Shown one piece after another: positions 1 to 64,000 of a stretch of 64,000 nucleotides of DNA (its first letter is position 1; each line of letters opens with the position of its first letter). The stretch covers positions 475 through 64,474 of the forward strand of contig JBCDFM010000003.1 in NCBI GenBank assembly GCA_039178015.1, read 5' to 3'. Both the position numbers and the translations under genes were made by a program. The stretch comes from Pseudomonadota bacterium (GTDB lineage: Bacteria > Pseudomonadota > Gammaproteobacteria > Pseudomonadales > Halieaceae). The notes beneath the pieces were generated by a model. The model was not told where the DNA came from and did no database searches. It saw nothing but the letters and a program-made list of their open reading frames with translations.

Positions 1-471
1 CGAGCGAATATCGATAAAGGCTTCATTGAAGACGCAATTCCGGAATTTATTCTGTACTGGCGGGAGCGCGGAGCAGCGCCGCGAGAGCTGAACTCGAAGT
101 TCATCCAACATATTCGTCTGCAGTGGGCCAGGTTTAGCTCAAGCCTGGAGCACAGTACACACCCGAAACGCATCGCAAACGATTGGGAGCCTGCAGGGGA
201 TGTCTACGACATCCTGAGACTCTCCCACATCGATGTTGAGTTTGCTAGGTCGTTGCTGCCAGAATTCATTCTGTATTGGCGCGATAGTAATCAGATGCAC
301 ACATCGTGGAACAGCAAGTTTTTACAACATGTCAAATTCCACTGGGCCAAACGTCATCAGCTAGAAAAGGCAGGGTTACAACATGGCGAACAGCGGAGAC
401 CTCATCCAGCAGGTCGCACGAGAGATCGAAGCCTCCAAGACGACCTCACCGACACCTCCTGGGCAGAGTGA
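1..471 (+). CDS. DnaT-like ssDNA-binding-domain protein, 5'-truncated at window edge, two tandem domain copies
   Basis: Frame +1 is open from base 1 to TGA at 469-471. Hand translation shows an internal duplication (IPEFILYWRERGAAPRELNSKFIQHIRLQWARF / LPEFILYWRDSNQMHTSWNSKFLQHVKFHWAKR) that I associate with DnaT_2-type domains. The last ~30 codons overlap the next gene. Confidence 0.5.
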   Translation, partial: RANIDKGFIEDAIPEFILYWRERGAAPRELNSKFIQHIRLQWARFSSSLEHSTHPKRIANDWEPAGDVYDILRLSHIDVEFARSLLPEFILYWRDSNQMHTSWNSKFLQHVKFHWAKRHQLEKAGLQHGEQRRPHPAGRTRDRSLQDDLTDTSWAE

Positions 472-1054
472 AGAGCCCAGTGTTGCTAACCCTGAAGCGC
501 ATGTGGAAACCATAAATCAGGTTTTTGCTTTATTTAGACTCAACTACCATAACCAGTACTACGCGGCGTTTCCCGATGCAGAACAGCTCAACCAGCTGAA
601 GAAACTGTGGCTGGAAACACTAGGCGACTTTCCAGTTGCGCAAATATTAACCGGAGCAAAACGAGCAATCGAAAACAGCGAGTACCTGCCAACACTGAAT
701 CGCATGCTTGAGTGTTGCCAGCAAGGGTTGACTGAATTCGGGCTCCCCGCGCCTCATGACGCCTACCTCGAAGCCTGTAGCGCTGCCTCACCTCGGGCCG
801 CTCAGAATTGGAGTCATCCCGCTGTCTACCTGGCTGGTCGTGACAGCGGTTGGTACTTACTGAGTAACGAAACCCAGCGAACTAGCTGGCCGGTTTTTCG
901 AGAGTATTACCAGGGTTACTGCACCCGGGTTTTACGAGGGGAAACACTTGAATCACCGCGACAGCAGGTCTTGGAATCACACACCAATCCGGTTCAGTCG
1001 CGGGAGGATCGAATCACAGCGTTGAAGGCATTGAGGGCCGACGTCGACCTCTAA
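383..1054 (+). CDS. Phage lambda replication protein P-like family protein
   Basis: The 223-aa ORF aligns by eye with lambda P over its whole length (INxVF..L...FP, W...F, LP....F..C, GLP, W.....YL). It overlaps the upstream ORF by 89 nt. An alternative in-frame GTG lies at 503. Confidence 0.6.
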   Translation: MANSGDLIQQVAREIEASKTTSPTPPGQSEEPSVANPEAHVETINQVFALFRLNYHNQYYAAFPDAEQLNQLKKLWLETLGDFPVAQILTGAKRAIENSEYLPTLNRMLECCQQGLTEFGLPAPHDAYLEACSAASPRAAQNWSHPAVYLAGRDSGWYLLSNETQRTSWPVFREYYQGYCTRVLRGETLESPRQQVLESHTNPVQSREDRITALKALRADVDL

Positions 1055-1113
1055 TGCCATGATCTTAAACTGGCAGCCACTAAAAAGACTTGCCAAATAC
1101 TGCTATAGCTGGA

Positions 1114-1449
1114 TTAAGCCTCTTCGGTCGGCTGCGAGGCCGCCGCTTCTTTTATCAGCGTCTGCAGCTCCCCGCTGTCAAACATTTCCGTCACGATATC
1201 GCAGCCACCGATCAACTCACCCTTTACCCATAGTTGGGGAAAGGTTGGCCAATTCGCGTACTTGGGCAGGTTGCTACGGATATCAGGATTGGACAGGATA
1301 TCGACATAGGCAAAACGTTCGCCACATGCCATGAGCGCTTGCACAGTACGCGATGAAAAGCCGCACTGAGGTTGATTGGGTGAACCTTTCATGTAGAGCA
1401 AGATCGGGTTGTTGTCTATCTGCTCTTTGATTGTCTCGATAATATCCAT
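1114..1449 (-). CDS. grxD: Monothiol glutaredoxin (Grx4/GrxD family)
   Basis: 111 aa with the CGFS active site (PQCGFSSRT) and WPTFPQLWVKGELIGGCDI, typical of monothiol Grx. Confidence 0.95.
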   Translation of the reverse strand: MDIIETIKEQIDNNPILLYMKGSPNQPQCGFSSRTVQALMACGERFAYVDILSNPDIRSNLPKYANWPTFPQLWVKGELIGGCDIVTEMFDSGELQTLIKEAAASQPTEEA

Positions 1450-1682
1450 TTACTGATCCTGCCTTCATCTCTGGGTGCGCCTGGGCACAATTGATTTCCT
1501 ATCCCTAGTTTACCCTATTGCTAAGGGGTGCTCCTACCTCCCAGACCATATCCCCAAAACGCGAGTTTCAGCGGATTGCCAAGGTGAATTGATAGCGCTA
1601 TGATGCGCCATCTTAGGCAGCCCCCGCTGCCTTTTTGCGTTTATAGCGCTTTATTTTTTTACGGGGATAGGAGTCTTTACTC

Positions 1683-2849
1683 ATGTCGGCGTTAATGGAG
1701 ACTTATGCCAGGCTACCCGTGACGTTCAGTCACGGTGAGGGCGTCTACCTATACGATACAGATGGCAAGCGCTATCTAGACGCGTTGGCCGGCATCGCGG
1801 TAAACGGACTTGGGCATTCTCATCCGGCCGTGACTGCCGCCATCTCCGCCCAGGCCGGTCTACTAATTCATACTTCCAATCTTTATCGCATTGGACCTCA
1901 GGAAGCGCTGGCAGAGATGCTGACTGCGGTGAGCGGCATGGAGAATTGCTTTTTCGGTAACTCCGGTGCAGAGGCAAACGAGGCTGCGATCAAGCTGGCC
2001 AGGCTCTATGGTCATCAGCAGGGTGTCGACAGGCCAGCAATCATCGTGATGGAAGGGGCATTCCACGGTCGTACCTTAGCCACGCTGAGCGCAACCGGGA
2101 ACCGTAAAATTCAGGCGGGATTTGAACCGCTAGTATCTGGCTTTACTCGCGCGCCACGCAACGACCTGAAGGCACTCAATCAAATCGCGGAGAACAATCC
2201 CGATGTCGTCGCCGTGTTCATGGAACCCATACAGGGCGAGGCGGGCGTATACCCCATGGATACCGACTACCTGAACGCCGTGCGGACCTTGTGTGATGAA
2301 CACAACTGGCTGTTAATGCTCGATGAGGTGCAAACCGGAAACGCACGAACCGGTACCTACTTCGCCTACCAGGCAATGGGGTTCGTTCCCGATGTTGTCA
2401 CCACCGCCAAGGGATTGGGTAACGGCGTCCCGATTGGCGCCTGTCTTGCCCGAGGCAATGCAGCTCATGTGCTCGGCGGTGGCCAACACGGCTCTACCTA
2501 CGGCGGGAATCCACTGGCTTGCGCAACCGCGCTGGCGGTCGTACGCACCCTGGTTGAAGAAGAACTGGGCCAGAACGCGATACGCATGGGTCAGATTATC
2601 GTGGATGAGTTGCATGCTGACGCCGCGGTGGCTGACAACATTCTTGAGGTTAGAGGGCGCGGTCTAATGCTGGGTATTACGCTGAAGCAGGAATCGAAGA
2701 ACTTGGTGCATACCGCCCTAGAGGCTGGTCTTTTAATCAACATGACCTCACCCGATACGGTGCGCATATTGCCACCGTTAATCATCTCGGAGCCGGAGGC
2801 TCGAGAATTGGCATCCCTCCTCTGCGCCCTCTTGCGCGCACCACAATAA
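1683..2849 (+). CDS. argD: Acetylornithine aminotransferase (class III PLP aminotransferase)
   Basis: 388 aa with class-III aminotransferase motifs ([36 protein letters not shown] with the PLP lysine). It lies directly upstream of argF. Confidence 0.85.
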
Positions 2850-2880
2850 GACGCCCTTAAGCGTCCAGACGGAACTGAGC

Positions 2881-3795
2881 ATGTCAGACACACGACATTT
2901 TTTGACCTTACTTGATTTCAGCCCGACCGAATTGAAGGCGATGATCGAGCGGGCAATCGAGATGAAGAAAGCGCTGAAAGCCGGCACCGACAGTCGACCG
3001 CTTACGGGTAAGGTTATGGCGATGGTATTTGCCAAGTCATCTACTCGTACTCGCGTATCGTTTGAAACCGGTATGGCTCAATTAGGTGGTCACGCGATGT
3101 TTCTCTCGTCTCAAGACACGCAGCTGGGCAGAGGCGAGCCGGTAGAAGACAGTGCTCGTGTCATCTCTTCGATGGTCGACATAGTGATGATCAGAACCTT
3201 TGGTCACGATATCGTGCAACGTTTTGCCGCTCACTCGAGCGCTCCCGTTATTAACGGTCTCACGGATGACTATCATCCCTGTCAGCTGCTGGCTGATATG
3301 CAAACCTGGGTGGAACATCGCGGCGACATATCAGGCAAGACCGTCTGCTGGGTGGGCGATGGCAATAATATGTGTCAATCCTATATCAACGCTGCTCGCC
3401 AATTCGACTTCGAACTGCGAATCGCCTGTCCGCCCGGCTTTGAACCGGCTGCGCACCTACTATCCGCGAACAAGGATCGAGTGAGCGTGGTGGCCGACCC
3501 CACGACCGCTGCCAGGGGGGCAAATCTCATTGTCACCGATGTCTGGGCATCTATGGGACAAGAGGAAGAGCAGCTGAAACGAGCGGCAGCCTTCGCCAGC
3601 TACCAGGTAAACGAGGAGCTGATGGGCATGGCGGCCAGTGATGCGCTTTACATGCACTGCTTGCCAGCGCATCGTGGAGAAGAGATCAGCGCTCAGCTCA
3701 TGGACGACTCCTCTACAGTGATCTGGGATGAAGCAGAGAATCGTCTGCACGCCCAGAAAGCACTGATAGAGGCGCTGGTAACAGCGAATAGCTAG
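2881..3795 (+). CDS. argF: Ornithine carbamoyltransferase
   Basis: 304 aa with STRTRVSFE (carbamoyl-phosphate site), HPCQLLAD and [10 protein letters not shown] motifs. Confidence 0.93.
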
Positions 3796-4049
3796 CCGAT
3801 ATTGACCCAAAAGCGCTCTGATGGGTCATCAGCAGGGCAGACTCTTGGCGGCAACTCGCTTCCCGCAGAAACTTGTGCATATTTTATAAAAATAAAACTG
3901 TGGCTCTCTGAGTCATTTTGACAAGACTCGCGATTCAGCAGAATCCAACAATCGCAGGGTCTGGCAGGTTAGTGAGCACAGACACATCTTGTATACACAA
4001 ATTATCCACAGAATAAACCCAGCCTCATTGTCTTGCATTGTTGCTTCGA

Positions 4050-4098
4050 CCGCTTTATCTTGTAGTGAAGCTAGCGGCTAACCCCTACATCTTGGGTA
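4050..4098 (+). promoter_or_regulatory. Putative tandem NrdR boxes upstream of nrdAB
   Basis: Two copies of the core A(C/T)ATCTTG(T/G) (ccgCTTTATCTTGTAG centred ~4057/58, ACCCCTACATCTTGGGT centred ~4089/90) lie 32 bp apart centre to centre. That is the usual spacing of paired NrdR boxes. The second has complementary ACCC/GGGT arms. Confidence 0.4.
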
Positions 4099-4375
4099 TT
4101 GCGACCGCAAAACCATCTGAAACTGCATAAAATCAGGCCATCAAAAATGGCGCAGGAGAGAGATGGTCGCACCGGGTTCCGCCATACAGCATCGGCAGTA
4201 GATCATGCTCACCCGCCATGGTGAGCAACCGGAAACGGACGACCGGGCTCACGACTTTCCCAGGTTGCCATTCCCGGAAACGGTTTTAAACGGGGCAGAA
4301 AATATCGGCGTTAGCAGCAGCCTGCGACAGTAATTCAACAACAATAAGGCTTTAGGCCAGGAAAGTGGAGCGATA

Positions 4376-7243
4376 ATGCAGACAGAGACCACCACAGCAG
4401 CCAGTGTCACGGCCACTACAGGACGCGACACTGTTTCAACCACCACCAGCATTGCGGCGACCGCGCCAGGCCAACTGCGTGTTATCAAACGCAATGGCAC
4501 TGTAGTCCCGTTTGAGATGAGTAAGATTTCAGTGGCGATTACCAAGGCCTTCTTAGCCGTGGAGGGAGGTACGGCCGCCGCGTCCAGCCGCATTCATGAG
4601 ACAGTGGCCCGGCTGACAGAACAAGTGACATCAACGTTCAAACGGCGCATGCCCTCTGGTGGCACCATCCATATTGAAGATATTCAGGACCAGGTAGAGC
4701 TGTCCCTGATGCGAGCTGGTGAGCATAAAATCGCTCGCGACTATGTCATTTATCGCGAGGAGCAGGCGCGTAAACGGGCAGCTAAAGAAGCGCTCTCCCC
4801 GGCCACACAGGCGGTCGCGGGCAGTATTAATGTTATACAAGCTGATGGCAGTAGTGCGCCGCTTGATCTGGATCGGATCCATACGGTGGTGTCTGAGGCC
4901 TGCTTTGAGCTCTCCGATGTCAATGAAACCACTATTCTGGACGAAGCACTGCGCAACTTATACGACGGAGTGACAGCAGACGAGCTGAGTACGTCCCTGG
5001 TGATCACAGCGCGTACCATGATCGAGCAGGAACCGAATTATAGCTATGTCGCAGCGCGCCTATTGTGCGACAACCTGCGAGCAGAAGCTCTCAACTTTCT
5101 TGGTATCGCGAAAAGTGCTACACAGGCGGACATGGGTACGCTTTACGCAAGCGCTTTAGCTGCCTATGTCCAAAAGGGTGTCGAATTGGAATTACTCGCC
5201 CCCAATCTACTGGAGTTTGATCTCGAAAAGCTGGGTCAGGCTATTCTCCCAGAGCGGGATTTGCAGTTCACCTACCTCGGATTGCAAACGCTCTATGACC
5301 GTTACTTTATTCACAGTGACGACATTCGGATAGAGCTGCCTCAGGTATTTTTCATGCGTGTCGCGATGGGGCTAGCCACCGAAGAGGATGATCGGAATGC
5401 CCGGGCCATAGAGTTTTACAGATTGCTATCTTCATTCGACTACATGAGTTCAACGCCGACACTATTTAATGCTGGAACCTTGCGCCCGCAATTATCTTCT
5501 TGCTATCTGACCACCGTGCCGGACGATCTTCACGGCATCTATGGCGCGATACAAGACAACGCCATGCTTTCCAAATTTGCCGGTGGCCTGGGTAATGACT
5601 GGACGCCGGTGCGTGCACTTGGAGCCTATATCAAAGGCACCAATGGTAAGTCGCAGGGTGTGGTGCCATTTTTGAAAGTAGTCAACGATACCGCCGTTGC
5701 GGTTAACCAGGGCGGCAAGCGCAAGGGCGCCGTCTGCTCTTACCTGGAAACATGGCACTTAGACATAGAAGAGTTTGTCGAACTGCGCAAAAACACAGGA
5801 GATGATCGTCGGCGTACCCACGACATGAATACAGCGAACTGGATTCCTGATTTGTTCATGAAGCGAGTCTTCGATGGTGGCGACTGGACACTGTTTTCGC
5901 CCAACGATGTACCCGATCTACACGACCTCTATGGCAAGGCGTTCGAACAACGGTACGAGCAGTATGAAGCGATGACCGTCAGTGGCGAAATCAAACTCTA
6001 CAAGACGGTAAAGGCAGAAAATTTGTGGCGCAAAATGCTGGGCATGTTGTTCGAAACAGGTCATCCATGGATGACCTTCAAAGACCCCTGCAATCTGCGC
6101 TCCCCACAGCAGCATGTGGGTGTGGTCCATTCGTCCAACCTGTGCACAGAAATCACCTTGAATACGAACAAGGATGAGATCGCCGTCTGTAATCTTGGCT
6201 CTATTAACCTGCCACAGCACATCAACGAAAATGGACTTGACCTGGATAAGCTGCGCAACACGGTTAGAACCGCCGTGCGCATGTTGGACAATGTAATCGA
6301 TATCAACTACTACTCCGTCAACCAGGCACAAAATTCCAACTTTCTGCACCGCCCGGTTGGTTTAGGCTTAATGGGATTCCAGGACGCGCTGTACAAGCAG
6401 CATATCGCATACGGCTCAGAGGATGCCGTTACCTTTGCCGATCGCTCCATGGAAGCGATCAGCTATTACGCAATCGAAGCTTCCAGCGAACTGGCAACTG
6501 AGCGCGGAGCCTACTCCAGCTATGAGGGTTCACTCTGGAGTCAAGGCATATTCCCAATTGACTCGCTGGATCGTCTCAGCGAAGAGCGTGGCGAAAAATA
6601 TATCCAGGTCGATCGCAGCCAGATATTGGATTGGTCAACGCTGAGAGAAAAGGTCAAAAGTCAGGGTATGCGAAACTCAAACGTGATGGCGATCGCACCC
6701 ACGGCAACGATCGCCAACATCACAGGCGTTTCGCAATCAATAGAACCCACCTATCAAAACCTATATGTAAAATCGAATCTCTCAGGCGAATTTACTGTGG
6801 TTAACCCCTATTTGGTGAACGACCTCAAGACAGCAGACCTTTGGGATCAGGTAATGGTTAATGATCTCAAATACTATGACGGTAGCGTACAGGCTATTGA
6901 TCGGATACCTAACGAACTGAAAGCAATCTATGCAACCGCTTTCGAGGTCGAACCGCGCTGGCTGGTAGAGTCTGCGAGTCGCCGGCAAAAATGGATTGAC
7001 CAGGCTCAGTCTCTGAACCTGTATATCAATAACGCCAATGGCAAAAAGTTGGACATCACCTATCGTATGGCCTGGTTCAGCGGTTTGAAGACGACATATT
7101 ACCTGCGGTCACTGGCTGCAACAGGCACGGAGAAATCCACCATCGACACCGGGCAGCTGAATGCAGTGGCCAGTGAAGCAGCGCCGGCACCGGTACCTGC
7201 AGCCTGTTCGCTGGATGACCCGGATTGCGAAGCATGTCAGTAA
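4376..7243 (+). CDS. nrdA: Class Ia ribonucleoside-diphosphate reductase alpha subunit
   Basis: 955 aa with an N-terminal ATP-cone (VIKRNGTVVPFEMSKI), the catalytic NLCTEI motif and a C-terminal redox Cys pair (CSLDDPDCEACQ). Confidence 0.97.
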   Translation: MQTETTTAASVTATTGRDTVSTTTSIAATAPGQLRVIKRNGTVVPFEMSKISVAITKAFLAVEGGTAAASSRIHETVARLTEQVTSTFKRRMPSGGTIHIEDIQDQVELSLMRAGEHKIARDYVIYREEQARKRAAKEALSPATQAVAGSINVIQADGSSAPLDLDRIHTVVSEACFELSDVNETTILDEALRNLYDGVTADELSTSLVITARTMIEQEPNYSYVAARLLCDNLRAEALNFLGIAKSATQADMGTLYASALAAYVQKGVELELLAPNLLEFDLEKLGQAILPERDLQFTYLGLQTLYDRYFIHSDDIRIELPQVFFMRVAMGLATEEDDRNARAIEFYRLLSSFDYMSSTPTLFNAGTLRPQLSSCYLTTVPDDLHGIYGAIQDNAMLSKFAGGLGNDWTPVRALGAYIKGTNGKSQGVVPFLKVVNDTAVAVNQGGKRKGAVCSYLETWHLDIEEFVELRKNTGDDRRRTHDMNTANWIPDLFMKRVFDGGDWTLFSPNDVPDLHDLYGKAFEQRYEQYEAMTVSGEIKLYKTVKAENLWRKMLGMLFETGHPWMTFKDPCNLRSPQQHVGVVHSSNLCTEITLNTNKDEIAVCNLGSINLPQHINENGLDLDKLRNTVRTAVRMLDNVIDINYYSVNQAQNSNFLHRPVGLGLMGFQDALYKQHIAYGSEDAVTFADRSMEAISYYAIEASSELATERGAYSSYEGSLWSQGIFPIDSLDRLSEERGEKYIQVDRSQILDWSTLREKVKSQGMRNSNVMAIAPTATIANITGVSQSIEPTYQNLYVKSNLSGEFTVVNPYLVNDLKTADLWDQVMVNDLKYYDGSVQAIDRIPNELKAIYATAFEVEPRWLVESASRRQKWIDQAQSLNLYINNANGKKLDITYRMAWFSGLKTTYYLRSLAATGTEKSTIDTGQLNAVASEAAPAPVPAACSLDDPDCEACQ

Positions 7244-7316
7244 AGAATGTGGTGACACGGCGCAGCCTACGACAGGACATTAAGATCAATCAGAATCGAT
7301 CAGGGGATAACAGATC

Positions 7317-8585
7317 ATGTTGAATTGGGACGACTACAACACAGCTGAAACAGCACCCGCCGCACCGGCTCCTGCAGCGCTTACGGAAGCTGAATCAGTA
7401 CCCGCTCTGGAAGCAGTAGCACCGGCACCGGAAGCCGAGTCACAAGCCGCTGCCGGGGCCAGCGCACAACCGCCGGCTGGACTAGAAGCAAATATCGCCA
7501 AAGCCCACGAAGCACTGGAGCAGATGGATGTCGCGCCCGGACTAGAGGAACTGGAAATGGGCGCGGCCAGGGTATCGGTCGACGAAAAGGCGATGATCAA
7601 CTGTCGCGCCGATCTCAATCAACTGGTGCCATTCAAATACGATTGGGCCTGGCAGAAATATATCGACGGCTGCGCTAATCACTGGATGCCTCAAGAAATA
7701 AACATGACGGCGGACGTCTCTACCTGGAAGAGTAAGGATGGTTTGACCGAAGACGAGCGCCGTATCGTGATGCGCAATCTGGGTTACTTCTCCACAGCTG
7801 ATTCGCTGGTGGCAAACAATTTGGTATTGGCTATCTACCGTCTCATCACCAACCCAGAGTGTCGCCAATATATACTCCGGCAAGCGTTTGAAGAGGCAAT
7901 CCACACGCATGCTTACCAATACTGCATAGAGTCTTTAGGTATGGACGAGGGTGAAGTATTCAACATGTACCGCGAGATTCCCTCAGTGGCCAAAAAGGCG
8001 GCGTGGAGTATCAGCCACACCCACGCACTGAGCGATCCAAAGTTCAAGACCGGTACACATGAGACCGATCAAGAGCTGCTGCGAAATCTGATCGGCTTCT
8101 ACGCCGTGACGGAGGGGATCTTTTTCTACTGTGGATTCACCCAAATCTTGTCCATGGGTCGGCGCAATAAAATGACCGGCGTTGCAGAGCAGTTTCAATA
8201 CATTCTGCGCGATGAATCCATGCATCTGAACTTCGGCATCGATGTCATCAATCAGATTAAACTGGAAAATCCACACCTGTGGACAGAGTCCTTCAAAGAA
8301 GAAGCGATACAGATGATTCTGGAAGGTACGCAACTGGAAATCGAATATGCGCGAGACACCATGCCGCGAGGCGTCCTGGGAATGAACGCTGGGATGATGG
8401 AGGAATACCTGCACTTCATTGCTAACAGACGACTGTCTCAACTCGGGTTACCTGAACAGTATCCCGGTGCACAGAACCCATTCCCGTGGATGTCGGAAAT
8501 TATGGATCTTCGTAAGGAGAAGAATTTCTTCGAAACCCGGGTAATTGAATACCAGACCGGAGGAGCCCTTAACTGGGGCGACTGA
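7317..8585 (+). CDS. nrdB: Class Ia ribonucleotide reductase beta subunit with long Ala/Pro/Glu-rich N-terminal extension (Pseudomonas type)
   Basis: 422 aa with diiron ligand motifs ([19 protein letters not shown]). [23 protein letters not shown] matches the Pseudomonas-type NrdB. Confidence 0.97.
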
Positions 8586-8600
8586 TGATCATTCTGGAGA

Positions 8601-8849
8601 TTGGGTAGCCACCAGACCTTAACGCCACTTACGACAACCGAGAGCAAAGCCATGGGCAACAGGGGCAAAAATCAGGCCGATACGGAAACGATCTTGATGG
8701 CCCTGGACCAGATCAGTCAAACTATTGATGTCATGACCAGCGTCGTCGGGCGCTTGCGGGCTTACATGAGCCAGCATGAGTCAGACAGTTTGGCCGAAAA
8801 AAACCAGGACCTGGAATCGGATTCCCAGTCAGATCGTATCGTTCACTAA
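8601..8849 (+). CDS. Hypothetical small acidic protein (start uncertain, possibly ATG 8652)
   Basis: 82-aa ORF 16 nt after the nrdB stop, followed 23 nt later by a terminator-like hairpin. No recognisable motifs. Confidence 0.3.
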   Translation: MGSHQTLTPLTTTESKAMGNRGKNQADTETILMALDQISQTIDVMTSVVGRLRAYMSQHESDSLAEKNQDLESDSQSDRIVH

Positions 8850-8871
8850 GATTTGACCAGGATCACCGTGA

Positions 8872-8899
8872 GAGCGAGCTCGCCTCGCTCAGGATTTTT
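8872..8899 (+). terminator. Rho-independent terminator candidate after the nrdAB region
   Basis: Stem GAGCGAG (8872-8878) / CTCGCTC (8884-8890) with a 5-nt loop, followed by AGGATTTTT. Confidence 0.5.
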
Positions 8900-9017
8900 G
8901 CCCCCTAGCAATTCTAACTTTCGCAGCCTCATGCATCTTTTGGCCGAGTAGCAAGGTTAGATCGCTTGTCGATTCCCTCGACTCTGACCAGGAAGCTACG
9001 CTGTAAGCCAAGTGTTC

Positions 9018-9545
9018 CTAGGCAACCTTGACGTGCTGTGAAGCGCTTTTTCTTCGGTTGCGAATAAAGGTTCCTAAGCCTATCGAGAGACGTCGATGGA
9101 TCGGCAGCCGATCAATAAAGAGTCTGCCCTCCAAGTGGTCCAGCTCATGCTGCAGACAGACTGCCTCCATGTCCTCCAGGTCGCGCTCGAAGACTCGCCC
9201 CTCACTATCACTGGCTCGTACTGTGACACGCGTGTCTCGCACTACATTTCCAATTACTCCGGGTACAGATAAACAGCTTTCCTCTACCAAGGCTGGGCGC
9301 TCGCGGCCGACTATTTCCGGGTTAATAAATATCTCCGCCGAGCTTCTGTCATCTGACAAGTCCATTATCAAGATACGGCGGAAGTCCCCGGCCTGGGGGG
9401 CAGAAAGGCCAATACCACCCGAGGCATAAAACGTTTCGACCAAATTATCTAGCGCCCGCTGGAGAGATGCGTCAAACTTTTCGACCGTGCGCGATTGCTG
9501 GCGTAATCGCTTATCGGGGTATTCAATCAACGGAAGCAGGGCCAT
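9018..9545 (-). CDS. def: Peptide deformylase (paralog-like, variant motif 2)
   Basis: 175 aa with GIGLSAPQ (motif 1), EESCLSVPG (motif 2, Gly to Ser) and QHELDHLEG (motif 3). AAGGAG RBS upstream. It lies 62 nt downstream of pucC on the same strand. Confidence 0.9.
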   Translation of the reverse strand: MALLPLIEYPDKRLRQQSRTVEKFDASLQRALDNLVETFYASGGIGLSAPQAGDFRRILIMDLSDDRSSAEIFINPEIVGRERPALVEESCLSVPGVIGNVVRDTRVTVRASDSEGRVFERDLEDMEAVCLQHELDHLEGRLFIDRLPIHRRLSIGLGTFIRNRRKSASQHVKVA

Positions 9546-9607
9546 AGCATTACTCCTTCTGGCGTCCTAATTCAGGGAATATCAGGCCTGTGAAGCAGAG
9601 GCAGCTC

Positions 9608-11041
9608 TCAGACCGTGGCATCGCGCATGTCTGCCCCTCTACCCAAAGCCGTGTCGTGTCTCACTGCGCCGGCTGCCTCTCGAATCAGAGGCCAGGTAGC
9701 GATAATCGCGATGACTAATAGTGCCATCTCTAGCGCGTAAACAGTCAAATAGCCGCCGGCAACCGACGGGAAGCCCCAGAGCTCGCCACCTTCTGTGATC
9801 AATGCGTTAACCACATCTCGTAGTGTTCCGCTAAGTGCCATGCCGATTCCCACGGCCGTGGCTTGTACAGCTCCCCATGAGCCTAAAGCCAACCCCACCT
9901 GCTCTTTAGGGGCGCGGTTCATCGCAGCTGTCAGCGTCCCGTGACTGAACAAAGCTGTACCAAAGCCGATTCCGAAATTACCCGCTAAAAACAAGATCGT
10001 CATATCGCTTGGCACAGCAGCGATCACTAACAGGAAGGCAGGAAGACCTATGAGTGCACCCAACTGTGCTACCCGATAGGGTTCACTCCCCCGCCCAAGC
10101 ACATGCGATGCATAGCCAAATCCCATTAGGCCACCGAGTGCCAGCAGCGCAGTCAGCAGCGTTGTAGAGCTCACGGTAAGGCCCAAGACCTGTCCGCCGA
10201 ATGGTTCAAGTAGAATATCAGCCATCCCAAACGCCATGCTGCCCAAGCCAACAACTACTAGACGCCTTATGGCATAGCTGCCAGCGCAGAAATCACGCCA
10301 AGAGTCGCGAAAGCTCGGATCTTCTACCACAGGCGCTCTTCCCCTTGGCGGGTTACGCGCTTCTTGCTTCCAGATCGCAATAACGTTTAGCAATAAACAG
10401 CTGACGGCAGCAGCCTGGATCACCTGCACTAATTTGCTATGCGAAAAGTCTTCCAAGGCCATCCCAAAAATCAGCGCGCTGATCATCATGCCCAGTAGCA
10501 GCATCACATACATCAACCCTACTACCCGAGGTTGAGATTCTTGCGGTGATAAATCCGTCGCTAGCGCTAAGCCCGCCGTCTGCACCGTATGAATTCCCGC
10601 CCCCACCAGCAGAAATGCAAAACCCGCAGCGAGCTGTCCGACTATGACAGGTGCATTAGAAGCCTGTCCTTGACCTCCCAATACCAAGAGCGCAAATGGC
10701 ATAATGGCGAAACCACCGAACTGCAACAGCGACCCTTTCCAAACAAACGGCACACGGCGCCACCCCAGCTCACATCGGTGCGTATCTGATTTAAAGCCGA
10801 TAACAGCACGCAGCGGAGCAAATAAAACCGGAAGAGCTAACATGATGCCCACGAGTGTGGCAGGCACATTCAGCTCGACGATCATTACCCTGTTGAGAGT
10901 TCCTACCAGCAGCACCATCGACATACCGACAGACACCTGAAACAGCGAGAGTCGAATCAGACGATGTAGCGGTAGCTCTGGCGTTGCCACATCCGCGAAA
11001 GGTAAAAATCGCGAACCCAAGGTGGCCCATGCCATGACCAT
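9608..11041 (-). CDS. pucC: PucC / BCD-family (bacteriochlorophyll delivery) MFS protein
   Basis: N-terminus LFQVSVGMSMVLLVGTLNRVMIVELNVPATL...APLRAVIGFKSDTHRCELGWRRVPFVWKGSLLQFGGFAIMPFAL is the PucC/LhaA signature. The start is moved from 11101 to ATG 11041 (MVMAW...), which is preceded by GGAGAAAAGG. It lies downstream of pucBA. Confidence 0.85.
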   Translation of the reverse strand: MVMAWATLGSRFLPFADVATPELPLHRLIRLSLFQVSVGMSMVLLVGTLNRVMIVELNVPATLVGIMLALPVLFAPLRAVIGFKSDTHRCELGWRRVPFVWKGSLLQFGGFAIMPFALLVLGGQGQASNAPVIVGQLAAGFAFLLVGAGIHTVQTAGLALATDLSPQESQPRVVGLMYVMLLLGMMISALIFGMALEDFSHSKLVQVIQAAAVSCLLLNVIAIWKQEARNPPRGRAPVVEDPSFRDSWRDFCAGSYAIRRLVVVGLGSMAFGMADILLEPFGGQVLGLTVSSTTLLTALLALGGLMGFGYASHVLGRGSEPYRVAQLGALIGLPAFLLVIAAVPSDMTILFLAGNFGIGFGTALFSHGTLTAAMNRAPKEQVGLALGSWGAVQATAVGIGMALSGTLRDVVNALITEGGELWGFPSVAGGYLTVYALEMALLVIAIIATWPLIREAAGAVRHDTALGRGADMRDATV

Positions 11042-11058
11042 CCTTTTCTCCAGGCGAT

Positions 11059-11181
11059 TCACTGAACGACACCCCACGCAAGACCGGTTAAGGAAAACCA
11101 AACAATAAAAACAACCACTGTGCTCAAGGAGAAGCGCGGCTGAAGAAGGCCCATATCATCAAACAAGCAAACAGCTGACAT
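11059..11181 (-). CDS. Candidate 40-aa single-TM peptide upstream of pucC (speculative)
   Basis: Hand translation gives MSAVCLFDDMGLLQPRFSLSTVVVFIVWFSLTGLAWGVVQ. The stop lies 17 nt before the pucC ATG. RBS is weak and there is no homology evidence. Confidence 0.2.
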   Translation of the reverse strand: MSAVCLFDDMGLLQPRFSLSTVVVFIVWFSLTGLAWGVVQ

Positions 11182-11234
11182 TGCCTGGAGTAACTCCGCT
11201 AGCCCCGCACGAGACACGCTGTCTCAAAAGCGAA

Positions 11235-11852
11235 TCAGCGTTCCTTATTACGAATAAGTAACGGTAGACCAAAACTCGAGCTTCGCTCGCCTTTAGGTTT
11301 AGTCAGCAGGGGTATGCCAAAGCTACTCTCTTTCTTTTTTTTCTCCGTCAAGGGCTTCAACCCAATCATGGAAGACAGTGGCGTAGGACCCTTACTCAGA
11401 CCACTGCCAAACATGAGCCAACTGCTTCGCGTGAGTGGGGGAAACAAGCGCGAGAGCATGCTTAGCCTGCGCGTTGCAAGAGCTGGCATTCCAATCAAAG
11501 AGGAAAGCGGCGTAGGGTTTCTGGGCGCAACCTGCGGGGAACCACCTGCATCCAGCGGGTTGGCGGATTCCAGTGCACTGGTAGCGCTCGCACCGGTGCC
11601 AAACTCAGCGTTCACTACAACAATATGGCGCCCTTGCGCTAAACCGCGAGAAAACACTACTGCCAGACTGCCGTTTAATTCCTCCACGCCGACATCGACT
11701 TTTTTAATCAAGCCAGCAGGCGTAATGGTTTCACCCATCACATCGGGACTGACATGAACAATCAGTTCATCCTTAAAACCTCGATCAAGCAGCGCTTGTA
11801 CCGCAGCGGCGGCTTGCTCACCAGTTTGGTACATCCGTCCAACGTAGGCCAT
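11235..11852 (-). CDS. Uncharacterised protein inside the puc locus: globular N-domain plus C-terminal repeated [ST][ST]-x-x-G-x-P-x-L motifs
   Basis: 205-aa ORF with a GAGAGG RBS. C-terminal repeats are PTPLSSLIGMPAL, PTPLSSMIGLKPL, SSFGIPLL and SSFGLPLL. It is on the same strand as pucA and pucC and lies between them. Confidence 0.6.
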   Translation of the reverse strand: MAYVGRMYQTGEQAAAAVQALLDRGFKDELIVHVSPDVMGETITPAGLIKKVDVGVEELNGSLAVVFSRGLAQGRHIVVVNAEFGTGASATSALESANPLDAGGSPQVAPRNPTPLSSLIGMPALATRRLSMLSRLFPPLTRSSWLMFGSGLSKGPTPLSSMIGLKPLTEKKKKESSFGIPLLTKPKGERSSSFGLPLLIRNKER

Positions 11853-12018
11853 AGGCGCCTCTCATAGAGCTTGTTAGCAATACATCTTCTATGGCTCTCC
11901 CAAAAGAGAAAGCCGGTCACATTTGCACCACCGACGAGCGACGCACCAGTGAACCGAGTGCGCCGGCGCCCGTGGAGCTGATGGACTACCCCACCTTCAT
12001 ACCGCGTATTGGTCGCAC

Positions 12019-12039
12019 GCTAGATAGCACTTATCTAGC
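12019..12039 (-). other. Stem-loop downstream of pucA (possible mRNA-stabilising or attenuating hairpin)
   Basis: Perfect 8-bp stem GCTAGATA / TATCTAGC with a 5-nt loop, 46 nt after the pucA stop. There is no U-tract, so it is not a canonical intrinsic terminator. Confidence 0.3.
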
Positions 12040-12084
12040 AGCAAGACTCGATAAACAAGCCTTACTAAATCAATCCCAGGCTCG

Positions 12085-12228
12085 CTATCCGCCCCAGAAT
12101 TGCGACATCCAACTCGTATTATTCAATATCAGGTAGTGTATTAGGAGTGAGGTGATGGCAGCACTGCTCAAGAACAGCGGCAAACCAACTGTGGGCTTAA
12201 CCACACACCAGATTCTTCCGTTATTCAT
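12085..12228 (-). CDS. pucA: Light-harvesting complex 2 (LH2) alpha polypeptide
   Basis: Hand-translated 47 aa: MNNGRIWCVVKPTVGLPLFLSSAAITSLLIHYLILNNTSWMSQFWGG. It aligns without gaps to Rhodobacter LH2 alpha (M.NGKIW.VVKPTVG.PLFLS.A.I.S..IH) with His31 conserved. The ATG lies 11 nt after the pucB stop, behind GGAGATAGAGA. It is below the ORF-track cutoff. Confidence 0.88.
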   Translation of the reverse strand: MNNGRIWCVVKPTVGLPLFLSSAAITSLLIHYLILNNTSWMSQFWGG

Positions 12229-12239
12229 TCTCTATCTCC

Positions 12240-12404
12240 TCATCCAAACCAGGGTGAATAAATGAACGCCAATGCGTGTGCGATCACTGCGATGAAGAAG
12301 AACACTCGCGAGCCGTCGATGACGTGCTTGTGAAGCTCTTCCGATTCTTTGATCGTCAGACCCGTGGGCCATACGCGATCTGGATCATCCAAGTCAGTAG
12401 CCAT
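12240..12404 (-). CDS. pucB: Light-harvesting complex 2 (LH2) beta polypeptide
   Basis: Hand-translated 54 aa: [54 protein letters not shown]. It matches LH beta chains (VWP.GLT..E.EE.HK, ..RVF, A.IAH.L, PW.G) including the BChl-binding His. Strong RBS GGAGGAAACTT-ATG. It is below the ORF-track cutoff. Confidence 0.9.
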
Positions 12405-12544
12405 AAGTTTCCTCCACGAAATACTGGCCGAATATGAAGCAATTTAGACCTCATCTTCACCAACCGACGGGCGTTAGTTGCTCGTTTTGTAGGGTCAATC
12501 ATGCACTGCGATACCGCAGTTGCTAGTTTGCCAACCCTAAATTC

Positions 12545-12573
12545 ACAGTAGCAGCATTAATAAAAGCAGTCAA
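12545..12573 (-). promoter_or_regulatory. Candidate sigma70-type puc promoter (-35 TTGACT, 17-nt spacer, -10 TACTGT)
   Basis: The minus strand reads TTGACT-gcttttattaatgctgc-TACTGT. This predicts a leader of about 130 nt before the pucB ATG. Confidence 0.3.
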
Positions 12574-12593
12574 GACTTCTTGTCATTCTATAC

Positions 12594-12611
12594 TGTAAAC
12601 TAAAGTTGACA
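12594..12611 (-). promoter_or_regulatory. Perfect TGT-N12-ACA palindrome (PpsR/CrtJ-type operator) upstream of pucB
   Basis: TGTAAACTAAAGTTGACA at 12594-12611, about 20 nt upstream of the candidate -35. A one-mismatch copy (TGT-N12-GCA) lies at 12488-12505. Confidence 0.35.
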
Positions 12612-12654
12612 TTCTGGAGATGGCGCTCCAAATCACCCCGCAAGCGGGCAGGCA

Positions 12655-13206
12655 CTATCGCGCGTCACGTAAAACCCAGGCATAACGGCGGCACTGGGCA
12701 TCTAATTCTTCTGGATTTCGCGTGGGTGAACATCTTCCCGGAGCCAACGAGGTCACATAAAGGGCCAAGCACTCTTCTTCACTCAGATCCTCCGGCGTTT
12801 TGTTGAAATAGTGCTTCGATCCATGAATCAGTCCGCGACCCCCTTCAAAAGGCAAGAAATGCATGTACAGAGCCAGCATCAACTTCCTCCCTAGACGCTT
12901 TGGTAGAAGGTAACGCCAAAGCAGCACGCGAGCCTGCATGACCTGCGCATCGGCGTCATCGCCCTCCAGGTGGACAATTACTTTACGGCAAACAATATGC
13001 GTAAAAGCGTCCTCTTGAAGACGTAAGACCAGCTTGACGAGCGCAGCAGGTGGTTCAAGTTCGCTCGGATTAAGTCGCTTGAGTAACCGATCGACCTCAG
13101 GCTGCAAGTCAAAATAGGCCGTCTTGCAATACCAGAACAACGCCACTAAGGCGACAAGGACAAATGCAATCATCAGCGCGAACAGCGCAAGCGGTAGAGA
13201 CATCAT
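12655..13206 (-). CDS. Membrane-anchored, degenerate GT51 (peptidoglycan transglycosylase)-like domain protein
   Basis: 183 aa with an N-terminal TM helix. QEDAFTHIV resembles the EDxxFxxH motif. LPFEGGRGLIHGSKHYFNKTPEDLSEEECLALYVTSLAPGR resembles the GT51 G.GxxGxxxAAxxYFxKxxxxLxxxExAxLAxxxxxP block. It is shorter than MtgA and lacks a clear GxSTITQQ motif. Confidence 0.45.
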   Translation of the reverse strand: MMSLPLALFALMIAFVLVALVALFWYCKTAYFDLQPEVDRLLKRLNPSELEPPAALVKLVLRLQEDAFTHIVCRKVIVHLEGDDADAQVMQARVLLWRYLLPKRLGRKLMLALYMHFLPFEGGRGLIHGSKHYFNKTPEDLSEEECLALYVTSLAPGRCSPTRNPEELDAQCRRYAWVLRDAR

Positions 13207-13267
13207 TATGTTCCTTTGGGCCTAAGCCGCGCCGTATAAAGCAGGAGAAGCTTTGTTGTGCTGCCAG

Positions 13268-14593
13268 CTATTCAATAGCAATACTCTCAAGGCCAAACTT
13301 TATCTCTCGTTGATCAGAGCTATCGCCCACATCGGCTGGCTTTAGGGGCGAACGGTGCAAAAATTCCAGGTAAACATACTCTTGATCAAGAGCTCTTCTA
13401 GGCAGATCTACCGCTACCTTTGAGAGGTCATAGTTTCCGAGGTCTGCTCCATTGATACGCACCGCCGTGGGCTCTACCTCGCCAAAATACCGGCCACGAA
13501 TCTTCAGCGCAGCCTTACTACGAAGCGCCAGCTCAGGTGATGGTTTGAACTTAATGCAGGATTTTCTACCCAATGACCATCTACCCCAATCTTCCGGAAA
13601 AGCCCAGCCGTAAGCCAAATATAGATGATTCTCCATAGAGTGAGCCTGGCGCAGGCTACCGTCCCAGTCCTGCAGGCGCTGAGATAACAGGAAATACGCG
13701 AGGGCGTTCTCGAACATGCCCCAATCCCGAACAAATCGAAGCGCAGAGTTGTTTTCTATTGAGCGGCCTGCAACAACGAGATTAAAGAAGCCCTCGGATT
13801 GAGGGTCTTGCTCGGTAATATCACACAGAGAACGCACTTCGTCTCGACTCATGGGAAGCAACCCCTGAGTCTGTTCGTCCATCAGATATAGCCGCCAGCT
13901 TTCACGATCAATCAGATCCAGTAATTCCCGGCTGCTGGCACCTGCCCGACGCAAGTGCATGGGTGACACTTCGATAATCATGACGAGATCATCTGCGCTG
14001 GAGTGAATCAAATCCCCGAGACCCCACAAAACATCGCATTCCGCCCCCTGCGTGTCGACTTTAAGAAAGTTGATTCGCTGGTACTGATCTCCAATAAAAC
14101 GTGAACCATTGGCTACTCGAATGGATTGGGACGGCCCGGACCCGCCATCTGAATACAGAGAATGATCTCCACGATTACGTTCGTTCAAGAACAGCTTGGC
14201 TTCACTATCTCGTCGTCCCAACGCAAGTTGAAAACAGCGTAGATTGTCGCATTGGTTAATCTCTCTATTGGTTTGCAACAGTGCAAAATTATCCGCTTCC
14301 GGCTCGAATGCCAGTACTGCACCGGCTGCTCCCACTCGCTGCGAGGCAAGCAGCGAGAAATAACCAATATTCGCGCCCACATCGACGAACACATCGCCGG
14401 GCCTCAGCATTGCGAGCAAAAAGTAGGTCTCCAGCGGCTCCCAAATTCCATTGCTCGCAATGGCAGTCGAGACATGCAAATCAGACTGAGTGTGAACTCG
14501 CATTTGCGGCGGATTATCCACTCCCTCGATCTGCAGCGAATAGATCTCTTTCCTGGCGTGTTTACTCATATCGAGCTGTTCACAGCGTTCCAT
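13268..14593 (-). CDS. FkbM-family SAM-dependent methyltransferase with ~150-aa C-terminal extension
   Basis: VFVDVGANIGYFSLLA, AFEPEADNFALLQTN and FLKVDTQGAECDVL are FkbM signatures. The C-terminal domain contains GWAFPEDWGRWSLG. An alternative start at 14569 would remove the 14-nt overlap with the upstream MFS gene. Confidence 0.8.
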   Translation of the reverse strand: MERCEQLDMSKHARKEIYSLQIEGVDNPPQMRVHTQSDLHVSTAIASNGIWEPLETYFLLAMLRPGDVFVDVGANIGYFSLLASQRVGAAGAVLAFEPEADNFALLQTNREINQCDNLRCFQLALGRRDSEAKLFLNERNRGDHSLYSDGGSGPSQSIRVANGSRFIGDQYQRINFLKVDTQGAECDVLWGLGDLIHSSADDLVMIIEVSPMHLRRAGASSRELLDLIDRESWRLYLMDEQTQGLLPMSRDEVRSLCDITEQDPQSEGFFNLVVAGRSIENNSALRFVRDWGMFENALAYFLLSQRLQDWDGSLRQAHSMENHLYLAYGWAFPEDWGRWSLGRKSCIKFKPSPELALRSKAALKIRGRYFGEVEPTAVRINGADLGNYDLSKVAVDLPRRALDQEYVYLEFLHRSPLKPADVGDSSDQREIKFGLESIAIE

Positions 14594-15839
14594 CGGTTTG
14601 TGTCGCAGTTTCGTAGCAGAAGAAACCTACGATTAGCGCTACCAGCATACATGGGGGGTAGACCAAAAGGGAAAGCTGATAGTCTGCTATGCTCGCGTGC
14701 TGAGCCCGCGTAGTTGAACCCGAGATCAGATCCAAAAGCGATCCGGGGAGCCACTGCATAAAGGCGGCTCCGCCAAAAATCGCTGTGTTGACCAATCCAA
14801 GTGCTGTCGATGACAACGACATGGGGACCGATTCCTTTATCAGCGCGTACAGCAAGCCGAGATAGGCACCGCCAAATATCGCCAACAAGGCAACTAACAG
14901 CGCTTCAACGACAAAAGGCGGTTCACTCCAGAGGATCAGGCACAGTGTACAAAACAGTGTACCAAGCATACCCCACAGCAGGAGGAGCTTGCGCCGGCGC
15001 AATTTGTCCGACAACCAGCCTGCTCCCAAAAGCCCCAATCCTGTGCAGATCATCAAGACCGATCCAAGATTATCCGCCTGAGTGTGAGAGTACCCCGCCG
15101 CCTCGGCAAATGGTAAGTACCACAAGCCGGTAAATGCCATGATTGAGCCCGAGCCAAGAAAGCCCATAAATACGGTGCGACGGATTTGAGTTGAATCCCA
15201 AACGTTACCCAAGTCCTTTCGAATTCCATGCAGCCAGTTGAGGTCTGTGTTGGGCGTTGGTTGGTAGACGAGTCCCCTGGTGAACCACAAACAGGGAATA
15301 AAGGGCAGGAACACGATTCCCAGTAAAAAGAAGTACTGCCGCCAATCTCCACCATCACTCAAAAACACGGGCATAAGCGCAAGAGCCAGCATCGCGAGCA
15401 AAAACTTTACCAGTTGGTTCCACCCGAGCAGAGTGGCAAATTGAAGTGGATCAAATTGATTTGCAGTCAGAGCAAAATAGCCAATAAAAAAAAGACCGCC
15501 GCCAACCCCAGCAATAACTCTACCGGTGTAGGCGAGCATCAAATTGTCTGTCACTGCAAACAGAACATTTCCGACAGAAAACAGTACACAGGCCCAGATG
15601 AGCAAGATTGACGGGCTGAATCTAGCGAAAGCCAATCCGGCAGGTAGCTGCATTAAGGCATAGAACAGAGTGTAGACACCAAACAAAGCGCCGACCTGAC
15701 CGGAGCTAATATGCAAGTTACTACCCAGGTCGTTTGCTAGTGCACCAACCGTCAGCACTTCAAGATTTTGTAGTGCCAGCATAACCGTCGCAAGCACCCA
15801 TAGGAGCCAGCGGCGTCCACCGGCAGTGGTTGACTTCAT
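14580..15839 (-). CDS. MFS transporter
   Basis: 419 aa with about 12 predicted TM segments and an MFS_1-like loop 2-3 motif region (LPAGLAFARFSP). Confidence 0.85.
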   Translation of the reverse strand: MKSTTAGGRRWLLWVLATVMLALQNLEVLTVGALANDLGSNLHISSGQVGALFGVYTLFYALMQLPAGLAFARFSPSILLIWACVLFSVGNVLFAVTDNLMLAYTGRVIAGVGGGLFFIGYFALTANQFDPLQFATLLGWNQLVKFLLAMLALALMPVFLSDGGDWRQYFFLLGIVFLPFIPCLWFTRGLVYQPTPNTDLNWLHGIRKDLGNVWDSTQIRRTVFMGFLGSGSIMAFTGLWYLPFAEAAGYSHTQADNLGSVLMICTGLGLLGAGWLSDKLRRRKLLLLWGMLGTLFCTLCLILWSEPPFVVEALLVALLAIFGGAYLGLLYALIKESVPMSLSSTALGLVNTAIFGGAAFMQWLPGSLLDLISGSTTRAQHASIADYQLSLLVYPPCMLVALIVGFFCYETATQTDGTL

Positions 15840-16212
15840 GCCGGCATGTTAGACCATCGTCCAAGCAGTCGCATCAAACTCTGCTCAATCAAACTGATTA
15901 AGCCGGGTGCAGTCATACATGTCGGCCTCTACGATACTGGTTCAAACATCTCGAGCCATAAGGTCATGTCGCCCCTCCGGTCGCTGTCTATCGCTGCGCC
16001 GCTACCTAGAGCATAAGCCATTTATGGCCATGAACGGCTTCGGGGAACCATCAGTGCGCAATCGAAGTCGCTCATAAGTCTTGCGCTCAACTGCTGATTC
16101 CCAGCGACGCAGTGTACCGTTACAATACCGGCCCCGCTATGGAGCGCGTCATCTGGCGTGGCCATCAGGGAGCATTACAGCCAACCGAACCTGACATTCA
16201 CAGGACACCAAT

Positions 16213-18360
16213 ATGATCTATCAGAGTGACGCACTATCGGTGAGACGCCTGGATGGCGACATCGCAGAACTCAACTTCGACTCGCAGGGCGAATCGGTCA
16301 ACAAGTTTGACAGACAAACAGTGACCAGCCTGACCGAGGCGCTGGAGGCGCTGGAATCAGAATCCGGTATCAAGGGCTTGCTTGTCACCAGCGCCAAAGG
16401 GGTTTTTATAGTGGGTGCCGATATCACCGAGTTTACAAGCTTGTTCGGTGCCACCAAAGAAGACATCAAACCGTTTACTGGCGTGAATAACGCCAACTTC
16501 AATCGTATCCAGAACCTGCCCTATCCCAGCTGTGCTGCGATCAACGGTGCCGCCATGGGTGGCGGCTTGGAAATCTGCTTGGCCTGCGATTTCAGAGTGA
16601 TGAGCACGACCGCAAGCATTGGCCTTCCTGAGACCAAACTCGGCATACTGCCTGGCTGGGGTGGCACAGTGCGACTACCGCGCATGCTGGGAGTGGACGA
16701 AGCCGTTACCTGGATGGCCACGGGAGCAGACAAAAGAGCTGACGCTGCCCTAAAGGCAGGGGCTGTGGATGCCATTGCTGAGCCAGAACAACTGCGTGAT
16801 ATCGCGCTGGCCACGCTAGCCAGTGGCGTCGATGGCAAGTTGGACTATCAGCGCCGGCGAGATGCCAAGAGCAGCCCGCTACCGCTTAATGAAACAGAGG
16901 CCATGATGTCATTCTTTACCATCAAAGCGATGGTCGCCGGCCAGGCGGGGAAAAACTATCCAGCCCCGGTCAAGGTCGTCGACGTCATCGAGCAGGCGCG
17001 CAGCATGAGCTTGGAGGATGCGCTGGACGTTGAGGCCGATGCCTTTGCTGAGCTGGCCACCACCCCAGTTGCCGCCGCTTTGGTTGGTATCTTCCTCTCA
17101 GACCAGTTATTGAGTAAAAAAGCCCGTGGCTGGGAAAAACAGGCCAGCAAGAGAATCGAGCGAGCCGCCGTGCTGGGTGCCGGCATCATGGGCGGCGGAA
17201 TCGCCTATCAATCGTCCTTGAAAGGCATACCTATCAAGATGAAAGATATCGCTCAGGAGGGGCTGGATCTGGGGCTGAGTGAAGCCAACAAGCTGTTATC
17301 TAAGCGAGTCGCTCGCGGTCGGCTGACACCGGAAAAGATGGGTGGGATACTCAATAACATTGACCCTATGCTCAGCTATGAAAACTTTGATAGCGTCGAC
17401 ATCGTGGTCGAGGCCGTGGTGGAAAATCCAAAGGTAAAACACGCGGTACTGGCCGAAACTGAAAAACAGATCCGCGAAGACGCCATACTCGCTTCCAACA
17501 CGTCCACTATATCCATTAGCTACCTGGCCGAAGCGCTGGATAGACCGGAAAACTTTTGCGGAATGCACTTTTTCAATCCGGTGCACGCCATGCCGTTAGT
17601 GGAGGTAATCCGCGGTGAAAAGACGTCTGATAAAGCCATCGCGCAAACCGTAGCCTACGCCAACCGCATGGGAAAGAAAGCGGTGGTAGTCAACGATTGT
17701 CCTGGCTTTCTCGTGAACCGCGTCCTCTTCCCCTACTTCGATGGCTTCTCGAAACTAGTCCGAGACGGCGCAGATTTTCAGGTGGTGGATAAAGTGATGG
17801 AACGCTGGGGCTGGCCAATGGGGCCGGCATATCTTACCGATGTGGTGGGTATCGATACAGGCGTACATGCAGGACAGGTCATGGCTGAGGGCTTTCCGGA
17901 TCGCATGACCTTGGATTTCAAGACGCCTACGGAACTCATGTTCGAAAACGACCGCCTGGGGCAAAAGAACAACAAGGGCTTCTACGACTATGTACCGGAC
18001 AAACGCGGCAAGCCGAAAAAGACATCTTCAGAAGAGGCCTACAAAGTCATTGCTCCCAGTGCTGGAGACCGCGTGGAGTTCGAACGTGAAGATATCATTA
18101 TGCGCATGATGCTGCCTATGTGTACCGAGCTGGCTCGCTGTTTGGAGGAAGGGATCGTGGGATCGGCGGCAGAAGCTGACCTTGCGCTCGTGTATGGCGT
18201 TGGTTTCCCACCCTTTCGCGGTGGTATTTTCCGCTGGATGGACACGGTAGGCATGGCCTACATCGCTGATGCTTCCAAGAAATTTCAAGATTTGGGTAAA
18301 ACCTATGAGCTGACCGACGGCATGCAGGCAAAGCTCGACGCGGGCGAGACTTATTATTAA
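16213..18360 (+). CDS. fadB: Fatty acid oxidation complex alpha subunit (enoyl-CoA hydratase / 3-hydroxyacyl-CoA dehydrogenase)
   Basis: 715 aa with an N-terminal crotonase fold (AAINGAAMGGGLEICLACDFRV) and an NAD-binding GAGIMGGGIA dehydrogenase domain. fadA follows. Confidence 0.95.
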   Translation: MIYQSDALSVRRLDGDIAELNFDSQGESVNKFDRQTVTSLTEALEALESESGIKGLLVTSAKGVFIVGADITEFTSLFGATKEDIKPFTGVNNANFNRIQNLPYPSCAAINGAAMGGGLEICLACDFRVMSTTASIGLPETKLGILPGWGGTVRLPRMLGVDEAVTWMATGADKRADAALKAGAVDAIAEPEQLRDIALATLASGVDGKLDYQRRRDAKSSPLPLNETEAMMSFFTIKAMVAGQAGKNYPAPVKVVDVIEQARSMSLEDALDVEADAFAELATTPVAAALVGIFLSDQLLSKKARGWEKQASKRIERAAVLGAGIMGGGIAYQSSLKGIPIKMKDIAQEGLDLGLSEANKLLSKRVARGRLTPEKMGGILNNIDPMLSYENFDSVDIVVEAVVENPKVKHAVLAETEKQIREDAILASNTSTISISYLAEALDRPENFCGMHFFNPVHAMPLVEVIRGEKTSDKAIAQTVAYANRMGKKAVVVNDCPGFLVNRVLFPYFDGFSKLVRDGADFQVVDKVMERWGWPMGPAYLTDVVGIDTGVHAGQVMAEGFPDRMTLDFKTPTELMFENDRLGQKNNKGFYDYVPDKRGKPKKTSSEEAYKVIAPSAGDRVEFEREDIIMRMMLPMCTELARCLEEGIVGSAAEADLALVYGVGFPPFRGGIFRWMDTVGMAYIADASKKFQDLGKTYELTDGMQAKLDAGETYY

Positions 18361-19575
<1,215 letters not shown>

Positions 19576-19605
19576 GCTTTGGGCCACGACACCTGGTGTT
19601 GAGTT

Positions 19606-19625
19606 GGCGAGCTGCGAGGCTCGCC
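19606..19625 (+). terminator. Hairpin after fadA (weak terminator candidate)
   Basis: Stem GGCGAGC / GCTCGCC with a 6-nt loop, 31 nt after the fadA stop. There is no clear T-tract. Confidence 0.3.
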
Positions 19626-19829
19626 ACATTAAAACTCTGGGTCGCACCTTACTGACCTCACGGAAAAGCGGCAATATGGGCAACCAAACGAACTCTAACC
19701 CATGCGGCCTCAGTGATTATTAACCTTGTTAACCACCTATTCTCAAGCGATTTCTGGCAGCAATCCATGGTGTCTTAGCAACGCTTAAGTGTCGCGAAAC
19801 TGCTGCTGGTCAGATCACTCATTCTGAAC

Positions 19830-20159
19830 TCAATTATCGCCGCCTGAAGATGAGAGCAGACGGTCGATACGCTTTAAGATTGACTCCAACTCGGCACTGG
19901 GTAAACCAGATTCTCTGAAATATTCCTCGGCCATTGGCGCAATACCACAGCGCTGAGGTAGGGGTTCGCCGGCTTCTAGCAGTTCGTATACCCGCGGCAA
20001 GAAAACAAACTGCAGCCACTGAGGAAGCGTCAAGGTATCAAAACAAAAGGGCTGGTCAGATGCCAGCGCTGAAACCGGTGGCGGCTTCTCATCCCACAAG
20101 TCCATGATGCGAAGCTGCGCCTCCACATCGATCAGCAGTTCGGCTAAGGCAGTCGTCAT
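19830..20159 (-). CDS. yqcC: YqcC-family (DUF446) protein
   Basis: 109 aa. FCFDTLTLPQWLQFVFLPRV is characteristic of the YqcC family. Confidence 0.8.
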   Translation of the reverse strand: MTTALAELLIDVEAQLRIMDLWDEKPPPVSALASDQPFCFDTLTLPQWLQFVFLPRVYELLEAGEPLPQRCGIAPMAEEYFRESGLPSAELESILKRIDRLLSSSGGDN

Positions 20160-20194
20160 TTCGTCTCCCGTTCTGTAAGAATGTCAAGACCTGC

Positions 20195-22324
20195 CTATAA
20201 AGGCTGCGCAAGCTCTCTACGAAATGGTGGCAATGACTCAAGAATCGCCCGCCCATAGCGACGGGTTATCAGGCGTCTGTCCATTACAGTTACCCTGCCT
20301 TCGTCCTGCTCGGTGCGTAGCAGGCGACCGCTCGCCTGGACCAGACGCAAAGCCGCGTCTGGGACACTGATTTCCATAAAGGCATTGCGCCCCTGTGCCT
20401 CTATCCATTCGGCCAAGGCGGCCTCCAAAGGACTGTCGGGAACGGCAAACGGGATTTTGGCTATAACCACGTGACGGCAATATGCCCCCGGCAAGTCGAC
20501 ACCTTCTGCAAAGCTAGCTAAACCAAAAATAATCGACTTTGCGCCTGAGTCAATTACCTCTCTATGGCGTCTCAATATCTCCTGCTTACTGTAATCTCCT
20601 TGCATCAGAATACTCTCACGGGTGCTCGCTTCGATTTCTTGAAACACCGCGAGCATTTGCCGGCGAGATGAAAATAGCACAAGTGCACCCCGCTCCGATG
20701 CCAATATTCGCGGCAGACTGTCGACCAGTGCACGGGTATGTAATTCAGTATCGCCGGGGTCACAATCCATCTCGGGCACACTAAATACAGCTTTCGAATA
20801 GTCAAAAGGGCTGGCGACAATCTTCAGCCTACTCTGTGCGGGCGCACCTGAATGCAACAGGAATCGGTCAAATGAATTGAGGGCTGTCATGGTCGCAGAG
20901 GTCACAACCACCCCCGCTGCCCGTGACCATAGACAATCATCCAGTATATCGGCGGCCAAAATAGGGCTGCAGCGCAAATCAAAGCCAAATTGGCCATTGC
21001 TATTTAGGAGAGTGATCCAGCGAGCTTTCGGCGGATCGTCGTCCTTGCCGGTTACCGCGTACTCGCGCCAAAGCGCGCCTGCACCATCCGCTCGCGCAAG
21101 CAGCCCACCGACGTTGCTATGCCAGGTGTCGATCGCAGCGCGGTCAAGCGCTGCATGCGAATCCTCCAATGAGTCCTCAAGTACACTCTCCATGCGCTCA
21201 AGCTCTCTGACCAACTGCTGAAAGTGGTTTGCCAGGGTGGCAGATACGGGTATCAGCTGCTCAGGCACAACACCGTGCTCAAAACGCAACTGCTGATCAT
21301 CTCGTTGCTCATCCTGAGCAACTCCCTCAAACAACGCTGCGACTATCTGTTCTGCGTTCTGCAGCGCTGCGGCGGTCTCCTCTAGCTGCGCCGGCAGGGC
21401 TTGCAGGGGACGCTGTAGCTCGGGCAAAGCACCTAATTCTGGGGTTGCCTGAACGACTAGCTTGCGTGTTTCTTGCAGCCACTGCACAGTCGTATGAATC
21501 CGGCAAAAATTCGAGAAGTGTGTCAGCGCTTTATCGGGAAGATGATGCCCCTCGTCAAAGACATAGATGCTGTCTTCGGGTTCAGAAAGAATAGCCCCGC
21601 CACCTAAGGCGAGGTCTGATAAGACAAGGTCGTGATTTGCAACAATAACGTCTGCGCTTTGCAGCGCATCTCTTGCCTTAAAGAAACTACACTGGCCAAC
21701 GTTTGGGCAACGTCGTCCGCTGCACTGGCTGTGGTCGGTCGTAACACCGAACCAGGTGTTATCAGCGACCGCTTCCGGCCAGTTATCGCGATCCCCGTCC
21801 CATTGTCCTTTTCCCAGGGCATCAATCATCCCAGTGTAGACAGGCAGGGCGTCCCCATTTGTCGGCGGCTCCAGATCCTCAGGGTAGAGGGGAAGCGCAT
21901 CGCCGGTGTTTTGGTTGAACACCCGATCAAGCTTCGTTAAACACACATAGCGGCGGCGACCCTTGGCGAGAGCAAACGTAAACTCGAGGCCGCTGTGGCG
22001 CCGGATATCCGGTAGATCCTTGTGAACAAACTGCTCCTGCAGCGCGATGGTCGCCGTTGCCACCACCAGGCGTTTATTAAGGGCTTTTGCGATCGGAATG
22101 GCCGCCACCGCGTATGCGATAGTTTTCCCCGTACCAGTTCCCGCTTCAATCACGCATACGGCGGGAGCATCGCCGCCAGCTTCCCCCGTGTCTGGCACTC
22201 GCGCCAGGGTATTGGCGATCTCCGCTATCATCTGGCGCTGACCCCAACGCGGGGTCAACGATTTTCCCTCCATTACCGCGGCATAGGCGTCACGGATGCT
22301 GTCCTTAAGTTCCTCGTTTAACAA
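20195..22324 (-). CDS. dinG: ATP-dependent DNA helicase, DinG/XPD family (Fe-S)
   Basis: 709 aa with Walker A (EAGTGTGKT), DEGHH (DEAH-like box) and the Cys cluster CSGRRCPNVGQC typical of Fe-S DinG. Confidence 0.85.
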   Translation of the reverse strand: MLNEELKDSIRDAYAAVMEGKSLTPRWGQRQMIAEIANTLARVPDTGEAGGDAPAVCVIEAGTGTGKTIAYAVAAIPIAKALNKRLVVATATIALQEQFVHKDLPDIRRHSGLEFTFALAKGRRRYVCLTKLDRVFNQNTGDALPLYPEDLEPPTNGDALPVYTGMIDALGKGQWDGDRDNWPEAVADNTWFGVTTDHSQCSGRRCPNVGQCSFFKARDALQSADVIVANHDLVLSDLALGGGAILSEPEDSIYVFDEGHHLPDKALTHFSNFCRIHTTVQWLQETRKLVVQATPELGALPELQRPLQALPAQLEETAAALQNAEQIVAALFEGVAQDEQRDDQQLRFEHGVVPEQLIPVSATLANHFQQLVRELERMESVLEDSLEDSHAALDRAAIDTWHSNVGGLLARADGAGALWREYAVTGKDDDPPKARWITLLNSNGQFGFDLRCSPILAADILDDCLWSRAAGVVVTSATMTALNSFDRFLLHSGAPAQSRLKIVASPFDYSKAVFSVPEMDCDPGDTELHTRALVDSLPRILASERGALVLFSSRRQMLAVFQEIEASTRESILMQGDYSKQEILRRHREVIDSGAKSIIFGLASFAEGVDLPGAYCRHVVIAKIPFAVPDSPLEAALAEWIEAQGRNAFMEISVPDAALRLVQASGRLLRTEQDEGRVTVMDRRLITRRYGRAILESLPPFRRELAQPL

Positions 22325-23586
22325 CTGCTGATCGACGAATTGTTCATTTCAAGCTTACTCACAATCGCATTGGCATAGATCGCCAATGCAAACGGTCTAT
22401 GCTCTTCAGATATCGCCTGCATACGCTGTTCAAAGTGCTCACGACTGCAATCCCCGGGCTCAACGTTCAACGTCTCCGGTAGCGGCAGCCTATCCGGATT
22501 GAGCATTTCATAGGCGTAAATATTAGTGGGATGCAGACAGTAATTGGAGATCACCTGACGATCAATTTCAGAAGCTATGTCTTCGGCCGTTTGAAAATCT
22601 GCGCCTAGCGGCGTACCGAAGGAAACATGTACCCGGCCCTTATCGCCTGCGATACCCAATCCAATGGAAGCGACATCTTCCTGTTCGCCTTTTTGGTAGT
22701 TGCCGGTCAGCTCCAGCTGGTACAACTCATTCGCCTTGCGTGCATCACAAGGGTCCAGTTCATAGGAGATGGCTACAGGTACAATGTTCAAAGACTGCAT
22801 GTGTGCACCAAAATCCTCTTCGCTCTTTTCCCGACTCATCGACAACATCTTAATGATGACGGGCTCAGAGCGATCAAATCCATCCTTGGCACGGCCTTCT
22901 CTCTGTGCGATCCAGACGGGTGCTTGCTCCTGCTGCAATGAGTAGCGAATATAGCTAGACAGCGTCTTAGATGCTCTGAGCAGTTCCCGCGGCCCGCTGA
23001 CCGAACGTTTGACGATAAAGCTCTTATTCAAACGCATCAGGTCGGATACCCAGGGTTTTGTCAGCAAGTTGTCGCCAATTGCAATTCGTACGGTATCAAA
23101 TCCCGAGTGATGCAAGGCGTAGTTCACAAACGCGGGGTCCATCGCTATATCGCGATGGTTGCTGACAAACAAATAAGCAGTATCCACATTCAACGCATCC
23201 AATCCAGACACCGTGAAACCGCCCGTAGTGCGCTCGATCATTTGGTCCATATAATGCTTGATAACACCTTGCATAGAGCCAACATCGGACACACCCAAAA
23301 CTTCTTTATTGAGCCGGTAGCGCACCAAAGGACGCATTAAAGCCGGTGCTAGACGGCCTAGTGTGGGGAAGCGAAATCGCGTTATTGTGTCTAAAAACTC
23401 ACCATCGTCGAGCAATCGCGTCAATACCCCCGCGACTTCGCTGTCGCGATAGGGCCGTATGTCCGCAAACGGATCTTCCAAGCGAATCTCCTCGATAGCT
23501 TCGCGGCTCACGATACCCAAAATCGATCCGCCCGTCATCCGCCTGCCCCGGGCAACAAAATAAAGCCACAACGCTGACGTGGTCAT
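22318..23586 (-). CDS. LPLAT/PlsC-superfamily acyltransferase
   Basis: 422 aa with VSNHRDIAMDP (an H(x)4-5D-like block) and WIAQREGRAKDG (EGxR block). It overlaps the dinG start by 7 nt. The real start may be the internal MTGGS. Confidence 0.7.
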   Translation of the reverse strand: MTTSALWLYFVARGRRMTGGSILGIVSREAIEEIRLEDPFADIRPYRDSEVAGVLTRLLDDGEFLDTITRFRFPTLGRLAPALMRPLVRYRLNKEVLGVSDVGSMQGVIKHYMDQMIERTTGGFTVSGLDALNVDTAYLFVSNHRDIAMDPAFVNYALHHSGFDTVRIAIGDNLLTKPWVSDLMRLNKSFIVKRSVSGPRELLRASKTLSSYIRYSLQQEQAPVWIAQREGRAKDGFDRSEPVIIKMLSMSREKSEEDFGAHMQSLNIVPVAISYELDPCDARKANELYQLELTGNYQKGEQEDVASIGLGIAGDKGRVHVSFGTPLGADFQTAEDIASEIDRQVISNYCLHPTNIYAYEMLNPDRLPLPETLNVEPGDCSREHFEQRMQAISEEHRPFALAIYANAIVSKLEMNNSSISSC

Positions 23587-23657
23587 GTCTTTCTGCTACC
23601 CTTCTGCCGCTCCCACCAAGCTCTGCTTGAAACTATATACGAGGAATCAGAAAAGAG

Positions 23658-23879
23658 ATGGACGCGACATCCGCCGCAATGTTGACCTTTGGGGTAGCCG
23701 CTCTATTGATCAGCTGGGTTCTGCTTTTAATTGAGTCCTTCAGAGAAGACTTTACCTGGGGCTTGTGTACTTTGATATTACCACCGCTCTCATATCTCTA
23801 TGGCTTCTCCCGCTGGAGCACAGCCGGCAACGCCATCTTACTGGCTATAGGCGGTTGTCTACTGCTGTTATTGGCCTAG
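23658..23879 (+). CDS. Small hypothetical membrane protein
   Basis: 73 aa with 2-3 hydrophobic helices and a GAGGAA RBS-like element upstream. Confidence 0.4.
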   Translation: MDATSAAMLTFGVAALLISWVLLLIESFREDFTWGLCTLILPPLSYLYGFSRWSTAGNAILLAIGGCLLLLLA

Positions 23880-23935
23880 ATTCAAGCTGACTGCATTAGG
23901 ATCGACCGAATCACCTAGGCTGTTTAGAGGTCTAT

Positions 23936-24934
23936 TCAGTCAAGGTAACGCGCTCGCAACTCGAGGCATTCGGCCTTACCTACCCCCAAAGCTTCCTCAA
24001 GATAAATAGCTACTGACCCAAAATTGTGTTCAATATGCGTAATCGCCACTGCTAGGTAATCTTCGTGCACCTGCAGCATTGGTAGGATTGCCTCAGCGAC
24101 CATGTCCTCAAGCTGGTACTTTATTCGCACGCGCTCTAGCTCTCGCTCAGGCAAGAAATAACGCGAGCTTAGTAAATAGTCTTCCATAACCAACTCTTTA
24201 GGAACACCGAGCGCGAGCAGGATAATCGCTGCAGCAAAGCCCGTGCGATCCTTACCCGCCGCACAGTGAATAAGAAAACGCGCGTTCGGTGTCGCCAGTA
24301 TTTCGTTGAACATGTGGCGATAGGTCGCAGACTGAGGACCGGCAAAATCCCGATTGATCTCAAGCATAAATTCGAACATGGCATCTGGCTGATCCGTCTG
24401 TTGATCAGCCTCTTCAAAAAATCGAGCGTGACTGCCGGGTATGATCGGCAGGCTCACGACCTTCGGTCCGGGTTGCCGCGGCAGCCTACTCAGGTCGTTC
24501 GACTGTTCTTCCTCCCGGCGAAAATCGAACACCAGATCCAACTCCAATGATGCAACCAGCTCCAGATCTTTCTCGCTAAGGGCGGATAGCTGTCCCGAAC
24601 GAAATAAATAGCCCCATTTCACGCGCTGGCCATCACTTGTACGGTAACCCCCAAAGTCGCGAAAATTGGGCGCGCCATCGAGACCTAACCTGCGCTCCGG
24701 TGCCGTAAACTCGTTTCCATGCTGATCACGCAGGCGAAAATAGTGTCGCCGCGCAGGTGGCAGGCCAACTAAACGGGCACGGGGGTTAGCCTGGGGCGAA
24801 AAATGCATGTGTAGCTCACCGCCTGCATCCAGAGGTTCCACCGTCACCTCCGTACCTGGCTCACTCACCTGCCACTCAATATGATAATCGCCATGCGGAT
24901 CGCGCCAGATGTGGACTGCGTCGGAAATCAACAT
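23936..24934 (-). CDS. Protein-tyrosine phosphatase family protein
   Basis: 332 aa with the CX5R P-loop HCAAGKDRTG. Confidence 0.85.
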   Translation of the reverse strand: MLISDAVHIWRDPHGDYHIEWQVSEPGTEVTVEPLDAGGELHMHFSPQANPRARLVGLPPARRHYFRLRDQHGNEFTAPERRLGLDGAPNFRDFGGYRTSDGQRVKWGYLFRSGQLSALSEKDLELVASLELDLVFDFRREEEQSNDLSRLPRQPGPKVVSLPIIPGSHARFFEEADQQTDQPDAMFEFMLEINRDFAGPQSATYRHMFNEILATPNARFLIHCAAGKDRTGFAAAIILLALGVPKELVMEDYLLSSRYFLPERELERVRIKYQLEDMVAEAILPMLQVHEDYLAVAITHIEHNFGSVAIYLEEALGVGKAECLELRARYLD

Positions 24935-25319
24935 ACTTTCACCGTAGCTATAAAATAATCTTTACTTTTGAAGCTGCACCTCATGTCGCAGCTCATGTGA
25001 GATCAAAACAGTGGCCAATGCCGACTCGTTTCATCACCTTTTACAGGGACATGATAAAGCTATCGAGCTTGGCAATCTGGCGCGCTGCTATATCCTAGAC
25101 TCATTCTTTCTGGATCACACCCAGCCGAAAACTGGCGGCGGGAGAATCCTATGCGGCAGCTAATTATAGACTGTAAAAACGGTCATCCGTTGCCTGTCGG
25201 AGTTGGCTGCTCCTCACGCGTTTGTTTGCCCTGGAGTGCGCATCTGGCTTGGTTGACAAGGTACGGTTGAATGTGAATAATCTCGCCTCCTTAAATTTCG
25301 ACCCCTCGAGGCAACAAGC

Positions 25320-25586
25320 GTGGCAAACTCACCACAAGCTAAAAAGCGCGCAAGACAATCTGAGAAACGGCGTAATCACAACGCCAGCCTCCGTTCCGTT
25401 GTGCGCACAATGATCAAGCGCGTCACGGCTGCTATTGAGAGCGGCGATGCGGCGGCGGCAAAAGAGGCTTACAGCAACGCGGTTCCCGTCATTGACCGCA
25501 TGGCCGATAAAGGCATTATTCACAAAAATAAAGCAGCACGACACAAAAGCCGCTTAAACAGTCAGGTGAAGGCGCTGGCTGCGTGA
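25320..25586 (+). CDS. rpsT: 30S ribosomal protein S20
   Basis: 88 aa. [26 protein letters not shown] is the S20 N-terminal signature. Non-ATG (GTG) start. Confidence 0.95.
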
Positions 25587-25601
25587 GCCCATAACAAGTT
25601 G

Positions 25602-25632
25602 AAAAATGCCGGCTTTCAGCCGGCTTTTTTTT
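25602..25632. terminator. Bidirectional rho-independent terminator between rpsT and the convergent diiron-protein gene
   Basis: AAAAA-tGCCGGCT-ttc-AGCCGGC-TTTTTTTT. The 7-bp GC-rich stem is flanked by an A-run and a T-run. Confidence 0.85.
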
Positions 25633-25656
25633 GCCAAGTAGCGGTGCTTGAGTCAA

Positions 25657-26856
25657 TCAGGCCGCGTTACTGGTCTTTTCAGCCTCATGCTTTTCATGCT
25701 CTTCGGCAAAGGCCGCTAGCATGCTCTGTTCATGTGACTGTGCTTCCTCTGTATCCAGCGGCCTCTCGAGCGCCGACCAATCGATATCTCCATCCGTCGC
25801 GAGGTTTTCGTAGTCAAGAATACCAAGTTCTTCAAATTTCGGACGGATTTTATCTGTGAGCAAGCCGATTCGCTTGAGGTTGGGCACGACACGCTGGAAC
25901 AACAGATTTCGGAACGTTGACATCACAAAGCCGTCCAGTACCTGCTGGCGCGCCTCCTCTACATCCCATCCGAAGTGCCTAAACACATCAGTTGCGACCA
26001 GGCGCTCCCTACTTACGACACAGGCCTCGTAGGCGAACTGTGCGCGCTCTTCACGCTCCTCGTCCGACAGCGTTTTCACAAATTCTTCAAGGTAGTTCAC
26101 GCCGAAAGTGACATGCCTGGCTTCGTCCCGAGTGACGAGATACACAACGTCTTTCAGTACGGGATCGGGGGTGGTCTCCCGAGTCGTGTTGAAAGCGGAC
26201 AGGGCCAACCCTTCAATCACGATTTGCATGCCGATAAATTTCATATCCCAGCGCTCATCAGTCAGGATTTTATCGATGATACTCTTCAGATAGGTGTTAA
26301 TCGGATACATCATCCCCACCCGCTTCTGGAGGTACTTATTGAAAACCTCAACATGTCGCGCCTCGTCAAAGGTTTGAGAGGCAGCATAAAGCTTGGCGTT
26401 GAAGGTGGGCGCACAGGAACACAGCTGAGAGGCGACCAATAAGGCGCCTTGTTCGCCGTGCAGGAATTGAGAGAGACTCCAGGCGTTCATGTGAAGCCAG
26501 AACTCGTCTTTGGTCTTCTCATCCATATCGAGATAGGGCCCATACTCATGCAGATTCATCATCTCAGGCATGACCTTCTCGTCGGGCCACGGTCGGTCCC
26601 AATTGATATCCATCTCAGGATCCCAGTTCAACTGTTTACCTAGGTCATACAACTTCTTAATGCGATCGTCCTGGACCTGATAGTCCCAATTGTATGATCC
26701 AGTCAGAGGGGTTTGAAAAATCTCGGCTACATGATCAACCTGTTCACTGGTTAACACGTCTTCGAGGTCAGGGTTTTCCCTCGGATAGTCTGCACCAGCA
26801 AAAGACTGGATCTTCCTCGGCGCATCGCCTTCCCACTGTATCTTCATTCTTATCAC
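25657..26856 (-). CDS. Ferritin-like diiron-carboxylate protein (AurF / desaturase / R2-like superfamily), function unknown
   Basis: 399 aa with two E...DEARH motifs (FDEARHVEVF and RDEARHVTFG) separated by ~90 aa, preceded by HGEQGA and IEGLA helices. Confidence 0.7.
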   Translation of the reverse strand: MIRMKIQWEGDAPRKIQSFAGADYPRENPDLEDVLTSEQVDHVAEIFQTPLTGSYNWDYQVQDDRIKKLYDLGKQLNWDPEMDINWDRPWPDEKVMPEMMNLHEYGPYLDMDEKTKDEFWLHMNAWSLSQFLHGEQGALLVASQLCSCAPTFNAKLYAASQTFDEARHVEVFNKYLQKRVGMMYPINTYLKSIIDKILTDERWDMKFIGMQIVIEGLALSAFNTTRETTPDPVLKDVVYLVTRDEARHVTFGVNYLEEFVKTLSDEEREERAQFAYEACVVSRERLVATDVFRHFGWDVEEARQQVLDGFVMSTFRNLLFQRVVPNLKRIGLLTDKIRPKFEELGILDYENLATDGDIDWSALERPLDTEEAQSHEQSMLAAFAEEHEKHEAEKTSNAA

Positions 26857-26954
26857 TCCGTTCTCTTACTTTATATGCAGACTATGGGAGATACAGTCAT
26901 CGGCAACAAGGTAAAGTGTTGTCAATTTCAGGTCATTTATGGCCAAATAGACCG

Positions 26955-27953
26955 ATGCCCAAAGCCACAACACCTGCGCGCTATGTATTGATTCTCATCG
27001 ATATGCTGGAAAGCCAGGGCTGCAGTCGCGACGCGTTGCTTGCGGGCACAAGTCTGGCGGACTCCGGTCTTGCCAACATAGGTGCTCGAGTGAGAGACAG
27101 GGATTTTGCAGCGCTCACGGACAATGCTTTAAAACTGACTGGCGACCCTGCTCTCGGGCTCGAACTGGGCCTGCACCTCAACCTTAGCGCCCACGCAGTG
27201 CTGGGGCAGGCATTCATGACCTGCAGAGATCTGGGTCAGGTAATCGATCTATTTCTCAAGTACTACCATCTGCTTGCGCCCGCCATGCACCTGGAATACG
27301 AGGTGGTAGAAGGCGCCTGCGTGCTAACAATCGTCAGCAGCGTGTCCGATTTACCCATGGAGTTTACGTTTGAATTACTTGGTGCTGGCATGTTGAATAC
27401 CTTGCGAGGCCTTTTAAACACACAGGACTTAACGCTTAGACTCGAAGCACCCTATCCCGCGCCAGCTCATGTCGACCGATACCACGAGGTATTCGGGCCG
27501 AATGTACGATTTAATTGTGTCGCAGCTCGCATCTCTTTCGACGAGGCCTTGTTGCACACCTCGCTACCACTATCGAACAACGCTCTGCGTCAACTGTATG
27601 AAGATGAATGTGCTCGTCTACTTGCGGATATGCAGGAAGAGACTTCGATAGCAGAGCAAACTCTACAACTCATGCGCAAGCTAGAAGGCCAGTATCCACA
27701 AATGCCTCAGATGGCAGCCATGCTGAACTTGAGCCCGCGAACCTTCCGTAGGAGGCTCGAAGAGGAGCAACACTCCTACCAACACCTTCTGGATCAGGTT
27801 CGAGCGGAACACGCCACACGGTACCTGCAAAATACACGATTGCCCATCTCCAATATCGCCTATCTGATCGGCTTTAACGATGCGTCCAATTTCCGCCGCG
27901 CCTATCAGCGTTGGACCGGAAAATCCCCAGCCGACGTACGCAATGAAGCGTAG
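26955..27953 (+). CDS. AraC-family transcriptional regulator
   Basis: C-terminal double HTH (ISNIAYLIGFNDASNFRRAYQRWTGKSPADVR). The start is moved from 26694 to ATG 26955 (MPKATTPARYVL...) because the track ORF overlaps the divergent gene. Confidence 0.85.
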   Translation: MPKATTPARYVLILIDMLESQGCSRDALLAGTSLADSGLANIGARVRDRDFAALTDNALKLTGDPALGLELGLHLNLSAHAVLGQAFMTCRDLGQVIDLFLKYYHLLAPAMHLEYEVVEGACVLTIVSSVSDLPMEFTFELLGAGMLNTLRGLLNTQDLTLRLEAPYPAPAHVDRYHEVFGPNVRFNCVAARISFDEALLHTSLPLSNNALRQLYEDECARLLADMQEETSIAEQTLQLMRKLEGQYPQMPQMAAMLNLSPRTFRRRLEEEQHSYQHLLDQVRAEHATRYLQNTRLPISNIAYLIGFNDASNFRRAYQRWTGKSPADVRNEA

Positions 27954-29010
27954 GGCGCTGACGGTTTTTGCGGGCAAAGAGGCCGCTAAGAGAATCCAAG
28001 AACTGGGATGGTCCGCCGAGCTGTTCAGTCTTGTGGTGGGTGCATCCGGTGGTCCCAAATGGTTTGTGCTCGCCCATCTTGATCGACTGCTGTTTGGCGA
28101 TTTTCTGCAGCGAACAGACAGATCTTTAACAGCGGTCGGATCTTCAATAGGAGCGTGGCGCAATGCCTGTCTGGCGATGCCGGATCCCATCGCGGCAATC
28201 GATGCATTGCAATCTGGCTATCTGTACCAGCGATTCAGTAGAAAACCCTCAACGATCGAGGTTAGCGAATCCAGTCACCAAATTTTGCGTGGCATACTAG
28301 GCGAGAACGGCGCTCACGCTATAGCCAGCAATCAGCGCATTAATACTCATATCATCACCGCGCGAGGTCGAGGTCCCGCGGCCTCCTCCCACAAACCGCT
28401 GTTGGCTACCGGCATGGGAGCCGCAGCGCTCGGTAATATGCTCAGTAGAAGTTTATTGAAACATCTTTTTCAGAGGGTGGTATTTCAATCCTCTAGTGAA
28501 CCTAATTCACAACTGTCCTTTGATGATTTCAGCACCCACTTTAGTAGCCTAGAGGTAAGCAATGTCGGTGCGGTGCTACACGCCAGCGGTGCCATACCCT
28601 TCGTGTTGACGGGAGAACGTAATATCGCAGGTGCACCCGTGGGGCAGTATTGGGACGGTGGCATCATCGACTATCATTTCGATCTGAGCCAGTATCGGGG
28701 GCAAGGGTTGATTCTCTACCCGCACTTCAGCACCAGCGTAATACCGGGATGGTTTGACAAGGCTTTACCCTGGCGCAGAGCACAGCTTACGCAGATCGAA
28801 AAATTGGTGTTGCTTTGTCCAAGCGATGAATTCGTCACGCAACTACCGCACGGTAAAATCCCAGATCGAGGCGATTTCGGCCGGATGCGCTATGAAGAAA
28901 GAGTGCGCTACTGGGAGACATGTGTGGCCAAAAGTGAGGCTCTGGCAGCAGATCTGGCGGACTTGCTTGAGGGCAAGGATCCGCTAGCCGGCGTCACAGT
29001 ATTGAACTGA
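27943..29010 (+). CDS. Patatin-like phospholipase family protein
   Basis: Oxyanion-hole GASGGPKW, nucleophile elbow GSSIGAW (GxSxG) and catalytic YWDGGIIDY (DGG). The start is placed at ATG 27943 (MKRRALTVFAG), overlapping the AraC stop by 11 nt. Confidence 0.75.
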   Translation: MKRRALTVFAGKEAAKRIQELGWSAELFSLVVGASGGPKWFVLAHLDRLLFGDFLQRTDRSLTAVGSSIGAWRNACLAMPDPIAAIDALQSGYLYQRFSRKPSTIEVSESSHQILRGILGENGAHAIASNQRINTHIITARGRGPAASSHKPLLATGMGAAALGNMLSRSLLKHLFQRVVFQSSSEPNSQLSFDDFSTHFSSLEVSNVGAVLHASGAIPFVLTGERNIAGAPVGQYWDGGIIDYHFDLSQYRGQGLILYPHFSTSVIPGWFDKALPWRRAQLTQIEKLVLLCPSDEFVTQLPHGKIPDRGDFGRMRYEERVRYWETCVAKSEALAADLADLLEGKDPLAGVTVLN

Positions 29011-29037
29011 TAAATCGAGCAACCGCTCGGTCGAAGA

Positions 29038-29313
29038 TCAACTCACATAACTATCGAGATAACGCTGAACTTCTTTGCGCAGCACTGGTTCGAATACGGA
29101 GGCAACCAGGCCCAGCTTCACATTCACATCTACAACGCCGTCGGCGAAGGACATCAGTCCGTCCACACCCGCGCCCTTAATACGCACGGTATCGCCTTCC
29201 CAGCGACTGCGCACACCATGTGTTCGCTCCAAATCGGTGGCGAGACCTTCAGCCGCTTCCCTGACTTCCTCTTTCGGCATGGTGTAGGGTTTGCTTATTC
29301 GAAATCCTGCCAT
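29038..29313 (-). CDS. Polyhydroxyalkanoic acid system protein (PHA_gran_rgn family)
   Basis: The ~91-aa MAGFRISKPYTMPKEEVREAAEGLATDLE...WEGDTV...GVDG...VKLGL pattern matches this small family. The internal ATG 29313 (AGGTG upstream) is preferred to 29340. Confidence 0.7.
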   Translation of the reverse strand: MAGFRISKPYTMPKEEVREAAEGLATDLERTHGVRSRWEGDTVRIKGAGVDGLMSFADGVVDVNVKLGLVASVFEPVLRKEVQRYLDSYVS

Positions 29314-29404
29314 TGCGTTCACCTGTTTGTTATTTTCCAACAGTATAGAACACCGGCCGCTTGTTGCTGATCGTTGGCGATACCACTGTTTGGCATTTGA
29401 CTTC

Positions 29405-29426
29405 CCCGTGCAGGCACCTGCACGGG
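29405..29426. promoter_or_regulatory. 22-bp near-perfect palindrome in the divergent hslO / PHA-system-protein intergenic region
   Basis: CCCGTGCAG-gcac-CTGCACGGG (9-bp arms). A third direct half-site CCCCGTGC lies at 29433-29440. Confidence 0.3.
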
Positions 29427-29660
29427 ATCAGACCCCGTGCTTTGGTATATGTGCGGGAGCGATCCGCGCGGCCACCATCTTCAGGCAAGGGTGTGAGGTT
29501 CAGGCATCGACCTTGGAACTCTGACACTCCATCAAAACAGCGCCGTGTTCTCCACCGACACCACTCTCGCGGCAAGCGTTTCTGTGTCAGCACGGAATAT
29601 GCCGCCATCGCGGCTGCAGTTATACCGTCAGTCGCGGACTAATTCGCTTACAATAGCGCC

Positions 29661-30554
29661 ATGAGCGAGAAATTTGACGATAAACAGTGCGATGGTGCGC
29701 ATCGCTTCCTGTTCGAGCAGGCAGACGTGCGCGGGGAAAGGGTTCGCTTAGAAGCCGCTTTCGGTGACATTCTCTCCATCCACGAGTACGCACCCGGTGT
29801 GAGGCGCTTGCTGGGCGAACTGCTGGCCGCCGCAGTGTTGCTGCGAAGCACCCTGAAGTTTGATGGCAAGCTGATATTACAAGCACGATCTCGTGGTCAG
29901 ATTCCGCTGCTGATGGCCGAATGCACCAGCGATGGCGAGGTCAGAGGCATTGCCCGCGGGGCGGATCAGGCGACTGCAACGGTATTCGAACAATTGCTCG
30001 GCGATGGTAGCCTGACCATTACCGTGGATCCAATTCAGGGCCAGCGATATCAGGGCATCGTGCCCCTACAGGGAGATTCTCTAGCGCATTGTATCGATGC
30101 CTATTTCCAGCAGTCCGAGCAGTTGGGAACGCGCCTCTGGTTGGTGGCTAACGATCAGCTCGCAAGTGGCCTGCTGCTCCAGCAGCTACCGCCGGACATC
30201 ATCGCGGATTGCGAACGCAGAGAGCAATTCTGGGAACATGCATGCACACTCGCTGAAACGATCACCCCGAAGGAGCTATTAAGCCTGAGCACACGAGACT
30301 TGTTATACAGACTCTATCACCAGGACGCCGTCAGGCTGTTTGAACCCAGCGCTATTCGCTTTCACTGCAGTTGCTCTCGAGAACGCACCTTGCGAGCGCT
30401 TGCCGCCATCGAGCCCGCTGAGCTGGAATCCATTCTTGCAGAACAGGGCGCCATTACGATGGATTGCGAGTTTTGTAACCAGCAATACACTCATCGCCGC
30501 GAAGATCTGCAAGCTTTACTGGGAAGCGGAGAAGCACTGCCGATCCTGCATTAA
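29661..30554 (+). CDS. hslO: Redox-regulated chaperone Hsp33
   Basis: 297 aa with the C-terminal zinc centre CSCSRER...CEFCNQQY. Confidence 0.95.
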   Translation: MSEKFDDKQCDGAHRFLFEQADVRGERVRLEAAFGDILSIHEYAPGVRRLLGELLAAAVLLRSTLKFDGKLILQARSRGQIPLLMAECTSDGEVRGIARGADQATATVFEQLLGDGSLTITVDPIQGQRYQGIVPLQGDSLAHCIDAYFQQSEQLGTRLWLVANDQLASGLLLQQLPPDIIADCERREQFWEHACTLAETITPKELLSLSTRDLLYRLYHQDAVRLFEPSAIRFHCSCSRERTLRALAAIEPAELESILAEQGAITMDCEFCNQQYTHRREDLQALLGSGEALPILH

Positions 30555-30605
30555 TCGTGAGAACCCAGCCCCGGTGAATCAAGAATCAAATCCGGTGCGG
30601 CGACA

Positions 30606-33600
30606 TTAAATCTCTTCAGCGGTGTCTACTGCAGTCCGCTTGCGAGTTAGCCAAAACGCGGAAAACTGTTCCCCAAACAGGTAGAGACAGGGCACCAGCA
30701 ACAGTGTAATCCCCGTCGCGAACAATACCCCAAAAGCAAGCGAGGTGACCATGGGAATCAGAAACTGGGCCTGTACGCTGGTTTCAGACATGATCGGAAG
30801 CAGCCCAACAAAGGTGGTCAGTGAAGTGAGAATGATAGGTCGAAAGCGGTCTTCACCCGCCTGCAATAGCGACCCCATCAGCGAGTGACCCGCAGCGCGT
30901 AGCTGATTGATTCGATCGATCAGGACCAGGTTGTCGTTCACCACCACGCCCGCGCAGGCGAGCACTCCCATCAGCGAGAACATACTCACTTCCAGGCCCA
31001 TGATCATGTGACCAAAAATTGCGCCCATAAACCCAAATGGCACTGCCGTCAGCACCAGTAAAGGCTGGAAATAGGACCGAAACGGGACAGCCATTAAGGC
31101 GTAGATGATGAGCATTGCCATTCCCATACTGCGCAGCATGGCTTTCAAAAACTCCTCCTCTTCCTCAAGTTCACCATCAAGCTTGATATTCAGGTCGGGG
31201 TAGCGCATTTGCCAGTCGGTTAGGCGCTTACTAAAAAGATCTTCAACAATGCTTCGAGGTTCAGCGTCGGTCCCCGACAGTTCAGCGGTTACAGACATAA
31301 CTCGCCTGCGGTCCAATCGGTCGATAGTGAGATAACCCTCGGCAAAGCTCAATTCAGCAACAGTATCAAAAGGCACTTCCGCGCCCGCAGGTGTGCGCAC
31401 TCGCATCTCATTTAAATTATCGATTGAAATTCTTTCTTCTTCTGGGTAGCGCACCATTACCCTGACATCTTCTCGCGCTCTTGGGATACGCTGGGCTTCT
31501 GCGCCGTAAAATGCCTGTCGCACCTGCAGGGCCAAATCAGCCAGCGTCACGGATAGGTTTTCGGCCGCTGGTTTGACGTCCAAAACAATTTCCTCGTTTG
31601 GCATATCGAAACTGTCGTTGATATTAAAGACACCAGGGTAACTTGACAGTGCAGCGCTTAACTCATCGGCCACGGCTCGCAAGGTTGCGACGGAACTCGC
31701 CGTAAGCAGAAGTGAAATGGGTTTGCCGCGTTCGTTGATCGTGTAATCGAGGTCAAATTGCTCCACATCGCCTAAATCGCCCACCATTTCGCGCCAACGC
31801 TCGCCCAGCAACCCCACATCTACCGTGTCGGATAGCGTTTCGACTATAACCCTGGCCTCGTTGCCACGAGCCCTGGCATCAATATGGCCAATGAGTGGGC
31901 CGGCTGTGTCATCTACCGAATCGTTATACTCACGTTTGAGTGCCACAGCCGCACTCTCGATCTGATCAAGTACGCGAAGGGTCTCCTCGTAAGAGCCACC
32001 CTCGCGCAGACTCACTTCTATTTCAACGTAGTCATCGGCGATCACAGGTAAAAAGGCTGTTCTGACCCAACCACCTTCGAAGATAGATACGCTTAACAGC
32101 AAAGCGACAAAGAATACTGCGATCACCAGGAAATTCGCTTTCAGACAGCGCTCCAGAAAGCGTCGGTAGCGATGATGCGCGAAATGCGTCATGCCATTGG
32201 CAAAACGCATTCGTTTGCGCTCTAGCGATTCCACCCAGGTGTAGCGACTGGGGGTAACAGGCCGCATGTGTGCTAGGTGTGACGGCAGAATCCACAGACA
32301 CTCCACCAGCGAAAACGTTAATGCCAGAATGACAACAACGGGTATGGAAAACGCAGCGCGTGCCATATCGCCGGGCAAGAAAAACATGGCACTGAAAAAG
32401 ATCATGGTGCTGATGACCGCGAACATGACCGGCTTGAGCACAAGACGAGCGCCATCAATAGCACCTTTCGCACCCGCTTCACCCAGCGACTGCTTGGAAT
32501 GAATGGCCTCTCCCACAATAATCGCATCGTCGACAATAATGCCCAGCACCAGCAGGAAGGCAAAAAGTGAAATCATATTCAGGCTGAAGCCCGTGAACTG
32601 CAGTGCAAAGAATGTCCCCATAAATGCAACTGCGATACCCACACAAACCCACATCGCCAACAGCGGTCGCAAAAATAGAACTAGCACCAGAAACACGAGT
32701 AGCAAACCACCTAGGCCATTTTTCACTAGCGTTTCCACCCGCCCCTTAAACGGTACCGACGTGTCTTGCCAGAGCACGACTTCTACTCCGGGGGGCAGTC
32801 TCGGTTTGATGTTCTCAACCCACTCGGTCACTACGGCGCTGGTAGCCAGCGTGTCTGGGTTTGAGGTGACATAGACGTTGAGGTCATGCGAGGGGCGGTC
32901 ATCAAAGCGCGTGCGAATATCCATATCCTCGAAGCCGTCGACGATAGTTGCGACCTCTCCCAAGGTGACCTGCGTGCCGTCTGCAGCACTGAGCAGCGGT
33001 ATCTGTTCAAAATCCAGGCCTTCATAGGCTTGGCCTCGAGTTTGTACCTGTATGTCGCCTTCTGCCGTTTTAATGTTGCCAGCAGGCAGGTTTAACGAAG
33101 AACTACGGATTGCTGCCACCACCTCATCGAAGGTCAAGCCGTAACGACGTAGATCAAATTCGGACACCTCAACTGACAGTTCATAGGGGCGCGGAACTTC
33201 GAGCTCAACAACGGAAACATGCGGTTGCGCTGACAAATCATCGCGCAGCGTCTCACCCAGTTCCTTCAATTCGCGTTCACCGATGTCGCCGAAGATCGTC
33301 ACGACGGCCATGAGGTGTCGGAACGCGACTTCAGAGACAATGGGGCGCTCAACGTCACCGGGAAAGGTATTGATCGCGTCGACACGGTTCTTGACCTCAG
33401 CGGTCAGCCGCTGCGTATCGTAGCCGGGCTCGGCCTCGATCAATACCGTGCCCACCCCCTGCTGTGCAGTCGACCGAATTTCCTTGATGCCAGCCAGATC
33501 GTGTACCGCTTCCTCCACCCGTACGCAAATCTGCTCTTCTACCTCGCTGGGCCCGGCCCCAGGGTAAGGTACTGAAACACTGACCAAGTTGATTTCAAAT

Positions 33601-33722
33601 TCGGGGAAAAACTGTTTGTTCAGAGCAGGGATGGCAAGCCAACCACCCACAACCAGCAGCATCATTAACAGGTTTGCCGCTATCGGATTATGAACAAACC
33701 AGTGTATGGGACCGCCCGTCAC
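30606..33722 (-). CDS. RND efflux transporter permease (AcrB/AcrD/AcrF family)
   Basis: 1038 aa with the 12-TM plus two large periplasmic loops architecture and typical RND N-terminus (FVHNPIAANLLMMLLVVGG). Confidence 0.93.
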   Translation of the reverse strand: MTGGPIHWFVHNPIAANLLMMLLVVGGWLAIPALNKQFFPEFEINLVSVSVPYPGAGPSEVEEQICVRVEEAVHDLAGIKEIRSTAQQGVGTVLIEAEPGYDTQRLTAEVKNRVDAINTFPGDVERPIVSEVAFRHLMAVVTIFGDIGERELKELGETLRDDLSAQPHVSVVELEVPRPYELSVEVSEFDLRRYGLTFDEVVAAIRSSSLNLPAGNIKTAEGDIQVQTRGQAYEGLDFEQIPLLSAADGTQVTLGEVATIVDGFEDMDIRTRFDDRPSHDLNVYVTSNPDTLATSAVVTEWVENIKPRLPPGVEVVLWQDTSVPFKGRVETLVKNGLGGLLLVFLVLVLFLRPLLAMWVCVGIAVAFMGTFFALQFTGFSLNMISLFAFLLVLGIIVDDAIIVGEAIHSKQSLGEAGAKGAIDGARLVLKPVMFAVISTMIFFSAMFFLPGDMARAAFSIPVVVILALTFSLVECLWILPSHLAHMRPVTPSRYTWVESLERKRMRFANGMTHFAHHRYRRFLERCLKANFLVIAVFFVALLLSVSIFEGGWVRTAFLPVIADDYVEIEVSLREGGSYEETLRVLDQIESAAVALKREYNDSVDDTAGPLIGHIDARARGNEARVIVETLSDTVDVGLLGERWREMVGDLGDVEQFDLDYTINERGKPISLLLTASSVATLRAVADELSAALSSYPGVFNINDSFDMPNEEIVLDVKPAAENLSVTLADLALQVRQAFYGAEAQRIPRAREDVRVMVRYPEEERISIDNLNEMRVRTPAGAEVPFDTVAELSFAEGYLTIDRLDRRRVMSVTAELSGTDAEPRSIVEDLFSKRLTDWQMRYPDLNIKLDGELEEEEEFLKAMLRSMGMAMLIIYALMAVPFRSYFQPLLVLTAVPFGFMGAIFGHMIMGLEVSMFSLMGVLACAGVVVNDNLVLIDRINQLRAAGHSLMGSLLQAGEDRFRPIILTSLTTFVGLLPIMSETSVQAQFLIPMVTSLAFGVLFATGITLLLVPCLYLFGEQFSAFWLTRKRTAVDTAEEI

Positions 33723-33774
33723 TGGCTACCGCCTATGGCAATAAGTGAGCACCTTTTTCCCGCGACGAGAGGCG

Positions 33775-34977
33775 TCACGGCTGTGTCGTTCCCGCAAACT
33801 CACCCAGATCGTTAACATGAACTAACGTGCCAACTAAAGTGGGCTGAGGCTCCCGCACAATGACACGTTCTCCCGCTTGCAGGCCTTGAACCCATATCTC
33901 GTGCGTGGTGCTGCTCAATAAATTCACGGCACGCGACTGCGCAAGCTGCTCTGAGTCCACAACCATGACGCTGCCATCCGTACGTAACGCGGAACGTGGC
34001 AGGCGCGTAATATTGGGGAATTCCTTACCATTGATCGTTGCATTCACAAACAGGCCCGGTGCAAGTGGCGGTCTGTTACTCCCCGCTTCTCGCGAGAAAG
34101 GATCGGCCACTTCTACAACGGCATAAACAACCCTGCTATTGACGTCGATATTCGCATCGGTGCGCACCAACTGACCGCGCCACTGCCACAGCTTGCCTGC
34201 AAAGCGCGTATGCAATACAACAGCGGCCGCTCCGGAACGCGCATCTGGTTCATCTGCGTAGTGCAGCGGCAAATCCAGTAGCGCAATCTGGCGATCGGTT
34301 AAGGGCAGTCGAATTTCGACCGCATCGGTAGAATAGAGGCCTGCTATTGGGGTACCGGGTGTCACAAACTGCCCCACATCCACCGACTTTTCCGTAATTC
34401 TACCGTTGAAAGGTGCCTTTAAAGAGGTGCGATTCAAATCCAAGCGCGCCGCTGCAAGATCAGCCTCAGCAGCGCTGAGTGCGGCCTTAGCAGCCGCAAG
34501 CTGGGGTTTGCGTAGGAATAGAGCGTTGCCCTGCTCGGTACCCAGATCGCGCCACTCCCGTTGCGCCTGCAGCGCCCGACCCTCTTCTTCGGCAAGCTGT
34601 TGTTGCGCGGCAGCAACCTGTGATTCGGCACGGGCAATCGCCAGCCGATAGTCCACACCCTCCAGCTTCACTAGCTCATCATCGGTGGCGAAAAACTCAC
34701 CGACCGCGAACCTGGGATCAACGGATTCAACGCGGCCGCCAACTTGCGCGATCAGACTAATTTGGCGTCGGGGACTCACGGTACCCTGTGTTTGTACGTC
34801 CAAACCCCGAGTTACGGGCGCCGCGACGACGATATCGACCACCGGCGGCGGCGCGTCAGCAAGCTCTCGAGGTGTGGGGCCCGGCTTTCCGATCAAAAGT
34901 GCATAAGCAGCACCAATACCTACCACCGCGACTAAAAGGGCCCAAATACGGCTGCGATTCGATTCCATCGCCATCAA
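33775..34977 (-). CDS. RND efflux periplasmic adaptor (MFP/HlyD family)
   Basis: 400 aa with a signal anchor, an Ala/Gln-rich coiled-coil hairpin and beta-barrel segments. It lies immediately upstream of the RND pump gene. Confidence 0.9.
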   Translation of the reverse strand: MMAMESNRSRIWALLVAVVGIGAAYALLIGKPGPTPRELADAPPPVVDIVVAAPVTRGLDVQTQGTVSPRRQISLIAQVGGRVESVDPRFAVGEFFATDDELVKLEGVDYRLAIARAESQVAAAQQQLAEEEGRALQAQREWRDLGTEQGNALFLRKPQLAAAKAALSAAEADLAAARLDLNRTSLKAPFNGRITEKSVDVGQFVTPGTPIAGLYSTDAVEIRLPLTDRQIALLDLPLHYADEPDARSGAAAVVLHTRFAGKLWQWRGQLVRTDANIDVNSRVVYAVVEVADPFSREAGSNRPPLAPGLFVNATINGKEFPNITRLPRSALRTDGSVMVVDSEQLAQSRAVNLLSSTTHEIWVQGLQAGERVIVREPQPTLVGTLVHVNDLGEFAGTTQP

Positions 34978-35203
34978 CTACATCCCAAAACGCTTATTCT
35001 ACTTCAGATCGACCAGTTTGATCTCATGATACGCAGCACGCGCCCCGCGCGACCACTGCCTGCAGATCCAGTTCCCTCAGACCTGCCGCCAGCCACCGGC
35101 AGTATTAGACCGTTTTCTAGTATGTTTATTCTAATTTATTTCCATAATCTACACGGCAACTGGAGGACATTCCCAGTAACCGTGACTTAAAAGGAGCGAA
35201 ATC

Positions 35204-35659
35204 ATGGCTGAACAAGCAAAAGTGAAAACTGCACCAAAGCGTAAGACAACTGCCAAGCGCAAAACTACGGCTACCAAGCGCAAGCCGGTAGCAAGCAAGG
35301 CGACTCCGACTAAGGCTACCCCTGAGTTTGCCAACAAAGCTCAGGAAGCGGGCCGCAAGGCTTTCCTGGCCGGCCTGGGTTTTTACGGTAAAGCCTTCGA
35401 CCAGGCGCAAGAGCAATTCAACAACATGCAGGATCAAATGGAAGAGCGTCGTAAGAAGGCAGACAAGCTCTACAACGAGTTGGTCAAGCGCGGCCAAAAA
35501 GTAGAGAAAGATGCCAAAGTAGCGCTCAAGGATATTGAACTGCCGAAGATCGAGCTTGAAGGCCTGACTGATCGCGCCAAGCTCGAAGCGCAGCTCGAAA
35601 AGGTCAAGGCACGCTTTGAAGAGCTGAAGGAAACTGTCGGCTTTAAAACAGCCGCCTAA
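35204..35659 (+). CDS. Phasin-family PHA granule-associated protein with basic N-terminal tail (PhaI-like)
   Basis: 151 aa. The phasin core is AGRKAFLAGLGFYGKAFDQAQEQF...LYNELVKRG. The N-terminus is KTAPKRKTTAKRKTTATKRKPVASKATPTKATP. AAGGAG RBS. Confidence 0.8.
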   Translation: MAEQAKVKTAPKRKTTAKRKTTATKRKPVASKATPTKATPEFANKAQEAGRKAFLAGLGFYGKAFDQAQEQFNNMQDQMEERRKKADKLYNELVKRGQKVEKDAKVALKDIELPKIELEGLTDRAKLEAQLEKVKARFEELKETVGFKTAA

Positions 35660-35704
35660 CAGGATCCCATCCAGGACCACTTTCCTCACCTATGAGGAAC
35701 TACC

Positions 35705-35731
35705 GGGGCCACATTGTGGCCCCTTTTTTTT
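35705..35731 (+). terminator. Strong rho-independent terminator between the two phasin genes
   Basis: GGGGCCAC-att-GTGGCCCC followed by T8. Confidence 0.85.
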
Positions 35732-35790
35732 ACCCGCTATTCTGGTTTAATGACCGACCCGCCACAAGAACATCCAGAGAGGCCATCCCT

Positions 35791-36288
35791 ATGGGCGACG
35801 AGAAAGATAAAGTGTCTGATAAGGCAAGCGAAATCGCAAAAAATATCTGGCTCGCAGGTGTTGGAGCATATGGCAAAGCGGTAGACGAGGCACAGGGAAG
35901 ACTGGAGAGAGCCATGGAACCACCTAAGCTGTTCCGCGACCTGGTGAAGGCCGGAAGCGCATTGGAAGAAGATGCACGCAATGCCCTGGAGGCCGGAAAT
36001 GCGGCTAAAAGCTCCGTAGAACAGCGCATCAATCGCGTCAGAGAGAATTTTCATATGCAGCGCCCGGCCAGAATCGAGGATATCGCCGCGCTGCAAAAAA
36101 AGGTGGATGTCCTTAGCCGTAAAGTGGATAAACTCGCTCGTGCGCTAGCAGATCAAACCCGGCCAAACAAAAAAGCACCTGTAAAGAAAGCCGCCTCTAA
36201 GAAAGCGGCCGCAAAAAAGGCTACTGCAAGGAAAGCACCCGTGAAAAAAGCCGCGCGCAAAAAAACTCCAAAAAAGAAAAAAAGCTGA
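35791..36288 (+). CDS. Phasin-family protein with C-terminal histone-H1-like AKKA tail (PhaF-like)
   Basis: The core is NIWLAGVGAYGKAVDEAQ...LFRDLVKAG. The tail is KKAPVKKAASKKAAAKKATARKAPVKKAARKKTPKKKKS. The start is moved to ATG 35791, because the track ORF start at 35692 runs through the terminator. Confidence 0.8.
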   Translation: MGDEKDKVSDKASEIAKNIWLAGVGAYGKAVDEAQGRLERAMEPPKLFRDLVKAGSALEEDARNALEAGNAAKSSVEQRINRVRENFHMQRPARIEDIAALQKKVDVLSRKVDKLARALADQTRPNKKAPVKKAASKKAAAKKATARKAPVKKAARKKTPKKKKS

Positions 36289-36325
36289 CGTTTATACTGG
36301 CACCAAAGGCTCGGCTATCTGATCA

Positions 36326-36982
36326 ATGAAAACGCGAGACCGAATCCTCGAGGTTAGTCTGCATCTGTTCAATATCGAGGGGGAGGCCCACACTACCACC
36401 ATCGATATTGCCAACGAAATGGGCATAAGCCCCGGTAATCTATACTACCATTTTAAAGGAAAGGACCAGATTATCGATGAGCTCTTCCAGCAGTATGAGC
36501 TCGCCCTGGGCAGCACGCTCTCCGCGCCCATAGAGCGGCCGCTTGATGCCGACAAAGGACAGGTGGAAAACAACTGGTTCTATCTGTATGTCGTTCTGGA
36601 AGAGATGTATCAATATCGCTTTTTGTATTGCAACCTTGACGATATCTTGCAGCGCTACCCCGATATCCAAAAGGGGTTCAAACGCCTGATACAGCTAAAG
36701 CGCGCCGCACTATTCGCCATTTGCCAAAACCTCCTGCAGCAGGCCATTATCGATGCCCGCGACCAGCAGCTGCTGGGACTGGTGGATAACATGACACTTA
36801 CTCTCACATTCTGGTTCAACTACGAACAGCTACTCCATGAGGGTAGACCACCGGAAGTCACTATCCATCAAGGTGTCTTGCAGCTACTAACGATGGTTGC
36901 GCCTTATCTGGGCGACGAGGAGCTCTCCTTCTACCGAGATTGCGAAGCGATTTACACCAGGCTGTTGAACGAATACGAATAA
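36326..36982 (+). CDS. TetR/AcrR-family transcriptional regulator (PhaD-like position)
   Basis: N-terminal HTH RDRILEVSLHLFNIEGEAHTTTIDIANEMGISPGNLYYHFKGKD. Confidence 0.85.
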   Translation: MKTRDRILEVSLHLFNIEGEAHTTTIDIANEMGISPGNLYYHFKGKDQIIDELFQQYELALGSTLSAPIERPLDADKGQVENNWFYLYVVLEEMYQYRFLYCNLDDILQRYPDIQKGFKRLIQLKRAALFAICQNLLQQAIIDARDQQLLGLVDNMTLTLTFWFNYEQLLHEGRPPEVTIHQGVLQLLTMVAPYLGDEELSFYRDCEAIYTRLLNEYE

Positions 36983-37157
36983 GGGTCTGCTTTCTCTGCA
37001 GATCCACCAGCAGTTGGCCGGTCACTAAAAGCTCGTTTATGCGCGCCAGTGCATTGCGCTATTCTCATCTGCTTAACGATGCAAGCTGATGGGCATCTGC
37101 TATGATTGCCGCTCCTTAATCTGGCAAACACCGTTTATAACACTCGCGGAGCGAACT

Positions 37158-37637
37158 ATGAGCATCAAAATTGGCGACAAGATTCCTAGCAGCACACTAC
37201 AGACCATGGGCGAGGAAGGCCCAAAGGATATCTCGACGGACGCTATTTTCTCAGGCAAGAAAGTCCTGCTTTTTGCGGTGCCAGGCGCGTTTACCCCGGG
37301 CTGCAGCCTAACGCACCTTCCTGGCTACGTGGTAAATGCAGACAAAATCAAAGCGAAAGGAGTGGATACAATCGCTTGCATGTCTGTGAACGATGCGTTC
37401 GTTATGGGTGCATGGGGTGAAGCTCAAAACGCCGAAGCAATACTTATGCTGGGCGATGGCAATGCCGATTTCACCAGTGCCCTCGGACTAGAGCTGGACG
37501 GCAGAGGCTTCGGTATGGGGACACGAAGTCAGCGTTTTGCAATGCTGGTAGAGGATGGCACAGTAACTCAGCTGAACGTCGAACCAGGCGCGGGCGTGGA
37601 TGTTAGCTCCGCCGAGACGATGATGGAGCTGCTGTAA
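37158..37637 (+). CDS. Peroxiredoxin, Prx5 subfamily
   Basis: 159 aa with PGAFTPGCS (peroxidatic Cys motif). The start is placed at ATG 37158 (MSIKIGDKIP). Confidence 0.9.
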   Translation: MSIKIGDKIPSSTLQTMGEEGPKDISTDAIFSGKKVLLFAVPGAFTPGCSLTHLPGYVVNADKIKAKGVDTIACMSVNDAFVMGAWGEAQNAEAILMLGDGNADFTSALGLELDGRGFGMGTRSQRFAMLVEDGTVTQLNVEPGAGVDVSSAETMMELL

Positions 37638-37797
37638 CAAGGCACAAAAATAGCGGATCCAGTAAGCTCACTGTTGCCCTAAGCCTGGCCGCCCGATCGT
37701 TTCGGACGCCATTGTCCCACCGCTATGAGCATACCCTGACCGTATATCGTAGGCGCTGCTTTCACTGCTGAGCCAGGGCCTACCACGGCTTTTTGGT

Positions 37798-39177
37798 CTA
37801 CGTTACCAACAGATAACAGGCCGCACTGATCACAGCGACCGCCAGCAGGTTCAGAAAAAGCCCTTCACGAACCATTCGGGCCACTGTCACCATGCCGCTG
37901 GCAAACACAACCGAGTTGGGTGCAGTTGCTACCGGCAACATGAAAGCGCAGCTAGCCGCCATCGCAGCAGGCACCATAAGGACTTCGGGGGGCATGTTTG
38001 CTGCGAGCGCTGCTGCCGCCAATATTGGCATCAACAGCGTTGTGCTGGCGGTATTTGACGTGGTCTCGGTCATGAAACTTACGGACAGACTCACCAGAAA
38101 TATCAGGCCTAAGGTGTGAATGCGAGTCAGGTCTGCCAGCCATACCCCCATCAACTCGCTGAGCCCAGAGCTCACGAAGCCTTTTGCCAGACATATTCCG
38201 CCGGAAAACAGTAGCAAGACACCCCAGGGAATGCTGACAGCCCGCTCCCAGGTGAGCAGGCGTTGGCCTCTGCCATCCGGCACGAGAAATAGAACCACCA
38301 CAGCCAGTAAGGCGACTGACGCATCATTTGCCTGCGGCAAACCCAGCCACTCCGACCAGCCACCATAGGGTTCCTGCCGGGTAATCCAGGCAAGCGCCGT
38401 CAGGGCGAATACGATCATCACCCGCCGCTCCTCGGTACGCCAGTGGCCCACATCTGGCAGTGTCACGGATATTGCGCCCTTAACATTGCGCGTCAGTGCT
38501 AGCGCCATCAACGGCACCAGGATTATGACCACTGGCAGCGCCCAGCCCATCCACTGAGTGAATCCTATATCCTGTCCTGTTGTTTCCTCATATACCTGCA
38601 TAAATATCAGGTTAGGCGGCGTGCCTATTGGTGTACCCAAACCACCAACACTTGCGGCATAGGCAATTCCCAAGAGCAGGGGCACAGCCAGTCTGTCTTT
38701 GTGTTCGGATGCATTCAGTACGGCTAGGGCAACGGGCAGCAGCATCAGTGTGGTTGCCGTGTTGGATATCCACATACTGAGCACCGCGGAGGCAGCCATA
38801 AAGCCCAACACCAACCGCCGCCCACTGCCCGTCCCGAAGAGATTTACCATAGCCAGCGCAATGCGGCGGTGCGCGCCCGAGTGTTCCATAGATTTCGACA
38901 GCAGAAATCCACCCAGAAGTAACAGAATAATAGGCGAGCCGTAGGCCTGGGCCACTTCTACTGGAGTGAGCACACCTAACAGAGGAAGCAATGCAATGGG
39001 CACTAGCGAGGTAACGGGAATAGGAATCGGTTCAAACACCCACCAGATCACGCACAGCATTGCTACAAATGCGACGACGGCAGCGTCGTCGCCATATCCA
39101 GCGCTGTATAGTGCGACAGCGGTCAGCGAGGCGGCTAATGGCCCAACCCACAGCGCTATATCTCGCGCGCTTTGCAT
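37798..39177 (-). CDS. DASS/SLC13-family anion (sulfate/di-tricarboxylate):Na+ symporter
   Basis: 459 aa, polytopic, with conserved SNTA(T/S)T hairpin motifs (WISNTATTLMLLP, TETTSNTASTTLLMP). Confidence 0.85.
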   Translation of the reverse strand: MQSARDIALWVGPLAASLTAVALYSAGYGDDAAVVAFVAMLCVIWWVFEPIPIPVTSLVPIALLPLLGVLTPVEVAQAYGSPIILLLLGGFLLSKSMEHSGAHRRIALAMVNLFGTGSGRRLVLGFMAASAVLSMWISNTATTLMLLPVALAVLNASEHKDRLAVPLLLGIAYAASVGGLGTPIGTPPNLIFMQVYEETTGQDIGFTQWMGWALPVVIILVPLMALALTRNVKGAISVTLPDVGHWRTEERRVMIVFALTALAWITRQEPYGGWSEWLGLPQANDASVALLAVVVLFLVPDGRGQRLLTWERAVSIPWGVLLLFSGGICLAKGFVSSGLSELMGVWLADLTRIHTLGLIFLVSLSVSFMTETTSNTASTTLLMPILAAAALAANMPPEVLMVPAAMAASCAFMLPVATAPNSVVFASGMVTVARMVREGLFLNLLAVAVISAACYLLVT

Positions 39178-39331
39178 GATTAATTAAGTCCCGGACAAAA
39201 AAGCCGAAAAGAGAACGGCAGGGTTTATGTTATGGGTGCCATCCTGTCTCAGTGCGAACCCACTGTAAACCCTGGCAACACACAATCAGGTCTGGAGTCC
39301 TACAATCAGACCGTCTACACTCGTCGGTGTC

Positions 39332-40339
39332 ATGAAGGAACCTTCCCCTCTTCTCATCGATAGATTTGGCCGACGCGTGGACTATGTGCGCCTGTCGGTT
39401 ACAGACCGCTGTGACTTTCGCTGCGTATATTGTATGGCGGAGGATATGACCTTCGTCCCGAAGGCGCAGGTGCTCACATTGGAGGAACACTTCCAAGTGG
39501 CAAAGGCCTTCAGCGAATTGGGTGTGGCCAAGATTCGCCTGACCGGTGGTGAACCGTTGATCCGCAACGATGTTATGACGCTCATTAATCGTTTAGGTCA
39601 GCTATCTGCACTTAACGAATTGGTGATAACGACAAATGGGTCTCAGCTGGAGCGACTCGCGGGTGAGCTCAAGGCGGCAGGTGTTAGGCGGATCAACATC
39701 AGCCTGGACAGCCTGCAGCATCGGCGTTTTCGACAGCTTACCCGACACGGCAATCTCGACAAGGTGCTAATGGGCGTCGAATCTGCGATCCGCGCTGGCT
39801 TTGAGAGAATTAAAATCAATGCGGTCATATTGAAGGGCCGCAATGAAGACGAAGTGCTCGACCTGGTCCAGTACGTATGCGACCGCGGAATCGATATCGC
39901 ATTTATCGAAGAGATGCCGCTTGGGCACATTGTGGAACACAACCGGCTTCTCAGCTTTATGAGCAGTGATCAGCTGCGTTCCATGATAGAACAGCGCTTT
40001 CAGCTCAGGTCCTTGGGCGAACCGGGTGAAAGCGCTGGACCCGCGCGTTACTACCAGATCTTAGGACGTGAAACGCGCGTGGGCTTTATTTCCCCTCACA
40101 GCAACAACTTCTGCCACTTATGCAATAGAGTCAGAGTGACCGCCGAAGGGCGCTTGCTTCTGTGCTTGGGCAATGAACACTCCGTGGATCTCAAAGCAGT
40201 ACTGCGCTCTGACAACTACACACTGGAGCTTCTAAAGAAAACCATCATAAACGCAATGGATATCAAACCCGAGCGCCACTACTTCGATAACCGGGGCGAG
40301 CCCGAAATCGTGCGATTTATGAACATGACGGGTGGCTAG
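39332..40339 (+). CDS. moaA: GTP 3',8-cyclase (molybdenum cofactor biosynthesis protein A)
   Basis: 335 aa with the radical-SAM CDFRCVYCM cluster, the C-terminal CHLCNRVRVTAEG.LLLCL second cluster and a C-terminal GG. Confidence 0.95.
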   Translation: MKEPSPLLIDRFGRRVDYVRLSVTDRCDFRCVYCMAEDMTFVPKAQVLTLEEHFQVAKAFSELGVAKIRLTGGEPLIRNDVMTLINRLGQLSALNELVITTNGSQLERLAGELKAAGVRRINISLDSLQHRRFRQLTRHGNLDKVLMGVESAIRAGFERIKINAVILKGRNEDEVLDLVQYVCDRGIDIAFIEEMPLGHIVEHNRLLSFMSSDQLRSMIEQRFQLRSLGEPGESAGPARYYQILGRETRVGFISPHSNNFCHLCNRVRVTAEGRLLLCLGNEHSVDLKAVLRSDNYTLELLKKTIINAMDIKPERHYFDNRGEPEIVRFMNMTGG

Positions 40340-40400
40340 TAGGAGATAAAATGCAGCCCCTTCATAAGGGACGAAACGTCGCGCCAAACGAGGATCTTCG

Positions 40401-41342
40401 GTGCAAATAGAAGACTTTCCGCAGCTTAGCTCGGTAGAAAAAATCGAAAAGGGTTTCGAATCCTACGGCTATATTTGTAGCCAAAAAATCGCAACGGCTG
40501 TATTTCTTGCATTTCAGCTGCGTAAACCGATTTTGGTCGAGGGCCCGCCCGGAGTTGGTAAGACGGAGCTGGCAAAAACAACTGCACAGCTTCTGCAGGT
40601 GCCTCTTATTCGTCTGCAATGCTATGAGGGTCTTGACGAAGCAAAGGCGCTGTACGAGTGGAAGTACGGTAAACAACTGTTATATACCCAAGTGTTGAAG
40701 GAAAAACTCGGCGATCTTCTCAAAGGCGCAAAGGGCTTGGCGGAATCGGTACAGCGACTACACCAGTTCGGCGATATCTTTTACTCAGAGGATTTCCTGG
40801 AACCTCGGCCTCTACTTAAGGCTATGCAGCAAGAGCGCGGTGCTATTCTGCTGATTGATGAGATCGATAAGTCGGATTATGAATTCGAGTCTCTGCTACT
40901 TGAAATCCTCTCAGACTACCAGATATCCATACCCGAAATCGGCACGGTTAAGGCGCGCACATCACCGATGGTGTTTTTGACCAGCAACAATACCCGAGAC
41001 ATCTCCGATGCGCTAAAAAGACGCTGTTTACACCTTTATATTCCATTTCCAACCGTTGAGCTCGAGGAAAGAATCGTGCTCAGTAGAGTGCCGGATGTTG
41101 AGTCACAGCTCAGGCATCAGCTTGTTGAGTTCGTACACTCGCTACGCCAACTGGATTTAAAAAAGTCGCCTGCCATCTCAGAGACTATCGACTGGGCACG
41201 CAGCCTAATTCTCCTGCATGCAGAGCAGCTCGACGAAGACCTGGTAAGAAGTTCACTCAATGTACTGCTGAAATTTGAAGATGACATCGAGGCGGCGGAG
41301 ACCGAGCTACGAAACCTGCTCCCGGCAAAACCCCAGGATTGA
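40401..41342 (+). CDS. MoxR-family AAA+ ATPase (CoxD-like)
   Basis: 313 aa with Walker A GPPGVGKT and Walker B LLIDEIDK. GTG start. Confidence 0.85.
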   Translation: MQIEDFPQLSSVEKIEKGFESYGYICSQKIATAVFLAFQLRKPILVEGPPGVGKTELAKTTAQLLQVPLIRLQCYEGLDEAKALYEWKYGKQLLYTQVLKEKLGDLLKGAKGLAESVQRLHQFGDIFYSEDFLEPRPLLKAMQQERGAILLIDEIDKSDYEFESLLLEILSDYQISIPEIGTVKARTSPMVFLTSNNTRDISDALKRRCLHLYIPFPTVELEERIVLSRVPDVESQLRHQLVEFVHSLRQLDLKKSPAISETIDWARSLILLHAEQLDEDLVRSSLNVLLKFEDDIEAAETELRNLLPAKPQD

Positions 41343-41465
41343 AAAGACGCACCCAATCAACCGCCAGCATACTGCAGCTGACGACGTTATCTGCTTAGCA
41401 CTACGATACAACTCGTCCACAGACACGTTCCCGCGGACAGTCTCTTTGCGCTGCGGTTTCCGGAG

Positions 41466-42935
41466 ATGTGGTATACAGTGCATGAACTGATTTCATTGGG
41501 AGACCACCCCTTGCAGTCAAATCTGGTCAGCTTTATTCAGGTTTTACGCACACATGACGTACGCGTTTCACCCGCTGAAACCCTGGATGCTATGAATGTG
41601 GCGACAACCTTAGGTTATGCGGATCGCGCCCTGCTGCGCGATGGTCTGGCAATGACGCTAGCAAAAACGCCGGAGGAAGAAGCCATCTTTCTCTCATGCT
41701 TTGATCGGTACTTTTACCAGCCACTATCGGATGCCTCCTCATTGGAGACCGAGCAGACCGAAACCGAGTTGGACGCGACAGCACCGGGCCAGAGTAGCAG
41801 CGACCGCAACGACCCGGATAGCCAAGCAGTTCAGGCCTCACCGCTCGCGTTGGCGGCAGAACAAGATGCCTCTTTGCAGGAGCTGATGAATTCGACTCTG
41901 ATGCAGAGCCTGGCAAACAACGACACTACCGATCTGTCGCTTGGTATAGCGAGCGCGGCCGAGCAGGTTGGTCTGCGACAGATTACGCTTTTTACTCAGA
42001 AGGGCCAGTTTACCAGAAAGATCCTTGACGCCATGGGAGAGGAACACTTGCGCAACGCAGTTATCGAGCTGGAAAAACAGGAGAGTCCAGCACTACTAGA
42101 ACTGCAGCGCTATCGGGATGTGCTGCGCGAGCAGGTGCGCGATTACGTTGAGAGACAGTACCTTCTGCATGCCGAGGGCAAGACCCGTCAGTTCATGGAT
42201 GAAGTCTTGAGCAAAACGAGGCTGAATAATATCGAGCACACCTATTTGCATAAGGTGTACGAGCTGGTACGAAAGATGGCAAAAAAACTAGCCAGTCGGC
42301 ACTCAAGGAAACGCAGGCAATTGAAACGCGGTCAGCTGAATATGGCAAAAACGATTCGCCGAGGGGTGGCCAATGACGGCGTGCTGTTCAATACCTACTG
42401 GCGCCAGACTCGGAAGGAGAAGCCACAGATACTCGCAGTTTGTGACGTCAGCGGTTCAGTAGCCGCCTACGCAAAATTTCTTCTAATGTTTCTTTACAGT
42501 CTACAGGACGTATTACCAAAAGTGCGTAGCTTCGCCTTCTCTAGCCACCTTGGTGAAGTCAGCCAATTTTTCGAACAGCAGCCGGTTGAAGAAGCCATCG
42601 AACGGGTTAACCAGCGATATGGCGGAGCAACTGACTACGGCTGCAGTCTGAGGGATTTTGCTGCATTGGCCATGGATGATATTAATAGCAACACTACGGT
42701 CATTATTCTAGGAGACGCCCGTAATAACCACGGGGATCCGCAGCTTGAAATTATGCAAAGTATCTATCAGCGCAGCCGACAGGTTATCTGGCTGAACCCA
42801 GAATCCCGGCGAGTCTGGGGCAGCGGCGATTCAGAAATGCTGCGCTATCAAAGCGCCTGTCATTTCAGCGCTGAATGCAATAATCTTAAACAGCTTGAAC
42901 GGATCGTCGACCAACTGCTTAAGAGCGCTCGCTGA
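41466..42935 (+). CDS. VWA-domain protein (CoxE-like)
   Basis: 489 aa with a C-terminal VWA domain and MIDAS-like CDVSGSV. It is the usual partner of a MoxR ATPase. The start is uncertain (in-frame TTG a few codons downstream). Confidence 0.8.
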   Translation: MWYTVHELISLGDHPLQSNLVSFIQVLRTHDVRVSPAETLDAMNVATTLGYADRALLRDGLAMTLAKTPEEEAIFLSCFDRYFYQPLSDASSLETEQTETELDATAPGQSSSDRNDPDSQAVQASPLALAAEQDASLQELMNSTLMQSLANNDTTDLSLGIASAAEQVGLRQITLFTQKGQFTRKILDAMGEEHLRNAVIELEKQESPALLELQRYRDVLREQVRDYVERQYLLHAEGKTRQFMDEVLSKTRLNNIEHTYLHKVYELVRKMAKKLASRHSRKRRQLKRGQLNMAKTIRRGVANDGVLFNTYWRQTRKEKPQILAVCDVSGSVAAYAKFLLMFLYSLQDVLPKVRSFAFSSHLGEVSQFFEQQPVEEAIERVNQRYGGATDYGCSLRDFAALAMDDINSNTTVIILGDARNNHGDPQLEIMQSIYQRSRQVIWLNPESRRVWGSGDSEMLRYQSACHFSAECNNLKQLERIVDQLLKSAR

Positions 42936-42940
42936 GCGCA

Positions 42941-43141
42941 ATGATCTACACCTGCAAGGACTGTAGTTATAGCGGTAAGCAGAGCAGTCGGGACGGCTCT
43001 TGCCTGGCCTGCGGATCGCACAACCTTGAACGAAAGAACGCTAACCAAGCCTCGGCAAAGTCCAGCAAAATACGAGTGTGCCTGCTAGTTACCCTCTGGG
43101 TTTACCTGATAGGCCTGATTATTTGGAAGTTGGATTTCTAA
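42941..43141 (+). CDS. Small tail-anchored zinc-ribbon protein
   Basis: 66 aa with CKDC...CLAC (CxxC-N14-CxxC) followed by a C-terminal TM helix (VCLLVTLWVYLIGLIIW). It starts 5 nt after the VWA stop. Confidence 0.5.
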   Translation: MIYTCKDCSYSGKQSSRDGSCLACGSHNLERKNANQASAKSSKIRVCLLVTLWVYLIGLIIWKLDF

Positions 43142-43200
43142 AAGACTGCGCGTACAAGGCCTTCATAACGATGCGCCCGCGGAGCTAAGGCTAAAGACGA

Positions 43201-43566
43201 ATGACCATGTCAGACGAACAGCGCAAACACATCAGGTTAAACGTCGAGAGCACCGTTTTCATAGAAATGGTTTCTCCCGGCATTGGTGGTGCAACGTCTG
43301 ATAAGGCTGCAGTGTGTAAATCCCTAGATATTTCCCGGGGCGGTCTGCGGGTCGGGCTGAACCAATCACTATCGGAAGGAGCGATAATGCAGATTGGTGT
43401 CGACGTACCCGGTGCAGATGGCACACTCTACCTCACAGGAGAGGTAAGATGGTGCCTGCAAAGCCCTCAGGATGAACACGCATGGACCGCAGGTTTTGAG
43501 CTTATCCCTACCAAGGAATCAGACATCGAAAGATGGACCGAGATGCTCGCCGATCTTGAGAGCTAA
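43201..43566 (+). CDS. PilZ-domain (c-di-GMP-binding) protein
   Basis: 121 aa with the RKHIR (RxxxR) and DISRGG (DxSxxG) motifs. Confidence 0.75.
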   Translation: MTMSDEQRKHIRLNVESTVFIEMVSPGIGGATSDKAAVCKSLDISRGGLRVGLNQSLSEGAIMQIGVDVPGADGTLYLTGEVRWCLQSPQDEHAWTAGFELIPTKESDIERWTEMLADLES

Positions 43567-43587
43567 GCTGTTAAAGCTCTGAGAGGC

Positions 43588-44730
43588 CTATACAAAGCTG
43601 CCCGCGTTTTCATCATCGAGGTTCGTCAGGCTCAGGCCGTCGGAAGGCGGCGCGCCAGCTGCGCCCGCACTCTCCTTGGCAAACTTAATTTTCAAGCGCA
43701 CATTATTGGCAGAATCCGAGTTTCTAACGGCTTCCTCTTCCGAGATCAACCCCTGCTGGTAGAGCTCGAATAGAGCGGTATCAAAAGTCTTCATGCCAAG
43801 GTTTTCCGACTTAGCCATGACCTCTTTTACGCTGTCAATCTCACCCCGCAGGATGAGCTCTTGAATCAAGGGCGTGCCCAGCATGACCTCAATCGCAGCG
43901 CAGCGCTTGCCGTCGAGGGTAGGGATTAAACGCTGTGACACAAACGCCTTAATATTCAACGATAGATCCATGAGTAGCTGTTGCCGCCTGTCTTCAGGAA
44001 AAAAATTGATGATTCTATCCAGCGCCTGATTCGCGTTATTCGCATGCAGCGTCGAAATGCACAGGTGTCCCGTTTCGGCAAACGCGATAGCGTGCTCCAT
44101 AGTCTCTCTGTCACGAATCTCACCAATGAGAATGACATCTGGCGCCTGACGCAGCGTGTTCTTCAGTGCATTGTGCCAGCTGCGAGTGTCCACACCCACT
44201 TCGCGCTGATTCACAATGGATTTCTTATGCGTATGCACATATTCCACAGGGTCTTCAATCGTAACAATATGGCCACTTGTATGAGTATTGCGATGGTCAA
44301 TGAGCGCCGCGAGCGAAGTAGACTTGCCCGAGCCTGTGGCTCCAACGAACAAAACCAGCCCACGCTTGGCCATCATGACTTCTGTCAGTACTTGGGGTAG
44401 ACCGAGTGACTCCCAGCTGGGAATGTTCGCCACGATATTTCGGGCAACGATAGCGACTTCGTTGCGCTGAACGAAAATATTAATCCTAAACCGGCCATAA
44501 CCGGAAATAGACAGCGCCAGATTCATCTCTAGATCCTGCTCGAACTGGGCACGCTGGGTGGCATCCATGATTTCGTAGGCAATTTCTTTGATTTCACCTG
44601 GCTGCAATAGCTCATTAGCTATTGGCTTGAGTTGACCTTCAAACTTGGCGCAGGGTGGTGCGCCGGTGCTCAGATATAAGTCAGAGCCACGCTCACTGGA
44701 TAAAATTTGCAGCCATTCGGTTATTCTCAC
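43588..44730 (-). CDS. pilU: Type IV pilus retraction ATPase, PilT/PilU family (PilU-like length)
   Basis: 380 aa with Walker A GATGSGKST, an Asp box, Walker B and the His box of PilT-class ATPases. The C-terminal extension resembles PilU. Confidence 0.8.
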   Translation of the reverse strand: MRITEWLQILSSERGSDLYLSTGAPPCAKFEGQLKPIANELLQPGEIKEIAYEIMDATQRAQFEQDLEMNLALSISGYGRFRINIFVQRNEVAIVARNIVANIPSWESLGLPQVLTEVMMAKRGLVLFVGATGSGKSTSLAALIDHRNTHTSGHIVTIEDPVEYVHTHKKSIVNQREVGVDTRSWHNALKNTLRQAPDVILIGEIRDRETMEHAIAFAETGHLCISTLHANNANQALDRIINFFPEDRRQQLLMDLSLNIKAFVSQRLIPTLDGKRCAAIEVMLGTPLIQELILRGEIDSVKEVMAKSENLGMKTFDTALFELYQQGLISEEEAVRNSDSANNVRLKIKFAKESAGAAGAPPSDGLSLTNLDDENAGSFV

Positions 44731-45218
44731 GTAATTTCCCCTCGATGACGTAGTACAACAGCAGTCGTGCCCCTTGCTGTTTTTTTAGTTACTCGCGTCC
44801 GCCGCCTGGGCGGGTTTCGCACAGCGTACACACTAGCATTAATGTAGCACCTTACCAGTGCACAACGATACGCTCTCAAGCAAGCCTTATCGATAAATTG
44901 CCTAAACTTACCGTCACAAAACCGCACAGCTCCGACCTTTTTCTTACTTTTGTCGGAGTTCATTGATTAGTGATATCGCTTTGCTCATGGGGAAACTAGG
45001 TTCGCGCGCAGCTAATCACATACAGCCGCTCGCATCGCTGCAGAGGCTTCTGAGGCGCACTGTTCAATGGACACGGTCTACAGGATAAACCGGGCGATTC
45101 GAGTCAAAATGCCGTAGCTGTACTCCAGCAAACCGGGGCTATACACTCTAGTCGCTCGATTTGAGGTACGCAGCGGCAGACACAGCGCCCGCAAGCACAG
45201 CAAAACAAGGAGTCCCGA

Positions 45219-46805
45219 TTGTCGTCCCATTTGCACAATGAACTGCAGCGCCTAGCAGACCCTGCGTCTCTGGCTCTGTTAGCGGATATTAACAGAGGGC
45301 TCGAAAAGGAGAGCCTGCGAATTACCTCGGATGGCAGACTCGCAGCCACTGCTCATCCCCGTGGCATGGGGTCTCCTCTCACGCACACCTCTATTACAAC
45401 TGATTATTCCGAGGCATTGCTGGAATTCATCACACCTGTCAGCACCAGCGTGGCTGACACCCTTAAGGGGTTGGAGGATATTCACAGTTTTGCCTATGGG
45501 CAGATGGAAGATGAGATGCTCTGGTGCGCCAGCATGCCTTGTATAGTCAGTGGAGATGAGGGTATCCCCGTGGCGCACTATGGCAGTTCAAATGTCGCCA
45601 GGATGAAAACGGTCTATCGACTCGGGCTAGGGCATCGCTATGGCCGGCTGATGCAGGCGATCGCCGGTATTCACTACAATTTTTCAATGCCTGAGGCTTT
45701 CTGGCAGCAGGAGTGGAAACACGCTGGAAAGGCTGGAACTCTCACAGACTTTGTAAGCACACGCTATCTGGATCTGATTCGCAACTTTCGACGTCATTCC
45801 TGGCTGCTCATCTATTTATTCGGCGCTTCGCCCGCTGTTTGCTCAAGCTTTTTGCGGGGCAGAGATGATGCCGGCCTAATCCCGTTTGACGACGAAGGCA
45901 AGAGTATGCATCTACCCTACGCAACGTCACTGCGCATGGGTGATCTCGGCTATAGTAGCTCGGCCCAAAAAGGCCTCAATATTTGCTACAACTCTCTTGA
46001 GAATTATGTCGATACCTTGCGTAGCGCCATCCTACAACCTCATCCGGAATATCAGCACATTCCATCGGGACAGAATGGTGATTATCAGCAACTGAACGAC
46101 AGTCTGCTGCAGATCGAAAACGAGTTTTACAGCCCTATCCGGCCTAAGCGAGTAACCCAGTCTGGCGAAACCCCGCTGAAAGCCTTAACGGAGCGCGGTA
46201 TCGAGTACATCGAGGTACGCTGTATCGATGTTAGCCCCTTTAGCCCCGTCGGTATCGATGCCGATCAAGTGCGATTTCTAGACACCTTTCTGCTTTATTG
46301 TCTACTCGAACCCAGCCCATTATGTGACGACAGTGTTCAAGCCATGCAGTCCAAAAATCTGGACGCGGTCGTCAATGAAGGTCGTAAACCGGGGCTGACT
46401 CTCCAAGGCGCAGAGGGCAAGCGCCCCATGATGGCATATGCCCAGCAGCTGTTCGCTGACTTGATGCCGGTCGCTCGCGTTTTGGACAAGGCACACAGCT
46501 CAACTGACTACAGTGAAAGCATCGCTGACCAGCTTGCCAAGATTGAAAAACCCGAGCTGACACCCTCTGCGCGAGTACTGCGCGAGATGCAGGAGCAAAA
46601 TCTGCCGTTTTTCCGTCTTGCCATGGGTTACAGCGAGCGCTGGGCGGCGCATTTTCGTGATAGAGGAATCACAGCAAACGCGCTTAAAGCTCTCCAAGAA
46701 GAGAGCCGGCAATCGATCGAGCGTCAACAACAGATTGAACAAACGGAATCGATCAGTTTTGAAGCGCATCTCGACAACTATTTCGCCCAGTATCGAGCGC
46801 TGTAG
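45219..46805 (+). CDS. gshA: Glutamate--cysteine ligase
   Basis: 528 aa. GLEKESLRITSDGRLA..HP..LGS.LTH..ITTDYSEALLEFITP is the GshA N-terminal signature. Non-ATG start. Confidence 0.93.
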   Translation: MSSHLHNELQRLADPASLALLADINRGLEKESLRITSDGRLAATAHPRGMGSPLTHTSITTDYSEALLEFITPVSTSVADTLKGLEDIHSFAYGQMEDEMLWCASMPCIVSGDEGIPVAHYGSSNVARMKTVYRLGLGHRYGRLMQAIAGIHYNFSMPEAFWQQEWKHAGKAGTLTDFVSTRYLDLIRNFRRHSWLLIYLFGASPAVCSSFLRGRDDAGLIPFDDEGKSMHLPYATSLRMGDLGYSSSAQKGLNICYNSLENYVDTLRSAILQPHPEYQHIPSGQNGDYQQLNDSLLQIENEFYSPIRPKRVTQSGETPLKALTERGIEYIEVRCIDVSPFSPVGIDADQVRFLDTFLLYCLLEPSPLCDDSVQAMQSKNLDAVVNEGRKPGLTLQGAEGKRPMMAYAQQLFADLMPVARVLDKAHSSTDYSESIADQLAKIEKPELTPSARVLREMQEQNLPFFRLAMGYSERWAAHFRDRGITANALKALQEESRQSIERQQQIEQTESISFEAHLDNYFAQYRAL

Positions 46806-46840
46806 GCTCTTGACGCAAGGCCGCGGGTTTTGAACAGGGG

Positions 46841-47440
46841 TTGAGGTCGCGCTTGAATTTTTTGGCACACTTCCAGCTAGCATGGCCCGAAGAAGGACTT
46901 CTGTTGGGCGCACTGGAAGGCGATTATTACAAAGGTCCTATCAGCACTGGAGTATCGGCAGATATGGCTCGAGGCATCAGGCTGCACCGGGCGATCGACG
47001 CATTCACCGACAGCCACAAGACTGTCAACTCACTGCGCTCTGAACTGCCGATAGCATTGCGCCGCTATGCCGGTATTTTGATCGATCTGAGCTTCGATCA
47101 CTACCTGAGCAAGCACTGGGGTCATTACTGCGATCTGCCCTTGACACAGTTCAATGCGAGTGTGTATCGCATACTCGAGCAGCGCCAGAACGAATTCAGC
47201 GAGGGTGCGCGCGCTATGTTGTCGAGACTGGTTGAGTACGACATTCTCGGTTGCTACGGTGAATGGGAATCAGTGCCCGCGAGTGCCGCCCGTGTCGGGC
47301 AGCGCTTTCGTAGGGGCAACCCTCTGCTCGATATCAACGCTCAGTTAGCGCCTTTGCGGCCATCCTTGGAAAGCGCTTTCGTTGAGTTTTACCCTCAATT
47401 GCGGCTGTTTGCTGAAGCTAAGCGAGACCGTCTCGACTGA
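46841..47440 (+). CDS. acpH: Acyl carrier protein phosphodiesterase
   Basis: The NFLAHFQLA N-terminus and overall length match AcpH. The likely true start is TTG 46853, giving MNFLAH. Confidence 0.8.
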   Translation: MRSRLNFLAHFQLAWPEEGLLLGALEGDYYKGPISTGVSADMARGIRLHRAIDAFTDSHKTVNSLRSELPIALRRYAGILIDLSFDHYLSKHWGHYCDLPLTQFNASVYRILEQRQNEFSEGARAMLSRLVEYDILGCYGEWESVPASAARVGQRFRRGNPLLDINAQLAPLRPSLESAFVEFYPQLRLFAEAKRDRLD

Positions 47441-47527
47441 CATTTACGCACTAGACGGTTGCACCCGCTAGGAAAAAGACCTAATTTACCGCCCGACCTG
47501 TGGCACCGAGTTTTGAGGGAATCCAAC

Positions 47528-48043
47528 ATGCTGCAAACTTTATCGCCGCGTCTTGTGTTTTTCGGACTCGCGCTGCTGTCCCTGGTTTCTATGCTGTTTG
47601 CGCGCGTTTATCTGGAAGACATGCTGGGTCTACCGCCCTGCCCACTGTGTATGACTCAACGATTCTTCGTTGTTATCTGGGGCGGTGTTGCACTCATTGC
47701 GGCCCTACACAATCCCTTAGGTTGGGGACAAAAAGTGTATGCGGCCATCTGCGCGCTCGCGGCCCTGGGTGGAGGTGCCATTGCCGTACGGCATGTGTGG
47801 CTACAGCATCTTCCGGAAGATCAGGTGCCGGCCTGCGGGCCTAGCCTTGAATACATGCTTGAGACCCTTCCTCTGGGTGAAACTATCAGCCTGGTGTTGA
47901 TGGGTGATGGCAATTGCGCAGAAACTCAGTGGACTTTCTTGGGTATGAGCATCCCTGAACAAACACTGATTATGGCTTCAATTGTTACCTTGGTATGTCT
48001 TTGGCAGCTTTTTCGGAGAATGCCCTATAAACAAACGGTCTGA
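47528..48043 (+). CDS. dsbB: Disulfide bond formation protein B
   Basis: 171 aa with 4 TM segments, the CPLC motif and a second periplasmic Cys pair. The start is placed at ATG 47528. Confidence 0.88.
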   Translation: MLQTLSPRLVFFGLALLSLVSMLFARVYLEDMLGLPPCPLCMTQRFFVVIWGGVALIAALHNPLGWGQKVYAAICALAALGGGAIAVRHVWLQHLPEDQVPACGPSLEYMLETLPLGETISLVLMGDGNCAETQWTFLGMSIPEQTLIMASIVTLVCLWQLFRRMPYKQTV

Positions 48044-48124
48044 TCCATACATCACTTTATGCTGTAGGTATAGGCAGGCGCTCTTGCAGTGCCTTCAAGG
48101 ACATATTCAAGGAAGTGTCAAATA

Positions 48125-48604
48125 GTGCAAAAAGCAGACAACCCAAATCAACAATTCGCCGCCGTCGAAGATCTGCTGACGCGCTGGCTGCGCGAACGGC
48201 GTAAATTGCTCAGTCAATACACTCAAATAGCGGTGGCCGTTGATACGCCCCTCGCGCCATCGACACTGATGAATTACCAGAAAGCGCTTTGTGGCTTACT
48301 CGTCGATTACGTTTCCGCAGGACATTTTGAGGTATTCAATCAGCTCCTGAACGAAGCGGAAACGTTTGCCGATGGCAGCGGCGAGATCGCAAAAGCAGTC
48401 ATCCCCGCTATCGGAGATACCACCGAAGTCATCCTCGCCTATGAAGAAAAGTATGGACGAGGCGACGACTATCCCGAGACAATCCAACGAGACCTCTCAT
48501 CACTAGGAGAGGTGCTGGAGTCACGCTTTGTGCTCGAAGATAAACTTATTGCAGGATTGCACTATATTCATCGACACCTGGTAACGACCCAGGTGTCAAA
48601 GTAG
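48125..48604 (+). CDS. rsd: Rsd/AlgQ-family regulator of sigma-70
   Basis: LLTRWLRERRKLL and LVDYVSAGHFEVF are Rsd/AlgQ signatures. GTG 48125 behind AAGGAAG gives the family-typical ~159 aa. The track ORF starts at 48089. Confidence 0.75.
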   Translation: MQKADNPNQQFAAVEDLLTRWLRERRKLLSQYTQIAVAVDTPLAPSTLMNYQKALCGLLVDYVSAGHFEVFNQLLNEAETFADGSGEIAKAVIPAIGDTTEVILAYEEKYGRGDDYPETIQRDLSSLGEVLESRFVLEDKLIAGLHYIHRHLVTTQVSK

Positions 48605-48622
48605 CGCGTGAAAGAGCCCGCC

Positions 48623-49387
48623 TTACTCAGCAGGCTCTGCAGCTTCAGTTTGACTCGGAATAGACACCAACTCCACATCAAAAAGTAGTGCGGCGTTAGG
48701 TCCGATCACTCCACCCGCACCACCGGCGCCATAGCCCAGCTCTGGCGGTATGGCCAGTTTGTAAGTAGACCCCACGGGCATCAGCTGCAGCGCTTCTGTC
48801 CAACCGGGAATGACCTGACTGACGCCAAATGTGACCGTCTCACCGCGATTGTATGAGGAGTCAAACTCGGTACCGTCAAGCAGCGTTCCTCTATAGTGCA
48901 CTTCTACGGTATCGTCCGGGCCCGGGATCGGGCCATCGCCTGCCTCGACCACTTCATACTGCAAGCCGCTATCAGTAACGGTTACACCTTCGCGCGCGGC
49001 ATTTTCAGCCAGGAAGGCGGTCGCCGCTTCCTGGTTAGTCACGGCAACCGCGGCCTGTGCCGCTTGTTGTTCAGCCATAGCTTCCTCCTGGTAGGCCTGC
49101 ATTTCACTCTGAATCTGCTCCTGGCTCAGTTTTGGCTCGGCACCCGTAAGCGAATCCCGGAGCCCTTCTGTAAAAGCATCCACGTCCATGGGCACGTTAT
49201 CTGCAGCCATGCGCTGACCCAGGGTGTACGCGATACCGTAGCTCAGACGCTGTTCCCGTGTCTCCAGCTGAACGGTCGCAGGTTCTGCACTTTCGGTTGC
49301 TACTGCCGGTGCTGGGGCAGATTGTTGATTACAGGCTTGCAAGGCGAGGGCGCCAACCATAGCAAGCGGCAATGCATACGTCTTCAT
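48623..49387 (-). CDS. FKBP-type peptidyl-prolyl cis-trans isomerase, lipoprotein
   Basis: The C-terminal FKBP domain has VHYRGTLLDGTEFDSS and IPGWTEALQLMPVGS. The lipobox is LALQAC. The start is placed at ATG 49387 (MKTYALPL). Confidence 0.88.
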   Translation of the reverse strand: MKTYALPLAMVGALALQACNQQSAPAPAVATESAEPATVQLETREQRLSYGIAYTLGQRMAADNVPMDVDAFTEGLRDSLTGAEPKLSQEQIQSEMQAYQEEAMAEQQAAQAAVAVTNQEAATAFLAENAAREGVTVTDSGLQYEVVEAGDGPIPGPDDTVEVHYRGTLLDGTEFDSSYNRGETVTFGVSQVIPGWTEALQLMPVGSTYKLAIPPELGYGAGGAGGVIGPNAALLFDVELVSIPSQTEAAEPAE

Positions 49388-49638
49388 AATTACCTTCCAA
49401 TAGTATGAGTAGGGGAAATTCGCGATTATACGGCTTGGAATGAGCTCCACTCCCCGAGAAATGGACACTCAACACCGTTACGGCAGTGTTTCAGAGCACC
49501 CTAGGACAACACGCAGGGTGCTTAAGTTTCGCGATGGCGGCGTATATTACTACTGCACTCTGACTGGCGCCACCCCGGTACCAGATAACAAATACTAAGT
49601 GGTCGAGAGTACCCTCCGGGGTTAAAATCCGCCGCCTT

Positions 49639-51558
49639 ATGATCATTTTGCGTAAACTTGGTCTGCGCCGTGGCAGCAAACTGCTATTGCAGGGTGCAGA
49701 GGTAACGATTCAGCCGGGTCAAAGACTGGCACTGATCGGTGCCAATGGCAGCGGCAAAAGTAGTCTACTCTCTCTGCTTATGGGCGAGCTGAGCGCCGAT
49801 ACCGGCGAGATCGAAGGTCTCGCAACGCTGCGTCTTGCCCATATGGCACAGGAAGTACACGCTTCCTCTCTACCGGCGCTGGAATTCGTCTGGCGCGGCG
49901 ATCGCGAACTGGCCGGGCTGCGAGATACACTTCAGAATCTGGAGGCTCTAGGCGAATTTGAAGAGGCCGCAGCGATTCATGGCAAATTGGCCGACCTGGA
50001 CGGCTACAGTGCTGAACGCCGCTCCCAGCGACTGTTATTAGGTTTAGGATTTTCCGAGCCTGATACGCACCGAGCGGTCGACAGCTTTTCTGGAGGTTGG
50101 CGCATAAGACTGAACCTAGCAAGAGCGCTGATGACGCCCTCAGATGTGCTGCTGCTAGATGAGCCGACCAATCATCTAGACTTGGATGCCACACTTTGGC
50201 TGCAACAGTGGCTACTGCAGTACCCAGGAACGTTGTTGATGATTTCCCACGATCGGGATTTTATCGACGCCACCTGTGAACGGGTACTCCATCTCGAGCA
50301 CCAACAGCTTTACAGCTATAAGGGCAATTATTCCGAGTTCGAGCGCCTACGCGCCCTCAGGCTACGCGATCAACAGGCTAGCTATGAAAAGCAGCAGCGC
50401 CGCATTGCCGAAATCGATAGCTTTGTAAGGCGCTTCCGCTACAAGGCGAGCAAGGCGCGTCAGGCACAGAGCCGATTGAAGGAACTGGAGCGCATGCAAG
50501 ATCTTGTACCCGCCCATGTTGACTCGCCCTTCGACTTCACTTTCTCCAGTCCCGAGCGTAGCTCAGACCCCTTGATACGACTGGATAATGCCGACATCGG
50601 ATATCGCAACACTGCCGTGTTGCGGCAAGTCGAAGTTCAGCTTCGACCCGGAAGCCGCGTGGGACTGCTGGGCAGAAACGGTGCAGGTAAATCGACCTTA
50701 TTAAAAAGCCTTGTTGGAGATCTCGAACTCATATCAGGCGATCGTGTCTGCGGTGAACACAGTCACGTCGGTTACTTCAATCAGCAACAGCTAGAGGCTT
50801 TGGACTTGAAGGCTAGCGCATTCCTGCATATCCAGCGCTTAAATCACGAGGCACGCGAGCAAGACATTTTAAATTTTCTGGGTGGCTTCAATTTTCGTGG
50901 TGACAACGCAAAATGTCCGATAGCACCATTTTCTGGCGGCGAAAAAGCTCGACTGGCGCTAGCGATGCTGGTGTGGCAGAGGCCTAACTTGCTGGTTCTG
51001 GATGAACCTACTAACCATCTTGATCTCGATATGCGACACGCGCTAGAAATCGCTTTGCAGACTTACGAGGGTGCTCTCATCATCGTTAGCCACGATCGCC
51101 ATCTGCTGCGCAACACCGTCGATGAACTGTTGCTGGTTCACAACGGCAGGGTCGATATCTACGACAAGGATCTCAATGCCTATGAACGCTGGGTACTCTC
51201 TAATTTCAAACAGGCGGAGCAAGCCAAAACGAACAATATCCCCGACGAGTCACGCAAGGAGAAACGACAGCGCTCAGCTGCACAGAGGGATCGGATCAGA
51301 CCGCTTCAGCAAAAGCTTCTTGAGCTGGAAAAGGCAATATCTGAGACTGAGACCGCACGCACTGTTCTGCAGCAACGGCTCTCGAATTCAGAGGTGTATT
51401 TACAAGAACACAAAAGCGAGCTTTCCCAACTCATGCGCCAAGAGGGAGAACTCAACCAGCGTATTAGTCTTTTGGAAGAACAGTGGTTGGAACAACAGAC
51501 AGCGCTCGATGCCATCAGCGCAGAAGCGACAAACGATGATCTAGATGTCTCAGTCTAG
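49639..51558 (+). CDS. ABC-F family ATPase (YheS-like)
   Basis: 639 aa with two ABC cassettes (GANGSGKSS, GRNGAGKST; LSGG signatures FSGGWR/FSGGEK), no TM domain and a C-terminal coiled coil. Confidence 0.9.
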   Translation: MIILRKLGLRRGSKLLLQGAEVTIQPGQRLALIGANGSGKSSLLSLLMGELSADTGEIEGLATLRLAHMAQEVHASSLPALEFVWRGDRELAGLRDTLQNLEALGEFEEAAAIHGKLADLDGYSAERRSQRLLLGLGFSEPDTHRAVDSFSGGWRIRLNLARALMTPSDVLLLDEPTNHLDLDATLWLQQWLLQYPGTLLMISHDRDFIDATCERVLHLEHQQLYSYKGNYSEFERLRALRLRDQQASYEKQQRRIAEIDSFVRRFRYKASKARQAQSRLKELERMQDLVPAHVDSPFDFTFSSPERSSDPLIRLDNADIGYRNTAVLRQVEVQLRPGSRVGLLGRNGAGKSTLLKSLVGDLELISGDRVCGEHSHVGYFNQQQLEALDLKASAFLHIQRLNHEAREQDILNFLGGFNFRGDNAKCPIAPFSGGEKARLALAMLVWQRPNLLVLDEPTNHLDLDMRHALEIALQTYEGALIIVSHDRHLLRNTVDELLLVHNGRVDIYDKDLNAYERWVLSNFKQAEQAKTNNIPDESRKEKRQRSAAQRDRIRPLQQKLLELEKAISETETARTVLQQRLSNSEVYLQEHKSELSQLMRQEGELNQRISLLEEQWLEQQTALDAISAEATNDDLDVSV

Positions 51559-51819
51559 TAGTTGATTCGCCAGTCTGAGCTTTTCTCTTCTCGTTAGTTT
51601 CTTGATCTCGGCCTCGCGTTGCTGAGCGCTGCTTCTATCGGCTGCAGCGGCGTGCCATCGTAGTTTCACAGGGCGGCGACCGCGAGTATAGCGTGGGCCA
51701 CCTGCCAGATCACCGTTATGCTGCAATATCCGCCGTTCCAGATCGCGCGCCACACCCGTATAGAGGCTGCCATCGGCGCACTCCAGGATGTAAACCTGCC
51801 AATTTTCGGTCATCGACAA
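51550..51819 (-). CDS. GIY-YIG nuclease-family protein (YhbQ-like)
   Basis: 89 aa with the VYILECADGSLYTGVARDLERRILQH pattern. Confidence 0.8.
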   Translation of the reverse strand: MSMTENWQVYILECADGSLYTGVARDLERRILQHNGDLAGGPRYTRGRRPVKLRWHAAAADRSSAQQREAEIKKLTRREKLRLANQLLD

Positions 51820-51845
51820 CCAGCAGTTAAGTGCGCCAGCCCGAC

Positions 51846-53981
51846 TTAGGTCCGCGCCCAGCTATGATAGCGCTCAACCCAAGACAATAAACGCTCGGGC
51901 TTGCGCGCCTTGCGCCACTCACTGGCTAGAAATTTATTACTCTCTCCCAGCGTTGGGTACACATGAATCGTGGCTAGAATTTTGTTCAAGCCAATGCCAT
52001 GCTTCATAGCCAATACAAACTCGGCAAGTAGTTCGGCCGCATGATAACCCACTATGGTCGCCCCCAAAATGCGATCTTTGCCAGGCGCCGTCAGCACTTT
52101 CACAAAACCATGTGCCTCGCCGTCAGCAATCGCGCGATCAAGATCGTCAATGCCATAGCGGGTGACCTCGTAAGCGATACCCTGCTCTTTCGCTTCCAGT
52201 TCATTTAAGCCGACGCGCGCTACTTCCGGATCAGTGAAAGTCGCCCAGGGCACAATGGAGTAGTCGACTTTAAACTTGCGGAAGCGCCCGAACAAAGCGT
52301 TGACGGTCGCAAACCAGGCTTGATGGCTAGCCATGTGTGTAAACTGATAAGGACCGGCAATATCACCACAGGCCAATATGGTGGGAACAGAGGTGCGCAG
52401 GTACTCATCAACCTCAATGGTACCCTTCGGAGAAACCCCAATACCCAGTTCTTCCAAACCCAGATTTTCTATATTGGGCTGACGCCCAACCGCCAACAGG
52501 ACGCGATCGAAAGTCAGTTTTGTTTCGCCTTCTGGCGTCGCGAACACAGCGTGCTGGCCCTCACTATCGCGACCAAAGGACTGCGCCTCGTAGTGGGTGT
52601 GGACAGTCATGCCTTGCGCCACCATCTCGTCCTGCACCAAGGCAGACACCTCCGTATCTTCTCGAGGCTGGATGCGATCTGCATGGGTGACCAGACTGAC
52701 CTCACTACCCAAACGCGCCATGGCCTGAGCGAGTTCGCAACCGATCGGGCCAGCTCCTAGCACTAGCAGCCTTTTAGGTAAATCGCGAATTTCCCAAACC
52801 GTATCAGACGTTAGATAGTCGAGCGCTTGCAGACCAGGAATGTCAGGTACTCGAGGACGAGCTCCACTGGCAATTACAATATTGCGGGTGGTAATTCTCT
52901 TGCCATCCACATCCACTTCCCAGGGTGAAACTATACGCGCATTACCCTGTACACAATCCACGCCCAGCGAGGTGAAGCGCTCAACGGAATCGTGGGGTTC
53001 GATGGTTTTTATCACGGACTGCACGCGCTCCATGACGGCTGGAAAATTGACCTGCACATCCATGGGTGCTAACCCAAAGTCTTCCGCTCGACGGGCGTAC
53101 TGAGCGACTCGCGCGGAACGGATAATGGCTTTGCTGGGAACACAGCCGGTATTGAGGCAATCCCCACCCATTTTGTGTCGCTCAACCAGGGTCACTTTGG
53201 CCTTGACAGTCGCCGCAATGAGGGCCGCAACCAGCCCAGCCGAGCCCGCACCAATAACGACCATATTGGTATCGAAACTTTCCGGTTCTTGATAGCTGGA
53301 GAGCACCCTGCGCGACTGCAGGTAACCCAATACCCACTTCGCCACCAGCGGAAAGATGCCCAACAGCACAAAAGACACGAACAAACCGGGCGACAGAATA
53401 TCGCCTGCTGATTCCACACTTCCCAGCTGGGTACCCGCGTTAACGTAAACTGCAGTAGCAGGCAACATACCCAGCTGTGATACCCAGTAAAAACGCGAGG
53501 CCTTGATGGGAAGCAAACCCATCAATAGGTTAATAACAAAGAAAGGGAATAAAGGAACCAGGCGCAGGGAGAACAGATAAAACGCACCGTCTTTCTCAAA
53601 GCCCGCGTTAAACGCGCTCAGCTGTCGGCCAAACTTATCCTGCACCCAGTCGCGCAACAGCAGTCGAGATACTAAAAACGCGAGCGTAGCCCCTACGCTG
53701 CTGGCAAATGAGACCAGAAAGAGTCCATACCAGAAGCCAAACAGCGCGCCCCCTGCGAGAGTCATGATTGCCGCGCCGGGCAGCGACAGGCCAGCCATTG
53801 CGACGTAGAGCACGAAATATAAAAAACCGGCCAACAGCGGGTTCTCGTTATACCAGGCTCTCAGATCGCCAATGCTATCCTTTAGTACATCAAGTTCCAG
53901 ATAGGTAATCAGGTCATATTGAATGAAGGCAAAGATCGCGATCGCAAAAATGGCAATAACAACTATCTTTTTGGAGGACAC
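51846..53981 (-). CDS. Fusion protein: DedA/TVP38 membrane domain + pyridine nucleotide-disulfide oxidoreductase (Lpd/MerA-like)
   Basis: 711 aa. The N-terminal ~230 aa are polytopic and DedA-like. Then come FAD-binding VVIGAGSAGL, the redox-active disulfide GGDCLNTGCVPSK, NAD-binding GAGPIGCE and a C-terminal dimerisation domain (HVYPTLGE). Confidence 0.85.
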   Translation of the reverse strand: MSSKKIVVIAIFAIAIFAFIQYDLITYLELDVLKDSIGDLRAWYNENPLLAGFLYFVLYVAMAGLSLPGAAIMTLAGGALFGFWYGLFLVSFASSVGATLAFLVSRLLLRDWVQDKFGRQLSAFNAGFEKDGAFYLFSLRLVPLFPFFVINLLMGLLPIKASRFYWVSQLGMLPATAVYVNAGTQLGSVESAGDILSPGLFVSFVLLGIFPLVAKWVLGYLQSRRVLSSYQEPESFDTNMVVIGAGSAGLVAALIAATVKAKVTLVERHKMGGDCLNTGCVPSKAIIRSARVAQYARRAEDFGLAPMDVQVNFPAVMERVQSVIKTIEPHDSVERFTSLGVDCVQGNARIVSPWEVDVDGKRITTRNIVIASGARPRVPDIPGLQALDYLTSDTVWEIRDLPKRLLVLGAGPIGCELAQAMARLGSEVSLVTHADRIQPREDTEVSALVQDEMVAQGMTVHTHYEAQSFGRDSEGQHAVFATPEGETKLTFDRVLLAVGRQPNIENLGLEELGIGVSPKGTIEVDEYLRTSVPTILACGDIAGPYQFTHMASHQAWFATVNALFGRFRKFKVDYSIVPWATFTDPEVARVGLNELEAKEQGIAYEVTRYGIDDLDRAIADGEAHGFVKVLTAPGKDRILGATIVGYHAAELLAEFVLAMKHGIGLNKILATIHVYPTLGESNKFLASEWRKARKPERLLSWVERYHSWART

Positions 53982-54283
53982 TTTCGAATTCCCTTTTCTT
54001 TTGTGATTGTTTATTTGTTAATCTCGACGAGACTACTCCCAAAGCCCTACACTGACCACTATTACCTTTTACAGGATACAACCCTGGTATATTGCGTCTC
54101 GTCAGACACTCCTGTGACACCTTGTCTCGTCATATGTTCGCCCCAACAGCGAAATGGGTTATATCGAGTAGCAATATAAGCATTACCAAATACTCTACCG
54201 GCGCAGTTGCCCGTTGAAGTTCCAGTGGTATGATTCTGTGCTGGATCGTGAACATGATGTTCAGCGATGAATCGGAGATAGAG

Positions 54284-54610
54284 ATGAGCGAACAAATCGT
54301 ACACGTAAGCGACGACACTTTTGACGCTGAGGTGCTTAATTCCGACATTCCGGTACTGGTGGATTTCTGGGCCGAGTGGTGTGGGCCCTGCAAGATGATC
54401 GCACCTGTACTTGAAGAAGTGGCATCGGAATATGATGGCAAGCTGAAAGTGTGCAAGGTCGACGTGGACGCCAATCCCGACATTCCACCGAAATTCGGTA
54501 TTCGCGGCATCCCGACACTGATCATGTTCAAAGGCGGCAATGCAGAGGCCACAAAAGTGGGTGCTCTTTCGAAGACGCAACTCGAGGCGTTTATTCAGGA
54601 AGTTGTCTGA
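54284..54610 (+). CDS. trxA: Thioredoxin 1
   Basis: 108 aa with the WCGPC active site. [18 protein letters not shown] is near-identical to the canonical TrxA motif. The start is placed at ATG 54284. Confidence 0.96.
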
Positions 54611-54847
54611 CCGCAGCCAGGAAATTCAAATCCTGGCCAAAACCACCCAGGAATAGTTAACTAAACGCCAAAAAAGCGGTAGACGACACCTGCCGAGCGT
54701 GCTACCTTCTAACTCGAAGCACATCCCCGTGCCTCAATAATAAGCCATCACCCAACTAACACAGCACCGTGCACTGGCGCCGCCAGTTCGTATTCAACCG
54801 TATAAAACCGTCCGACCTCTTCTACAACTAAACCGCATTTCTGCTCT

Positions 54848-56116
54848 ATGAATCTTACCGACCTGAAAACAAAATCTACCCAGAACCTCATTGATATCGC
54901 GAAGGAGATGGGGCTCGACAACATGGCGCGCTCCCGCAAACAGGATATTATTTTTGCGATTCTCAAGCGCCACGCCAAGAGCGGAGAAGACATATCCGGT
55001 GATGGTGTCTTGGAAATTCTACAGGACGGTTTTGGCTTCCTGCGCTCCGCCGACAGTTCCTATCTTGCTGGACCTGACGACATTTACGTCTCTCCCAGTC
55101 AGATACGACGCTTCAACCTGCGCACCGGCGACTCAATTTCAGGCAAAATTCGTCCACCCAAGGACAGCGAACGCTATTTCGCGCTGCTCAAAGTGGGCGA
55201 AATTAACTTCAACAAACCTGAGAACTCCAAGCACAAGATACTGTTCGAGAACCTCACCCCGCTGTTCCCTGATCAGCGTCTGACACTGGAAACGGGCAAT
55301 GGCAGCACAGAGGATCTCACCGGACGCATCATAGATCTGGTCGCACCCCTGGGTAAGGGTGTCCGGGGCCTGCTCGTCGCGCCACCGAAAGCCGGTAAGA
55401 CCATTATGATGCAGAACATTGCTCAGGCAGTTATCACGAACAATCCGGAATGCTACATCATCGTTTTGTTGATTGATGAGCGTCCGGAAGAGGTAACCGA
55501 AATGCAGCGCTCCGTTGGGGTTCGGGGCGCTGAGGTTGTCGCGTCGACTTTTGACGAACCGCCCTCCCGGCATGTTCAGGTCGCGGATATGGTTATAGAA
55601 AAAGCAAAGCGCCTGGTGGAGCACAAAAGAGATGTCATCATCCTGCTGGACTCAATTACGCGTTTAGCGAGAGCCTTCAACACCGTTATCCCGAGCTCTG
55701 GCAAAGTCCTTACCGGTGGCGTAGACGCCCACGCTCTTGAACGGCCCAAGCGTTTCTTTGGCGCCGCACGAAATATTGAGGAAGGTGGAAGTCTCTCAAT
55801 TATCGCTACTGCACTGGTCGATACGGGCTCCAAAATGGATGAGGTGATTTACGAGGAGTTCAAAGGAACAGGCAACATGGAGCTACACCTGGATCGTAAG
55901 GTAGCCGAAAAGCGCGTATACCCCGCAATCAATATCCGGCGCTCTGGCACTCGACGTGAGGAGCTGCTCACCGCAGAAGATGAACTGCAGCGCATGTGGA
56001 TCCTGCGTAAACTGCTCCACGGCATGGAAGATCTTGCCGCTATCGAATTTTTGTCCGACAAGCTGAAAGACACAAAAACGAACGACGAATTCTTCAAATC
56101 CATGAAGCGCAAGTAA
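54848..56116 (+). CDS. rho: Transcription termination factor Rho
   Basis: 422 aa with the N-terminal MNLTDLK...L...A motif, the RNP1-like GFGFLR, Walker A PPKAGKT, and Q and R loops. Confidence 0.98.
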
Positions 56117-56186
56117 CGGTCTTCTCTAAGGGATGCACGCGATTGCATGCCCAGACCTCGGCGTGTACTGTCGCTAGCAAAACAGT

Positions 56187-57695
56187 TTGAATAACGGACG
56201 CGCAACTGCGGTGAAATATGCGGACTTAAGGGAGTTTATCGCTGTACTTGAACAGCGCGGTGAACTCGTACGAATCCAAACCGAGATCGACCCGGTGTTG
56301 GAGATGACCGAGATTGCCGATCGTACGCTGCGCCAACAGGGGCCCGCCCTTCTTTTCGAAAACCCAAAAGGCTTCTCTACACCGGTTCTGGTCAATCTCT
56401 TTGGTACAGAGCAGCGCGTAGCTCTAGGCATGGGCGAAGAAAAAATTTCCGCGCTGCGCGAGCTAGGCGAACTCTTGGCCTTTTTACGACAACCTGACCC
56501 TCCAAAAAATCTGCGCGATGCAATTGATAAAGCGCCAGTACTCAAACAGGTGCTGAATATGGGGCCAAAGATGGTGCGCAACCCGGCTTGTCAGTATCAC
56601 GTCGTCGAAGGCGACGATGTTGATCTGTACAAACTGCCCATTCAGACCTGTTGGCCGGGGGATGCAGGGCCGCTGGTGACCTGGCCACTGGTCATTACTC
56701 GAGGCCCTGCAAAGGAGCGCCTCAATCTAGGTATCTATCGGATGCAGCTTATCGGTCGCAACAAACTCATAATGCGGTGGCTGTCTCACCGAGGCGGCGC
56801 TTTAGACTTTCGCGATTGGCAGCTCCAATTTCCGGGTAAACCCTATCCAATTGCACTCGCCCTGGGAGCAGACCCAGCTACTACGCTCGGCGCGGTGACT
56901 CCGGTACCGGACGGCATTTCAGAATACGCATTCGCAGGCTTGTTGCGGGGCGGAAAAACGCAGCTCGGGGAATGCTACACGTCACTCTGCCGAGAGCACG
57001 GTCTGACTATTCCAGCCACTGCCGAATTCATTCTGGAAGGCTACCTCGAACCGGGGGAGATGGCTGAAGAAGGACCCTTTGGAGACCATACCGGCTACTA
57101 CAATGAGGTCGAATCGTTCCCAGTGTTTACCGTTTCCGCGATAACGCACCGCGAATCACCTATTTACCACAGCACTTACACTGGCCGCCCCCCCGATGAA
57201 CCGGCGGTGCTCGGCGTGGCGCTAAATGAAGTGTTTGTGCCCCTATTGATTAAACAGTTTCCAGAGATTGTAGATTTTTATCTACCACCCGAGGGATGCT
57301 CCTATCGGGTGGCCGTTGTGACCATGCGCAAGGAGTACCCAGGGCACGCCAAGCGAGTCATGTTGGGTGTGTGGTCCTTCCTACGACAGTTTATGTACAC
57401 GAAGTTTATTATCGTCACCGATGATGATGTCAACGCTAGAGACTGGCAAGATGTCGTCTGGGCAATGACGACCCGTATGGACCCCAGGCGGGACAGCGTA
57501 TTCGTCGACAATACACCCATCGATTATCTGGACTTTGCATCACCCGTAGCCGGCCTTGGCTCAAAAGTTGGCTTCGATGCCACAAACAAGTGGCCGGGAG
57601 AGACAACACGCGAATGGGGCAAGCCCATTGCCATGGATGCGTCGGTCAAAGCGCGTATCGATGAACTATGGGATCAGCTGGGCATTGATCGCTAG
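56187..57695 (+). CDS. ubiD: 4-hydroxy-3-polyprenylbenzoate decarboxylase
   Basis: UbiD signature [21 protein letters not shown], about 490 aa. The start is ambiguous, TTG 56187 or GTG 56211. Confidence 0.93.
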
Positions 57696-57820
57696 ATTAG
57701 CTGCACTCTCATAGTAGATGTAGGTCTACCACGTCTTCTCCACTCTGGGCGAAATCTGAGCGTCAATAAAAATATGGTTACGCCTGAACTCGTCAGTCGG
57801 AACATCTGCCATTAAGTGAG

Positions 57821-59062
57821 CTACTTGCGTGCCAGCAACTGCGCCTGTGGCACCATTTTTTCGGGTTTGGGCAGAGCGGGAAGCTGACCTTCCTGCAACA
57901 AAAGACCCTCTCTGAAGTAAGCCGCCGCCACCGAATGGTCCCCAAGCGCGTCCAGCAAGCGGCCAAGTTCGGCACAATTCTCGGCAGTGCGATGAAGACG
58001 ATAACCCTGCTCAAGGTAGTCCCTGGATTTACCCCAGAGCTTATCACGCGCCGCTAACCGACCCAGGCAAAGCAATAGCTCCGGGTCTTCGGGATGGTCG
58101 GCTAACCAGGACTCCGCATGCCCCAGCTGTCTTCCTGCATCATCGCTCTCTACATAACCGTAGAGACGGACAAGGGCTGTATCCCAGCGATTCCTCAGTT
58201 CTTTCAGAATAACTTTTTCCGCTTGAGCATTGCCGCCCAGCGATACCAACAGCCCAGCAAACGCCTGAATCATATTGCTATCAGAGCGTATCGATGCGGG
58301 AATTTTATGCCAGGTCTCATTGACCTCATCGAGACTATTGCCCGCTTCGCGGAGCATGCGACCATACAGGTCGCGCTCCAGCGCAAGTCGCTCGTCGTTA
58401 GATATCAGCTGATGCTTTTTTAACTTCGGCAGCAACTGCGCCAAGCCATGGGCATCCCCTGATTCGATATAGGCTTTTTTCAGTAGGGACATTGCTCGTG
58501 GGTAGCGGCCAGGGTTGCGCTTCGCTTCTTCAAGTGACCTGACTGCTTGTCGGTAGGATCCCGCCTCTAGCTGGATTTCAGCTCTAGTCAAAGCCACCGC
58601 GGTTTTCGCGTCTTTGCTGGCATCTGCAGCAGCAAGCAGCTGCGCCTCTACCTGTTCCTGATCACCCAGATTTGCGCTAGCCCGCGCGCTTAATAGGTAA
58701 TTCACTAGAGGCGCTTCACTTTCGCTCGCACCGCGCATCAGCTCCTTACGCGATCGCTGCCAGTCACCCTCTATATAGTGGAGTAGACCTTGATTGGTCA
58801 GACGCATGGCTTTTTCATGTTGGCGGGAATGCATCCAGCCGCTAAACACCCTGTGGCTACCAAGCACCCGGCGCAGGAAGCCGATTAATAGATAAATCAC
58901 CCAAATCAGCACGAACAGCAGTACAAGTCCTATCCAGAGGCTGGTCTCCAACGTGTAACTACCATAGGTGACAAGCACATAGCCTGGATCAGTCTCGATA
59001 ATCGCGATGAGCCCGACGCCCATGAGCAGGGCGATTAACAGTAGTGCAAAGAGCTTGCGCAT
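57821..59062 (-). CDS. hemY: HemY-type TPR membrane protein (heme biosynthesis-associated)
   Basis: 413 aa with two N-terminal TM helices and TPR repeats. It lies downstream of hemCDX, as in Pseudomonas and enterics. Confidence 0.85.
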   Translation of the reverse strand: MRKLFALLLIALLMGVGLIAIIETDPGYVLVTYGSYTLETSLWIGLVLLFVLIWVIYLLIGFLRRVLGSHRVFSGWMHSRQHEKAMRLTNQGLLHYIEGDWQRSRKELMRGASESEAPLVNYLLSARASANLGDQEQVEAQLLAAADASKDAKTAVALTRAEIQLEAGSYRQAVRSLEEAKRNPGRYPRAMSLLKKAYIESGDAHGLAQLLPKLKKHQLISNDERLALERDLYGRMLREAGNSLDEVNETWHKIPASIRSDSNMIQAFAGLLVSLGGNAQAEKVILKELRNRWDTALVRLYGYVESDDAGRQLGHAESWLADHPEDPELLLCLGRLAARDKLWGKSRDYLEQGYRLHRTAENCAELGRLLDALGDHSVAAAYFREGLLLQEGQLPALPKPEKMVPQAQLLARK

Positions 59063-59065
59063 GGC

Positions 59066-60466
59066 TTACTGTGCGCCTCCTGATTGCAGGCGCTGCTGCA
59101 TAACGTCATCGAGCGCTTTTACAGAATCAGAGATGTCAGGTAGCTCGACAGAGATATCTATTTTTTCCAGATTGCTAATTTCGGATGACATGGCGCGAGC
59201 CGCTGCACCGTCAGATTCAAAAAACTCGGCTACCCAGTGCTGAGACCGCTTGAGGCTCTCCTGATAGAGCTGTTGATTGTCCGACAGTAGTGCGACTTGT
59301 GCTTGTTCAAACAGCATGCGCAAGTTTTGTTTTACCAGCCCTTCCCATTGGGGATCCATTAGCGCCTGCATGGGTACGTCACGACGGCTGAAGCGTATGT
59401 AGTCGGATACTTTCGCGATAGCGGCCTGCCAGCCCTGCTTCAATCGAGAACGCCAGTCATCTCCCGTTCCTGTCGGCGCCTGTGTATCCACCTCGGGTAG
59501 TTGAAAGATCACTAGCTTTCCCGCTTGTTCACTGAGTGCTGACAAACGCAGATACATGCCTTCGACATCGACCTTGGGCACGGCTCGCAGCGCCGCCAGA
59601 TCTGACGCAATCGCAGCGCGCACATCATGTAAGGTGACATCGTCCATTTGCGAAAGAATCCCATCGGCACTGGTTAGTAGCGTTAGCGCTGCGGCGATGT
59701 CTTTTCCCATAACAAGGCGCTGGTTAGCCAGTCGCAACAGGTATTGCACCTCGGCCAACAACCAGGCTTCGCGATCGTTGCTGTTGTACTGAGCCAGTTC
59801 ATACTGTTGCTCTGCCACCTTAGTTTGCAATGCCTGAATAGACTGGGCGACCTGTTTTGATTGCTGTTCAGCATCCGTGCTGACGGTTTGAATTTTTGTC
59901 AGCGCAGTGCTTAGCTTGTTCTGCATCTCGCTGTCTAACTTCGCGAGATCGGCAGCGCTTACTTCCTGCTTCTCGGCTCTGTCCAACGACTTCAGCTGGT
60001 TCTCAATATCGGTGTAGCGGGCTTGAATCTCGCGAAAACTCCACGCAGCAGCACCGGCCAGCGCCAGCACCAGTAGCAGCGCGATCCAGCCCGGTGCAGA
60101 GGATCCGCCTTTGGCAGATGCTGCCGGTTGTCGATCAGTGGGATCCGCCTGTCGACTACTGGTGTCAATAGGGTCTGGCACCGCCGCTTGTTGCTGTCTA
60201 TTCGATTGGCCCGATTTCGTCTGCGGGGTATCAGCCACAGAACGATCGCGCTTGACTGTGCCCTGCGCAGATGCAGAATCTGCAGGGGTGTCAACTCCGG
60301 GAGCATCCACTCCGGGAGCATCCACTCCGGGAGCATCCACTCCGGGAGCATCCACTGCGGGAGCATCTAACCCAGATGCGCTCGCTTCAGGCCCATCTGC
60401 TTTTTTAGCGCGCTTCTTCTGAGCAGAATCCGACTCTCTTTTGTTTTTATCCTGCTGATCACTCAC
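59066..60466 (-). CDS. hemX: HemX-family membrane protein with repeat-containing N-terminal region
   Basis: 466 aa with an acidic/basic N-terminus, a (DAPGV)x5 repeat, one TM helix and then a coiled-coil HemX domain. It lies between hemD and hemY. Confidence 0.8.
   Translation of the reverse strand: MSDQQDKNKRESDSAQKKRAKKADGPEASASGLDAPAVDAPGVDAPGVDAPGVDAPGVDTPADSASAQGTVKRDRSVADTPQTKSGQSNRQQQAAVPDPIDTSSRQADPTDRQPAASAKGGSSAPGWIALLLVLALAGAAAWSFREIQARYTDIENQLKSLDRAEKQEVSAADLAKLDSEMQNKLSTALTKIQTVSTDAEQQSKQVAQSIQALQTKVAEQQYELAQYNSNDREAWLLAEVQYLLRLANQRLVMGKDIAAALTLLTSADGILSQMDDVTLHDVRAAIASDLAALRAVPKVDVEGMYLRLSALSEQAGKLVIFQLPEVDTQAPTGTGDDWRSRLKQGWQAAIAKVSDYIRFSRRDVPMQALMDPQWEGLVKQNLRMLFEQAQVALLSDNQQLYQESLKRSQHWVAEFFESDGAAARAMSSEISNLEKIDISVELPDISDSVKALDDVMQQRLQSGGAQ
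60291..60365. repeat. 15-bp tandem repeat x5 (unit TCCACTCCGGGAGCA) inside hemX
   Basis: Three perfect and two one-mismatch copies occupy 60291-60365. The repeat is in frame and encodes the pentapeptide repeat DAPGV. Confidence 0.95.
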
Positions 60467-60469
60467 TTG

Positions 60470-61234
60470 TTATTCTCCAGCGCTGGAATAGTATTCTGAC
60501 AGCGCGTGCAGCATTGCCTCATCTGAGGCGTTTTCGGCCACGATGACACGCGTGAACCCCGACCGCCTCGCGATATCCGCTACTCGCGCAGAAGGCACCA
60601 GCATGGCCACAGCGCTAAACTTAGAGGTTTCTGCCGGGCTAAGCAATGACAGCATATTGCGAAGCCCTTCACCACTGGTGATCATCACCAAATCAGTGTC
60701 CCATGCATTCAGTCTCTGTGCCAGATAGCCGGTCGCTGCGACCGCCATTTCGCGACGGTAGCAGGCTAGCTCATGCACCATAGCGCCACGTGCGGTAAGA
60801 ACATGTGCAAGCGTTTGTCGTCCCCCCACGCCCTTGACGATAAGAACCCGATGTCCGTTCACTTCAGACAATTGAGGGAGTGCCAGCAGGCCCTCACTGC
60901 TCATGTCTGAAACCGGAATCTCAGGCTTAAGCCCGTAGGCTTCCAAATCCTTGGCTGTACTGTTTCCTACTGCATACCAATGCATATCAGTGGGAAGCTG
61001 CGGCCAGTAAGCTTCAATCCAGCCCATACCGAGGCGTACCGCATTACTGCTGATAAAAATAACATGCTGATAGCGCTCAAGGTCTTGGATGCTTGCCATG
61101 GCGTCCGGTGATAACTCTGCCAGGGCCTGAATCCGCATCAACGCAAAATGATGCACACTATGCCCCATCGCCGCTACCGCCGAGGAAAGCGACTCTTCCT
61201 GACCCGCTGGCCGCGTAACCAGCACACTAGCCAT
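60470..61234 (-). CDS. hemD: Uroporphyrinogen-III synthase
   Basis: 254 aa in the HemD position, overlapping the hemC stop by 8 nt. Weak but typical HemD pattern (LVTRP...). Confidence 0.85.
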
Positions 61235-62156
61235 AGACTTCTGCTAGGATGGCGGCAGCACCCTGCTCCAGAAGTTGCTCAGCTACCCGCCGGCCCAAAT
61301 CTTCACACTGGTCAAGCTCTGCCGTACCTTCTGCACGTAACACTTGCGAACCGTCCGGTTTGCCAACTAATCCTCGCAGATGCAAACGCGTGTCGCCTTC
61401 TACCAACTCGGCAAAGCAAGCAATAGGCACCTGACAGCCGCCCTGAAGCTGTTTATTCATTGCGCGCTCAGCACTTACTCTAACAGCTGTGGGTGGGTGA
61501 TGCAGCGCTTGCAACACCTCCATGACATCGTTGTCACCATCACGCAGCTCGATTCCAACCGCGCCTTGTCCGCCCGCCGGTAACGAATGCTCAATGGGTA
61601 TAGATTGCGCAATTCGCTCGCCCATGCCCAGTCTTATAAGGCCAGCACTTGCCAGAATGATTGCATCGTACGCACCCTCGTCCAGCTTACGCAGGCGGGT
61701 GTTTACGTTTCCTCTGAGAAACCTCACCTCCAGATCTGTCCGACGCTCACGCAGCTGACATTCGCGCCGCAGACTCGAAGTCCCTATCACGCTGCCTGCT
61801 GGTATCTCATCCAATGATGAAAAGTGATTGCTGACAAAGGCATCAGACGGGTCTTCCCGCTCGCAGATGACGCCAAGGCACAGACCGGGGGGAAACTCCA
61901 TGGGCACGTCTTTCATGGAATGCACGGCGATATCCGCCTGTTTCGTCAGAAGCGCTGTCTCTAGTTCCTTCACAAACAGGCCCTTCCCGCCCACTTTGGA
62001 GAGCGGGGTTTCCAGCAGCTGGTCACCTCGCGAGGTCATGCCCAGCAGTTCTACTTCTAGAGCTGGATGCGCTTCTCGCAATGCGTTGGCGACATACTCC
62101 GCCTGCCACAGGGCTAGAGGACTCTCTCTTGTAGCTATCGTTATTTTTTGGGGCAT
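61227..62156 (-). CDS. hemC: Hydroxymethylbilane synthase (porphobilinogen deaminase)
   Basis: 309 aa with [27 protein letters not shown] and the cofactor-binding Cys region QGGCQVPI. Confidence 0.96.
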
Positions 62157-62235
62157 TTATGCGCCTGGTCGAATACTGTGCCCAGCATGATACCAGCCAC
62201 TTTCTAGAGTCGCGATAGAGGGCTACCGGAATGGT

Positions 62236-62985
62236 TCAAGGCGAAACTAGCCGCGCTTTGACGTCTGATAGATGACGTCTACTGACTGTAGGCTTGAGGC
62301 TTATACCATCGAGTAGAACGCACCAGGGACCGTCGTCATCGCGCTGCAGCCGGATAACGTAGTCTACCGCGACCAACGCATTGCGATGTATGCGAAGAAA
62401 ACGATCTCCAAACTCACGCTCCAGTTCCTTTAGAGAGTCGGGTATCAAAAGCTCAGCAGACGTACTGTATGCAGTTACGTATTTTTGCTCCGCAAGCAGG
62501 CATCGCACCTGGTTTATCGGCATCGATTCCACTCCTCGATGAGTTTGGCTTGCAAGATGGGTACGCTGCTGAGCACCGCGCTCATCCGGCTCCTTTGCGA
62601 GCTCTGCCAAGGCTGATAGCTGGGCACGGTTAACCCTGCGAGCCAAGCCAATCGCTTTGGTTAGCTCTTCACCTCTAACCGGCTTGAGCAAATAAGCAGC
62701 AGCCTGATGTTGCAGTGCCTCTAGCGCATACTCATCGTAGGCCGTGCAGTAAATGACGGCCGGTGGTTGGTCTTCAGAGTCCAATCGACCGGCCAATTCA
62801 ATTCCACTCATGCCCGGCATGCGTACGTCAAGAAGCAGTAAATCGGGATTGTGCTTGCGCACTATTTCCAGGGCTTCCTCACCAGTGCCCGCCTCCCATG
62901 CAGATGCCTCTGGATGCGACTGAGACAATAGTCGCAGCAAGCGCTCCCTGGCCAGTGCCTCGTCATCGACTACAAGTATTTTCAC
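62236..62985 (-). CDS. algR: LytTR-family response regulator (AlgR-like)
   Basis: 249 aa with a receiver domain (MKILVVDDE...DLLLLDVRMPG) and a C-terminal LytTR DNA-binding domain. It lies upstream of hemC, as in Pseudomonas. Confidence 0.85.
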   Translation of the reverse strand: MKILVVDDEALARERLLRLLSQSHPEASAWEAGTGEEALEIVRKHNPDLLLLDVRMPGMSGIELAGRLDSEDQPPAVIYCTAYDEYALEALQHQAAAYLLKPVRGEELTKAIGLARRVNRAQLSALAELAKEPDERGAQQRTHLASQTHRGVESMPINQVRCLLAEQKYVTAYSTSAELLIPDSLKELEREFGDRFLRIHRNALVAVDYVIRLQRDDDGPWCVLLDGISLKPTVSRRHLSDVKARLVSP

Positions 62986-63093
62986 CCGCCAACCCTCACA
63001 GCAAACCGGTGTAAGTAAAGACCTTGGCCTGTTTGACGTATTCGATAGCCAATTCGCTTCATTACCGTCATTCGTTTTTGCGTCACGAACAAA

Positions 63094-64000
63094 CTAATCC
63101 CACAGTGGATAACTCAACTCCACGCGATACAGGCCATCTGCATTCACAATCTGCAGCGTCCCCTGATTCCCGTAAAGCACTTGCAGACGCTGGCGGATGT
63201 TCTCCATTGCGATTTTGTGCCCATCTGTACGCGCAGGTCTCTCCGGCGCCGGGTTTTCAACCCTGACAACAAGGGTATTTCCCACTGTATCTAGGTGCAC
63301 AAAGATTGTTCCACCTTCCTCCATCTGCGCCACACCATGATAAACCGCATTTTCAACCAGTGGCTGCAGCAGCAGGCTTGGCATAGGTTTTTCCGCTAGC
63401 GTCGAGTCCATCTCCCAAACAACCTGGAGCTTATTTCCAAGGCGCATCTTCTCAATCGCCAGATAAAGATCACATAACCTTTTTTCGTCTGCAACGGAGG
63501 TAGGCCGGGTATTCTCATTCAGGCTGACACGCAGCAACTCCGACAAATCTTCCACCGCCCGCTCGGCAGCATCGGGTCGCGACGCAATCAGACTGGCAAT
63601 ACTATTTAAGGTATTAAAAAGAAAATGGGGACGTATCTTTGACCTGAGCGAGTCCAGACGAGATCGAAGCTCGAGCTGTTTTTGCACCAGCAACTGATGT
63701 TGCAAATAGAAGTAGCGCATCGCAATACCCGTAAGGACGGCTGCTATAAGTAGGTTTCTTGTCATCCACCAAAGCTCACTGCCGCTTGAGCCGACCATCG
63801 GCAAGAGATGCCACGCAAACAAGCTACTGAGCCCAGTGACAACAAGAACAACCAGCAGACAAAAAATGCTGACTACAGCCAGGCCGAAGCTATTGATAAA
63901 TCGTCTCAAAGTGCACAGCACGGCTGCGCTGAGTAGGACAACCCACTGAACAAACAGCGAGTAAACGGCCAGCGTATTCCCCTCGGTCTCCCCGACTCCT
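63094..64000 (-). CDS. algZ: LytS/AlgZ(FimS)-type sensor histidine kinase, N-terminus beyond window edge
   Basis: His_kinase motif IRPHFLFNTLNSIASL plus a HATPase region (LLLQPLVENAVYHG). The frame stays open upstream of the track start (63921) to base 64000. Confidence 0.8.
   Translation of the reverse strand, partial: GVGETEGNTLAVYSLFVQWVVLLSAAVLCTLRRFINSFGLAVVSIFCLLVVLVVTGLSSLFAWHLLPMVGSSGSELWWMTRNLLIAAVLTGIAMRYFYLQHQLLVQKQLELRSRLDSLRSKIRPHFLFNTLNSIASLIASRPDAAERAVEDLSELLRVSLNENTRPTSVADEKRLCDLYLAIEKMRLGNKLQVVWEMDSTLAEKPMPSLLLQPLVENAVYHGVAQMEEGGTIFVHLDTVGNTLVVRVENPAPERPARTDGHKIAMENIRQRLQVLYGNQGTLQIVNADGLYRVELSYPLWD

Follow-up and report, generated by a model that had tools for sequence, protein, structure and literature searches.

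In classical puc operons (pucBAC in Rhodobacter sphaeroides and Rubrivivax gelatinosus, pucBACDE in Rhodobacter capsulatus) pucB and pucA are followed on the same strand by pucC, PpsR/CrtJ palindromes of the type TGT-N12-ACA, often two of them 8 nt apart, lie at the promoter, a stem-loop follows pucA, and the alpha and beta chains are of the nonameric type, with a B800 site. All these traits are shared by the locus described here, which resides on the minus strand of the window, as the 64-kb stretch of DNA analyzed is called. The locus differs from the classical operons in having a gene of an unnamed family, encoding 205 aa, between pucA and pucC, and a deformylase gene coupled to pucC. PucD or PucE homologues were not found among 105 profile matches, which were compared by name only. 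A second system of interest is the gamma polypeptide of Rps. palustris (RPA1495), made up by six 15-residue repeats, devoid of transmembrane helices and wrapping the cytoplasmic side of LH2, whose gene comes three locus tags after pucAe (RPA1492).

The locus of the window is one copy of a widespread version of the LH2 operon carrying two extra genes, which apparently has not been described so far. In the reading favored here, to which we assign a probability of about 0.55 on the basis of sequence comparisons, it is a five-gene LH2 operon, in which hairpins would attenuate or stabilize the transcript, the 205-aa protein (hereafter X) would be an LH2 accessory, and the deformylase would be a maturation enzyme of the LH polypeptides.

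Gene content of the locus and type of antenna

The pucB (12240-12404, 54 aa) and pucA (12085-12228, 47 aa) genes both match PF00556 (E 1.7e-7 and 1.2e-9, respectively) and are separated by 11 nt. A spacer of 232 nt divides pucA from orf205, the X gene (11235-11852), which matches no Pfam or NCBIfam family. The pucC gene, encoding an MFS-type LH2 assembly factor (PF03209, E 1e-142), lies within an ORF spanning 9608-11101, the likely start being the ATG at 11041 (gene 9608-11041), which is preceded by GGAG; both this start and its ribosome-binding site are kept in L086, a 79%-identical relative. The distance from orf205 to pucC is 193 nt if the ATG is used, 133 nt if translation starts at a TTG. 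The def gene (9018-9545; PF01327, E 7e-43; TIGR00079, 141.9 bits, the cut-off being 103.95) follows pucC after 62 nt. All five genes map on the minus strand, and a GGAG-type ribosome-binding site can be read in the sequence before each of them. The original prediction of minus-strand pucB, pucA, a structured spacer, orf205, pucC and def genes, all with good ribosome-binding sites, is borne out, and the locus is a true LH2 puc locus, with an additional gene parting pucA from pucC and def lying behind pucC.

A possible 40-aa membrane peptide, also listed at first, fared otherwise. The ORF is present (ATG 11181 to stop 11059, within an ORF of 52 aa), but no homologue was found in 85 related loci, and in L086 this stretch differs by an indel of 2 nt, its reading frames being unrelated. 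The ORF finds no support as a gene, and is probably not one.

The beta chain carries the pattern H-x7-R-x9-H, corresponding to the His and Arg of the B800 site and to the B850 His, which is shared by 77 of the 84 related beta genes, and its closest solved chains are the beta chains of nonameric LH2 (7ZE3, E 7e-24; 7PBW; 1KZU). The alpha chain starts with MNNGRIW, has the B850 His within LLIHYL, and ends in SQFWGG; its residues 1-47 align to residues 1-47 of the alpha chain in LH2 from Rps. palustris, Rba. sphaeroides and Rbl. acidophilus, with E values ranging from 6e-17 to 1e-11. The top solved matches of both adjacent chains are all B800-850/820 LH2, LH1 chains being far weaker. NCBIfam, which includes LH1 models only, gave a borderline match for beta (62.1 vs. 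61 bits) and a sub-threshold one for alpha. Pigment ligands, read from the translations and judged for the B800 site against that published for the 7PBW LH2 (PMC8775250), are all in place, with a B850 His in both alpha and beta, Met1 and Asn3 in alpha, and the His and Arg pair in beta. As deduced from these chains, pucBA encode a nonameric-type B800/B850 antenna having a whole B800 site. In three solved LH2 complexes the alpha-Met1 is N-carboxylated and ligates B800. The 21 N-terminal residues of alpha, with the consensus MN(N/Q)GRIW, are about 94% conserved across related loci, the remaining chain 66%.

Promoter and hairpins

The sole sigma70-like promoter match on the minus strand of the locus is found upstream of pucB (12568-12612), and overlaps predicted PpsR-type operator sites. 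A perfect PpsR/CrtJ-type palindrome, TGTCAACTTTAGTTTACA, spans positions 12594-12611 and overlaps the -35 hexamer ATGTCA (12607-12612). A second, degenerate palindrome, TGACAAGAAGTCTTGACT (12568-12585), in which two mismatches can be read, is set apart by an 8-nt spacer, the -10 hexamer TAGAAT (12585-12590) reaching from the last part of the spacer into the first base of the degenerate palindrome. Transcription is predicted to begin at this promoter, overlapped by the putative PpsR/CrtJ palindrome. The arrangement is not limited to the window. TGT-N12-ACA sites occur 68 times in 82 regions upstream of pucB, against 5.6 expected (12-fold enrichment), and 17 of these regions have a pair of sites spaced by 26 nt, as in the window. 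Essentially no PpsR sites were found upstream of X in the two gene arrangements in which X follows pucA or pucC.

Two adjacent stem-loops (12019-12066) reside in the spacer downstream of pucA, the first starting 18 nt past the stop codon. The sequence 12019-12039, GCTAGATA-agtgc-TATCTAGC, forms the perfect 8-bp stem originally described, and adjoins a second hairpin of 11 pairs (12040-12066); no T-run follows either of the two. The whole 232-nt spacer folds at -92.4 kcal/mol (z -2.9), one in 200 shuffled sequences folding as well. In a survey of 85 pucA genes, from related loci and the window, the mean fold z was -2.6 after pucA, compared to -0.2 after pucB, +0.2 after pucC and -0.3 after def, and the first 100 nt past pucA had z<-2 in 73% of the cases. 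The hairpins of the window are weaker than most (-30.5 kcal/mol for this 100-nt interval, vs. a mean of -44.5). They are likely a 3' stabilizer or a partial attenuator, keeping pucBA high relative to the accessory genes. Hairpins placed after pucA would stabilize or attenuate the transcript, so that, just as in the classical operons, the message for alpha/beta would be plentiful and that for X-pucC-def scarce. The notion of a plentiful pucBA transcript, with read-through into the genes downstream, fits the comparative data, given a single promoter upstream of pucB, consistently strong structure after pucA only, and essentially no PpsR sites before X genes that follow pucA or pucC.

Gene order in other genomes

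Genomes were scanned with a sequence motif of the X family alone, blind to the neighbor genes. The motif was found in 77 species genomes, belonging to Myxococcota and to the Alpha-, Beta- and Gammaproteobacteria. In 73 of them X adjoins pucBA or pucC; of the other four, three are truncated at the end of a contig, and one has a divergent paralogue located elsewhere. Three arrangements could be distinguished. The order B-A-X-C-def of the window (arrangement I) was found in 40 genomes, all including def; X-B-A-C-def (arrangement II) in 18, def being present in 13; B-A-C-X (arrangement III) in 14, none of which has def, the alpha N-terminus being unchanged. One locus (L088) is pucBAC-def without X. 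Independent look-ups gave the same gene order, for example beside pufLMC in a Myxococcota MAG. Among the carriers are the cultured Algihabitans albus ac2 and Aestuariivirga litoralis, and complete genomes with the module include Algihabitans albus NZ_CP159482 and the OZ245815 chromosome. Members of the clade to which the window def belongs lie behind pucC in Myxococcota as well as in Alpha- and Gammaproteobacteria, and the gap between pucC and def, whose median over related loci is 9 nt, is usually of 20 nt or less, or replaced by an overlap.

The window locus is one instance of a conserved LH2 operon of five genes, which can be written as P(PpsR operator)-pucB-pucA-hairpins-X-pucC-def, and its architecture, called non-canonical in the original prediction, is not peculiar to this genome, being that of 40 of the 77 genomes scanned. 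Neighborhoods with orf205 and def lacking pucBA, which had been named as an outcome contrary to the prediction, are the opposite of what was found, X and the def clade being almost always accompanied by puc genes. X, which several phyla have beside pucBA or pucC, in three different orders of the genes, and def, of a distinct clade and directly behind pucC, are no hitch-hikers. Neither is strictly required for LH2 of this kind, since arrangement III has X without def, and L088 def without X.

Three more genes, GT51-like (12655-13206), FkbM (13268-14593) and MFS (14580-15839), exist upstream in the same orientation as the puc genes, as had been stated, but none has a counterpart in any other related locus, and the 6.8-kb minus-strand block does not stand as a functional unit. 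All seven genes being on the minus strand between the plus-strand nrdAB and fadBA genes, and the GC content dipping slightly (0.49-0.50) around 12-13.5 kb, the region 9.0-15.8 kb could be seen as an idiosyncratic, recent insertion, with orf205, orf40 and def as passengers. Yet the five-gene core is kept elsewhere without the GT51-like, FkbM and MFS genes, neither a tRNA gene, nor flanking direct repeats, nor a marked change in composition was found at the locus, and orf40 is unconserved even in L086. Such an origin, raised as a question at first, is very unlikely.

The X protein and the puc-linked deformylase

Residues 1-100 of X are modeled with confidence as a small alpha/beta domain (AF2 pLDDT 87-98), while the tail (residues ~106-205) has no predicted fold of its own (pLDDT 48-58), even with 107 aligned sequences. 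The tail, whose net charge amounts to about +5 per 100 residues, is rich in Leu, Ser and Pro, and includes about five short repeats of 13-19 residues (NPTPLSSLIGMPAL, LSMLSRLFPPL, GPTPLSSMIGLKPL, ESSFGIPLL, SSSFGLPLL). The family consensus is (R/D)NPAPLSSL(F/L)GLPxLS(R/K), and spacing modes are 13, 16-19 and 32 residues. No transmembrane segment is predicted in X. The family counts 526 cluster representatives at E<=1e-30, all annotated as hypothetical, and has no Pfam model; a short, divergent paralogue sits among polysaccharide genes. When all chains of the PDB were searched with the family profile at E<=10, no LH2 chain was retrieved; X shows no sequence similarity to gamma or to any other solved chain.

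We propose that X is a cytoplasmic accessory protein dedicated to LH2, with a small globular head and a net-positive repeat tail. The tail would lie stretched out along the cytoplasmic surface of the membrane and against the alpha N-termini, which are nearly invariant and make up the B800 face of the ring, X being either an assembly scaffold working alongside PucC or a bound peripheral subunit similar to the gamma ribbon of Rps. palustris. The tail would dock on the cytoplasmic face of LH2; because the repeat motif is conserved between phyla, a specific partner, conserved to the same degree, may be expected.

The def product of the window is about 50% identical to solved deformylases, has full-length Pfam and TIGR00079 matches above the cut-offs, and carries the motifs GIGLSAPQ, EESCLS and HELDH, which retain the catalytic Gln, Cys and His-Glu-x-x-His; it is predicted to be a type 1 deformylase, acting on N-formyl-Met peptides. 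The catalytic residues do not vary among 57 puc-linked defs, 51 of which have Ser in place of the canonical Gly. ESCLS is found in 117 of the 120 closest homologues of the window protein, and the three homologues sampled are all puc-linked. By sequence, puc-linked defs form a clade of their own, having ESCLS where EGCLS is normal, and are probably specialized rather than plain duplicates because of this clade and of a substitution located beside the metal-binding Cys.

The lack of a def-fmt pair in the ORF list of the 64-kb window would agree with def being the sole housekeeping deformylase of the genome, found downstream of pucC by chance. We regard this as improbable, in view of the same clade behind pucC in three lineages, of the absence of def from all 14 arrangement III loci and of the clade-specific ESCLS motif; an essential gene set behind an attenuating hairpin and a PpsR-repressed promoter would moreover be an odd design. 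In the reading favored here def may mature the short LH polypeptides. It would remove the N-formyl group, upon which the freed amine of alpha-Met1 could be N-carboxylated and ligate the B800 magnesium, the beta Met becoming open to trimming. A dedicated enzyme makes sense because chains of 47-54 residues end about when the N-terminus exits the ribosome, leaving scant time for co-translational deformylation. In model LH2 organisms, as with the Rba. sphaeroides operon, carboxy-Met1 is formed although no puc-linked def is known, which counts against the role proposed.

X and def might also be co-regulated general helpers, neither touching LH2 specifically, X as a stress or regulatory protein similar to YflT, its tail being disordered, def as an extra copy raising the deformylase capacity during heavy antenna synthesis. 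Matches to PF11181 (YflT) were observed in 10 of 30 X members (E 0.005-1, best 0.0047) and to FG-repeat regions in five, all weak and sub-threshold; the modeled head weakly resembles PII-like signaling folds (TM about 0.55, E >= 0.27), each gene occurs without the other, and def retains all catalytic residues of an ordinary type 1 deformylase. A generic helper is not expected to be puc-linked in 73 of 77 loci, in three gene orders and several phyla, and both the conserved repeat motif, pointing to a specific partner, and the ESCLS clade, pointing to specialization, run against this explanation, which is possible but rather unlikely. The window X protein has no PF11181 match, and by this model X does not qualify as a member of the YflT/GSP17M family.

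The favored accessory role has a bolder, more doubtful extension, whereby X would be a new, widespread peripheral LH2 subunit, the tail wrapping the cytoplasmic B800 face of the ring as the unrelated gamma ribbon does in Rps. palustris, and the ESCLS def the missing enzyme readying alpha-Met1 for the B800-ligating N-carboxylation. If so, one repeat or repeat pair might serve each alpha/beta unit, and the invariant serines of X could hold extra bacteriochlorophylls. That the PII-like head oligomerizes, capping the LH2 ring, is pure speculation.

Compared to known proteins, the window def shares all three catalytic motifs with E. coli Def and other type 1 deformylases, but motif 2 reads E-S-C-L-S rather than E-G-C-L-S, and the gene follows pucC instead of preceding fmt. 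X has in common with YflT/general stress protein 17M a small alpha/beta domain at the N-terminus, with low-complexity sequence behind it. The resemblance to gamma (PDB 7ZCU, 7ZDI, 7ZE3, 7ZE8) is one of design only: both proteins feature short tandem repeats, of 15 residues in gamma and 13-19 in X, each with a conserved Ser and Pro/Gly, for which neither transmembrane helices nor regular secondary structure are predicted, and both are encoded close to a pucBA pair. X has no detectable sequence similarity to the EYKGHSGHPLIKQEG repeats of RPA1495, and a folded head of 100 residues which gamma lacks. Gamma has been reported only in Rhodopseudomonas, X is found in several phyla.

Gene content and order of the puc locus

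The minus strand carries, from 12404 down to 9018, five genes, each preceded by a Shine-Dalgarno sequence. The products of pucB (12240-12404, 54 aa) and pucA (12085-12228, 47 aa) belong to the antenna family PF00556, that of pucC (9608-11041) to PF03209 (E 1e-142), and def (9018-9545) scores above both the Pfam and the TIGR00079 cut-offs. The 205-aa repeat protein gene orf205 (11235-11852), hereafter X, matches no Pfam or NCBIfam family. The gaps, from pucB to def, measure 11, 232, 193 and 62 nt. The Pfam and TIGR00079 matches and the coordinates thus bear out a puc locus with X between pucA and pucC and def 3' of pucC, as proposed in the original prediction.

Homologues of X were sought in one genome per species (GTDB) with the motif NP[TA]PLSS[LM][FL]G only; pucB, pucA, X, pucC and def were mapped in each locus by purpose-built HMMs, def by a single phmmer search. 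The first three contexts inspected shared the order LH-beta, LH-alpha, X, pucC, def with the window, and in one, a Myxococcota MAG, the module abuts pufLMC. The scan returned 77 loci from Alpha-, Beta- and Gammaproteobacteria, Myxococcota and MAGs labelled Bdellovibrionales. The order pucB-pucA-X-pucC-def (arrangement I) is found in 40 loci, all with def, and the architecture, first taken as non-canonical, is rather a trait of the family. X precedes pucB-pucA-pucC-def in 18 loci (arrangement II; 13 with def, the others ending at a contig edge or being more complex), and follows pucB-pucA-pucC in 14 loci, none with def (arrangement III). In one locus pucBA-X is accompanied by a divergent def-pucC pair, three loci are cut by the contig end, and one (L085) holds a short divergent X paralogue among polysaccharide genes. 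We hold with high confidence that pucBA-X-pucC-def of the window is a conserved, PpsR-controlled module.

Other members assigned to the unit did not stand. The putative orf40, or a 52-aa ORF at 11059-11217, was rejected as a gene, having no homologue in 85 loci; in L086, the locus with an X 79% identical to that of the window, an indel disrupts the frame in this stretch and the frames present are unrelated, while the spacer on its flank and the start of pucC are conserved. The GT51-like, FkbM and MFS genes were likewise rejected, their counterparts being absent from every related locus. The idea of an inserted block or genomic island is unsupported: no tRNA genes were found in the window, no direct repeats flank the puc block, and no clear change of GC is seen across the window.

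The GT51-like ORF (12655-13206, minus, 183 aa) has a hydrophobic N-terminal segment and matches positions 96-175 of 178 of PF00912 only (E 6.6e-9), the C-terminal half of the transglycosylase domain; it has no homologue in related loci, and could be a monofunctional transglycosylase that is truncated or has diverged. The genes for the FkbM-type methyltransferase, which has a weak DUF7024-like C-terminus, and for the MFS transporter (13268-15839, minus) overlap by 14 nt and hence look translationally coupled; they bear no relation to the puc module in other loci.

Further variation was observed among related loci. Two or three X genes, the longest ORF reaching 636 aa, are interleaved with two pucBA pairs in some gammaproteobacterial loci (L052, L054, L056); X has therefore undergone duplication along with the antenna genes. 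In L087 (ENA contig_2, 3.9 Mb) genes for the large and small RuBisCO subunits lie on one side of the module, and heme oxygenase, bacteriophytochrome and a sigma54-type regulator on the other, pointing to regulation by light quality, and possibly to autotrophy, in this organism. L004 and L007, from lineages far apart, share a CBS-domain gene just 3' of def on the opposite strand, beside a gene for hemerythrin in the former and for a DUF2269 protein in the latter; the CBS-domain gene may be another loose associate of the module.

Operator sites and RNA structure

The only sigma70-like match on the minus strand, ATGTCA-16-TAGAAT at 12612-12585, has its -35 box within a perfect TGT-N12-ACA palindrome (12594-12611); a second palindrome with 2 mismatches is read 8 nt beyond. 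TGT-N12-ACA occurs 10 times in the window vs. 12 expected, and a single site could be due to chance. Sites are, however, enriched upstream of pucB across related loci (68 in 82 regions vs. 5.6 expected), which argues that the window palindrome is not mere chance. Most of these sites fit TGTCA-N8-TGACA, and in 17 of the 82 regions paired sites lie 26 nt apart. Upstream of X, sites were found in 3/42 cases in arrangement I and 0/14 in arrangement III.

The perfect 8-bp stem-loop predicted at 12019-12039 is exact, and a second hairpin lies beside it at 12040-12066. For the 232-nt spacer as a whole the computed folding energy is -92.4 kcal/mol (z -2.9). Among 85 pucA genes from the related loci and the window, 73% have strong structure in the 100 nt that follow (mean z -2.6); mean values for the 100 nt after X, pucB, def and pucC are -1.1, -0.2, -0.3 and +0.2. 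No Rfam element was detected in the spacers at E<=0.1. A scan for intrinsic terminators returned 13 sites (8.6 +/- 2.7 expected), none of them in the intergenic gaps of the operon.

Operator sites, post-pucA structure and pucC-def spacing are together consistent with a single unit under PpsR control, in which the structure 3' of pucA would stabilise or attenuate the message, as in the textbook puc design. The comparative sequence data are thus in line with the proposed abundant pucBA message plus read-through into the genes downstream.

Two further structures may be mentioned. A GC-rich hairpin followed by a T-run (8872-8890, plus strand) ends the nrdAB unit; located 128 nt past the def stop, it has no other terminator-like structure beside it between the convergent nrdAB and puc units, and might serve both. 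The first ~90 nt 3' of the X stop are well conserved between the window (11140-11234) and L086 (643-735) and hold the small hairpins GAGAC-N5-GTCTC and GGAGT-T-ACTCC; the ~100 nt beyond are not conserved between the two.

The antenna and the puc-linked deformylase

Searched against all solved structures, residues 1-47 of the window alpha chain align to residues 1-47 of nonameric LH2 alpha chains from Rps. palustris, Rba. sphaeroides and Rbl. acidophilus (E 6e-17 to 1e-11), LH1 chains scoring E near 1; the same preference for LH2 over LH1 was obtained with the beta chain. In the 2.1-A Rba. sphaeroides structure the B800 site involves alpha Met1 and Asn3 and beta His22 and Arg30 (PMC8775250), and the corresponding residues are all found in the window. 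Judged from its chains, the window antenna is LH2.

At the alpha positions of the B850 hydrogen bonds (Tyr44-Trp45 in Rbl. acidophilus B800-850) the window pucA C-terminus has Phe-Trp, and most arrangement I loci (L009-L044) have Phe-Phe (WFPAFFQGG), the pair seen in blue-shifted B800-820/830 antennae. The window antenna may therefore have its absorption closer to 820-840 nm than to 850 nm. In arrangement III, alpha chains are extended at the C-terminus by ~50-70 residues rich in Ala, Pro and Thr (L060, L064, L066, L069-L071, L073, L075, L076, L079, L081, L083, L084), reaction-centre genes lie at most 8 kb away in 6/14 loci, and LH1-type pufBA are directly upstream in several.

The pucC-def gap has a median of 9 nt and is <=20 nt in 50/57 loci, 11 of which overlap; the 62 nt of the window are at the long end of the range. 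All 57 puc-linked copies keep the catalytic Gln, Cys and His-Glu-x-x-His, and the enzyme should therefore be active. Motif 2 reads ESCLS, and not the EGCLS of ordinary deformylases, in 51/57 copies and in 117/120 of the closest database homologues of the window def. Three homologues picked solely for their long contigs all lie directly behind pucC, in arrangement I, arrangement II, and pucBAC-def without X, respectively.

In three nonameric LH2 complexes of solved structure, it is N-carboxylated alpha-Met1 that ligates the magnesium of B800. N-carboxylation needs a free amine, hence the formyl group has to be removed first. Deformylation is co-translational, and chains as short as alpha and beta are complete about when their N-terminus leaves the ribosome. 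A dedicated deformylase, made together with PucC, would free the N-termini of the LH polypeptides, and for these reasons is a reasonable solution. Two points count against a strict requirement: arrangement III loci encode the same alpha N-terminus yet lack def, and to our knowledge model species make LH2 without a puc-linked def.

The X protein and the gamma polypeptide of Rps. palustris

An exhaustive profile search places X in a family whose cluster representatives number 526 at E<=1e-30, rising to 937 at E<=1e-10. Homologues occur in metagenomes, each named member being a 'hypothetical protein'; Pfam has no entry for the family, which counts as new insofar as it is uncharacterised. YflT matches, seen in 10/30 members, are weak and sub-threshold. 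No solved protein matched X in sequence, and fold searches gave PII-like matches only, all non-significant. AlphaFold models residues 1-100 with confidence as a beta-alpha-beta head (pLDDT 87-98), and gives no fold for the tail, even with 107 aligned sequences. The tail, rich in Leu (16%), Ser (16%) and Pro (11%) and of net positive charge, repeats the consensus (R/D)NPAPLSSL(F/L)GLPxLS(R/K), or a shorter KxSSFGxPLLS form, at preferred spacings of 13, 16-19 and 32 residues. Repeats number usually 4-8 per protein by eye and with a loose pattern; under a stricter pattern the median is 5 (range 1-9).

Literature searches, of incomplete coverage such that an earlier description is possible, returned nothing linking a deformylase, or an X-like protein, with puc operons or LH2. 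No deformylase appears in the main text of the Myxococcota and Caulobacterales phototrophy papers, and their puc/LH2 passages describe no accessory gene resembling X or def. LH2 is among the best-studied membrane pigment-protein complexes, and the locus touches on what LH2 ring assembly needs beyond PucC, and on the origin of the N-carboxy-methionine ligand of B800. It offers two conserved operon-encoded candidates without equivalent in model organisms, a nameless repeat family of at least ~500 clusters and a distinct deformylase clade. Both questions are directly testable, since carriers of X and def include, besides many uncultured phototrophs (Myxococcota among them), at least two cultured bacteria, Algihabitans albus ac2 and Aestuariivirga litoralis. 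For annotation, a 'hypothetical protein' with NPAPLSSLFG-type repeats beside pucBA, or a def with ESCLS behind pucC, can be taken as an antenna operon member.

The alpha N-terminus is ~94% conserved in X-linked loci vs. 66% for the remaining chain, and is therefore a plausible partner of the X repeats. X would dock on LH2 by pairing its equally conserved repeat with this N-terminus, on the B800 face. Confidence that X docks on LH2 and that def matures the LH polypeptides is moderate to low. The closest known design is the gamma polypeptide RPA1495 of Rps. palustris LH2, made up of six 15-residue repeats (Qian et al. 2022; PMC9618040). Gamma runs as an extended ribbon around six alpha/beta units on their cytoplasmic side, the serine of each repeat ligating an extra bacteriochlorophyll, and is confined to Rhodopseudomonas according to the same authors (PMC9618040). 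Its locus tag is three after that of pucAe (RPA1492). No transmembrane segment is predicted in either gamma or X. The two proteins share this design and no sequence similarity, and X features a folded head that gamma lacks.

Follow-up and report, generated by a model that had tools for sequence, protein, structure and literature searches.

The analysed DNA, hereafter the window, is a 64,000-nucleotide stretch of a Halieaceae (Gammaproteobacteria) assembly in which a short open reading frame, here called gene X, lies among the genes for a light-harvesting 2 (LH2) antenna. Listed in the direction of the minus strand, the locus holds the following features:

12585..12612, minus strand: promoter-like site and overlapping TGT-N12-ACA palindrome, 5' of pucB (consensus scans only)
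12240..12404, minus strand: pucB, LH2 beta polypeptide (PF00556)
12085..12228, minus strand: pucA, LH2 alpha polypeptide (PF00556)
11853..12084, minus strand: spacer between pucA and X, predicted to form several RNA hairpins (MFE -92.6 kcal/mol; z=-2.57 relative to shuffled sequences)
11235..11852, minus strand: gene X, an ATG-to-stop open reading frame of 205 aa (coordinates include the stop codon)
9608..11101, minus strand: PucC-family MFS-like assembly gene, given as its longest open reading frame (PF03209, E=1e-142)
9018..9545, minus strand: peptide deformylase gene, def, the last gene of the module (PF01327, E=7e-43)

The original prediction of an open reading frame between pucA and a PucC-family gene was confirmed by the list of open reading frames and by the Pfam matches of its neighbours. 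That account made no mention of the minus strand. A ribosome-binding-like GAGAGG lies 6-7 nt 5' of the gene X start. The true pucC start is probably near 11038, and the promoter-like site and palindrome 5' of pucB are suggestive, not significant. The window PucB is 67-83% identical to the PucB proteins adjoining gene X in loci L001-L032 of the set seeded on the gene X protein, and the PucA N-terminus, MNxGRIWCVVxPTVGLPLFL, is nearly invariant over all X-linked loci. In Rba. sphaeroides LH2, the B800 site lies on the cytoplasmic side and is formed by alpha-COO-Met1, alpha-Asn3, beta-His22 and beta-Arg30 (PMC8775250); by eye, M1 and N3 of the window PucA and H25 and R33 of its PucB stand at the matching positions.

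The gene X product is a 100% match to a protein from a metagenome-assembled genome (MAG), 'hypothetical protein AAGF57_00650'. Comparison with a 79%-identical orthologue gave a dN/dS of 0.08 (0.07 in the N-terminal head, 0.086 in the C-terminal tail), and at E<=1e-10 the family comprises 159 clusters at 50% identity. Gene X is a real gene under purifying selection on head and tail alike. It is also an undescribed one, as had been claimed: Pfam and NCBIfam scans of the protein gave no credible match, its homologues are named 'hypothetical protein' throughout the database, no curated family matches it, and full-text literature searches found no description. The companion claim that no family could be assigned holds for Pfam and NCBIfam and has to be qualified for the N-terminal domain, which has remote YflT/TIGR02271 relatives. 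We found no signal peptide in the family, and a transmembrane-like segment is missing from the window protein and from about 96% of the family; the maximal 19-residue hydropathy is 1.13 in the window protein, below transmembrane level, with a median of 1.12 among 269 retrieved proteins.

Gene X adjoins pucBA and/or pucC in 38 of 38 loci seeded on its protein. Among 80 metagenome loci seeded on PucB alone, it is visible in 64, including all 25 with a complete view, and in each of the other 16 the sequence is cut off on a flank that could hold X. Seen from both search directions, the co-directional linkage of gene X to pucBA/pucC is obligate. We found no homologue away from puc genes either among the X-seeded loci or among the complete PucB-seeded loci, as the original prediction of an antenna-bound gene implied. 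Three gene orders occur (X-B-A-C-def, B-A-X-C-def and B-A-C-X), always with X co-directional with the cluster, and this combination of three orders on one strand suggests that linkage itself has been selected for, and not simply inherited with a single ancestral gene order. In every locus long enough to show it, pucC adjoins X or pucA, and no fully visible locus of the first two orders lacks def. Where X comes first, a spacer of 300-400 bp separates it from pucB, and X may be transcribed independently. Co-directional placement, immediate adjacency and occurrence in distant lineages, the marks by which we recognised a puc-operon accessory gene, are all found in gene X.

The hosts that carry gene X belong to Myxococcota and to Alpha-, Beta- and Gammaproteobacteria. 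They include Algihabitans albus, Aestuariivirga litoralis and Kiloniellales among the Alphaproteobacteria, Congregibacter and a Chromatiaceae MAG among the Gammaproteobacteria, and Burkholderiales. The genome scan covers motif-bearing members only, since it used a sub-alignment built on the common G[LFM]PLLSRNP[AT]. The LH2 type to which X is linked yielded at least 349 PucB relatives from metagenomes and is represented in four or more major lineages. When we queried a plasmid collection, neither X nor PucB was matched, and PucC retrieved only lhaA genes within photosynthesis gene clusters. The classical LH2 operons of model organisms, such as pucBAC of Rba. sphaeroides, are not known to contain such a gene, and no Rhodobacter or Rhodopseudomonas names occur among the matches to the gene X family; LH2 assembly as such therefore does not depend on gene X.

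Duplicated clusters indicate which of the linked genes X accompanies. In clusters with duplicated pucBA, X is likewise present in additional copies, whereas pucC and def remain single-copy: two loci (L026 and L028) read X-BA-X-BA-C-def, and a further locus (L027) holds three X copies. Gene X pairs with pucBA rather than with pucC. The X paralogues are only 38-52% identical, against 81-100% for the flanking PucA/PucB pairs.

Within the gene X product, we distinguished a small acidic head and a basic tail with repeated motifs, where the motif copies were scored against a position matrix derived from the family:

11553..11852, minus strand: N-terminal globular domain, YflT-like, aa 1-100 (AlphaFold2 pLDDT 93-98)
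11238..11552, minus strand: basic Ser/Pro/Leu-rich tail, aa 101-205, predicted disordered (AlphaFold2 pLDDT 50-65)
11475..11519, minus strand: motif copy 1, NPTPLSSLIGMPALA, aa 112-126 (15.6 bits)
11409..11468, minus strand: distinct motif RLSMLSRLFPPLTRSSWLMF, aa 129-148, common to close relatives and not a copy of the core motif
11346..11390, minus strand: motif copy 2, GPTPLSSMIGLKPLT, aa 155-169 (19.1 bits)
11301..11327, minus strand: motif copy 3, SSFGIPLLT, aa 176-184 (23.4 bits)
11253..11279, minus strand: motif copy 4, SSFGLPLLI, aa 192-200 (20.9 bits)

The proposed globular nature of the N-terminal ~100 residues was borne out by the AlphaFold2 confidence over residues 1-100, and the predicted topology is b-a-b-a-a-a-b-a. 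The ~100-aa head is common to all members and occupies the extreme N-terminus in 269 of 269 retrieved proteins (267 family members and two outlying TIGR02271 proteins), starting at residue 12 or earlier in 99% of them. An hhalign comparison of the broad family alignment (A1) with residues 1-96 of a TIGR02271 protein (P0261) gave 96.4% probability and E=1.3e-9 over 96 columns, and the family profile search draws in TIGR02271 proteins at E ~1e-5. Sub-threshold PF11181 matches were found in 23 of 50 family members (Pfam scan, E<=5; best 8.4e-5), and the best direct re-scan, of member P0246, reached 26.0 bits, below the 26.2-bit gathering score, although PF11181 is listed in the precomputed database annotation of that protein. 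The window protein itself has no PF11181 match at E<=1. Judged at the level of profiles, the head is a remote homologue of the YflT/TIGR02271 stress-protein N-domain. In YflT ('general stress protein 17M-like', PF11181) and TIGR02271 proteins, DUF2382 or another module of stress proteins comes after the homologous N-terminal ~96 residues, and these proteins, unlike gene X, have no linkage to photosynthesis. Because the YflT-type domain has no known function, none can be transferred to gene X by homology.

A PII/GlnB-like fold for the head was considered and rejected. The top Foldseek matches in the PDB are PII/GlnK proteins with target-normalised TM-scores of 0.45-0.58, but their E values are 0.2-1, with none at or below 0.001. 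The element order of the predicted head also appears to differ from that of the PII fold, and a family-profile sequence search of the PDB returned nothing below E=0.27.

The C-terminal half had been described as basic, which agrees with a net charge of +12 and a pI of 11.6 in the window tail; 83% of family tails carry a net positive charge, and the median tail pI is 10.2. It had also been credited with five copies of one motif. All of the quoted peptides are present, but they amount to four copies of a core motif and one distinct motif: the fifth peptide, RLSMLSRLFPPL, is a different motif, represented in close relatives by, for example, SxLSRLFGELxSPxFALFG. Across the family, the core motif is SS[FL]G[LM]P[LV]L[ST], occurs in 0-12 copies per tail and is frequently preceded by NP[AT]PLSS. 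The cores of copies 1 and 2 are SLIGMPALA at aa 118 and SMIGLKPLT at aa 161. Positions conserved at 90% or more are P115, S117 and L125 in copy 1 (across the family), G179, L182 and L183 in copy 3, and L199 in copy 4; over 50 homologues, the motif positions are the most conserved columns of the tail. The number of near-identical 8-mer pairs in the tail was reached in only 2 of 5000 composition-preserving shuffles. The repeats are not chance, and they are old at the nucleotide level; Tandem Repeats Finder detected no DNA-level tandem repeat in gene X.

Two ideas about the motif were set aside. The first was that FGLPLL mimics the VGLPLFL of the PucA N-terminus; PucA scores -7 bits, a value reached by 1.3% of background positions (p ~0.4 per protein). 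The second was the original suggestion of docking to the membrane as an amphipathic helix, which the conserved Gly and central Pro of the motif core make unlikely. We favour an extended hydrophobic form of the short linear motif that had also been suggested.

Strong conservation and a constant position beside the LH2 genes make gene X a probable new antenna accessory factor. The interpretation first given to it is supported by the linkage, the lack of any earlier description and the globular N-domain, and its gene context suggests a role in LH2 assembly, organisation or regulation. The linkage is read directly from the loci; the mechanism is one that we infer. With somewhat better than even confidence, we propose that the product is an LH2-dedicated cytoplasmic factor for assembly or organisation that binds through multiple short motifs. 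It would be a soluble accessory of one horizontally mobile LH2 (B800-850-like) module, pucB-pucA-X-pucC(-def), built from an acidic, folded YflT-like head and a basic, disordered tail with several hydrophobic short linear motifs of ~9-15 residues, of the form (NP[AT]PL)SS-[FL]-G-[LM]-P-x-L-[ST]. It would act at the cytoplasmic membrane face, the side that carries the B800 site and the N-terminus of each LH2 polypeptide. Every motif would engage one copy of a repeated target, most likely the alpha-beta unit of the LH2 ring, alternatively oligomeric PucC or the membrane interface. One chain could then bind several units through avidity and nucleate or stabilise the ring as it assembles, or organise rings already formed. 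The position of X behind the pucA hairpins in the window, like that of pucC, is consistent with the sub-stoichiometric expression expected of an assembly factor. Counting against an assembly or organisation role, the tail motif has no significant similarity to LH polypeptide segments.

The closest parallel in operon position is PucC, which matters for LH2 assembly without being indispensable to it and is oligomeric at the sites of assembly (PMC4949548). PucC/LhaA proteins (PF03209; puc or puh operons) are LH2/LH1 assembly factors and non-pigment accessories of the same position class as gene X; pucC shares its transcript with pucBA, as gene X probably does. PucC is a 12-TM MFS-like membrane protein, whereas X is soluble, with neither a transmembrane segment nor sequence similarity to PucC; the Pfam scan gave the gene X protein no match to PF03209. 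X is present in addition to PucC, not as its substitute. Nor is it an antenna polypeptide, having no match to PF00556 and no transmembrane segment.

In its architecture, the gene X tail resembles known scaffolds. CsoS2 of the alpha-carboxysome and EPYC1 of the algal pyrenoid are basic and disordered and repeat short motifs a variable number of times, each motif binding one copy of an oligomeric partner; CsoS2 is encoded with the structural genes, and EPYC1 is a dedicated linker. Predicted disorder, basic charge and a variable count of conserved short motifs, by which we recognised a scaffold, are all found in the gene X tail. The analogy is one of form: CsoS2 and EPYC1 are unrelated to X in sequence, and their partner is soluble Rubisco rather than the membrane antenna proposed for X. 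Taken further, and tentatively enough that we consider it unlikely as a whole, gene X would encode the first disordered multivalent 'linker' of a bacterial antenna. One motif of the SS-F-G-L-P-L-L-S type would grip a single LH2 alpha-beta unit or ring from its cytoplasmic side, and a single chain would nucleate closure of the ring or hold LH2 rings together in domains. With the PucC and deformylase of the module, X would form a self-contained, horizontally transferable 'plug-in antenna kit'.

Accessory subunits without pigment have a precedent in Rhodobacter capsulatus pucBACDE, whose PucE is a non-pigment gamma subunit. pucD and pucE are extra puc-operon genes, as gene X is, with products that stabilise LH2 without binding pigment, but unlike X they are not known to have a YflT-like head or motif repeats; none of the 107 profile matches is named PucD or PucE or comes from Rhodobacter. 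We regard it as improbable that X is a stoichiometric membrane-extrinsic LH2 subunit, a cytoplasmic 'gamma-like' cap or strap with repeats spanning successive alpha-beta units of the finished ring. Its strict pairing with pucBA, extra copies at pucBA duplications included, would fit such a role, and the repeat number of 0-12 falls within the range of ring subunit counts. In the Gemmatimonas phototrophica RC-dLH complex, extrinsic polypeptides, RC-S and RC-U, are reported to hold a photosystem together (PMC8849296); they are membrane-extrinsic and lineage-specific, as proposed for X. RC-S and RC-U belong to RC-dLH, not LH2, have no shown homology to X and came to light when a structure was determined, while the evidence for X comes from genomes alone. 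Against a subunit, X lies behind the post-pucA hairpins in B-A-X-C-def loci, as pucC does, and evolves much faster than PucBA; its repeat number varies widely among close relatives while PucA and PucB are almost invariant, a poor fit to a fixed ring geometry.

We give little credence to gene X as a regulator or stress-responsive modulator, in which the head would sense a condition such as light plus oxygen or heat and the tail would sequester or release a partner, and X would thereby control the expression of puc, the turnover of LH2 or its protection. The homology of the head to the TIGR02271/YflT-type stress-protein N-domain points this way, as do a bacteriophytochrome and heme oxygenase adjoining X in two loci (L011/L012), BLUF together with a PAS-HTH_8 protein adjoining it in another (L116), and its position 5' of the likely puc promoter region in X-B-A-C-def loci. 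Such light or redox regulators adjoin X in few loci, however, and X lacks signalling domains of any kind, DNA-binding, kinase and receiver domains included; duplication alongside each structural gene pair is also rare for regulators.

It is very unlikely that gene X and the deformylase of the module mature the PucA N-terminus, through deformylation, retention of Met1 and N-carboxylation to the B800 ligand, with X, for instance, tethering nascent or newly inserted alpha polypeptides during processing. In favour of this are the place of def at the end of all fully visible X-B-A-C-def and B-A-X-C-def loci and the ligation of B800 by alpha-COO-Met1, whose N-carboxylation mechanism is only inferred to exist and whose enzyme is unnamed (PMC8775250). 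The whole B-A-C-X class, by contrast, retains X although its clusters contain no def; 7 of the 25 complete loci belong to this class, as does Aestuariivirga. X also has no recognisable catalytic motif. In model organisms, Met1 is carboxylated without any known involvement of X. We give next to no probability to gene X being a spurious or non-functional open reading frame, or a passenger carried along without any part in light harvesting; this is already contradicted by its conservation (159 clusters; persistence across phyla and through three independent rearrangements of the genes) and by selection (dN/dS 0.08).

LH2 is among the best-studied membrane protein complexes, yet the assembly of its ring is only partly understood, and PucC, its sole characterised dedicated assembly factor, is non-essential (PMC4949548). 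As a fourth gene accompanying one very widespread LH2 type in every completely visible locus, gene X is an obvious candidate for a component still missing from LH2 assembly or organisation, and its role is directly testable because cultured carriers exist (Algihabitans albus ac2, NZ_CP159482, and Aestuariivirga litoralis). The compact mobile module pucBA-X-pucC(-def) may explain the spread of peripheral antennas among aerobic phototrophs and could matter for the transplantation of LH2 into new hosts. If the antenna kit is real, it would equip unrelated bacteria, from Myxococcota to Gammaproteobacteria, for LH2 assembly.

Gene X, the 205-aa ORF of the window, belongs to an antenna module on the minus strand, in the order pucB, pucA, X, PucC-family gene, peptide deformylase gene (def), which is flanked by housekeeping genes (nrdAB and fadBA):

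4376-7243, plus strand, ribonucleotide reductase large subunit (Pfam-confirmed)
7317-8585, plus strand, likely ribonucleotide reductase small subunit (putative)
9018-9545, minus strand, peptide deformylase gene (clear Pfam match)
9608-11101, minus strand, PucC-family gene (clear Pfam match)
11235-11852, minus strand, gene X (ATG start, 205 codons)
11853-12084, minus strand, pucA-X spacer of 232 nt with several stable hairpins (MFE -92.6 kcal/mol, z=-2.57)
12085-12228, minus strand, pucA (clear Pfam match)
12240-12404, minus strand, pucB (clear Pfam match)
12585-12612, minus strand, sigma-70-like promoter match, the sole one in the region, ~180 bp upstream of pucB
12655-13206, minus strand, 183-aa ORF immediately 5' of the puc promoter region (PF00912, E=6.6e-9)
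16213-19575, plus strand, fadB/fadA-like pair

The original prediction had placed X between pucA and pucC and could assign it no family; the placement was confirmed, with the strand added, and X gave no credible match in Pfam or NCBIfam. A Shine-Dalgarno-like GAGAGG lies directly 5' of the ORF. The module neighbours scanned (to about 25 kb) included no photosynthesis gene cluster; together with the housekeeping flanks, this marks the antenna module as a stand-alone island in the genome. Intercistronic stem-loops in classical puc operons set the ratios of pucBA to pucC transcripts, and the hairpins of the pucA-X spacer resemble them; X sits behind this hairpin-rich spacer as pucC does in classical operons, a position that would fit sub-stoichiometric expression of X. 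Overlapping the pucB promoter match is a TGT-N12-ACA palindrome (12594-12611), which has the form of a PpsR/CrtJ repressor site; the window holds 10 such palindromes where 12 are expected, not above chance. The 183-aa ORF aligns with the transglycosylase domain over the C-terminal half alone and could encode a monofunctional glycosyltransferase that is truncated or divergent.

To our 38 X-seeded loci, found through protein X, contributed contigs encoding members over the full similarity range and a motif-pattern scan, with one genome per GTDB species. X adjoins pucBA and/or a PucC-family gene in every one; co-occurrence of homologues with puc genes had been set beforehand as a test, and none of the 38 loci showed X apart from pucBA/pucC. 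One 3.4-kb contig carries X alone, and reaction-centre genes or photosynthesis-gene-cluster regulators are also near X in several loci. A reverse scan of metagenome contigs used a PucB-only alignment, so that X had no influence on which loci were chosen. Relatives of PucB turned up on at least 349 stretches; among the best 80, which were kept, X was visible in 64, and the 16 others are all cut off on a flank that could have held X. Wherever the view was complete (1.1 kb or more 5' of pucB and 0.9 kb or more beyond pucC), X was present (25 of 25 loci). The linkage of X to pucBA/pucC is obligate, and the proposal of an LH2 assembly, organisation or regulation factor stands at the level of gene association (38/38 X-seeded and 25/25 complete PucB-seeded loci). 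With B, A and C for the puc genes, the complete loci show three orders, X-B-A-C-def (11 of 25), B-A-X-C-def (7 of 25) and B-A-C-X without def (7 of 25), and X is on the puc strand in all three.

Altogether 102 loci hold X (88 clusters at 90% identity). Hosts include Myxococcota MAGs, Burkholderiales, Alphaproteobacteria (Algihabitans albus, Algihabitans sp., Kiloniellales, Rhodospirillaceae, Aestuariivirga litoralis) and Gammaproteobacteria (Congregibacter sp., a Chromatiaceae MAG and others). Identity to the window proteins across loci L001-L032 is 67-83% for PucB, 58-71% for PucC and 23-40% for X; given this host breadth and the conserved PucB and PucC, the module with X looks horizontally mobile. 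Duplication of pucBA is accompanied by extra X copies, while pucC and def remain single: L026, L027, L028, L056, L063, L064 and L099 have two pucBA pairs, extra X paralogues, one pucC and one def. In duplicated loci the X paralogues are 38-52% identical, against 81-100% for the neighbouring PucA/PucB. The second PucA of L028 differs in its C-terminal region and may be a spectral variant. In L021, a Rhodospirillaceae MAG, a 2.2-kb insertion with no Pfam-recognisable ORF (6693-8910) separates X from pucC. In some loci (L011/L012 3834-7799; L116 3054-6415; L009-L012) genes for light or redox sensing directly adjoin the module, including bacteriophytochrome and heme oxygenase, a BLUF and a PAS-HTH_8 (PpsR-like) protein, and TspO.

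The antenna polypeptides of X-linked loci are nearly invariant, both PucA (MNxGRIWCVVxPTVGLPLFL...H...) and PucB (...VWPTGLTI[RK]... and ...AH...). The B800 site of Rba. sphaeroides LH2 comprises alpha-Met1 (N-carboxylated, ligating B800), alpha-Asn3, beta-His22 and beta-Arg30 (PMC8775250). X-linked PucA/PucB have residues at these positions in a by-eye correspondence, on which basis we treat the antenna as B800-850-type LH2. In this antenna the N-termini and the B800 ring are on the cytoplasmic side; X has no export signal and must therefore stay in that same compartment. Long C-terminal PucA extensions occur in Aestuariivirga litoralis and a gammaproteobacterial MAG (93 aa in L033, 6143-6424, and 68 aa in L028, 9395-9601, versus about 47). 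The plasmid collection searched returned only lhaA loci; the module PucC-family protein is 49-58% identical to lhaA on ten matched plasmids (Roseobacter, Sulfitobacter, Thiodictyon and Novosphingobium among them), with a bchM-lhaA-puhA context (L119-L121).

The window deformylase has apparently intact catalytic motifs (GIGLSAPQ, EESCLS, HELDH). Its gene ends the module in every fully visible X-B-A-C-def and B-A-X-C-def locus; it is likewise last in L001, L004-L032, L034, L035 and most of L036-L115, and it is absent from the B-A-C-X class. Before it can ligate B800, LH2 alpha Met1 has to lose its formyl group without being cleaved off, and then be N-carboxylated (PMC8775250), which makes a deformylase dedicated to this abundant antenna polypeptide plausible; we found no description of one.

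X is a conserved protein under purifying selection on both halves: dN/dS against a 79%-identical orthologue is 0.08 (0.07 for the first 100 codons, 0.086 for the remaining tail), approximate values since dS is near saturation, though clearly far below 1. Exhaustive phmmer with X against 1.84 billion representative proteins gave 458 clusters at E<=1e-3 and 159 at E<=1e-10. Word-indexed searches returned 40 matches (single sequence) and 107 (profile), all named 'hypothetical protein' or 'uncharacterized' at source. Searches of curated libraries, annotations at source and the full-text literature found no description of the family or of its strict tie to LH2 genes, and at that level the factor appears, as had been claimed, undescribed.

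The small globular N-terminal domain foreseen for X was recovered by AlphaFold2 (50-sequence alignment), with pLDDT 93-98 over residues 1-100 and 50-65 over the remainder. This head is acidic and folded, with a predicted topology of beta-alpha-beta, three short helices and beta-alpha. It stands at the very start of all 269 retrieved proteins (267 family members and two outlying TIGR02271 proteins), beginning at residue 12 or earlier in 99%, and occurs twice in 15; since it opens every protein, there is no signal peptide or other N-terminal module. Sub-threshold PF11181 matches were found in 23 of 50 members, and the family profile recruited the two TIGR02271/DUF2382 proteins, residues 1-96 of one aligning with the whole head (hhalign probability 96.4%, E=1.3e-9). 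Judged by such comparisons, the head is only distantly related to the YflT ('general stress protein 17M-like') domain, a relationship that falls below the Pfam threshold and emerges at the profile level. Foldseek against the PDB gave insignificant PII-like matches only, and a PII-like fold was rejected.

The tail is rich in Ser, Leu and Pro (15%, 15.5% and 11%), net positive in 83% of members (median pI 10.2) and essentially free of TM-like hydrophobic stretches. That of the window X has charge +12 and pI 11.6, in keeping with the basic C-terminal half first described. Tails carry 0-12 copies (median 3) of a motif with consensus SS-[FL]-G-[LMI]-[PK]-[LVT]-L-[ST], frequently in the longer form NP[AT]P[LF]SS-x-[LF]-G-[LM]-P-x-L-S and often with Lys/Arg-rich spacers between copies. 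Five copies of one motif had been counted in the window X; all the quoted peptides are present, but a position matrix built from family repeats scores four core copies (starting at aa 118, 161, 176 and 192; 15.6-23.4 bits) and sets RLSMLSRLFPPL apart as a separate motif, common to close relatives. The internal repetition was matched in only 2 of 5000 shuffles of the tail. The motif core conserves Gly-x-Pro, which speaks against an amphipathic helix and in favour of an extended peptide. A nucleoporin FG-repeat model was grazed by 7 of 50 members, which we took as composition, not homology.

From this gene association and architecture, X is very probably an LH2-dedicated accessory protein, and taken as a whole we somewhat favour a dedicated assembly or organisation factor. 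X would dock by multiple motifs at the cytoplasmic membrane face. Since X pairs with pucBA, the alpha-beta polypeptides are the candidate partner; PucB N-termini are strongly acidic (DLDDPDR...ESEE) and could complement the basic tail. PucC oligomers (PMC4949548) or the lipid interface are possible alternative partners. The specific picture of a multivalent linker is tentative and rather doubtful. A stoichiometric extrinsic LH2 subunit is unlikely, its repeat number being very variable beside invariant PucBA. The stress-protein relatives of the head, and the photoreceptor or regulator genes adjoining X in a few loci, would suit a regulator or stress modulator, an improbable role for a protein with no signalling or DNA-binding domain. 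That X helps the module deformylase mature the PucA N-terminus is highly improbable, as the B-A-C-X class lacks def, and a non-functional ORF, contradicted by conservation and selection, is hardly credible.

When tested, X proved a member of neither the PucC/LhaA nor the antenna-polypeptide family, and no X match bore the names PucD or PucE, the Rba. capsulatus proteins being compared by name only. The closest parallels, functional rather than familial, are the multivalent disordered linkers CsoS2 and EPYC1 and the extrinsic RC-S/RC-U polypeptides of Gemmatimonas. To our knowledge X is missing from model LH2 operons such as that of Rba. sphaeroides (pucBAC), which would confine it to this LH2 lineage. 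That puc operons contain accessory genes is already known; what appears new is the architecture of X and its apparently obligate place in an LH2 module that is mobile and widespread. Cultured carriers of X exist, and a knock-out would be of interest to specialists.

Follow-up and report, generated by a model that had tools for sequence, protein, structure and literature searches.

Gene content of the locus

The window analysed here, the whole 64,000-nucleotide stretch of DNA under study, carries five adjacent genes on its minus strand in the order pucB-pucA-X-pucC-def (12612..9018), behind a putative promoter that overlaps an operator of the PpsR/CrtJ type. All five open reading frames are intact, and we regard them as very probably a functional operon for the LH2 peripheral antenna of an uncultured gammaproteobacterium of the marine family Halieaceae (OM60/NOR5). 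The features are as follows:

12585..12612, minus strand: putative sigma-70-like promoter (-35 ATGTCA, 16-nt spacer, -10 TAGAAT)
12594..12611: palindrome 1, of the PpsR/CrtJ type, TGTCAACTTTAGTTTACA, a perfect TGT-N12-ACA
12568..12585: palindrome 2, degenerate, TGACAAGAAGTCTTGACT, with two mismatches to TGT-N12-ACA
12405..12578, minus strand: long 5' leader of pucB, conserved against the relative L003
12240..12404, minus strand: pucB, LH2 beta, 54 aa (Pfam LHC and PDB matches)
12085..12228, minus strand: pucA, LH2 alpha, 47 aa (Pfam LHC and PDB matches)
11235..11852, minus strand: X, a puc-linked gene for a protein of 205 aa, between pucA and pucC
9608..11041, minus strand: pucC, LH2 assembly factor (MFS-like), 477 aa (PF03209, 476 bits, 1e-142)
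9018..9545, minus strand: def, puc-linked peptide deformylase, 175 aa (PF01327; TIGR00079)

An earlier note on this DNA, made from the sequence alone, had placed two small reading frames at 12404..12240 and 12228..12085 of the minus strand; both are present with exactly those coordinates and translations, as are the ribosome-binding site that it saw before the beta ATG (GGAGGAAACTT) and the 11-nt spacer between the beta stop and the alpha ATG (GGAGATAGAGA). Its description of the pair as unannotated is correct for the reading-frame track supplied with the sequence and incorrect for GenBank, where, on a contig of 64,558 bp, both peptides are annotated as light-harvesting: the beta as 'light-harvesting antenna LH1, beta subunit' (MEM1155144.1) and the alpha as 'light-harvesting protein' (MEM1155145.1).

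The start of pucC was set at 11041, in agreement with the N-termini of its homologues and with a ribosome-binding site; the gene lies about 1 kb downstream of pucBA on the same strand, and its product would assist LH2 assembly. PucC and the puc-linked deformylase thus lie in a part of the window that had been described as ordinary heterotroph genome, a description that does fit the remainder, which consists of housekeeping genes (nrdAB, fadBA, an RND efflux pump, rho, ubiD, hemCDXY and others). Within the 64 kb window there are no puf, bch or crt genes, nor any Photo_RC domain; puc operons usually lie apart from the photosynthesis gene cluster (PMC12654162).

Several minor features accompany the operon. 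The spacer between pucA and X (11853-12084, 232 nt) is poorly conserved against L003, except that a block around TGGTGCGTCGCTCG and the last 35 nt ahead of the X start codon are retained; it contains an AT-rich hairpin (CTAGATA/TATCTAG) lacking a T-run. A reading frame of 183 aa (12655-13206, minus strand) matches only the C-terminal half of a transglycosylase domain; it adjoins the puc block in L001-L003 as well, and in L016 it is found on the opposite strand. Near the window edge, the reading frame at 383-1054 (plus strand) matches replication protein P of phage lambda (PF06992, 3.8e-10) and is possibly a prophage remnant.

The light-harvesting pair

Both peptides exceed the Pfam cut-off of 23 bits for PF00556 (LHC), with 31.8 and 38.7 bits. 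When compared with all PDB chains, the beta finds its best match in the Rps. palustris LH2 chain 7ze3_B (7e-24) and the alpha in 7ze8_A, also of Rps. palustris LH2 (6e-17). E-values of the beta range from 1e-24 to 1e-10 against LH2 chains and reach 3.8e-7 for the best LH1 chain, while the alpha matches LH1 chains with E>0.7 at best. The proposal that this is an LH2 (puc) pair, not an LH1 pair, is therefore strongly supported by the Pfam LHC, NCBIfam and PDB comparisons. A gap-free alignment to Rba. sphaeroides LH2, which the earlier note had claimed, fits the equal-length spans obtained against 7pbw (beta 9-54 against 2-47; alpha 1-47 against 1-47).

The name LH1 in GenBank arises because the beta just clears the cut-off of the NCBIfam pufB model NF040862 (a marginal 62.1 bits against 61), and this score and the name itself are the grounds on which the pair might be read as pufBA. 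We consider that reading scarcely credible: the pufA model fails on the alpha (20.3 bits against a cut-off of 35), which matches LH2 at 6e-17; the beta's LH1 matches, at 4e-7 or worse, fall well behind its LH2 matches; the alpha N-terminus, MNNGRIW, is of the LH2 type, as the earlier note had recognized; and pucC is adjacent, with pufLM absent from the window. Together, the PDB E-values, the pufA model, the N-terminus and the gene context effectively refute an LH1 identity. By sequence comparison MEM1155144.1 is misnamed in GenBank and its true class is LH2, a naming problem that we flag here; misnaming of LH2 beta as LH1 in public annotation is probably systematic. Other members of the beta's 90% cluster bear the name 'LH1 beta subunit' too.

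The bacteriochlorophyll-ligating histidines that had been picked out, alpha His31 and beta His43 (in 'AVIAH'), are present, and in the alignment they stand in register with histidines of the Rps. palustris chains. Beta His25, Arg33 and His43 correspond to His12, Arg20 and His30 of the Rbl. acidophilus beta. Also in register with the structures are the residues of the B800 site, namely alpha Met1 and Asn3 (in the start MNN) and beta His25 and Arg33; the residue roles at the B800 and B850 sites are described in PMC8775250 and PMC9618040, the beta residues of the B800 site in Rba. sphaeroides being His22 and Arg30 (PMC8775250). As judged from the alignments, the two peptides carry all the residues that would bind three bacteriochlorophylls per pair: alpha-His31 and beta-His43 would be the ligands of the strongly coupled pair, and B800 would be bound at alpha-Met1, with alpha-Asn3, beta-His25 and beta-Arg33. 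The alpha/beta pairs are predicted to assemble into a nonameric ring, because no gap interrupts the alignment of the alpha, from residue 1 on, with the alphas of nonameric LH2.

The C-terminal part of the alpha contains Phe44 and Trp45, and Gly47 is the last residue of the peptide. With Phe/Trp as opposed to Tyr/Trp at these positions, one hydrogen bond to the coupled pair would be lost, and the band of that pair would therefore be blue-shifted, to an expected 835-840 nm or so; the basis of this prediction is mutagenesis in other species, reportedly by Fowler et al. in 1992. In relatives, alpha 44/45 is mostly Phe-Phe, Phe-Met or Phe-Ile, which is a B800-820-like pattern; the variants seen in the window and loci L003-L018 are FW, FF, FI, FM and YW. 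Of the clade's 13 alphas in this same set, 12 have Cys8 (IWCVV), a position occupied by Thr in Rps. palustris, and one relative (L014, 6027-6413) encodes an alpha of 128 aa with a long Ala/Pro-rich C-terminal extension. Against L003, a relative at 79% identity, dN/dS is 0.11 for pucB, 0.09 for pucA and 0.08 for X, and hence these genes are being maintained by purifying selection.

Putative promoter and operators, and the leader

The putative promoter (12612..12585) is the sole promoter-like match within 8500..13400, is conserved in L003 and overlaps palindrome 1 (12611..12594). Palindrome 2 begins 8 nt after palindrome 1, which gives a start-to-start phasing of 26 nt. TGT-N12-ACA palindromes set 8 bp apart and lying over a promoter form the layout of PpsR/CrtJ operators in purple bacteria. 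Ten of the 13 related loci compared carry at least one TGT-N12-ACA site in the 400 nt before pucB (binomial P about 2e-8 against a background of 0.28 per kb). Enrichment is significant only at this position across loci: window-wide there is none (10 sites, 12 expected). Perfect tandem pairs with the 26 nt phasing stand upstream of pucB in L006, L009 and L012, and in L013 another perfect pair with the same phasing lies upstream of X. Transcription would begin at the sigma-70-like promoter, and because the two palindromes overlap it, repression of the operon is probable when oxygen or light levels are high.

The leader is conserved as well, being 90% identical to L003 over 207 nt and 97-100% identical over the last 100 nt. 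Silent-site divergence from L003 is low in pucB (dS 0.22) and saturated in pucA, X and the upstream gene (dS 1.6-2.4); the segment comprising promoter, leader and pucB (12240-12611) thus shows far stronger silent-site conservation than its neighbours, which suggests either nucleotide-level constraint or recent recombination. A search of the leader for an RNA element gave no Rfam match, and the leader folds no better than its shuffles (z -0.8).

The puc-linked deformylase and protein X

Def scores 141.9 bits against TIGR00079 (cut-off 103.95) and has its three catalytic motifs intact, GIGLSAPQ, ESCLS and HELDH. At the second of these the canonical deformylase motif is EGCLS; ESCLS is found in 117 of the 120 nearest Def homologues, and the nearest homologues are 34-45% identical to E. 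coli Def. With Def as an independent query, all three of the nearest homologues sampled lie in a puc block, after pucC. No paper in the literature searched links a deformylase with puc or LH2. As a hypothesis drawn from gene neighbourhood alone, Def most likely deformylates alpha-fMet1 for the B800 ligand: the ESCLS-type enzyme, co-transcribed with the antenna genes, would strip the formyl group from alpha-fMet1, and the free amine of the deformylated Met1 would then give rise to the N-carboxy-Met ligand. N-carboxy-Met1 is the B800 ligand in LH2 of both Rba. sphaeroides and Rps. palustris (PMC8775250, PMC9618040). These structural papers contain no account of the ligand's origin, PMC8775250 arguing only that some N-carboxylation mechanism exists, and a dedicated deformylase would be a directly testable first step towards it.

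Protein X has no Pfam or NCBIfam match. It consists of an N-terminal alpha/beta domain followed by tandem, Ser-containing tail units of 15-16 residues, xPLSSxFGLPLLS(K/R)xx. AlphaFold predicts the domain, of about 100 aa, with confidence (pLDDT about 90) and the tail as disordered or extended; a fold search with the domain returned only weak PII-like matches, which are not significant (best E 0.3). A word search yielded about 40 homologues, whereas an exhaustive profile search at E<=1e-30 shows that the family comprises at least 522 clusters at 50% identity. All of the homologues lack a name, and no named match has a cultured strain as its source; a search of species-representative genomes for close relatives of X found one locus only. 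What emerges is a large nameless family tied to LH2. Judged by gene neighbourhood alone, X would most likely work on the cytoplasmic face, either in LH2 assembly or as an accessory subunit, possibly as a ribbon like the gamma of Rps. palustris.

The gamma of Rps. palustris LH2 wraps the ring as a ribbon built from six Ser-containing repeats of 16 residues each, which ligate additional bacteriochlorophyll, and gamma-type accessory subunits are reported as confined to Rhodopseudomonas (PMC9618040). Both gamma (RPA1495) and X have tandem Ser-containing repeats of about 16 residues that lack predicted secondary structure, both are genetically associated with LH2, and in the best register the repeats of X share G-x-P-L-[IL]-x-K with the gamma repeat used for comparison (EYKGxSGxPLILKQEG); X differs in its additional folded N-terminal domain of about 100 aa. 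By analogy, the Ser repeats of X may bind extra bacteriochlorophyll as those of gamma do. The analogy is attractive, but tests of homology between X and gamma gave it no support: profiles of the X family and of the 16-residue repeat gave nothing significant against the PDB, nor did hmmsearch with its filters off, and in a cyclic PSSM permutation test 2205 of 20000 permutations score as well (p about 0.11).

Comparison with known LH2 systems

The best sequence matches of both chains are to LH2 of Rps. palustris (PucAB a/b/d/e; PDB 7zcu, 7zdi, 7ze3, 7ze8), with which they share the beta N-terminal DDPxxVWPTGLT, the alpha MNxGRIWxVVKPTVGLPL, all pigment ligands and, by alignment, the nonameric type. 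The alpha of the window differs in its length of 47 aa with no C-terminal tail, in Phe44/Trp45 and in Cys8; no gamma homologue was found, and the operon has the repeat protein X and a deformylase instead. Like the classical puc operons (pucBAC of Rba. sphaeroides; pucBACDE of Rba. capsulatus), the operon has pucB before pucA, pucC further downstream and putative operators of the PpsR/CrtJ type (TGT-N12-ACA), but unlike them it has an extra gene between pucA and pucC and a deformylase after pucC. The five-gene architecture pucB-pucA-X-pucC-def is apparently a variant with no earlier description. The pucBA pair itself is an ordinary LH2 pair, adding one more LH2-bearing Halieaceae MAG, and the conserved pucBA-X-pucC-def block outweighs it in importance.

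Twelve contexts were examined: X adjoins the LHC gene pair in every one, in 11 it is also next to PucC, and in 10 Def comes immediately after PucC. The commonest order is B-A-X-C-def; X-B-A-C-def, B-A-C-X and X-B-A followed by a transposase gene also occur. The module spans MAGs labelled as Pseudomonadota and as Myxococcota, and in one of the latter (L004) the block abuts pufLMC; the literature searched yielded nothing on puc genes in Myxococcota.

Host and alternative explanations

Proteins 88-91% identical to NrdA of the window come from MAGs named Halieaceae, Halioglobus, Haliea or Pseudomonadales, which places the host among the OM60/NOR5 gammaproteobacteria. For this clade both aerobic anoxygenic phototrophy and pucAB have already been published (PMC3679898 Table 3; PMC2654016), so that pucBA is to be expected here, and the assertion that it redefines the host was overstated. 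Specifically, pucAB is described from the NOR5-3 lineage, to which C. litoralis KT71 belongs, Pseudohaliea rubra has an antenna with bands at 804/821 nm, and blue-shifted antenna variants are known in the Halieaceae (PMC3679898, PMC2654016, PMC12654162); the pair described here comes from the same bacterial family as these LH2/LH3 antennas, whose puc genes likewise lie outside the photosynthesis gene cluster (PMC3679898, PMC2654016, PMC12654162). We infer that the host organism is phototrophic.

Nevertheless, a host that no longer makes bacteriochlorophyll might carry the puc genes as relics or silent cargo, as bch and puf are absent from the window and KT71 carries pucBA while forming no LH2 under laboratory conditions (PMC2654016), from which it follows that gene carriage is no guarantee of expression. 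This is very unlikely, given the dN/dS of pucB, pucA and X, the five intact reading frames, the conservation of promoter, operator and leader against L003, and the presence of pufLMC in the pucAB-carrying genomes of PMC3679898 Table 3. More improbable still is that the puc block reached the contig by mis-assembly, mis-binning or a very recent foreign insertion. The beta does fall in a 90%-identity cluster with proteins of alphaproteobacterial MAGs, and GC dips slightly, to 0.50, at 12-14 kb; against this, Halieaceae-like core genes lie on both sides within a single 64.5-kb contig, GC is uniform elsewhere, and the gene order is repeated in two other assemblies and in the 79%-identity relative.

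A further alternative concerns only the two additional genes. X and def could be hitch-hiking neighbours with no LH2-specific role, def being merely a second housekeeping deformylase; paralogues of def are indeed common in bacteria, and X has no recognizable functional domain. We think this unlikely, since the linkage outlasts rearrangements that place X before pucB, after pucA or after pucC, recurs in MAGs labelled as different phyla, and is accompanied by a near-constant ESCLS motif in the nearest Def homologues, every sampled context of which is linked to puc. A bolder reading, which we hold to be less likely than not, is that the puc operons of many environmental phototrophs encode two undescribed helpers of LH2, a dedicated Def acting on alpha-Met1 and X wrapping or scaffolding the ring.

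At two of the loci, L013 and L018, the puc block adjoins genes for a bacteriophytochrome, a haem oxygenase and a PAS/HTH regulator, an arrangement reminiscent of the light-regulated puc clusters of Rps. palustris; TspO is also encoded near the puc block in L013, and RuBisCO in L018.

Follow-up and report, generated by a model that had tools for sequence, protein, structure and literature searches.

The window, by which we mean the whole stretch of 64,000 nucleotides analysed here, carries on its minus strand a puc locus in which pucB and pucA, encoding the beta and alpha chains of an LH2 antenna, are followed by an ORF of 205 codons and by pucC (Table 1). pucB precedes pucA with a gap of 11 nt between the two ORFs, both ORFs are intact and each has a Shine-Dalgarno sequence in front of it, and pucC lies on the same strand about 1 kb downstream of pucA. 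The listed start of pucC, a TTG codon, was assigned mechanically, and the true start may be slightly downstream. Homologues of the 205-aa ORF were also found beside pucBA in Pseudohaliea rubra (L061, 3309-4025) and in the Halieaceae genome G033 (L087, 2425-3108), with PLSS(L/M)IGMP and SFG(F/L) as common motifs. Upstream of pucB there is a TGT-N12-ACA palindrome that overlaps a weak sigma-70-like match; because this pattern occurs 10 times in the whole window against 12.2 expected by chance, we rejected it as evidence, taken by itself, of PpsR control, and it is suggestive by its position alone.

Table 1. Features of the puc locus, with positions counted along the window
Feature	Position	Strand	Basis or remark
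pucC, MFS-type LH2 assembly factor	9608..11101	minus	PF03209 (PUCC), E 1e-142
ORF between pucA and pucC, 205 aa	11235..11852	minus	ORF list; no Pfam match
pucA, LH2 alpha chain, 47 aa	12085..12228	minus	ORF list, PF00556, ungapped PDB alignment
pucA Trp45, codon TGG	12096..12094	minus	Read from sequence
pucA Phe44, codon TTC	12099..12097	minus	Read from sequence
pucA His31, codon CAC	12138..12136	minus	Read from sequence
pucB, LH2 beta chain, 54 aa	12240..12404	minus	PF00556, E 1.7e-7, above cut-off
182-nt stretch 100% identical to congeneric genome G020	12307..12488	minus	pucB leader and pucB codons 1-32
TGT-N12-ACA palindrome	12594..12611		PpsR/CrtJ-type consensus; ~190 nt upstream of pucB

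The best PDB matches of the deduced beta chain were the Rps. palustris chain 7ZE3_B (E 7e-24) and the Hlr. halophila chain 8Z81_b (E 4.5e-23), and LH1 beta chains matched it with E 1e-7 or worse. The histidine within AVIAHALA aligned with the ligand histidine of both of these chains, and the sequence further reads an Arg at -10 from this ligand, an ELHKH motif and the conserved C-terminal Trp (SPWFG). The Arg at -10 corresponds to the donor of the hydrogen bond to the B800 acetyl group in solved LH2.

The pucA ORF scored over the curated cut-off of Pfam family PF00556 (LHC; E 1.2e-9) and translates as MNNGRIWCVVKPTVGLPLFLSSAAITSLLIHYLILNNTSWMSQFWGG, ending in ...SQFWGG before a TAG stop at 12087..12085. 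The register of this chain was examined by a phmmer search of the window alpha chain against all PDB chains, which gave 11 matches, all of them LH2 chains. Residues 1-47 aligned without gaps with residues 1-47 of 7PBW (Rba. sphaeroides, ...LPAYYQG), of 7ZCU, 7ZDI and 7ZE8 (Rps. palustris PucA a/b/c types, ...KYWNG) and of 7ZE3 (Rps. palustris PucD type, ...KFMNG), and 1KZU (Rbl. acidophilus B800-850, ...PAYWQGG) matched over residues 1-47 as well. In the same unchanged register, the match extended over residues 1-46 of 1IJD (Rbl. acidophilus B800-820, ...AAFLQGG) and over residues 1-45 of 9DWZ, a further B800-820 chain (...PAFQQGG). His31, the B850 ligand, aligned with His31 of 7PBW, 1KZU and 7ZCU and, since both His31 and Trp40 coincide with those of solved LH2 alpha chains, the register of the Phe44-Trp45 pair is firm. 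The first-pass annotation had placed the alpha chain in residue-for-residue register with Rba. sphaeroides PucA up to position 45, with His31 coinciding, and had set Phe44-Trp45 against Tyr44-Tyr45 in Rba. sphaeroides and Tyr44-Trp45 in Rbl. acidophilus; the ungapped PDB alignments, those with 7PBW and 1KZU for the residue pair, agree on both points, and formal alignment with the solved LH2 chains revealed no shift that would move Phe and Trp away from positions 44 and 45.

Position alpha-44 is thus without a hydrogen-bond donor, with Phe44 aligned with Phe44 of 1IJD, 9DWZ and 7ZE3, and the donor at alpha-45 is present as Trp45, like in the B800-850 complexes 1KZU and 7ZCU. Position 41 is Met, where 1IJD and 8Z81 have Tyr41. 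The alpha N-terminus, MNNG, is of LH2 type, with Met1 as B800 ligand. The transmembrane helix (window 12148-12168, codons 21-27) reads LSSAAITSLLIHYLIL against the consensus LGSVAxISLxVHxAxL, Ser21 and Ala23 replacing Gly21 and Val23, which are each at least 90% conserved in the family alignment; the Rba. sphaeroides alpha chain likewise has Ser21 and Ala23. Judged by these alignments and motifs, 12404..12085 is a bona fide LH2 pucBA pair.

The puc locus is flanked in the window by gammaproteobacterial housekeeping genes (nrdAB, fadB, dinG, gshA and ubiD), and UbiD is 85-88% identical to proteins of Halioglobus sp., a Halieaceae bacterium, Parahaliea maris and Seongchinamella unica, indicating that the genome belongs to Halieaceae (OM60/NOR5 clade). 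The source assembly comprises 4.5 Mb in 442 contigs and is 91% complete; a single pair each of pucBA and pufBA was found across it, the latter on a contig other than that of the puc operon (C49, about 9600-12930; L001, L002), where pufL, pufM and the cytochrome subunit gene (pufC) are followed by pufB and pufA. This pufLMC-BA order is typical of the OM60/NOR5 clade. Of the 22 species of the genus that were sampled, four have reaction-centre genes, and two of those four also have LH2 genes; across the family, pucA occurs in 39 of 306 Halieaceae genomes, concentrated in seven of 40 genera.

The expected absorption of such a complex can be approached through published calibrations. In the 2.1-Å structure of Rba. 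sphaeroides LH2, the C3-acetyl groups of the B850 BChls each accept a hydrogen bond, from alpha-Tyr45 in the case of the alpha-bound pigment and from alpha-Tyr44 in that of the beta-bound one (PMC8775250). With Tyr-Tyr, Phe-Tyr and Phe-Leu at positions 44/45 the band lies at 850, 838/839 and 826 nm, respectively (PMC8775250). The Tyr44-to-Phe mutant, B800-838/839, is attributed there to Fowler et al. 1992/1994 (as cited in PMC8775250). At 77 K the shift amounts to about 220 cm-1 in the single and about 450 cm-1 in the double mutant, and multiscale modelling assigns 140-220 cm-1 to each bond, with Trp45 as the weaker donor, at about 140 cm-1 (PMC6988754). In Rbl. acidophilus, Trp45 bonds the alpha-bound BChl (PMC10070313). 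In the LH2 of Hlr. halophila (8Z81), which has alpha-Phe44, the beta-bound BChl is unbonded, the alpha-bound one keeps the single bond that is left, from Tyr41, and the complex absorbs at 835 nm (PMC11802735). Among Phe-Phe antennas, the LH2 of Pseudohaliea rubra, whose alpha chain has Phe44-Phe45 and belongs to the short-alpha family, absorbs at 804/821 nm in vivo and is produced constitutively and in excess over LH1 (PMC3679898), and that of Rhodoferax antarcticus absorbs at 819 nm (PMC5374385). Features beyond the reach of sequence alone also influence absorption, namely the torsion of the acetyl group, the coupling between pigments and the size of the ring (PMC6988754; PMC10070313). Neither the literature nor a cluster look-up of ten Phe-Trp proteins, which gave no organism names, yielded a cultured Phe44-Trp45 organism with a published spectrum; what the literature offered was limited to the mutant, to Phe-Phe antennas and to a hypothesis on Rhodoferax antarcticus Fryx1 (836 nm; sequence not known). 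A 67-aa chain deposited as 'B-800/814 alpha chain' (PDB 9LT4) is a distant relative of the window alpha chain (E 5.6e-8), and a literature search found no paper describing this B800-814 complex.

From the identity of the genes, their register and the residues that they carry, we infer the assembly, the Trp45 bond and the wavelength as follows. The host would be an uncultured aerobic anoxygenic phototroph of Halieaceae (OM60/NOR5 clade), whose alpha and beta chains would form an LH2 ring. The B800 site of this ring would be normal, given that alpha Met1, beta Arg-10 and beta ELHKH are all there, and alpha-His31 and the beta His would ligate its strongly coupled pigments. The alpha chain could still supply, through Trp45 at its periplasmic end, a hydrogen bond for the C3-acetyl of the alpha-bound BChl, and Phe44 has none to offer to the beta-bound BChl of the adjacent unit; with Met at alpha position 41, the substitute donor of LH3, Tyr41, is absent as well. 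Each pigment dimer would then have a single hydrogen bond in place of two, giving a higher site energy for half of the pigments, so that the band would be expected between those of B800-850 and B800-820 complexes. Starting from the zero-bond band at about 820 nm, one bond of about 220 cm-1 would place it at about 835 nm, alongside the one-bond calibrations at 835 and 838-839 nm.

The combination of Phe44, Trp45 and Met41 fits the one-bond sequence pattern, for which the bond and the wavelength are predictions. Filing the complex as LH3/B800-820 was rejected, as Trp45 is kept and Tyr41 is absent. The first-pass annotation had argued that loss of the Tyr44 hydroxyl removes a hydrogen bond and causes a blue shift, which fits the published mechanism (PMC8775250, PMC6988754); its blue-shifted antenna stands as a prediction, refined to a one-bond intermediate rather than a B800-820 complex, since Trp45 is kept. 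On balance, we consider it likely that the pucB-pucA-orf205-pucC operon encodes a one-bond LH2 with a band at about 830-845 nm, most likely at 835-840 nm, the departure of its alpha helix from the family consensus at residues 21 and 23 being a reservation.

In a tree, the window pair groups with that of the congeneric genome G020 (L086; SH-aLRT support 95). The two beta chains differ at two of 54 residues and the two alpha chains at 12 of 47, most of the 12 alpha differences falling in the transmembrane helix. Between these two genomes, dN and dS are 0.02 and 0.22 for pucB, and 0.15 and about 1.6 (saturated) for pucA, with a pucA dN/dS of about 0.09. This low dN/dS in pucA and pucB indicates that both genes are under purifying selection. 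Positive selection on the alpha chain was considered in view of the 12 differing residues, and rejected, as dN/dS is about 0.09 with saturated dS.

These values bear on whether the antenna is made at all. The pucBA genes could be intact and yet expressed little or not at all under most conditions, in which case RC-LH1 alone would be seen and the pair would be invisible in the spectrum. Expression of pucBA cannot be taken for granted in this family, which is the weightiest reservation on the predicted band: Congregibacter litoralis KT71, also of Halieaceae, has pucA and pucB, yet none of the laboratory conditions tried brought out an LH2 band (PMC2654016). The patchy distribution of LH2, in both the family (39 of 306 genomes) and the reaction-centre-bearing species of the genus (2 of 4), would fit a dispensable function. 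Nevertheless, dN far below dS in both genes, which speaks for purifying selection, the intact ORFs with their Shine-Dalgarno sequences, the presence of pucC downstream and the constitutive production of LH2 above LH1 by Pseudohaliea rubra of the same family (PMC3679898) all argue against silent genes, and we regard such silence as unlikely.

The residue pair was placed in its family by means of the 120 closest 90%-identity cluster representatives of the window alpha chain (P0001-P0120), among which Tyr-Trp was found at positions 44/45 in 37, Phe-Phe in 35 and Phe-Trp in 26, with Phe-Leu (8), Phe-Met (5) and Phe-Ile (5) as rarer states. Alpha chains of at most 50 residues make up 104 of these 120 representatives, mostly with a GG end, and an alpha chain of 47-48 residues is the norm of the family. 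The first-pass annotation had reported that the chain ends two residues past Trp45 without an extension, which is right for the sequence and does not hold as a peculiarity, a short chain being the family norm. In raw counts that ignore relatedness, Phe44 was seen in 77 of the 104 short (<=50 aa) chains and in three of the 16 with C-terminal extensions. Phe-Trp also occurs in species-representative MAGs labelled Gemmatimonadota, Longimicrobiales, Wenzhouxiangella, Candidatus Thiosymbion, Granulosicoccaceae and Geminicoccaceae. For Halieaceae, where 29 pucA genes were read, the states were Phe-Phe (12), Phe-Trp (6, in three genera), Tyr-Trp (6) and Phe-Leu (2), with Phe-Met, Trp-Phe and Thr-Phe once each. 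Comparison across related pucA genes, which had been proposed together with the original observation, therefore establishes Phe-Trp as real but frequent (26/120 overall and 6/29 in Halieaceae).

A second alternative is that Trp45 is left unbonded in so short a chain, for instance owing to its end two residues further on, and that the complex would behave like a Phe-Phe antenna near 820 nm. The closest relatives, namely G020 in the genus and G033 and P. rubra in the family, are indeed Phe-Phe, with the P. rubra band at 821 nm, and of the two bonds that of Trp is worth less, about 140 cm-1 (PMC6988754). Against this, the ...FWGG end recurs in 24 of the 104 short chains and YWGG and YWQGG ends occur just as often, suggesting some reason for the retention of Trp45, and in Rbl. 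acidophilus, whose chain aligns without gaps in this register, the alpha-bound BChl is bonded by Trp45; an unbonded Trp45 thus appears very unlikely to us. That the band stays at about 850 nm or longer, through a bond supplied by another residue or through compensation by stronger exciton coupling, is more improbable still: the beta-bound BChl of Mch. purpuratum is bonded by beta-Trp47 and by no alpha residue (PMC10070313), the window beta chain retains the conserved C-terminal Trp and Tyr-Trp complexes vary in band position, so that the baseline is not fixed, but this beta-Trp is conserved across most LH2, and the heptameric Mch. purpuratum complex is the only one in which it comes close to the pigment ring (PMC10070313), and every calibrated Phe44 case is blue-shifted.

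A tree of 83 rows was built from the beta chain and alpha residues 1-43, the trait columns being left out, and on this tree the 44/45 pair state required at least 27 changes. Phe-Trp accounted for 13 changes for 14 rows, no fewer than with shuffled labels, and at least three Phe-Trp origins were forced by the starred branches alone, the alignment being short and most forks unresolved. Phe-Trp is thus scattered over the tree, and both this pair and the absent C-terminal extension are family-wide and labile features. In Bradyrhizobium, the strains sp. STM 3809, ORS 375 and HKCCYLS20291 (L045, L049, L023) have Tyr-Trp and B. denitrificans LMG 8443 (L080) has Phe-Phe, with identical beta chains and nearly identical alpha chains with long (127-aa) tails, a further natural contrast at the tuning positions. 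In some genomes there are two or three pucBA pairs, spaced by a few kb (L062; L074, Chromatiaceae MAG_MBR_AS.5; L041; L059; L063), with 44/45 states that, within one genome, differ (Phe-Leu, Phe-Met, Phe-Met) or agree (Tyr-Trp twice).

The locus of the congener G020 differs from that of the window in a mosaic-looking way. The G020 alpha chain is Phe-Phe (...WMAQFFGG), which gives a predicted band at about 820 nm against about 835-840 nm for the Phe-Trp chain of the window. In addition to the identical 182-nt stretch, which covers the pucB leader and the first part of pucB, the flanks of this block match at about 75% and the 3' half of pucA at about 63% identity. Sequences from other genera are about 75% identical across pucB and have nothing in common upstream of the ribosome-binding site, and constraint alone therefore explains the identical block poorly; it may reasonably be read as the product of a recent recombination. 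A pair-specific constraint on the leader would be an alternative for this block. A bolder proposal, to which we assign a low probability, is that one genus holds two differently tuned sole antennas, that parts of pucBA recombine independently and that the C-terminal segment of the alpha chain serves as an exchangeable colour module; if this were true, closely related marine phototrophs could partition a near-infrared light niche.

What the locus adds is one more uncultured marine Halieaceae species with an antenna colour that could be read from two residues. The mechanism is textbook and the variant is common in nature, so that the finding is correct but ordinary. Environmental LH2 genes widely show Phe-Trp, which is what the Tyr44-to-Phe mutant corresponds to in nature. 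In terms of the genetic code, Phe-Trp is one nucleotide away from Tyr-Trp and two steps from Phe-Phe via Phe-Leu, an intermediate state that occurs in nature; given these codon distances, it could plausibly serve as a stepping stone that links B800-850 with B800-820 antennas. A measured Phe-Trp antenna would fill a small calibration gap and leave the understanding of LH2 tuning unchanged, and further effort might be worthwhile only for the Phe-Phe contrast with G020 and the mosaic-looking pucBA locus.

Among known systems, the Tyr44-to-Phe mutant of Rba. sphaeroides shows the same register (7PBW) and the same change at residue 44, with a donor kept at position 45 and the same expected loss of one of the two C3-acetyl hydrogen bonds. 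That mutant, however, was engineered and retains Tyr45, whereas the window chain is natural, carries Trp45 and belongs to an aerobic gammaproteobacterial host; the Rba. sphaeroides alpha chain also extends past residue 47 (50 residues in the 7PBW chain), where that of the window ends. The LH2 of Hlr. halophila BN9622 (8Z81) has alpha-Phe44 too and a beta chain very similar to that of the window, but its remaining bond comes from alpha-Tyr41, while in the window, with Met41, Trp45 would be the donor; furthermore, its alpha chain has 71 residues and its LH2 occurs in a double-ring co-complex with LH1 (PMC11802735).

Within the same family, the LH2/'LH3' of Pseudohaliea rubra DSM 19751 resembles the window in its short alpha chain (48 aa), in a nearly identical N-terminal half of the beta chain and in the layout of the locus, with an unknown ORF after pucA. 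It differs in having Phe44-Phe45 and Tyr40, in place of Trp45 and Trp40, and the window complex would be expected to absorb about 15 nm further to the red. Relative to Rbl. acidophilus, with which the register is ungapped, the window chain shares Phe44 with LH3 (1IJD) and Trp45 with B800-850 (1KZU/1NKZ) and fits neither type, since LH3 combines Leu45 with Tyr41 and B800-850 has Tyr44. The LH2 forms of Rbl. acidophilus are alternative products of a light-switched multigene family, whereas a single pucBA pair was found in the genome of the window.
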